In this document: in pieces, positions 1-23,823 of the stretch
Layout of the letters: each line of letters begins with the position of its first letter
How positions within the stretch are numbered: the stretch's first letter is position 1
Assembly: GCA_041694835.1 (NCBI GenBank)
Contig: JBGFRZ010000045.1
Span: 1-23,823 of the forward strand
Reading direction: 5' to 3'
Source: Ignavibacteria bacterium
GTDB lineage: Bacteria > Elusimicrobiota > Endomicrobiia > PHAN01
Length of the DNA stretch: 23,823 bases
The notes under the pieces: model-generated
The model's database searches: none
Told to the model about the DNA's origin: nothing
What the model saw: the letters and a program-made list of their open reading frames with translations, nothing else
Translations under genes and position numbers: made by a program

Positions 1-34
1 TTTAATTTTACATTTTTAATTGTTTCTTTGTGCT

Positions 35-1084
35 ATGAGAAAGTTAGATGTCAGAAAATCCGAAAAGAGAAAGAGTCAGATATTGCATGCGGCGGTTCAT
101 CACTATATAAAAACCGGACTTCCGACAAGCTCGAATATACTTGTTGCCGATTACGGGCTCAAACTTTCGTCGGCAACTGTCAGGAAGAGCCTTTCGGAGC
201 TTGAGGATGAAGGGTATATGGTCCAGCCACACCCATCTTCAGGACGTATACCTACCGACAAGGGATACAGGGCTTATGTCGATATGCTCAAAAGCGTCCA
301 AAACATAACCATCGGCGAAATGGACAAATTAAGGAGCAATCATCACCGCAATCTCCTTGAACTCGAAGAGGTTCTCGTAAATACATCTAAAATACTTTCA
401 ACGTTATCCCATTATTCCGGCTTTGTTTCTCTTCCGTCGAAGGAAAAAACCATTGTCAAGAACATAGAATTGATATCTTTGAAAGACAAACAACTGTTGT
501 TCATTTTTGTCACAAACACGGGACTTGTAAAGCACAAGTTACTGAATGCAGATATTTCTTTGAGGAACCTCAGGCATATAACAGATTTTCTGAAAGAAAA
601 GATTGAGGGTCTGGCGATAAGCGATGCCGAACAATCTCTTGAGATGGGACTGGCCGATTTAAAAATCGAAAGCATGGAACTCTCGACTCTCGGCGAATTG
701 ATAAAAGATCTTTTTTTATATGAAAGCGATTTCTACATAGACGGTTTTTCAAAGATAATGGCTCTGCCCGAGTTCAGGGATTATTCCTTTTCTGAACGCC
801 TCGTAAACACAGCGGACAAACGAAATCCTCTTGTAAGGGTTTTATCCGACGGACTCTCAAGCGATAACGTCAGGGTTATTATTGGAGCAGAGACGCACTG
901 TAAGGGATTCGAGTGCATAAGCGCCGTCACAAGCGTTTACAAGAAGGACGAAAGGCCGTTGGGTGTGCTCGGTATAATAGGCCCAAAAAGGATGGAGTAC
1001 AGAAAGATGATATCAATAGTAAAACAGGTTTCGCAGATGTTAGGCGATATCCTGGGGAAAATGGAAAGCCATGAAGAAGGATAA
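35..1084 (+). CDS. hrcA: Heat-inducible transcription repressor HrcA
   Basis: N-terminal winged HTH (ILHAAVHHYIKTGLP..SSATVRKSLSELEDEGYMVQPHPSSGRIPTDKGYR), C-terminal GVLGIIGPKRMEY motif; first gene of the grpE-dnaK-dnaJ cluster. ATG at 35 preferred over TTG at 20. Confidence 0.96.
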   Translation: MRKLDVRKSEKRKSQILHAAVHHYIKTGLPTSSNILVADYGLKLSSATVRKSLSELEDEGYMVQPHPSSGRIPTDKGYRAYVDMLKSVQNITIGEMDKLRSNHHRNLLELEEVLVNTSKILSTLSHYSGFVSLPSKEKTIVKNIELISLKDKQLLFIFVTNTGLVKHKLLNADISLRNLRHITDFLKEKIEGLAISDAEQSLEMGLADLKIESMELSTLGELIKDLFLYESDFYIDGFSKIMALPEFRDYSFSERLVNTADKRNPLVRVLSDGLSSDNVRVIIGAETHCKGFECISAVTSVYKKDERPLGVLGIIGPKRMEYRKMISIVKQVSQMLGDILGKMESHEEG

Positions 1085-1619
1085 CGAATCTGAACGCTTC
1101 ACAAACAATAAACAGCCGTCAAATATGGGAATCGTTTCGAATGAAGAAATGCGAGCGCAGCTTGACGAGAAAGAGCGGTTAGCGACGATGTACTACGACC
1201 AACTTTTAAGGCTCAAAGCCGAATTTGAAAATTACAGAAAAAGGGTCGAGAGGGAGAAGGAAAATCACAGGATTTGGGGAAAAGAGGAGATTCTTTTAAA
1301 GCAGATTTCGCTCTACGATATCATAGGGCAGGCTCTTGAATCGGTCAGAACCACAAAGAACACAGAGAGCATAATCGTAGGTCTTGAGATGATATACAAA
1401 GAGTTTGAAAAAATGTTGATTGGCGAGGGCATAAATACTATAGATGCCACCGACGTTTTCGACCCTCATCTTCATGAAGCGGTAGAGACCGTCGAAGATG
1501 AAAGCAAAGTTGACGGAACTATCGTATCAGTATTCCAGAAAGGATACATAATGAACGACAGGGTCATACGCCCCGCAAAAGTGAAAATCGTAAAGAATAA
1601 AATAGTGGATAGTAAATAA
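1071..1619 (+). CDS. grpE: Nucleotide exchange factor GrpE
   Basis: LRLKAEFENYRKR, FDPHLHEAV and QKGY..DRVIRPAKV motifs; lies between hrcA and dnaK. Confidence 0.97.
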   Translation: MKKDNESERFTNNKQPSNMGIVSNEEMRAQLDEKERLATMYYDQLLRLKAEFENYRKRVEREKENHRIWGKEEILLKQISLYDIIGQALESVRTTKNTESIIVGLEMIYKEFEKMLIGEGINTIDATDVFDPHLHEAVETVEDESKVDGTIVSVFQKGYIMNDRVIRPAKVKIVKNKIVDSK

Positions 1620-1680
1620 CAAATAGCGAATAGTGGTAGACGGTAGAAGATAAAAATTTATTGAAATTCATAGAAATTTA
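1601..1680 (+). repeat. Degenerate heptamer tract (AATAGTG/AATAGCG-type, 7 units) followed by three decamers T(A/T)(A/G)AAATT(T/C)A
   Basis: 1601-1649 aatagtg gatagta aataaca aatagcg aatagtg gtagacg gtagaag overlaps the grpE stop; 1651-1680 taaaaattta ttgaaattca tagaaattta. Confidence 0.75.
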
Positions 1681-1932
1681 TCCCGATACATGAGACCACT
1701 GAAAAACCTCACCACAGAGGCACCATGAAGACAGAGAAAAAACTTTACCACGAAAGCGCGAAAGTTAGAAATCACGAAAAAAGTCCCCAATTTCGCGTTT
1801 TCGTGTCTTCGTGGTTCGGAGTTTTAATAACACAGAACTCACATCTTCGTGGGTGATTTCTCTGTGAGGTTCTCATTTTTCTTTGTGTCTTGTGTGGTAG
1901 AAGGTTTTTTTCAGTAATCTCCTTTATCGGGA
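1681..1932. repeat. Nested imperfect palindromic element (MITE-like)
   Basis: Outer IR TCCCGATA (1681-1688)/TATCGGGA (1925-1932); next layers ACTGAAAAACCT/AGGTTTTTTTCAGT and ACCACAGAGGCAC/GTGTCTTGTGTGGT; inner ACCACGAA...TTCGTGGT hairpin. 1709-1817 recurs at 5308-5436. Confidence 0.8.
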
Positions 1933-1994
1933 CAGGTTTCGTGATTTGGTGTTTTCGTGATAATCCACTAATTCCTAAAACAAGGAGGCATAAG

Positions 1995-3878
1995 ATGGCT
2001 AAAATAATTGGCATTGATTTAGGTACAAGCAATTCGGCAGCGTCCGTTATGGAAGGCGGAAAAGCAACTATAATTCCGTCTGCCGAAGGTACAACTTTAG
2101 GCGGAAAAGCATTTCCGTCGTTTGTCGCGTTCACAAAGGACAATCAGCTTCTTGTCGGCGAGCCGGCCAGAAGGCAGGCTGTGTCAAATCCCGAGGGCAC
2201 TTTCACGGCGTTTAAACGCAAGATGGGTGCCGATTTCAAATACAAAATTCACGGGAAAGATTTCACCCCGCAGCAGCTGTCGGCTTTTATTTTGCAAAAA
2301 ATCAAAAACGACGCGGAGGCATTTCTTGGCGATAAGGTCACAAAAGCGGTCATAACGGTTCCGGCGTACTTTAACGACAACCAACGTCAGGCGACGAAAG
2401 ACGCGGGAACCATAGCTGGTCTTGATGTCATAAGACTCGTCAACGAGCCCACGGCGGCATGTCTTTCTTACGGAATCGACAAAGAAAGGGGCGACCAAGA
2501 AATTCTTGTCTTTGACTTCGGCGGAGGAACGCTTGATGTCACTATCATGGAGATGAGTAAAGAAGGGACATTCAATGTTCTTTCGACCTCGGGCGACACA
2601 CAGCTTGGTGGAACCGACATGGACAACGCCCTCATAGATTACATAGCGAACGAGTTCAAGAAAGAGCACGGCATCGACTTAAGGAACGACAAAATGGCCG
2701 TTCAGCGCCTAAGAGAGGCCGCGGAGAAAGCCAAAATCGAACTTTCCAACATACTTGAAACCGACATTAATCTTCCTTTCATAACTGCTGATGCCTCCGG
2801 CCCCAAGCATCTTACCATGAAGATAACCAGAGCCACGCTTGAAAAACTTGTGGGTCCGATAGTTGAGAGATGCGCCTCTTCCATTGAGCAGGCTGTTGCG
2901 GACGCAAAAAGTGCTCCCGGTAGCCACATAAAAAGCATTAAGGATATAACGAAAATTATTCTTGTCGGAGGACCGACCAGAATGCCTATAGTTCAGAAGT
3001 TCGTGGAAGAACATGTGGGCAAAAAAGTCGAAAGAGGCATAGATCCGATGGAATGCGTTGCGATGGGTGCCGCTATTCAGGGTGCCGTTTTAAGTGGTGA
3101 AGTCAAAGACATACTTCTTTTGGATGTGACGCCGCTTACGCTCGGGCTTGAGACTCTCGGGGGCGTCCGCACGCCGCTCATCGACAGGAATACTACAATT
3201 CCCGTGAAAAAGTCGCAGATATTCTCTACAGCGGCAGACAGTCAGACTTCCGTAGAGGTCCATGTTCTTCAGGGAGAACGTCCGATGGCGGTGGATAACG
3301 TATCGCTCGGCAAATTTATGCTTGATGGGATTCCTCCCGCTCCAAGAGGCGTCCCACAGATAGAGGTTACATTCGATATAGATGCGAACGGCATACTTCA
3401 TGTCACAGCGAAAGACACCGGAACCGGCAGGGAGCAGTCCATCAGAATAACAGCATCCACTAAACTTTCCAAAGATGAGGTCGAGAAATTCGTGAAGGAT
3501 GCATCACAGTACGCCGACGCCGATAAAAAGAAAAAAGAAGAGATAGAAGCGAAAAACGAGCTTGACAGCATAGTCTATTCCACCGAGAAAAGTTTGAAGG
3601 ATTATGGTGACAAGCTTTCGCAGGATGAAAGGCTCAACATAGAAAGGGCGCTAGGCGAGGCGAAGGACGCGTTGAAATCCGAGGAGATAAACCAAATCAA
3701 AAAAGCCAAAGACAATCTTGTAAAGGAGTCATACAAACTCGCCGAAATGGTTTACAAGCAGGCCGCAGAGAAGCAAAAGACACCTAAGAAAGAGGGGGGC
3801 GAAGAAACTCCTGAAGAAGGAGAACAGAAGGAAAAAGTCGTCGATGCAGAAGTTGTCGATGAAGACAAGGATAAGTAG
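1995..3878 (+). CDS. dnaK: Molecular chaperone DnaK (Hsp70)
   Basis: [38 protein letters not shown] and [11 protein letters not shown] motifs. True start ATG 1995 with AGGAGG RBS; the track's extension to 1890 reads through repeat DNA. Confidence 0.99.
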
Positions 3879-4140
3879 ATAGTAGGTAGTAGATAGGGAA
3901 TGACGAATAGCGGATAGTGAATAGAGGTGAGAGATGAGGGGTGAGAGAATAGCGAATAGTGAATAGCAAATAGCGAATAGTGGATGGCGGCTGGTGACTG
4001 GAGGAAACGAGCCACGAGCCACCGCTGCTCTGCTGCCCTGACTTGTGTTCTTGTGCCCTTGTGCTCTGCCACTCTGTCCCCTGTCCTCTGACTTCTGCCG
4101 TTGTGCTCTTGTGCACTTGTGTTCTTACGCCCTTGTTCTC
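3874..4140 (+). repeat. Periodic tract: 21 in-phase degenerate purine-rich heptamers, then pyrimidine-rich 7/8-mers
   Basis: 3874-4020 agtagat agtaggt agtagat agggaat gacgaat agcggat agtgaat ... agcgaat agtgaat agcaaat agcgaat agtggat ... acgagcc acgagcc; then CTTGTGNN octamers (cttgtgtt cttgtgcc cttgtgct ... cttgtgca cttgtgtt). Fills the whole dnaK-dnaJ gap. Confidence 0.9.
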
Positions 4141-4146
4141 TAACGT

Positions 4147-5229
4147 ATGGCAAAAGATTTATACGAAATTCTCGGTGTTGGCAAAAACTCCACTACGGAG
4201 GAGATAAAACAGGCCTATCGCCGTCTCGCCTTGAAATATCACCCGGATAAAAATCCCGGCGACAAATCGGCGGAGGATAAATTTAAGGAGATCAACGCCG
4301 CATACGAGGTCCTCGCCGATGCGAAAAAAAGGCAGATGTATGACCAGCTTGGTTCCGAGGCATTTACCGGCGGATATCACCCGGGAGCGGGAACTTATGC
4401 CCAAAATCAGGGGTTTCCCGGATCCGGTGATTTTGCAGATTTTACCGACGTATTCGGGGACATATTCGGAGACATATTTGGTGGCTCTTCGAGAAAGACA
4501 AGGCATCCTCGCGCTCAGAGAGGAGCGGACATAAGAACAGAAATCGAACTTTCGCTGAAGGAGGCGTTTTCCGGCGTAGAAAAACACATAGATATACAAA
4601 GACACGAGCCCTGCCCTCATTGCCACGGAAGTGGGGCGAAAGCCGGCACTCATCCGAAAACATGTCCGACATGTAAAGGAACAGGTCAGATAAGGACAGC
4701 GCAAGGATTTTTTTCGTTCACAAGGAGCTGCTCAAAATGCGGGGGAAAAGGCTTGCATATAGAGACCCCTTGCTCCGAATGCCGTGGTCAAGGGGTGGTC
4801 AGAATGCCTCACAAAATTACTGTTAAAATACCAGCGGGCGTCGATGACGGAACGACTTTGCGGGTAGCGGGTTCCGGTGAAGTTAGTTCGGGTGGCTACG
4901 CCGGGGATCTTTTCGTGGTTGTGCGCATAAAAAAGGACCCACATTTTACACGCCACGGCGACGACCTTCTTCACGAGGTTTTTTTACATTACCACCAGCT
5001 TGTTTTCGGGAGTGAGTTGGAGGTTCCGACTCTCGAAGGTCATGCCAAGATAAAAGTTCCAACTGCCACGTCACCTGGCACTATACTGAAAGTAAAGGAA
5101 CACGGCATACCTCATCTCAACCGCCGCGGCCGCGGAGATTTGCTTGTTAAAATCAATATAAAAATACCAAAAGACCTCTCTGAAAGACAGAAGTTGTATT
5201 TAAGACAGCTCGCCCAATCGTTTGAATAA
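4147..5229 (+). CDS. dnaJ: Molecular chaperone DnaJ
   Basis: J domain with HPD, G/F-rich linker, four CxxCxGxG repeats ([32 protein letters not shown]). Confidence 0.99.
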
Positions 5230-5307
5230 ACCCCGTTAGAAAGGATATGGTGAGTTAACGAAGCAAATTTAGACCATAAATAGGGTTCACTGACGCTTCA
5301 CTAAAAT

Positions 5308-5436
5308 TCACCACAGAGGCACAGAGAACACAGAGAAAAAACTTTACCACGAAAGCACGAAAGTTACCTGTCTGCCGACAGGCAGGGGAATCACGAAAAA
5401 AGTCCCCAATTTCGCGTTTTCGTGTCTTCGTGGTTC
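5308..5436 (+). repeat. Second copy of the 109-bp element at 1709-1817, carrying a 20-bp palindromic insert (5367-5386)
   Basis: Near-identical to 1709-1817 apart from CCTGTCTGCCGACAGGCAGG inserted after AAGTTA. Confidence 0.92.
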
Positions 5437-5479
5437 AGATTAGTCTCGACTTGGCGGGATCATCAGACCCTAAATAAAT

Positions 5480-5506
5480 GTAGACCCCCAAAATTCATTC
5501 GGGGGT
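5480..5506 (+). repeat. REP-like hairpin with GTAG foot
   Basis: GTAG ACCCCC AAAATTCATTC GGGGGT; related copy at 12915-12938. Confidence 0.65.
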
Positions 5507-5553
5507 AATCCCGATGGACGTCAAAATCGCAGAATATTTCTAATGGGGTAAAC

Positions 5554-6297
5554 ATGCCACATTTCTACTGCCCAACGCAGAACTTCAAAGAAAATACATT
5601 TTTACTCACAATCGGAGAATCCCACCACCTGCTTAATGTCTTGCGAAAGAAAGCGGGCGACAGGATCAATATATTTGATGGAAAAGGCAACAGCTATATT
5701 GGAGAAATAAGTGGTGTCAAAAACGGGAAAGTTTTTGGTAAAATCATAGAATATACTCCGTCGTCCAAGGAGTCAAAAAATTTCGGAGTCAGGCTTTTTA
5801 TTTCGCCGCTCAAGAAACAAAAATTGGACGAGATAATAGAAAAAGCCGCTCAGCTCGGCGTGGCCGAAATCATCCCCGTAATTTCAGAAAGAACCGTAGT
5901 CAAAATTTCCGTCGCCGATACGGCCAAGAACACGAGATGGAATTTGATTGCTCTCGCTGCTTCTAAACAGTCTGGAAGAACGGATATTATGAATATTGCT
6001 AAAGCGGTAGGGTTCACAGAAGCTGTTGATTACGTCTCAAAAACTTCGAACTCACTTAATCTGATAGCTTGGGAAAGCGAAGAAACAATCGGTGTCAAAG
6101 ATGTATTGATGCCTATTGCAAAAGCACCCGCGTCCGTAAATCTTTTTGTCGGGCCGGAAGGCGGGTATTCAATCGGTGAGATAGAATTTGCAAGGAACAA
6201 AAACTTTAAGACAGTGTCTCTTGGAGAAAAAATTTTGAAAAGCGACACAGCCGCCATATATCTTGTTTCGATAATTCAATATATGTTTGGCGAGTAA
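5554..6297 (+). CDS. rsmE: 16S rRNA m3U1498 methyltransferase RsmE
   Basis: HHLLNVLR, EKAAQLGV, AASKQSGR, VGPEGGYS and SLGEKILKSDTA SPOUT motifs; conserved position downstream of dnaJ. Confidence 0.95.
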   Translation: MPHFYCPTQNFKENTFLLTIGESHHLLNVLRKKAGDRINIFDGKGNSYIGEISGVKNGKVFGKIIEYTPSSKESKNFGVRLFISPLKKQKLDEIIEKAAQLGVAEIIPVISERTVVKISVADTAKNTRWNLIALAASKQSGRTDIMNIAKAVGFTEAVDYVSKTSNSLNLIAWESEETIGVKDVLMPIAKAPASVNLFVGPEGGYSIGEIEFARNKNFKTVSLGEKILKSDTAAIYLVSIIQYMFGE

Positions 6298-6304
6298 ACT
6301 TTTC

Positions 6305-6343
6305 GACGAAGCATTCGAACATTTGTTCGAATTTTCCGTCTAC
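6305..6343. repeat. Hairpin containing the palindrome CGAAC-ATTT-GTTCG (LexA-box-like, or a minus-strand GTAG REP)
   Basis: ATTCGAACA/TGTTCGAAT stem; on the minus strand it begins GTAG. Confidence 0.45.
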
Positions 6344-6359
6344 AGAAAGTATAAAATTT

Positions 6360-7577
6360 ATGAAAAAAGTTTATTTCTACACTTTCGGATGCAAAGTCAA
6401 CCAGTATGACACTCAGCGCATAAGGGAAAACTTCTCCAGTGATTACAACGAAGTTGCTTCCCCTGAAGATGCCGACATCGTTGTGATTAATTCGTGCACG
6501 GTCACCGCAGAGGCTGATAGGCAGTGCAGGCAGATCGTAAGGCGGATGACGAGAGTTGCTCCGCAAGCTGACATTGTTGTATGCGGATGCTATTCGAAGC
6601 GCGCCACTGACGAAATAAAAAATCATTTCGATGGAAACCCGAGAGTAAAGATACTCAAGGATATGGAAAATATAATTGAATACTATAAAATCGTTGAATC
6701 GAAAAAAATTATAACTTCTTTTTCCGAACACGCTCGGGCATATCTTAAAATACAGGATGGTTGCGATCAATTTTGCAGCTACTGCGTCGTTCCATACATC
6801 AGAAGCGGAAACTGCAGTAAGTCCAAAGATGAAGTCGTCGAAGAGGTCACGGCGCTTTTAAACAACGGCTATCTTGAAATCGTTTTGTGCGGGGTTCGAC
6901 TGGGGAAATATAGCCCTCAAGAAAATTATCTTCTTGAAAATCTCATCTCGGATATCTTAAGTATCAATAAGGAGTTCAGGATAAGACTCTCATCCATAGA
7001 GATAACCGAGATAACGGACAAACTGCTTAATTTTATGAAGGAAAATCCCATCAAGATCTGCCCCCATCTTCACATACCTCTTCAATCCGGCGACGATACT
7101 CTCCTTAAAAAAATGAACCGGCCATACAATACCCGCTTTTATTCAGAAAGAATTTCTGACATAAAAAAAACAATTCCAGATATAACGATAACAACGGATG
7201 TGATTGTTGGGTTTCCCGGCGAAACCGAAGAGATGTTTGAAAATACATGCGAGTTTGTGGAAAAAATCGGTTTTTCCAAGGTACACATATTTCCTTTCTC
7301 TCCCCGACCTGGGACATCGGCCTCGATCGGTTTTAAGTCGGATGACAACTATGTAAAAACAGTAAAACTCAGGAAGAAGAAGCTTTTTGAAATAGATGAA
7401 TCGCTCCGGAAAAAAGCGAGAAAAATATCTGAAAATAGCGAGCATCACGCTGTCTACATAGGTGACGGATGGATTCTGACAGAAGATTATCAGTATTTCA
7501 GATGCAACAACTCTGCCAAAGACAAGATATTCAGATTTCGCCCGGAGGATATATCGCTTCAGCATAAGGTCGTTTGA
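6360..7577 (+). CDS. mtaB: tRNA t6A37 methylthiotransferase MtaB (radical SAM)
   Basis: TFGCKVNQYDT, INSCTVT, radical SAM motif GCDQFCSYC, HIPLQSG, DVIVGFPGET; follows rsmE as is usual. Confidence 0.92.
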   Translation: MKKVYFYTFGCKVNQYDTQRIRENFSSDYNEVASPEDADIVVINSCTVTAEADRQCRQIVRRMTRVAPQADIVVCGCYSKRATDEIKNHFDGNPRVKILKDMENIIEYYKIVESKKIITSFSEHARAYLKIQDGCDQFCSYCVVPYIRSGNCSKSKDEVVEEVTALLNNGYLEIVLCGVRLGKYSPQENYLLENLISDILSINKEFRIRLSSIEITEITDKLLNFMKENPIKICPHLHIPLQSGDDTLLKKMNRPYNTRFYSERISDIKKTIPDITITTDVIVGFPGETEEMFENTCEFVEKIGFSKVHIFPFSPRPGTSASIGFKSDDNYVKTVKLRKKKLFEIDESLRKKARKISENSEHHAVYIGDGWILTEDYQYFRCNNSAKDKIFRFRPEDISLQHKVV

Positions 7578-7610
7578 TTTCTAAGTAATCGAGTAAATTC
7601 TGGTCGGGTG

Positions 7611-7851
7611 AATTTGACGAAAAATGCAGCGAAACAACGTTGATTGCTGTGTTTGTGAAAAGCGAATATGTCTTTAGCATCACATGTCGCTACGTTGACA
7701 TAAAACTCAAACTTAAATAAAGCGTATGCATAGTTCTTAACGAGAAGCAATTTCCAAAATTTCAATTTTATGAAGCTTTCATTAAGCAATTGCTCTCGTG
7801 GACAAATTTTTCCGCTACATTTTTGCATAAATGTTGTCCAATCGTCAAATT
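7611..7851. repeat. Nested inverted-repeat region
   Basis: AATTTGACGA (7611-7620)/TCGTCAAATT (7842-7851) perfect IR; inner CGAGAAGCAATT/AATTGCTCTCG and TGGACAA/TTGTCCA. Confidence 0.5.
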
Positions 7852-7865
7852 TTTTAATATAAATT

Positions 7866-7893
7866 TTGCAGAGAAATGAAAATTTGCTATTAT
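7866..7893 (+). promoter_or_regulatory. Putative sigma70 promoter of the tpiA-BMC operon
   Basis: TTGCAG (7866-7871), 16-bp spacer, extended -10 TGcTATTAT (7885-7893), about 50 bp upstream of tpiA. Confidence 0.4.
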
Positions 7894-7943
7894 AACTTCG
7901 ATGAGTTTATGGACAAAAAGACCACGCTGGTGCAGGAGAATTT

Positions 7944-8693
7944 ATGCGCAGACCTATAATAGCTGGGAATTGGAAGATGTACAAAACGATGCCTGAAGCG
8001 CTTGAACTTGTTAATACGCTTAAGAACTTAACCCTCTCTGTTAGCGGCCGCGAGATCGTGGTTGCTCCGCCTTTTACCTCACTTCTCGTTGTGCGCGAAG
8101 CGCTCAAAAACTCCGCGATAAAACTCGCTGCGCAAAATATCCACTGGCAGAAAGATGGAGCTTTTACCGGCGAGATATCGGCGTCAATGCTCAAAGACAG
8201 CGGATGCGATTATGTCATAATAGGTCATTCGGAAAGAAGGCAGTATTTCGGAGAGACCGACGAGACTGTCAACAAAAAGACAAAATCTGCTCTGTCGGCG
8301 GGTCTTGTCCCCATCGTTTGCATCGGAGAAACACTTGCCGAACGCGAAGCAAATAAAACATTTGAAGTCGTCGAAAAACAAATTGTTGTTGGCATAGCCG
8401 CTCTCTCTCCCGTCGAAGCGAAAATATTGGTAATCGCGTATGAGCCCGTCTGGGCGATTGGGACCGGAAAAACCGCGACTCCCCAGCAGGCTCAAGAAGT
8501 CCACAAATTCATAAGAGAAAAGTACTCCATAATGTACGGAAAGGAAAGTGGTAATTCCTTGAGAATTATTTACGGTGGTTCTGTAAAACCGGATAATATC
8601 AAAGAACTTATGTCGCAGTCCGATATTGACGGGGCGCTCGTCGGTGGAGCATCTTTGAAAGCCGACGATTTTATCAAAATCATCCGTTACTGA
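7944..8693 (+). CDS. tpiA: Triosephosphate isomerase
   Basis: IAGNWKM, GAFTGEIS, IGHSERR, AYEPVWAIGTG, YGGSV and GALVGGASL motifs; AGGAGA RBS. Confidence 0.99.
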   Translation: MRRPIIAGNWKMYKTMPEALELVNTLKNLTLSVSGREIVVAPPFTSLLVVREALKNSAIKLAAQNIHWQKDGAFTGEISASMLKDSGCDYVIIGHSERRQYFGETDETVNKKTKSALSAGLVPIVCIGETLAEREANKTFEVVEKQIVVGIAALSPVEAKILVIAYEPVWAIGTGKTATPQQAQEVHKFIREKYSIMYGKESGNSLRIIYGGSVKPDNIKELMSQSDIDGALVGGASLKADDFIKIIRY

Positions 8694-8696
8694 TGA

Positions 8697-9329
8697 ATGT
8701 CTATGAATGACAAACTTGTAAACGATATAACCGAACAGATTTCTCTGAGACAAATAAGAGAGAAACACCCGGTTGTCTGCAACATCTCAAACAGACACAT
8801 GCATATAACCCGTGAGGATTTGGACAAACTTTTCGGCTCCGGATATGAGTTGAAAATCAAGGGTAAACTTATGCAGCCGGGCGAATTCGCGGCCGAAGAA
8901 ACCGTTAGAATCGTCGGGCCGAAAGGGGCGATTGACAAAGTGCGGTTGCTTGGACCCGTCAGAAAAGCGACTCAGATAGAGATTTCCATTACCGACAAGT
9001 TCGTTCTCGGTGTTGACGCTCCTGTAAGGCAGTCGGGCGATATTAAAAATTCCGCGCCGATAAAAGTCATAGGGCCCAAAGGAGAAATAGAACTTAAAGA
9101 AGGCGTGATAGTCGCAAAAAGGCATGTCCATATGACGACTGCCGATGCACAATTATTGAAAATCAAAGACGGAGATATATTGCGTATTAAGACATTCGGG
9201 GAAAGAAGCGTGATTTTTGAAAATGTTGTCGCCAGAGTCGGCGCTCAAATGATTCTTGAATGTCATTTAGATACCGACGAAGCAAACGCCGCGGCATTAA
9301 AAAACGGCGATGAAGTCGTGATACTATAA
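8697..9329 (+). CDS. pduL: BMC phosphotransacylase PduL
   Basis: Duplicated metal-binding motifs ISNRHMHIT and VAKRHVHMT, QPGEFAAEE, HLDTDEANA; short amphipathic N-terminal extension. Confidence 0.95.
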   Translation: MSMNDKLVNDITEQISLRQIREKHPVVCNISNRHMHITREDLDKLFGSGYELKIKGKLMQPGEFAAEETVRIVGPKGAIDKVRLLGPVRKATQIEISITDKFVLGVDAPVRQSGDIKNSAPIKVIGPKGEIELKEGVIVAKRHVHMTTADAQLLKIKDGDILRIKTFGERSVIFENVVARVGAQMILECHLDTDEANAAALKNGDEVVIL

Positions 9330-9345
9330 AAAAGTTGAGGGTTGT

Positions 9346-9433
9346 GTAGCGGTGGGATTGCTATCCCACGAAACACACCCCTTTGTCCCCTCTTAATAGA
9401 GGGGAATACGGCGAATAGCAATTCGCCCGCTAC
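9346..9433. repeat. Inverted GTAG-REP doublet with central CCCCTCT hairpin (REPIN/BIME-like), copy 1
   Basis: GTAGCG-GTGGGAT-tgct-ATCCCAC ... CCCCTCT-taat-AGAGGGG ... GGCGAAT-agca-ATTCGCC-CGCTAC; homologue at 12465-12549. Confidence 0.88.
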
Positions 9434-9455
9434 CAAACTAACTGAAGGAGGACAG

Positions 9456-9755
9456 ATGGAAGCATTAGGTATGATTGAGACGAAGGGTCTGACAGCGTTG
9501 ATTGAAGCGGCAGATGCCGCGGTTAAAGCGGCAAATGTTAAACTTGTTGGTTGGGAGAAAATCGGTTCTGGTTTTGTGACGGTTCTGTTTCGCGGTGAAG
9601 TTGCTGCATGCAGAGCTTCGTGTGACGCCGGTGCGGCCGCTGCCCAGAAAGTCGGTGAACTCGTGGCCGTCCACGTAATACCGCAGCCACATTTTGACCT
9701 TGAAGGCAAGATGCCGATTTCTCTGCCTGAGACACTGGCAAGAAAAAGCAAGTAA
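9456..9755 (+). CDS. BMC hexamer shell protein (BMC-H, EutM/PduA/CcmK family)
   Basis: [56 protein letters not shown] before ATG 9456. Confidence 0.97.
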
Positions 9756-9756
9756 A

Positions 9757-9956
9757 AGAGTTTAGAGTTGAGAGTTTAGAGAGTATTTTCTCGATTTTAT
9801 CTCTAAAGGTAATCTTTGAAATTCCTATACAACATTTTTATTTAACCACGAAAACACGAAAGTCATTCTACTACCTGTTTTTTTGATTGTTCTTCAAAAT
9901 TATAATTTCGTGATTTCGTGCCTTCGTGGCAATCTTTGAACTAATCTCTCTAAACT
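9757..9956. repeat. Heptamer inverted-repeat element (AGAGTTT) enclosing an ACCACGAA...TTCGTGG element
   Basis: AGAGTTT AGAGTTG AGAGTTT AGAGAG (9757-9783) pairs with CTCTCTAAACT (9946-9956); inner element 9845-9929; AATCTTTGAA direct repeat at 9811-9820 and 9931-9940. Confidence 0.75.
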
Positions 9957-9971
9957 TATATAGGAGAATTT

Positions 9972-10271
9972 ATGTTATTTGCCCGTGTCGTCGGAAATGT
10001 CGTCTGCACCCGCAAAGACGATAAATTAGTCGGAACAAAACTGCTTATCGTTCAGCCGGTCGATATAGAAAATAATCCCAAAGGCAATCCGCTCGTTGCG
10101 ATAGATTCAGTCGGCGCCGGCGAAGGGGAGCTCGTGCTCATCGTGCAGGGTTCGTCCGCCCGCCAGACCAAACGCACCGAGGGAAATCCCGTTGACTGCA
10201 CCATAATGGCGATTATCGATTATATCGAAAAAGACGGCACTATCGTCTACAAAAAAAGCGCCGACAAGTAA
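9972..10271 (+). CDS. BMC pentamer/vertex protein (EutN/CcmL family)
   Basis: M.FARVVGNVVCTRKD..L.G.KLLIVQP, VAIDSVGAGEGE.V, GSSAR, VDCTIMAIID. Confidence 0.97.
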   Translation: MLFARVVGNVVCTRKDDKLVGTKLLIVQPVDIENNPKGNPLVAIDSVGAGEGELVLIVQGSSARQTKRTEGNPVDCTIMAIIDYIEKDGTIVYKKSADK

Positions 10272-10350
10272 AAGCAGCAAATAGCAAATAGTAAATAGTA
10301 AATAGTGAAAAACACTTAATCGCTATTTGCTATTCGCTATTTACTGCCTT
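10271..10350. repeat. Heptamer inverted-repeat hairpin (AATAGYA)n...(YGCTATT)n
   Basis: AAAGCAGCAAATAGCAAATAGTAAATAG vs CTATTTGCTATTCGCTATTTACTGCCTT, 24/28 complementary. Confidence 0.85.
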
Positions 10351-10355
10351 TAATT

Positions 10356-11777
10356 ATGGAACTAAACGACAACGAACTATCGGCTTTGGTTGCCGAAGTA
10401 ATCAAAAAACTCCAATCATCGCAAATCGGCGTTTCCGCTCTCAACACGACGGGAAGTCCTATATGCGGTTCGTTAGACGAAGCGATTGCTCTTGCAAAAT
10501 CATCTCAGAAGGTTTTCGTCCGTCAAGGTTTGGCTCAGAGAAATAAAGTCATACAAGCCATAAGAGATGTTTCTCTAAAAAACGCTGAGCATCTGGCTAA
10601 AATGGCTCACGAAGAAACAAAAATGGGCAGGTGGGAAGATAAAGTCCAAAAAAATATTCTCGCCGCCACAAAAACTCCGGGGGTTGAAGATATTCAACCG
10701 CTCGCCTATACGGGCGACCGCGGACTTACCCTCGTCGAAAGAGCGCCTTTTGGAATAATCGCCGCCGTAACGCCGTCGACAAATCCGACTTCGACGGTTA
10801 TAAACAACGCGATTTCAATAATCGCCGCAGGGAACTCTGTAATTTTTGCTCCACACCCCGCTTCCAAAAAATGCGTCCATGAGACGATAAAACTCATCAA
10901 CGACGCCATAGTTTCGGATGGCTCTCCTTCAGGGTTGATTACGACGGTTGAGCCGCCTTCGGTTGAATTTACAAAATCACTGCTGAATCATTCCGAAGTA
11001 AAACTCAATCTTGTGACAGGTGGACCCGCGATTGTAAAAGTCGCGATGGGCGCCGGCAAAAAAACAATTGCCGCCGGCCCCGGCAATCCGCCCGTCGTGG
11101 TTGATGAAACCGCTGAATTTCCAAAGACGGTAGACGCTATAATCGACGGAGCTTCATTTGACAACGGGGTTCTGTGCGCCGCGGAAAAAGAAACTATTCT
11201 CGTCGAAGCGGTCGCGGAAAAATTTTTAAGATATATAAGAGCCGACTCTCGCGGATATGAACTTACAAAATCGCAGCTCGACGAACTCGCCAAAATCGTA
11301 ATAAAACGTCCCGGCGGACGCGGCTGCGAAGGGGAGATGAACAGGGATTTTGTCGGAAGGAACGCGAATATAATCGCAAGAGCGATTGGTCTGGATCTCC
11401 CCGACAGCGTCCGTCTGCTCTGGGGCGTTGTTCCGAATGACCATCCGTTCGTCTGGACAGAACAGTTGATGCCGGTAATGCCGGTTACGGTTGTAAAAGA
11501 CATTGACATAGCGATTGATTTTGCCGTCGAAGTTGAAGGCGACAACCACCACACTTTCATAATGCACTCTCTCAATGTTGAAAATCTTTCCAATATGGCG
11601 CGCGCATGTCAGGGCTCTATTTTCGTCAAAAACGGTCCGTCTTATTTTGGACTCGGCATGGGTGAGGGATACGCGACGCTCTCAATCGCCACTCCGACGG
11701 GCGACGGACTTGCAAAGGCATCCAACTTCACGCGTCCATTGCGGTGCGTTTTGGTTGATTATTTCAGGATAGTGTAA
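10356..11777 (+). CDS. CoA-acylating aldehyde dehydrogenase (EutE/PduP family) with N-terminal encapsulation peptide
   Basis: TPSTNPT, VTGGPAIV, AGPGNPPVVVDETA, catalytic GASFDNGVLCAAEKE, EQLMPV; N-terminal amphipathic helix LSALVAEVIKKL. Confidence 0.95.
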   Translation: MELNDNELSALVAEVIKKLQSSQIGVSALNTTGSPICGSLDEAIALAKSSQKVFVRQGLAQRNKVIQAIRDVSLKNAEHLAKMAHEETKMGRWEDKVQKNILAATKTPGVEDIQPLAYTGDRGLTLVERAPFGIIAAVTPSTNPTSTVINNAISIIAAGNSVIFAPHPASKKCVHETIKLINDAIVSDGSPSGLITTVEPPSVEFTKSLLNHSEVKLNLVTGGPAIVKVAMGAGKKTIAAGPGNPPVVVDETAEFPKTVDAIIDGASFDNGVLCAAEKETILVEAVAEKFLRYIRADSRGYELTKSQLDELAKIVIKRPGGRGCEGEMNRDFVGRNANIIARAIGLDLPDSVRLLWGVVPNDHPFVWTEQLMPVMPVTVVKDIDIAIDFAVEVEGDNHHTFIMHSLNVENLSNMARACQGSIFVKNGPSYFGLGMGEGYATLSIATPTGDGLAKASNFTRPLRCVLVDYFRIV

Positions 11778-11813
11778 GAAATAAGAAACTATTTTAATAG
11801 CGGAGGATTGAAA

Positions 11814-12035
11814 ATGTCTTATATTTTTTCTGTAATCGTTGAAAAGGAAAAAAATTGGTATGTGGCGCTTTGTCCCGAGTTGGATATAGCGAGTCAGGGT
11901 AAAACAATTGAAAATGCGGTAGATAATTTGAAAGAAGCGGTAAAACTTTATTTAGAAACAGCGTCAAAAGAAGAAATAGAAGAATCAATGTCTACTGTGC
12001 CGCCCTTTATAAGCACAATGGAAGTTGCTGTTTAA
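11814..12035 (+). CDS. hicB: HicB-family antitoxin (short form, no DNA-binding domain)
   Basis: YVALCPELDIASQGKTIENAVDNLKEAVKLYLE; GGAGG RBS 7 nt before ATG 11814. Confidence 0.92.
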   Translation: MSYIFSVIVEKEKNWYVALCPELDIASQGKTIENAVDNLKEAVKLYLETASKEEIEESMSTVPPFISTMEVAV

Positions 12036-12036
12036 T

Positions 12037-12267
12037 ATGCCGAAACTTCCACTCGTCTCGTCAGATGAAGTAATAAAAGCGCTAAATAAAAAGGGCTTTG
12101 TAAAAGTAAGACAGGCGGGAAGTCATATAGCATTGCAACGCCACGAAGAAGGAAAGACAAAAACAGTAATTGTTCCTGTTCATAGAGAAATAGCCAAGGG
12201 CACTTTGCGTTCAATCATAAGAAAATCTGAATTAATGGTTGATGAGTTTTTGAAATTGTTGGAATGA
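12037..12267 (+). CDS. hicA: HicA-family mRNA interferase toxin
   Basis: VIKALNKKGF.KVRQAGSH (catalytic His), VIVPVHREIAKGTLRSII. Confidence 0.93.
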   Translation: MPKLPLVSSDEVIKALNKKGFVKVRQAGSHIALQRHEEGKTKTVIVPVHREIAKGTLRSIIRKSELMVDEFLKLLE

Positions 12268-12282
12268 TAAAGAATTAGAATT

Positions 12283-12375
12283 ATCGCCACTCCGACGGGC
12301 GACGGACTTGCGGAGGCATCAAATTTCACAAGACCTTTAAGATGCGTTTTGGTAGATTATTTCAGGATAGTATAA
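12283..12375 (+). pseudogene. Displaced duplicate of the last 30 codons plus stop of the aldehyde dehydrogenase
   Basis: 80/93 nt identical to 11685-11777, first 29 nt identical; translates IATPTGDGLAEASNFTRPLRCVLVDYFRIV* (one aa change). Confidence 0.95.
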
Positions 12376-12464
12376 ACACGGTAGCAATTAAAAAGTAAAA
12401 GAGTAGTAAAAAAATGTTGTTCCGATGTTCTGTAATATTAAGTAGCCAAGCGTTTATCGGCAAG

Positions 12465-12549
12465 GTAGCGGCGGGATTGCCATCCCGCAAACACACCCCT
12501 AACCCCTCTTAATAGAGGGGAATTTGTCGCATAGTAATGCGACCGCTAC
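12465..12549. repeat. Inverted GTAG-REP doublet, copy 2
   Basis: GTAGCG-GCGGGAT-tgcc-ATCCCGC ... CCCCTCT-taat-AGAGGGG ... GTCGCAT-agta-ATGCGAC-CGCTAC. Confidence 0.88.
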
Positions 12550-12570
12550 AATAACGGAAAATCACTCAGT

Positions 12571-12997
12571 ATTTATGGTGTTGAGGTCAGAGTGTTGGTC
12601 CAAGCAGTTAAACGAAATGCTGAACGGTTTCCTGAAGATTTTATGTTTCAGTTAAGTAACAGAGAGTATTCAATCTTGAAATCACAATTTGTAATTTCAA
12701 GTTGGGGCGGGCGGTGACGGGCAAACCCTTATGCTTTTACTGAACAGGGTGTGGCAATGCTTTCCAGCGTGCTTCATAGCAGACAAGCAATTCGGGTTAA
12801 CATTGTGATTATGCGGACTTTTGTAAAACTTCGCAAAATGCTGACGACACATAAAGAACTAGCGGATAAACTCTCTATGCTTGAGAATAAAATAGAAAAA
12901 CACGATACGGAAATGTAGCCCCCCAATTCATTGGGGGGTGAGCCTTATGGGCGTTCACGACGAACCGAAAAGGAAAAGAATAGGTTTTTTGCGTTAG
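12571..12997 (+). pseudogene. ORF6N-domain DNA-binding protein pseudogene (not in ORF track)
   Basis: [60 protein letters not shown]; 5' end missing, TGA at 12715-12717, REP hairpin at 12915-12938, C-terminal EPKRKRIGF in another frame. Confidence 0.9.
12915..12938 (+). repeat. REP-like hairpin with GTAG foot inside the ORF6N pseudogene
   Basis: GTAG CCCCCCAAT tc ATTGGGGGG, perfect 9-bp stem. Confidence 0.75.
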
Positions 12998-13063
12998 ATT
13001 TCCCGGTGGTATGTCTTGGTTGATTATTTTGGGATAGTGTAGAATTTTTATGAGGGTATAAAA

Positions 13064-14698
13064 ATGCATAAACCATTTGAAGAAGCATTTGAAAAAGCAA
13101 AATCAAAAGAAGTAGAACTCTATTTTCAAGAAGTCAGTTTAATGCGACAACTTATAAGAGAAATAAGTTCTCCTCTCAATTTATTAAGAGAATTGGTATC
13201 TAATGCCGCCGCCCGAGAAGTAAAAGCAAAGAACATTTGGATAAGTTGTTATCCTCATCCAGAAGATATTTATGTATTTGAGGTTAAAGATGATGGGATT
13301 GGCATGGATTATTCGGATAATCCGCATACGGGGCACTATGCAAGACTTAATAAATTTTTGTCGCTTGGATTATCTGCAGTTGTTGGAGAAAAAAGTGATG
13401 AATTTGGATGGAAAGGTATAGGTTCAAAATTATCATTTTATGCGCGTCGGCTTGTTGTAGAAACTTATACTGGACAGGGCAAAGTATATAAAGTTGAGGT
13501 TAATGCTCCCTGGGAAACCCTAACTGCTGGTAAAAAACCAAAACCGAAAATTTTTGAAACTGAGCCAACTTCTAAAGATTATCAAGGAACAAAAGTTACT
13601 GTTTTTGGACATCCACCAGATGTCCGCCGAGAATATACATTTACAGAGGTAAAAGATTATTTACTCCATCGTACTTTTGTTGGTTTTACACGAAACCGCG
13701 ACAACCCACCTGCGATTCACTTGGCAGTTGGAAATAGGAAGGAAACTTTGGAAATTGGTTTCCCGGTTTTAAAACGAGTTTCGGAACAATCGGGAGAGGC
13801 TACTCGCTTTGTCAATTTAACTGAATCGACAGGAGTCTCTGGTACTAATTTTAAGATGACAATTAATCTAAAAGGTTTATATACTGTGGAAGCGCCTCGT
13901 TTTGGATTGGTAGAACAAATTGGCAACACAGGATTGATTCTATCAGTGCTTGGTATTCCATACTTTGATTTGGGATTAGAACAGTACGCTGAACGACGTG
14001 GATTAAGCATAAATCCCGGGGTAAAAAATTGTTGTTTTGTTGTAGAGTGTGACCAAGTTCAAGAAGAGATGAGTATAAGTCGCAGTGGGATTAACCATGG
14101 TGTAATCAAAGAGACTTTTGACTGTGCCGTCAAAAACTTATTTCGCCGCATATCTAATTCTGACGATTACAAAAGTTTTGTTGCATACACAAAAAGACAA
14201 AAAGATATTCGTGGAGCAGAAACACTTGATGCTCGTAAACGTAAACTTGAAAGGCCGGAACAAAAATGGGTTTATTGGGTCGGGAGATCTGGTGAACAAC
14301 GAAGAATTCATAGAGAGCCTGAAAATGAACGAGATACTTTAGCAGTTCTTTGGAAACTTGAGGCATTAGGTGCTCTACCGTTTCATCAGTTTGAATCTCT
14401 TGAACATGGAGGAAGTGGTGCAGACATCATTGCGCATTTTAGAGAGAATCCTGAAAGCAATCCAGAACGTTTCGTAACAATTGAGGCTGAATCAAATTTT
14501 ACTAACTATAAACTGCATGGGCATAATCCAAGCCAAATGCCCATTGTAATTTGTTGGGACATTGGCAAAAGTCGACAAGTAAAAATGAAAGATACAAATG
14601 TCAGTTGGAAATTTGTAGCAGAAGTTGGAGATGTCAGTGTTAGAGTTTTTGCGTTGGCAAGAATGCAGGGTGTGCGAGTAAGTCGGGAGGAAATGTAA
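13064..14698 (+). CDS. GHKL-type ATPase fused to a putative C-terminal restriction-endonuclease-like domain
   Basis: Bergerat-fold boxes RELVSNA, DDGIGM, FGWKGIGSK, GTKV; C-terminus GADIIA..VTIEAE.NF..HGH....IVICWD resembles a PD-(D/E)xK-like fold (inference). Confidence 0.75.
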   Translation: MHKPFEEAFEKAKSKEVELYFQEVSLMRQLIREISSPLNLLRELVSNAAAREVKAKNIWISCYPHPEDIYVFEVKDDGIGMDYSDNPHTGHYARLNKFLSLGLSAVVGEKSDEFGWKGIGSKLSFYARRLVVETYTGQGKVYKVEVNAPWETLTAGKKPKPKIFETEPTSKDYQGTKVTVFGHPPDVRREYTFTEVKDYLLHRTFVGFTRNRDNPPAIHLAVGNRKETLEIGFPVLKRVSEQSGEATRFVNLTESTGVSGTNFKMTINLKGLYTVEAPRFGLVEQIGNTGLILSVLGIPYFDLGLEQYAERRGLSINPGVKNCCFVVECDQVQEEMSISRSGINHGVIKETFDCAVKNLFRRISNSDDYKSFVAYTKRQKDIRGAETLDARKRKLERPEQKWVYWVGRSGEQRRIHREPENERDTLAVLWKLEALGALPFHQFESLEHGGSGADIIAHFRENPESNPERFVTIEAESNFTNYKLHGHNPSQMPIVICWDIGKSRQVKMKDTNVSWKFVAEVGDVSVRVFALARMQGVRVSREEM

Positions 14699-14741
14699 CT
14701 ACTTTTCTCTCTTCTCTAATCGTTCGGCTAATAGGCATACT

Positions 14742-14768
14742 GAAATATCGGAACGGTTCTGGTATTTT
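14742..14768. repeat. Hairpin motif upstream of MNT-HEPN module
   Basis: GAAATATCGG-aacggtt-CTGGTATTTT; 22/27 identical to 17467-17493. Confidence 0.65.
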
Positions 14769-14793
14769 AAGAAGTAAAGTAAGACATTAAACA

Positions 14794-15078
14794 ATGAACA
14801 AAAAAGTGTTTAATAGCGAGATAAAAAAAATAGTTGAAATTGGTAAAGAATATGGGGCCAATAAAATAATTCTTTTTGGTTCCTGTCTTGAAGATATAAA
14901 ATATGCCAATGATATTGATATCGCCATTGCAGGAGTTAAGCCCGAGAAATTTTTTGAACTCTATGGTAAAATATTAAGCGAAGTATTTACTGAGATGGAT
15001 TTAATCCCGATGGAATATGCTCGGGAACATCTTTCAAAACGTATTCTTGAACAAGGAAAATTGTTATATGCCAAATAA
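14794..15078 (+). CDS. Minimal nucleotidyltransferase (MNT) antitoxin
   Basis: IILFGS....NDIDIAI.G (GS..DxD Pol-beta motif), 94 aa, overlaps the downstream HEPN gene. Confidence 0.9.
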   Translation: MNKKVFNSEIKKIVEIGKEYGANKIILFGSCLEDIKYANDIDIAIAGVKPEKFFELYGKILSEVFTEMDLIPMEYAREHLSKRILEQGKLLYAK

Positions 15079-15529
15079 TTTCAAGAAACTCAAAGAGGAT
15101 ATATCGGATGGAATAAATTTGCTCAATCGGGCATTAGATGCTTTGTCTGATTTCAAAGAAAAAATAATTTTGAAAGATGCAGATATCGCCCAAAAAGCAT
15201 CCATTGGAACGTTCCTGATGAATTTTTATACGGGCGTAGAAAATATTATTAAACGCGTATGCAAAGAATATTATCATACCTTGCCAAAAGGGGCAAGTTG
15301 GCACAAGGAACTGCTTGATTTGTCTTGCTCACCCCCTAAAAATAAAATGCCGCTATTCACTCGAGATATAGTTGATAGATTAAATCCATACAGAGGTTTT
15401 AAACATTTCTTTGTGAGTGGCTATGGATTCAAACTGGAAATAGAATTGATGATTTCATTGATAGATAACATTGACAATTTGTGGACAGATATAAAAAAAT
15501 CGCTCACGGAATTTTTGTCACAGATATAG
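15068..15529 (+). CDS. HEPN-domain (HepT-like) toxin partner, RNase motif degenerate
   Basis: NFYTGVENIIKR, GASWHKELL, YRGFKHFFVSGYGF; paired with MNT; ATG 15068 overlaps the MNT end. Confidence 0.82.
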   Translation: MPNNFKKLKEDISDGINLLNRALDALSDFKEKIILKDADIAQKASIGTFLMNFYTGVENIIKRVCKEYYHTLPKGASWHKELLDLSCSPPKNKMPLFTRDIVDRLNPYRGFKHFFVSGYGFKLEIELMISLIDNIDNLWTDIKKSLTEFLSQI

Positions 15530-15561
15530 GTTCGTTTAAAATAATTTAGCATGTTATTTTG

Positions 15562-15578
15562 ATAATCGGAACCGTCCC
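15562..15578 (+). repeat. 17-bp direct repeat, left copy
   Basis: ATAATCGGAACCGTCCC, identical at 17442-17458. Confidence 0.85.
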
Positions 15579-15597
15579 CAATCTTCGGAGGAAAAAT

Positions 15598-16392
15598 ATG
15601 GATAAACAAATTGTTAAAGGTATTCGCAAATATGTTCCAGTTTTTCATGAAGCAAGAGAAAAAGATATAAATGAGGCTGATGTTGTAACGAGGATTATTA
15701 AATTTCTTGAGGATGTTTTGGAATATGATGTTTTAAAAGATATTACGAAAGAATTTATGATAAAAGAACGATATGTGGATTTGGCTGTCAAAATAAATGA
15801 CAAAGTGAGGTTTTATATTGAAGTAAAATCGGCGAATACCAGATTAAAAGAATCTCATATTTATCAAGCCGAAAGTTATGCATCGCAAAGCGGGGTTCCT
15901 TGGGTTATTTTAACAAACGGTGCAGAATGGCAGTTGTACCATCTCATTTTTGACAAATCAGGTATTGAGCATTCATTGATATTTTCAATAGATTTAACAG
16001 ATGATAATTCGGAACAAAATGCAGAAAAAATATATTACCTTTCTAAAAATGCTATGCGTGATGATGAAATTGAAGAATATTGGCATAAGCAGGTTTCGTT
16101 GGGCGGCGAATCAATTATAAAAGCATTATTTCATGAAGTCACACTTGCCTCAATTAGACGAGAAATGAGGAGAATGTCGGATATTTTGATAGATGAAGAT
16201 GAAATTGTAGAAAGTTTGAAAAAATTGCTAAGTCCAGAGATTATTGCACAATACGGTGACAGTATTAAAATTCGAAGAAGACGAAAAATAAAAAAAGAAG
16301 TTTCTGACAACAGTAAAAATGACGACAAACAGCAAAGCAATCCAATTGCCAATTTAACTTCCGATGAAACAACTGAAAAAACGCAAACATAA
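15598..16392 (+). CDS. Stand-alone type I restriction HsdR N-terminal-like PD-(D/E)xK nuclease
   Basis: NEADV, YVDLAV..FYIEVK, QAESYA, ILTNGAEWQLY motifs; GGAGG RBS before ATG 15598; no helicase domain. Confidence 0.85.
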   Translation: MDKQIVKGIRKYVPVFHEAREKDINEADVVTRIIKFLEDVLEYDVLKDITKEFMIKERYVDLAVKINDKVRFYIEVKSANTRLKESHIYQAESYASQSGVPWVILTNGAEWQLYHLIFDKSGIEHSLIFSIDLTDDNSEQNAEKIYYLSKNAMRDDEIEEYWHKQVSLGGESIIKALFHEVTLASIRREMRRMSDILIDEDEIVESLKKLLSPEIIAQYGDSIKIRRRRKIKKEVSDNSKNDDKQQSNPIANLTSDETTEKTQT

Positions 16393-16450
16393 ATGAAAAA
16401 AATAATGGCAAAAATTTGGAATAAAAAAACTTTGGAAGCAGGACTAAATT

Positions 16451-17437
16451 GTGAGAAAAGGCAGTGAAACAAGCAGTTTTGGGACGAGCAGTAGGATAAA
16501 TCATGATTCGACAAAATTTTACAATTCAAAATTATATTCTGACTTTTCAATAAATAAAAAAGTTCAAATTTTCAGTGAAAACAAACTGCCGGAAAAATTT
16601 GTAAATAAAATTATACTCGGCTCGTCGGAAAAAATGGAAGGTGTTCCAGACAATTCAATTCATCTAATGGTGACATCCCCGCCGTATAATGTATCAAAGG
16701 ACTACGATGAAAATTTGTCTCTTAAAGAGTATTTGGAGTTATTAGAAAATGTGTTTTCGGAAACTTATAGAGTTTTAGTCGATGGTGGTCGAGCATGCGT
16801 CAATATAGCAAACATTGGACGGAAACCATACATTCCTTTATCCGATTACATCTCGCGAATGATGCTCAAAATCGGGTTTAACATGCGGGGTGAAATTATA
16901 TGGAATAAAGGTTCGGGCGCCGGAACATCAATGGCTTGGGGGAGTTGGCAGTCGGCGGCAAATCCGGTTTTGCGGGATGTTCACGAATACATTTTGGTTT
17001 TTTCAAAAGGTGATTACAAAAGGACTGTTGAAGGACGGAAGAATACAATTACAAAAGAACAATTTATGGAATGGACAAAATCAGTATGGACAATGAATAC
17101 CGAATCAGCAAAAAGAGTCGGCCATCCCGCTCCATTTCCTGAGGAATTGCCTTATCGTCTTATTCAACTATACACTTTCAAAGACGATATTATTTTGGAC
17201 CCGTTTATGGGTAGTGGTACGACTGCGGTTTCGGCATTGAAGTCAGACAGAAAATACATCGGCTTTGAGACAAACGAAGAATATATAAAACTCGCAGAAA
17301 AACGAATAAAACAATACTTACAAGGACATTTCACTTTATTTTCATATCCAACGGATAATAAAAATTTAACAATCACTGAATCGTCAGCAACAGGAAAATA
17401 TAAAACTAAAAGAAGAAAAGTTAGAATTGTCAGATAA
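16451..17437 (+). CDS. Site-specific DNA amino-methyltransferase (N4-C/N6-A, beta class)
   Basis: Motif IV TSPPY precedes motif I DPFMGSGTT; HPAPFPEELP motif. Confidence 0.95.
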   Translation: MRKGSETSSFGTSSRINHDSTKFYNSKLYSDFSINKKVQIFSENKLPEKFVNKIILGSSEKMEGVPDNSIHLMVTSPPYNVSKDYDENLSLKEYLELLENVFSETYRVLVDGGRACVNIANIGRKPYIPLSDYISRMMLKIGFNMRGEIIWNKGSGAGTSMAWGSWQSAANPVLRDVHEYILVFSKGDYKRTVEGRKNTITKEQFMEWTKSVWTMNTESAKRVGHPAPFPEELPYRLIQLYTFKDDIILDPFMGSGTTAVSALKSDRKYIGFETNEEYIKLAEKRIKQYLQGHFTLFSYPTDNKNLTITESSATGKYKTKRRKVRIVR

Positions 17438-17441
17438 AAAA

Positions 17442-17493
17442 ATAATCGGAACCGTCCCTCAATTCAAAAATATCAGGACGGCTCTGATATTTT
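17442..17493. repeat. 17-bp direct repeat (right copy) plus perfect 10-bp-stem hairpin
   Basis: ATAATCGGAACCGTCCC (17442-17458); AAAATATCAG-gacggct-CTGATATTTT (17467-17493). Confidence 0.85.
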
Positions 17494-17545
17494 GGCAAAG
17501 GGGGAATTGTTATATATCAGACGATTGTTTTGGTATGGTTAGAAA

Positions 17546-17950
17546 ATGGACAATAACAGAAATGAATTTTTGAGATGGTTTTCCCAGGCAGAGTATGATT
17601 TAAAATCAGCAAAGGATAGTTTAGAGAACGAAAATTACGAATGGGCTTGTTTTCAAGCAGAGCAGTCCGCAGAAAAATCGCTTAAAAGTTTTCTATGTCT
17701 ACACGGCATCAGGAATTTTCAGACACATTCTATTCTGAAACTAATCAATGAATCTGCTAAATATAACGATGAATTTAATAATACCGATATTCAGAAGTGC
17801 AAAGAATTATCACAGTACTATATTCCGACAAGATATGTTAACGGACTGCCTGATGATATACCGCATATTTTTTATAAAAAAGAGGACGCTCAAAAATGCA
17901 TAGATTATGCACAGACGCTCCTAAACTTAATCAAGAAATCGACCATATAA
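17546..17950 (+). CDS. HEPN domain protein
   Basis: WFSQAEYDLKSA, YEWACFQAEQSAEKSLKSFL, THSI..L, YIPTRY. Confidence 0.92.
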   Translation: MDNNRNEFLRWFSQAEYDLKSAKDSLENENYEWACFQAEQSAEKSLKSFLCLHGIRNFQTHSILKLINESAKYNDEFNNTDIQKCKELSQYYIPTRYVNGLPDDIPHIFYKKEDAQKCIDYAQTLLNLIKKSTI

Positions 17951-18237
17951 AAAATCTTATCAATAAATTAAAAGAAAAGAATAATATTTCGTCTGTAATT
18001 TTATTTGGCAGTTATGCAAGGGGCGACATCAACGAAAACAGCGATGTGGATTTATTAATCGTGGGCGATTTTAAAGAGAGATACTTTGATAGGATTGGTA
18101 AGGTTTTATCTCTCTATGGAGGCCAAAAGGACATAGAGCCGTTTGTCTATACCGACGAAGAATTCGATAAAATGAAAAAAGAAAAGCGAGTTTTCATAGA
18201 AGAAATTCTTAAAAACGGCATTAAGTTGATTGGATAA
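17896..18237 (+). CDS. Minimal nucleotidyltransferase (MNT)
   Basis: ILFGSYARGD..ENSDVDLLIV, YTDEEF; overlaps the HEPN gene. Confidence 0.92.
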   Translation: MHRLCTDAPKLNQEIDHIKNLINKLKEKNNISSVILFGSYARGDINENSDVDLLIVGDFKERYFDRIGKVLSLYGGQKDIEPFVYTDEEFDKMKKEKRVFIEEILKNGIKLIG

Positions 18238-18265
18238 AATTGTCGGCGAGAAGTAACAAATTTTT

Positions 18266-18478
18266 ATGAGCGACAAGAAGAGATTACCTGCGTTGTTGCT
18301 TTGCTTTTTTTTAGGTGGTTTAGGCATTCACAGATTTTATGTCGGTAAAATCGGCACGGGTGTTATATGGTTGCTGACTGGCGGAGTGTTGGGTATAGGG
18401 TGGTTAGTCGATTTTATTTTAATAATCATAGGTAGTTTTACCGACAAAGAAGGAAAAAAAGTCGATGCCTGGACATAG
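18266..18478 (+). CDS. TM2 domain membrane protein
   Basis: [37 protein letters not shown]. Confidence 0.93.
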
Positions 18479-18506
18479 TATTCGTAGAAAAACATCGTCA
18501 CGGAAT

Positions 18507-18548
18507 TAAAGATAAACTTAGAGGTAAAGATAGAGATAAAGATAAAGA
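18507..18548 (+). repeat. Degenerate hexamer tandem repeat TA(A/G)AGA x7
   Basis: taaaga taaact tagagg taaaga tagaga taaaga taaaga. Confidence 0.7.
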
Positions 18549-18565
18549 CAATAAGAAAATACGAA

Positions 18566-19870
18566 ATGAACATCGTTGAAATGGTAAAAAACGCGGGGGT
18601 TGTCGGCGCTGGCGGAGCGGGTTTTCCGACGCACGTAAAACTTCAATCGCAGGTTGACACCGTCATAGCCAACGGAGCCGAGTGCGAACCGATATTAAAA
18701 ATAGACCAGCAGATGATGGTTCTTTATGCCGACAAGGTTGTGCGGGGCGTTGAACTCGCTATGGAGTCCACCGGCGCAAAACGCGGAATCATCGCACTCA
18801 AGAAAAAATACCATGATGCAACTGAATCACTTAATCGCTCCATCGCTTCATCTCCTAATCGCTCAATTTCTTTATTTGAACTTGACAATTTTTATCCCGC
18901 AGGCGACGAGTTTATAACGGTTTACGAAGTGACAAAACGGCTCATACCCGAAGGGGGACTGCCGCTTCAAGTCGGATGCGTGGTTGACAATGTCGTCACT
19001 TTAATAAATATCGCCAAAGCTGTCGAGAGTTCAAAAGCGGTTACGGAGCGGCCTGTCACGATTTCTGGCGCGGTAAAAAATCCTGTTTCACTGATTCTGC
19101 CCGTGGGAACGCCCGTTAAGAGAGCGATAGAAATAGCGGGCGGTGTCAGTGTCGACGACTATACGATAATTGATGGTGGTCCAATGATGGGCGTGATAAT
19201 AACCGAAGGCGATGTCATCACCAAAAAAACTTCAGGAATACTCGTTTTGCCGTCGGAACACGAAGTTGTGTTCCAGAAAACAAACCGCCATGCAATAAAA
19301 CAGGTTAAATCCGCTTGCGAGCAATGTCAGGACTGCACGGAAATCTGTCCGCGTTATCTTTTGGGGCACAATTTTGAATGCCATAAAATACAGCGCACAG
19401 TTCAGGCGGGAAAATCCGCTCATCTCACGGCGGTATTTATGTGTTCTGAGTGCGGTCTTTGCGATTGGGTCTGTCCCGTGAAACTTACGCCCAGAAGGAC
19501 TAATCAGCTCATCAAACGCGAACTGATAAAGAAAGGAATTAAAAATCCGCATAACAACAAGCCGTATCAAACACGCGAGATGAGGGCATATAGAAAAGTC
19601 AACACGGCAAGAGTTGTGGCAAGAAACGATGTCTTAAAATACGACGTGCCCGCCCCGCTCAACGATAACGAATTTGATATTAAAGAAGTTAAAATGCCGC
19701 TTCATCAAAATGTGGGCGTTCCGTCGGTGCCGGTTGTAAAAGTCGGAGACAGCGTCGTAAAAGAACAGTTAATCGCCGATATCCCCGAAGGAAAACTCGG
19801 AGCGAAACTCCACGCCTCAATAAGCGGAAAGGTTGTCGAAGTAAGCGATTGCATAAAAATTGAGAGGTAA
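18566..19870 (+). CDS. pduS: PduS-like BMC-associated flavin/4Fe-4S oxidoreductase (RnfC-related)
   Basis: AGVVGAGGAGFPTH.K, NGAECEP, YPAGDE, GGPMMG, two ferredoxin motifs (CEQCQDCTEICP, CSECGLC..VCP), C-terminal HASISG barrel; BMC context upstream of pduT. Confidence 0.85.
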   Translation: MNIVEMVKNAGVVGAGGAGFPTHVKLQSQVDTVIANGAECEPILKIDQQMMVLYADKVVRGVELAMESTGAKRGIIALKKKYHDATESLNRSIASSPNRSISLFELDNFYPAGDEFITVYEVTKRLIPEGGLPLQVGCVVDNVVTLINIAKAVESSKAVTERPVTISGAVKNPVSLILPVGTPVKRAIEIAGGVSVDDYTIIDGGPMMGVIITEGDVITKKTSGILVLPSEHEVVFQKTNRHAIKQVKSACEQCQDCTEICPRYLLGHNFECHKIQRTVQAGKSAHLTAVFMCSECGLCDWVCPVKLTPRRTNQLIKRELIKKGIKNPHNNKPYQTREMRAYRKVNTARVVARNDVLKYDVPAPLNDNEFDIKEVKMPLHQNVGVPSVPVVKVGDSVVKEQLIADIPEGKLGAKLHASISGKVVEVSDCIKIER

Positions 19871-19872
19871 TT

Positions 19873-20100
19873 ATGAGAAAGAAATTACATCTTGTCAAAG
19901 AACCGCATGTAAATTACAAAACCAACACTATTACAATTCCTGTTGAGGTTTTTGAGACAGCAGACACCAAAGAAGAAATTGAGGATTGGCTACTGGCACA
20001 CGACCCCGAGTTTATCAAAAGAATGAGAAAAGCAAAAGCAGATATGGAAGCAGGTAAAGGTATAACTCTTGAAGAATTAAAGAAAAAACTATGTGTATAA
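19873..20100 (+). CDS. Putative type II antitoxin
   Basis: 75 aa, DPEFIKRMRKAKADMEAGKGITLEEL C-terminus; overlaps the downstream RelE-like gene. Confidence 0.75.
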   Translation: MRKKLHLVKEPHVNYKTNTITIPVEVFETADTKEEIEDWLLAHDPEFIKRMRKAKADMEAGKGITLEELKKKLCV

Positions 20101-20365
20101 AGTGATATATCTGCCTGAAGTGGATGACATAATTGATGACCTGGACGCTTCCATTAGAGAGGGTATAATCAGAAAAACTGAATGGCTCGGTATAAATGCA
20201 GAAAATATCGCACATCATCAATTGACTTCAATGCCAGATGACTTGAAAGGTCTTTGCAGGATCCATAGCGGCAACTGGCGAATTCTCTATTGGATTTCTC
20301 ATGAAAAACGAAAAATATGGGTTTTCACAATAGAACATCGCTCAAAAGTGTATAAAAAAATATAA
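20093..20365 (+). CDS. RelE/ParE-family toxin
   Basis: MYKVIY..., LKGLCRIHSGNWRILY, IEHRSKVYK. Confidence 0.88.
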   Translation: MYKVIYLPEVDDIIDDLDASIREGIIRKTEWLGINAENIAHHQLTSMPDDLKGLCRIHSGNWRILYWISHEKRKIWVFTIEHRSKVYKKI

Positions 20366-20388
20366 TTGGACAAATTGAGAGATAAATT

Positions 20389-20940
20389 ATGATTCAACCA
20401 TCAATAGGACTTCTTGAAACAAACTCGATAGCAAAAGGCATTGAAGCAAGCGATGCGATGCTCAAAACAGCGGGCGTCGAACTCGTGGACGCTTATGCGA
20501 TCTGCCCCGGAAAATATCTAATTTTGATAACCGGCGCGCTTTCAGATGTTCAATCGAGCATGACTGCGGGAGCCGATATCGCTTCGGGAACAGTTATAGA
20601 CAAAATGCTTATACCAAATGTCAGCAACCAGATTGTTCCGGCGATACTTGGCGCATCCGAAATAGACGATATAGAAGCGATTGGCGTTCTTGAGATATTT
20701 ACGGTTGCTTCTTGCATCATCGCCGCAGATATAGCCGCAAAAACTGCTCAAGTAAAACTCATTGAAATTCGTCTGGCGAAAGGCCTCGGTGGAAAGTCCT
20801 ATTTCACTTTGACCGGCGAAGTCGGGGCTGTTCGCTCGGCAATCAACGCCGCTGTTGCAGAAATAAAAGACGAGGGAGTAATTGTCCAGAAGGTCGTAAT
20901 ACCTCAGGCGCATAAAGAATTGAAGAGAACGCTATTATGA
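20389..20940 (+). CDS. pduT: BMC tandem-domain shell protein, PduT-like (BMC-T)
   Basis: Two BMC domains (IGLLE..SIAKGIEASDAMLK; IGVLE..VAS.IIAADIAAK..RLAKGLGGK); ICPGKY retains the PduT Fe-S-binding Cys. Confidence 0.92.
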   Translation: MIQPSIGLLETNSIAKGIEASDAMLKTAGVELVDAYAICPGKYLILITGALSDVQSSMTAGADIASGTVIDKMLIPNVSNQIVPAILGASEIDDIEAIGVLEIFTVASCIIAADIAAKTAQVKLIEIRLAKGLGGKSYFTLTGEVGAVRSAINAAVAEIKDEGVIVQKVVIPQAHKELKRTLL

Positions 20941-21386
20941 AAATCGTAATTGGTTCAGACCATTCGGGTTTTAGGTTGAAAGAGCATCTAAAAAAATACC
21001 TACAAAAAGGTGAATATGATGTCATTGATTTTGGTTGTTATTCGGAAGAGCCGGTTGATTGGCCCGATGTGGCGATTCTTGTCGCTGAAGCGATTTCAAA
21101 AAAAGAGTTTGAAAAAGGTATACTCATAGATGGAACCGGCGGGGCGATGCCTATTGCTGCGAATAAAGTGCCGGGGATAGTTGCTGTTTGCGCCTATAAT
21201 GAACTGACGGGAAAATTTGCGTCGGAGCACGACGATGCCAATATTTTATGTCTTGGCGGAAAGATGCTCGGAGAACTTGCCGCTGATAGTATAGTTAAGG
21301 CGTGGCTTGATACACCTTATGCCGGCGGCAGGCATGAGCGACGCTTACAAAAATTAAGGGAGATTGAAAAAAAATATCTGAAATGA
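20937..21386 (+). CDS. rpiB: RpiB/LacAB-family sugar-phosphate isomerase, non-canonical (DGTG)
   Basis: GSDHSG, ANKVPG, EHDDANIL, GGRHERR; IDGTG in place of ICG(T/S)G. Confidence 0.88.
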   Translation: MKIVIGSDHSGFRLKEHLKKYLQKGEYDVIDFGCYSEEPVDWPDVAILVAEAISKKEFEKGILIDGTGGAMPIAANKVPGIVAVCAYNELTGKFASEHDDANILCLGGKMLGELAADSIVKAWLDTPYAGGRHERRLQKLREIEKKYLK

Positions 21387-21518
21387 TCCCGCACTTATTT
21401 TGTATTGTTGTTCAATACGCTCTATTAAATTATGCGTATATCCAATATACAACTTTCCACTTTTGTTAAATTCGAGTATATAAACGTAGTACATAATTCA
21501 TACAAAGTAGGTGCGGGA
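21387..21518. mobile_element. 132-bp MITE, copy 1
   Basis: 19-bp TIR TCCCGCACTTATTTTGTAT/ATACAAAGTAGGTGCGGGA, flanked by TGA on both sides; 128/132 identical to 22949-23080. Confidence 0.92.
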
Positions 21519-21976
21519 TGAAAATCGCTATCGCTTCAGACCATGCGGGATTTAGATACAAAAACGAAATATCATCGTTTTTGAAAGATAAAAGATACGA
21601 GGTGGTGGACTTCGGATGCTCTTCAAACGAATCTTGCGATTATCCGGACTTCGGCTATGAGGCCGCTCTTTCGGTGTCTAATCTCGAGTGCGAAATGGGA
21701 ATTCTCATTTGTGGAAGCGGCGTCGGGATGAGCATAATAGCAAACAAACTTCCCGGAGTTCGAGCGGCTCTTTGTTTCAACGAGGACATAGCAAAACTTT
21801 CGCGTGAACACAACAACGCAAACATTATCTGTATAGCCGCCAGGTTTTCTAAAGTAGAAGATGTTAAAAAATGGGTTGTTTTATTTTTAAGCACGCCTTT
21901 TGCCGAAGGAAGACACAGACTTCGCGTCGAAAAGATATCTGAATTTGAGAGGATGATATTAAAAAGAAAGTTATGA
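21518..21976 (+). CDS. rpiB: Ribose-5-phosphate isomerase B (canonical)
   Basis: ASDHAG, DYPD, ICGSGVGMSI.ANK, SREHNNAN, EGRHRLR. Confidence 0.96.
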   Translation: MKIAIASDHAGFRYKNEISSFLKDKRYEVVDFGCSSNESCDYPDFGYEAALSVSNLECEMGILICGSGVGMSIIANKLPGVRAALCFNEDIAKLSREHNNANIICIAARFSKVEDVKKWVVLFLSTPFAEGRHRLRVEKISEFERMILKRKL

Positions 21977-22401
21977 AAAGAGCATATATCGCTTTATTTC
22001 TTTTGATTCTTTCGGTTTCTTTTTTGAACGCCAAAGACGAGATGTTCAAAATCGCTCTTAAGTATGCGAGCGCTGGAAAAATCGATGAAGCAATACAGAT
22101 TTTAAGCGAGGATGTCGCTGAAAATCCCACCGCAGAGAGATACCTCGCTCTTGGCGTTGTTTATCTGCAAAAAAAGGATTACGATGCCGCGTTTGAAAAT
22201 TTGAAAGAGGCGGTAAAACTCAATCCCTATTCAGCACCCGCCAGGTATTCTCTCGCGATGCTTTACGAAAAGAAAAAAATGTACACCGAGGCAATCAATG
22301 AGTGGAAAAAATTTCTGCCATTTGCCGGAGACAAGGAGTTAAGACATCTCGCCAAAAGGCATATAAAGCAATTGGAAATAATTCAAAATGAATCCCGTTA
22401 A
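21973..22401 (+). CDS. Secreted tetratricopeptide repeat protein
   Basis: Signal peptide MKRAYIALFLLILSVSFLNA; TPR patterns LGVVYLQKKDYDAA..AVKLNP, LAMLYEKKKMYTEA. Confidence 0.85.
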   Translation: MKRAYIALFLLILSVSFLNAKDEMFKIALKYASAGKIDEAIQILSEDVAENPTAERYLALGVVYLQKKDYDAAFENLKEAVKLNPYSAPARYSLAMLYEKKKMYTEAINEWKKFLPFAGDKELRHLAKRHIKQLEIIQNESR

Positions 22402-22948
22402 GACATTGTCAGCGGTTTTAGTCGTTTTAACAATCGGATGCGCCACTTCGAAAATTTCGTATAAGAGCGGCTACAATTTTTCCGGGATAAAAAAAATTTA
22501 TGTCGAAGAATTTAAATCGTCGCCGGATTTTGGAAGTGCCGGGAATGTCGTCAGGGATTCGTTTATAAGGGAGCTGATGAAAAGCGGTTATACAGTAACG
22601 GAAAATGATTTGGAAGCAGATGGCATTATCGGCGGCAGCATAATCACTTTCTCACCGGAAAAGAAGTATCTGATAATGCTTTCCAAGCCCGGCAACGATG
22701 CTAAGGTTGTTCTCCATCAGCCGATAGAAATAGGCGGTTCAAACATTTACTCGTTCGGCTCGGCGTTTGGGCTGAAAGAGGAAAATCAGATAATAGTTTC
22801 TAACGCCACTGTGGGAGTTTCAGCCTTGATGAAAGACTCGAAAACCAGCGAGATCGTCTGGTCTAACTCGTTTACATACGAAGGTCTTACCCTTGATACG
22901 GCTCTTAACGGACTGATAAGGTATTTAGTAAGGACGATACCGAGGTGA
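22388..22948 (+). CDS. Hypothetical lipoprotein
   Basis: Lipobox LTIGC after a hydrophobic stretch; overlaps the TPR gene. Confidence 0.75.
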   Translation: MNPVKTLSAVLVVLTIGCATSKISYKSGYNFSGIKKIYVEEFKSSPDFGSAGNVVRDSFIRELMKSGYTVTENDLEADGIIGGSIITFSPEKKYLIMLSKPGNDAKVVLHQPIEIGGSNIYSFGSAFGLKEENQIIVSNATVGVSALMKDSKTSEIVWSNSFTYEGLTLDTALNGLIRYLVRTIPR

Positions 22949-23080
22949 TCCCGCACCTACTTTGTATTGTTGTTCAATACGCTCTATTAAATTATGCGTA
23001 TATCCAATATACAACTTTCCACTTTTGTTAAATTCGAGTATATAAACGTAGTACATAATTTATACAAAATAGGTGCGGGA
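22949..23080. mobile_element. 132-bp MITE, copy 2
   Basis: TIR TCCCGCACCTACTTTGTAT/ATACAAAATAGGTGCGGGA, flanked by TGA (22946-22948, 23081-23083). Confidence 0.92.
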
Positions 23081-23361
23081 TGAAAGCAGCGAAAGTTATA
23101 GGAAGGGTGGTGGCTACGAGAAAATCTCCGTCGCTTGAGGGGATAAAACTGCTTTTGATTCAGCCTCTCACATGGGACAAAAAACCTCACGGCGACCCGC
23201 TTGTCGCTGTTGATGTCGTCGGAGCGGGCGCAGGCGAATTTGTTTTCTGGGTCGCGGCCCGCGAGGCCGCCGTCGGGGTCGGTGGGACAGACTTGAAAGA
23301 CACACCGCCGGTCGACGCCGCGATACTTGGAATTATCGACGGGGTAAATTTAGCGACTTAG
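23080..23361 (+). CDS. Second BMC pentamer/vertex protein (EutN/CcmL family)
   Basis: AKVIGRVVATRK..LEGIKLLLIQP, VAVDVVGAGAGE.V, REAA, PVDAAILGIID. Confidence 0.96.
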   Translation: MKAAKVIGRVVATRKSPSLEGIKLLLIQPLTWDKKPHGDPLVAVDVVGAGAGEFVFWVAAREAAVGVGGTDLKDTPPVDAAILGIIDGVNLAT

Positions 23362-23378
23362 CGACTCAGCGGCGTAGA

Positions 23379-23717
23379 ATGAAGACATATAAAGATTTAA
23401 TGGTTTGGCAGAAAGATTTCAACTTGGCAATAAAAATTCTTGAATTGGTTGATAGTTTTCCAAAGACACAAAAAGCAAATATAATTTCATCGCAATTAGT
23501 TCGTGCAGTTACGTCAATTGGCGCTAATATTGCCGAGGGATATGTCCGAAAGCAGGGTAAAGAAATGGAACAATTTTTTCAGTATGCGATTGGTTCCGTG
23601 AATGAAACAGACCACTGGCTAAACGTATGCAAAAACATCGATTTTATTGATAACGAGAATTATGATAATCATGCAAATACTTGTTTGGAAATAGTTAAAA
23701 TGTTAGGTAATGGCTAA
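23379..23717 (+). CDS. Four helix bundle protein (23S rRNA IVP / bAvd-like), C-terminus probably truncated
   Basis: YKDLMVWQK, FPK, QLVRAVTSIGANIAEGY, FQYAIGSVNET; ends abruptly MLGNG*. Confidence 0.9.
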   Translation: MKTYKDLMVWQKDFNLAIKILELVDSFPKTQKANIISSQLVRAVTSIGANIAEGYVRKQGKEMEQFFQYAIGSVNETDHWLNVCKNIDFIDNENYDNHANTCLEIVKMLGNG

Positions 23718-23823
23718 ACAATTCGGACTAATTTTTCATCAAAATGAGTGTGCTGTAACATCTTCAGTATAGTCGGAAAAAGGTCTTCGTCTCTATGATT
23801 AAATCTGAAAGAAATTTCACCCA
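23706..23823 (-). mobile_element. End of an IS1595-family-like insertion sequence (transposase C-terminus, cut by window edge)
   Basis: Minus strand 23821-23714 reads GEISFRFNHRDEDLFPTILKML..* (E..FRFN.R motif of IS1595/ISXO2 DDE transposases); candidate terminal IR starts GGTAATG at 23706. Confidence 0.7.

Follow-up and report, generated by a model that had tools for sequence, protein, structure and literature searches.

The Locus and Its Two 132-bp Repeats

The window, i.e., the whole stretch of 23,823 nt analysed here (contig JBGFRZ010000045.1 of assembly GCA_041694835.1, which amounts to 1.9 Mb in total and is 97% complete), contains a BMC operon in which two copies of a 132-bp repeat lie between co-directional genes. 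The first of these genes, an rpiB paralogue (20937..21386, forward strand), ends with a TGA stop codon (21384-21386) that directly abuts copy 1 of the repeat (21387-21518, no strand assigned), and a second TGA (21519-21521) follows the repeat. The second rpiB paralogue (21518..21976, forward strand) opens with an ATG composed of the last A of the repeat, at 21518, and the TG of this right-hand TGA. It is followed by a host gene for a TPR protein (21973..22401, forward strand), which is located between the two copies and whose order is kept in two related genomes, referred to here as G001 and G002, and by a lipoprotein-like gene (22388..22948, forward strand), the TGA stop of which (22946-22948) forms the left duplication of copy 2 (22949-23080, again without an assigned strand). 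The right TGA of copy 2 (23081-23083) contributes in the same manner to the rebuilt ATG of the gene for the BMC vertex protein EutN/CcmL (23080..23361, forward strand). In addition, two forward-strand open reading frames of 28 codons run into the copies, one (21383..21469) opened by the old ATG that overlaps the stop of the first rpiB gene and the other (22945..23031) by a GTG that overlaps the lipoprotein stop; their putative function is taken up with the model below.

The two copies, spaced about 1.5 kb apart, are identical at 128 of 132 positions (repeat search D1 returned 140 nt at 97%) and share the layout TGA-TCCCGCAC..GTGCGGGA-TGA, with all four mismatches located at or adjoining the ends of the element. 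These ends are inverted repeats of 19-20 nt, longer than the figure given in an earlier sequence-only reading of this DNA. In copy 1 they occupy 21387..21405 (left, forward strand, inverted-repeat search I11) and 21500..21518 (right, forward strand, I6), and in copy 2 22949-22967 and 23062-23080 (I12). The right-hand repeat includes the Shine-Dalgarno (SD)-like motif AGGTG (21509-21513 and 23071-23075), ending 4 nt 5′ of the downstream ATG in both copies; the 3′ end of 16S rRNA, sought for a check of this motif, was not found in the assembly. The coordinates and alignment thus agree with what the sequence-only reading had described, namely two TGA-flanked copies, a left TGA that serves as the upstream stop, a downstream ATG made from the last A and the duplicated TG, and an SD-like motif within the terminal inverted repeat; the sibling copies discussed below share this anatomy.

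A scan of the 1.9-Mb assembly showed that the 11-mer TGATCCCGCAC and an 18-nt end motif are confined to the two copies, and the repeat is therefore not due to chance. No third copy emerged when the complete assembly was searched by sensitive blastn and for the motifs, and no public sequencing run is listed for positions 20900-23400. Single strands of the element fold far more stably than shuffled sequences (RNA z -5.0; DNA z -2.7 to -5.5). Scanning of positions 20800-23823 against Rfam (E up to 1) gave no match for the element; the sole match in this region, a snoRNA-like one at 22467-22550 on the opposite strand, was judged to be a chance hit.

Empty and Filled Sites in Relatives

Joining the flanks directly, an element-free junction would read ..AAATGAAAATC... 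Such an empty rpiB/rpiB junction, with an ATGA overlap (..TATTCCAAATGAAAATTGCC), is found in G001, which belongs to the same genus as G002, where the site is filled; the expectation that removal of the element restores ATGA at this position was thereby borne out. The GTGA overlap that had been proposed as the ancestral state at copy 2 did not find the same support: the counterpart of this junction reads TAA-AA-ATG in G001 and has a spacer of ~50 nt in G002, an empty GTGA site is present in neither of them, and the original junction is not reconstructable from these relatives. Note also that a composite transposon, in which the two direct copies would carry the rpiB2, TPR and lipoprotein genes between them, was considered and rejected, as G001 and G002 share the gene order with zero or one element.

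A GIY-YIG Nuclease Gene as Parent

Each window copy contains, on the reverse strand, a remnant of a GIY-YIG nuclease gene in which the first ~31 codons are joined to codons from the other end (copy 1, 21399..21497, 26.5 bits on PF01541; copy 2, 22961..23059, 27.5 bits; cut-off 22.6 bits), and a separate profile search of the remnant gave 28.3 bits on the same family. A longer form exists in G002, a member of the Endomicrobiia from the same family as the window genome. Its 288-bp element has the same ends, is located at the rpiB1/rpiB2 junction in the orientation opposite to that in the window, and holds a near-complete GIY-YIG frame of 89 codons with one TAG. The 132-bp unit corresponds to this element minus 156 bp, and the junction of the deletion is common to both window copies, although their flanks differ. 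Uninterrupted homologues of the G002 frame (P0003) are P0004 (95 aa, 76% identity) and P0005 (94 aa, 74%). The C-termini of both read ..YKVGAG and are encoded by the inverted repeat, which indicates that the nuclease frame stops directly after the end of the element. P0004 matches PF01541 with 58.6 bits over residues 2-71 and has no other domain. Its best match by sequence among solved structures is 1zg2 (BH0048, UPF0213 / Slx1-like; E 1.3e-8, residues 1-70), a distant relation, and we know of no mobile context described for BH0048.

The two repeats are true MITEs, gutted copies of an unusual GIY-YIG-bearing parent: they are shorter than ~500 bp, have inverted ends and a target duplication, and possess a longer coding relative with the same ends. 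A nuclease gene of the matching type is missing from the 97%-complete window assembly. As there are just two copies and no such gene, the window copies are probably immobile relics, and the recent activity that had been read from their 128/132 identity is not supported, the differences lying in or beside the ends. The autonomous insertion sequence with a 3-bp duplication that had also been anticipated turned out to be a GIY-YIG unit of ~290-330 bp and not a transposase-encoding one; the duplication length was correct for the window, whereas it is 4 bp in relatives.

Sibling Elements and the Choice of Target

When 185,579 species genomes were scanned for the exact end pattern, 17 loci emerged, mostly single chance matches, and a partner arm was found only in G002 and at three Planctomycetota loci. 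The window end sequence is present in just 2 of 401 sampled Elusimicrobiota genomes. Arms with the same ends number 9, 12 and 31 in three Planctomycetota genomes, versus 0, 0 and 1 for a reversed-pattern control, and they sit at unrelated genes. These observations bear on the reading, which we regard as highly improbable, that the repeat is not mobile here and that a hairpin belonging to the host, located between genes and serving as a signal for processing, stability or attenuation, was duplicated locally in the BMC operon. Its strong folding and its placement, twice in one operon between co-directional genes, would suit such a signal. However, the repeat is lacking from the corresponding junctions of G001, it encloses a decayed protein-coding remnant and has no Rfam match, and the same ends recur in another phylum.

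Twelve of the 23 paired Planctomycetota elements have a terminal A that forms, together with the flanking TG, an ATG opening an ORF of at least 76 codons, a placement with a background of 416 in 146,676 positions (0.28%). A perfect TGAA or TGAG duplication preceded by A surrounds ten siblings, and the insertion rule of this lineage is A/TGAR (the slash marking the insertion point), with a 4-bp duplication in the Planctomycetota siblings. The duplication measures 3 bp (TGA) in the window versus 4 bp (TGAA/TGAG) in G002 and these ten siblings. A stop/start ATGA overlap occurs at five of the 12 start-rebuilding siblings, and one further case is TAATG. Since only five of them lie on overlaps, the target is the start codon and not the overlap per se; the idea that the element targets overlapping junctions therefore holds for a subset of insertions, but not as the rule.

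GIY-YIG enzymes are classic homing nucleases, and homing alone may be asked to explain the locus: a free-standing homing-endonuclease gene would spread between rpiB-junction alleles by break repair, with copy 2 arising by ectopic gene conversion or rare recombination. The rpiB junction carries the element in two genera and lacks it in a third genome, which suits site-specific homing, as does the very low copy number in the window genome. We nevertheless find this explanation unlikely, because dozens of arms with 4-bp duplications are dispersed at unrelated loci within single Planctomycetota genomes, and because both window copies bear the same internal deletion despite their different flanks. 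Moreover, the 95-aa protein has no DNA-binding domain of the sort present in known homing enzymes of the GIY-YIG family (TIGR01453, 21.1 bits versus a cut-off of 56). Free-standing genes of the I-TevI/Seg type combine GIY-YIG with a DNA-binding domain and have neither inverted ends nor a duplication, whereas the present element has a single domain and both of these features.

A Wider Class of GIY-YIG Cassettes

GIY-YIG ORFs enclosed by inverted repeats (score of at least 13) were found for 38 of 66 testable metagenome relatives and at 14 of 29 Elusimicrobiota loci, and inverted repeats of this score at none of 54 control positions. A broader set comprises 46 unique cassettes with differing end sequences; in all of them the ends enclose the GIY-YIG match, and 35 of these 46 units measure less than 340 bp. 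An excess of start-codon adjacency was not detected among the 46 by a crude ORF test (9/46 versus 87/519 in the control). Many cassettes are located within genes for rRNA or RNase P RNA, or next to a tRNA gene, and the start-codon rule is therefore not general to the class: it applies to the present end-sequence lineage and some others, not to every GIY-YIG cassette.

The same data bear on the view that these are ordinary MITEs, in which the inverted repeats are those of a conventional insertion sequence whose transposase mobilises them in trans, with the GIY-YIG gene as mere cargo. Inverted ends together with a 3-4-bp duplication are a hallmark of DDE transposition and fit this view well, and the role of the GIY-YIG protein in movement is itself a prediction from sequence. 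We consider this view quite improbable all the same, a little more so than homing. The constant position of the GIY-YIG match in such small cassettes argues against cargo, as does the passage of the nuclease frame through the end sequence itself. In addition, neither an IS-sized end pair nor a transposase gene flanked by these inverted repeats, as in a classical insertion sequence, was found at 30 Planctomycetota sibling loci or in the window genome.

A Model for Insertion and Start-Codon Rebuilding

The explanation that we favour, and deem likely, is that the window repeats are non-autonomous derivatives of a ~290-330-bp GIY-YIG element that inserts at start codons and rebuilds the ATG. The parent would have ~20-nt inverted repeats beginning TCCCGCACC and, as its lone gene, one for a ~95-aa single-domain Ssn-like GIY-YIG nuclease, and an in-frame internal deletion of 156 bp would have removed the catalytic half of this gene, leaving the MITE. 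Insertion would occur at a start codon, between A and TGA(A/G), ATGA overlaps included, and would duplicate TGA in the window or TGAR elsewhere. As both ends finish ..AGGTGCGGGA, either orientation would set AGGTG and an A before the duplicated TG, so that the downstream gene would keep an ATG and the upstream gene its TGA. Such a rebuilt start codon would allow the element to be tolerated in tightly packed operons, with neither neighbour broken. Of these points, the anatomy, the parentage and one empty site are shown by the sequences, as is the target rule in siblings.

A full-length element that lies in the sense orientation may be read through translational coupling. The chain in G002 starts with a 9-codon ORF, the old ATG of which overlaps the stop of rpiB1 and the TGA of which overlaps the start codon of the nuclease gene. 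At the far end, the nuclease frame crosses the inverted repeat as far as the duplicated TGA, its stop codon, and the rebuilt ATG of rpiB2 overlaps this TGA. A 20-bp mRNA stem may mask the SD-like motif and start codon, to be opened by ribosomes arriving from the upstream gene or from the 28-codon ORF. To our knowledge, GIY-YIG nucleases do not join DNA. By analogy with Ssn nucleases, the enzyme may recognise the single-stranded hairpin of the paired ends and cut a few bases outside it (PMC11893778), whereupon host repair would seal the joints.

We see about even chances for a broader proposal, according to which the window elements belong, as a single lineage, to a class of minimal transposable elements that has yet to be described. 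Members would be ~300 bp long, with an Ssn-like GIY-YIG nuclease as sole protein, and would move as an end-paired hairpin; this lineage would home to start codons (A/TGAR), borrowing initiation signals via ATGA coupling and returning an SD-like motif plus ATG, while its relatives would turn to the genes for rRNA, RNase P RNA and tRNA, the class spanning Elusimicrobiota and Planctomycetota. If true, a nuclease gene of <300 bases and paired ends would suffice for a mobile element, based on a family of enzymes for which DNA transposition is not known; we know of no insertion sequence smaller than such a ~300-bp element. A parasite of compact genomes would enter an operon position with free expression and mend the damage with a spare start signal. 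Practical gains would include natural nuclease-hairpin pairs with a defined TGAR flanking specificity, usable as ssDNA tools, and an explanation in genome annotation for unusual hairpins of 100-330 bp located at start codons and within rRNA and RNase P RNA genes.

Comparison With Known Systems

The titles and abstract openings of the literature searched mention neither a GIY-YIG-only element with inverted ends nor a start-codon-rebuilding MITE. Correia/NEMIS and RUP elements are bacterial MITEs derived from insertion sequences, and the present element resembles them in its small size, inverted ends, short duplication and operon-internal intergenic position, and also in the strong transcript hairpin and the descent by internal deletion from a longer coding element. 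It differs from them in that its parent encodes only a GIY-YIG protein, and not a DDE, serine or HUH transposase, and is itself MITE-sized (~300 bp), and in that its target is a start codon, which the element restores.

With REP/REPIN-RAYT and IS200/IS605 it shares a lone small nuclease gene, hairpin repeats, non-autonomous hairpins and a likely ssDNA substrate. RAYT and TnpA, being tyrosine enzymes of the HUH type, both cleave DNA and join it again, whereas the action of GIY-YIG enzymes is confined to hydrolysis, and IS200/IS605 elements move without target duplication.

Among published systems the nearest relative is Ssn/NTS, in which Ssn nucleases are associated with hairpin repeats termed NTS/SRM (Chenal et al., Nat Commun 2025, PMC11893778; cited here from excerpts). 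According to these, Ssn cuts ssDNA in a hairpin-specific manner a few nt upstream, and the authors liken NTS-ssnA-NTS to an insertion sequence, their Discussion also raising the comparison with RAYT-REP/REPIN and IS200/IS605 (PMC11893778). P0004 is 41% identical to a G001 protein over 66 residues (E 4e-14), and this G001 homologue is flanked on each side by a match to the published NTS consensus; the identity and the 1zg2 match are at most indirect evidence for a possible placement of P0004 in CDD family cd10448. The published SRM pattern has no match in the window or in the G002 element, versus two in the positive control L140 and one in L138. The same excerpts report no empty sites, target duplications, or start-codon targeting or rebuilding (PMC11893778). 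If our broader proposal is correct, it would explain in concrete terms how the hairpin repeats of Ssn/NTS arose in evolution. Both systems have in common a single-domain GIY-YIG protein of ~94-95 aa, hairpin-forming brackets and scattered gene-less hairpin copies, and they differ in the hairpin itself, which in the present element is formed by terminal inverted repeats pairing across the gene and in Ssn by compact palindromes that flank the gene to its left and right (PMC11893778).

The two copies and their junctions

The window carries two copies of a 132-bp repeat, copy 1 at 21387-21518 and copy 2 at 22949-23080, which are identical at 128/132 positions, as the sequence-only reading had counted. 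TGA flanks both copies on either side. The left TGA is the stop codon of the upstream ORF, encoding an RpiB paralogue (20937..21386) at copy 1 and a lipoprotein-like protein (22388..22948) at copy 2, and the element's last A together with the following TG provides the ATG of the downstream ORF, encoding another RpiB paralogue (21518..21976) and EutN/CcmL (23080..23361), respectively. The proposed rebuilding of a downstream start codon by a TGA-flanked element is seen at both copies. The inverted repeats are 19-20 nt long, and AGGTG is found 4 nt upstream of the ATG in each case.

All four differences between the copies (21387-21405 compared with 22949-22967, plus the right arms) are transitions, three of them in the inverted repeats and one just inside the right inverted repeat, the interior of ~90 nt being the same in both. 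In the left arm of copy 1, two altered bases still pair G-T with the right arm. A search of the 1.9-Mb, 89-contig, 97%-complete assembly revealed no further copies (two in total), and the 18-nt end motif is absent elsewhere in it. The 132-bp repeat has no Rfam match, and no nuclease partner gene was found in the window's genome.

A parent element encoding a GIY-YIG nuclease

On their minus strand, both copies retain the coding sequence for the first ~31 residues of a GIY-YIG nuclease (MYYVYILEFNKSGKLYIGYTHNLIERIEQ..), with PF01541 scores of 26.5 and 27.5 bits (Pfam cut-off 22.6). A 288-bp element with the same ends lies between rpiB1 and rpiB2 in G002, an Endomicrobiia genome of the same family and another genus, where it contains an 89-codon GIY-YIG frame with one TAG in frame. 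Two intact homologues were recovered when 5.8 billion proteins were searched: P0004 (95 aa, 76% identity) and P0005 (94 aa, 74% identity). Both terminate in ..YKVGAG, residues whose codons lie in the far inverted repeat, and their frames therefore close directly outside the element. P0004 consists of a single GIY-YIG domain and has UPF0213 protein BH0048 as its best solved relative.

Alignment in the sense of the nuclease gene shows that the window copies correspond to the G002 element with 156 bp removed. The deletion junction, joining ..GAACAACA to ATACAAAG.., is common to both window copies, and therefore the deletion came first and the duplication of the copy later. The window repeats thus qualify as MITEs, strictly defined.

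Empty and filled sites in relatives

Gene order is conserved in G001, a genome of the same genus as G002, where rpiB1 and rpiB2 meet (..TATTCCAAATGAAAATTGCC) in an ATGA overlap without the element; this is the empty rpiB/rpiB site that had been predicted from the window. The filled junction in G002, where ..TATTCCAAATGAA meets TCCCGCAC.. on the left and ..GCGCGGGA meets TGAAAATAGC on the right, corresponds to the element plus a 4-bp duplication, TGAA; the duplication in the window is 3 bp. With respect to rpiB, the element interior in the window runs opposite to that in G002. For these three genomes, two independent insertions at the rpiB junction would be more economical than one insertion combined with an inversion and a precise loss in G001. 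The GTGA overlap postulated for copy 2 was not seen in the relatives: the counterpart in G001 (..CCTAAATAAAAATGAAAGCAGCC) reads stop, two bases, ATG, and that in G002 is a spacer of ~50 nt, the common feature at this junction being a ATGAAAGC start.

Other features of the window

The EutN gene is followed by a PF05635 gene ('23S rRNA intervening sequence protein', a four-helix bundle; 23379-23717), whereas G001 and G002 have at the matching place only a short repeat-rich spacer before a second EutN gene, which suggests that the PF05635 gene is a further inserted cassette. Intergenic arrays of 7-8-base words (AATAGYG.., CTTGTGCY..) at 1601-1643, 3885-3990, 4041-4141 and 10273-10345 have complementary arms on both sides of genes (families D2, D3, I1-I5), and a similar spacer of G-rich words precedes the EutN gene in G002. 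After a 434-aa gene (18566-19870) come two small overlapping ORFs of 75 and 90 aa (19873-20365), and then the BMC shell gene at 20389; by size and overlap the two ORFs give the impression of a toxin-antitoxin pair. A 93-nt direct repeat (11685-11777 and 12283-12375; D4, D6) is 86% identical between copies ~600 bp apart, with a partial third copy at 13008-13041.

Target rule from sibling elements

The end pattern occurs in 2/401 sampled Elusimicrobiota genomes, G000 and G002 (<=2 mismatches). Scanning species genomes for the exact pattern pointed to three Planctomycetota MAGs, which contain 9, 12 and 31 arms (reversed control 0, 0 and 1; <=3 mismatches). Among the 30 loci returned, 23 short elements of 41-388 bp were paired. 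Twelve of these form, from the terminal A and flanking TG, an ATG that opens an outward-facing ORF (76-500 codons), against a background rate of 0.28% (416/146,676 positions); the other 11 rebuild no long ORF. A perfect TGAA or TGAG duplication, with an A preceding the left copy, is found in 10/23, and the target is therefore a start codon, then A, then a purine. In one full-length sibling (L153, 328 bp), the GIY-YIG frame reads straight on from the old host ATG. The notion that overlapping junctions are targeted holds in part: five of the 12 start-rebuilders occupy true ATGA overlaps (upstream ORF of at least 60 codons ending in the left TGA) and one a TAATG overlap, but the remainder have no overlapping upstream gene. 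At the seed loci, elements lie in the 3' end of 23S rRNA (L020), between 23S and 5S rRNA (L026) and within RNase P RNA (L023).

Three alternatives were considered, namely spread by homing alone, a classical transposase supplied in trans and a regulatory hairpin of the host; none explains how a decayed remnant of the nuclease, an empty site and many scattered siblings flanked by TGAR duplications occur together.

The wider GIY-YIG class

Small GIY-YIG genes are present in 147/401 Elusimicrobiota genomes. The ORF lies within inverted repeats (score >=13) at 14/29 Elusimicrobiota loci from the search for such genes and at 38/66 testable metagenome loci (80 in the set, 14 being left out as too close to contig ends); 0/54 control positions reached this score, the highest being 10. 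End sequences vary by lineage, often starting with a C-rich block and then GCAC. Start-codon adjacency showed no general excess among 46 unique cassettes in a crude test (9/46 vs 87/519). To judge from their flanks, some cassettes lie within the genes for 23S rRNA or RNase P RNA or at the 5' ends of tRNAs; Rfam places GIY-YIG loci in 23S rRNA (L085, L095, L106, L120) and RNase P RNA (L023, L064) and detects tRNA genes in L029, L068 and L069. Which target is used thus depends on the lineage.

P0004 is 41% identical to a G001 protein with NTS-consensus-matching sequence on both flanks. At L140 (G001:C16, about 787-1184), a GIY-YIG gene of ~99 aa carries on both flanks, in inverted orientation, a 28-nt hairpin matching the NTS consensus published for Neisseria; the hairpin also occurs at L138 (about 818). 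Canonical Ssn/NTS and terminal-inverted-repeat forms therefore coexist in one bacterial family.

Expression, proposed movement and comparison with Ssn

In the G002 sequence, the old ATG overlaps the stop TGA of rpiB1 and opens MNPAPTLYK*. The nuclease ATG in turn overlaps the stop of this short ORF (..AAATGATG..). The nuclease frame crosses the far inverted repeat and ends at the duplicated TGA, a stop codon overlapping the rebuilt ATG of rpiB2. The element is thus a unit without its own promoter or stop codon, linked into the operon through ATGA overlaps, three in all. In the antisense MITEs of the window, the old ATG or GTG opens a 28-codon ORF ending ~50 nt before the rebuilt ATG. In the predicted transcript fold, the SD-like AGGTG and the first base of the ATG are paired within a 20-bp stem, which ribosomes coming from upstream would open.

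A literature search by title and abstract found no description of such an element. Added here are the Endomicrobiia and Planctomycetota lineage of the element, an occupied and an empty version of one ATGA junction, the origin of the MITE by a 156-bp deletion, the quantified A|TGAR rule and the triple ATGA relay.

For movement, the sole experimental anchor, by analogy, is the Ssn work (Chenal et al., PMC11893778). In that study, single-domain GIY-YIG Ssn proteins of 94 aa bound a hairpin only when it was in single-stranded DNA and cleaved a few bases upstream of it, cleavage being governed by the three bases upstream of the hairpin; its authors liken NTS-ssnA-NTS to an insertion sequence. By the same logic, the paired element ends would serve as an Ssn-type hairpin and TGA(R) would be the bases upstream of it. 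Its nuclease, like Ssn, is a single-domain protein of ~94-95 aa. Neither the window nor the G002 element matches the published SRM pattern, and we file the parent element as Ssn-like, not as a demonstrated Ssn member.
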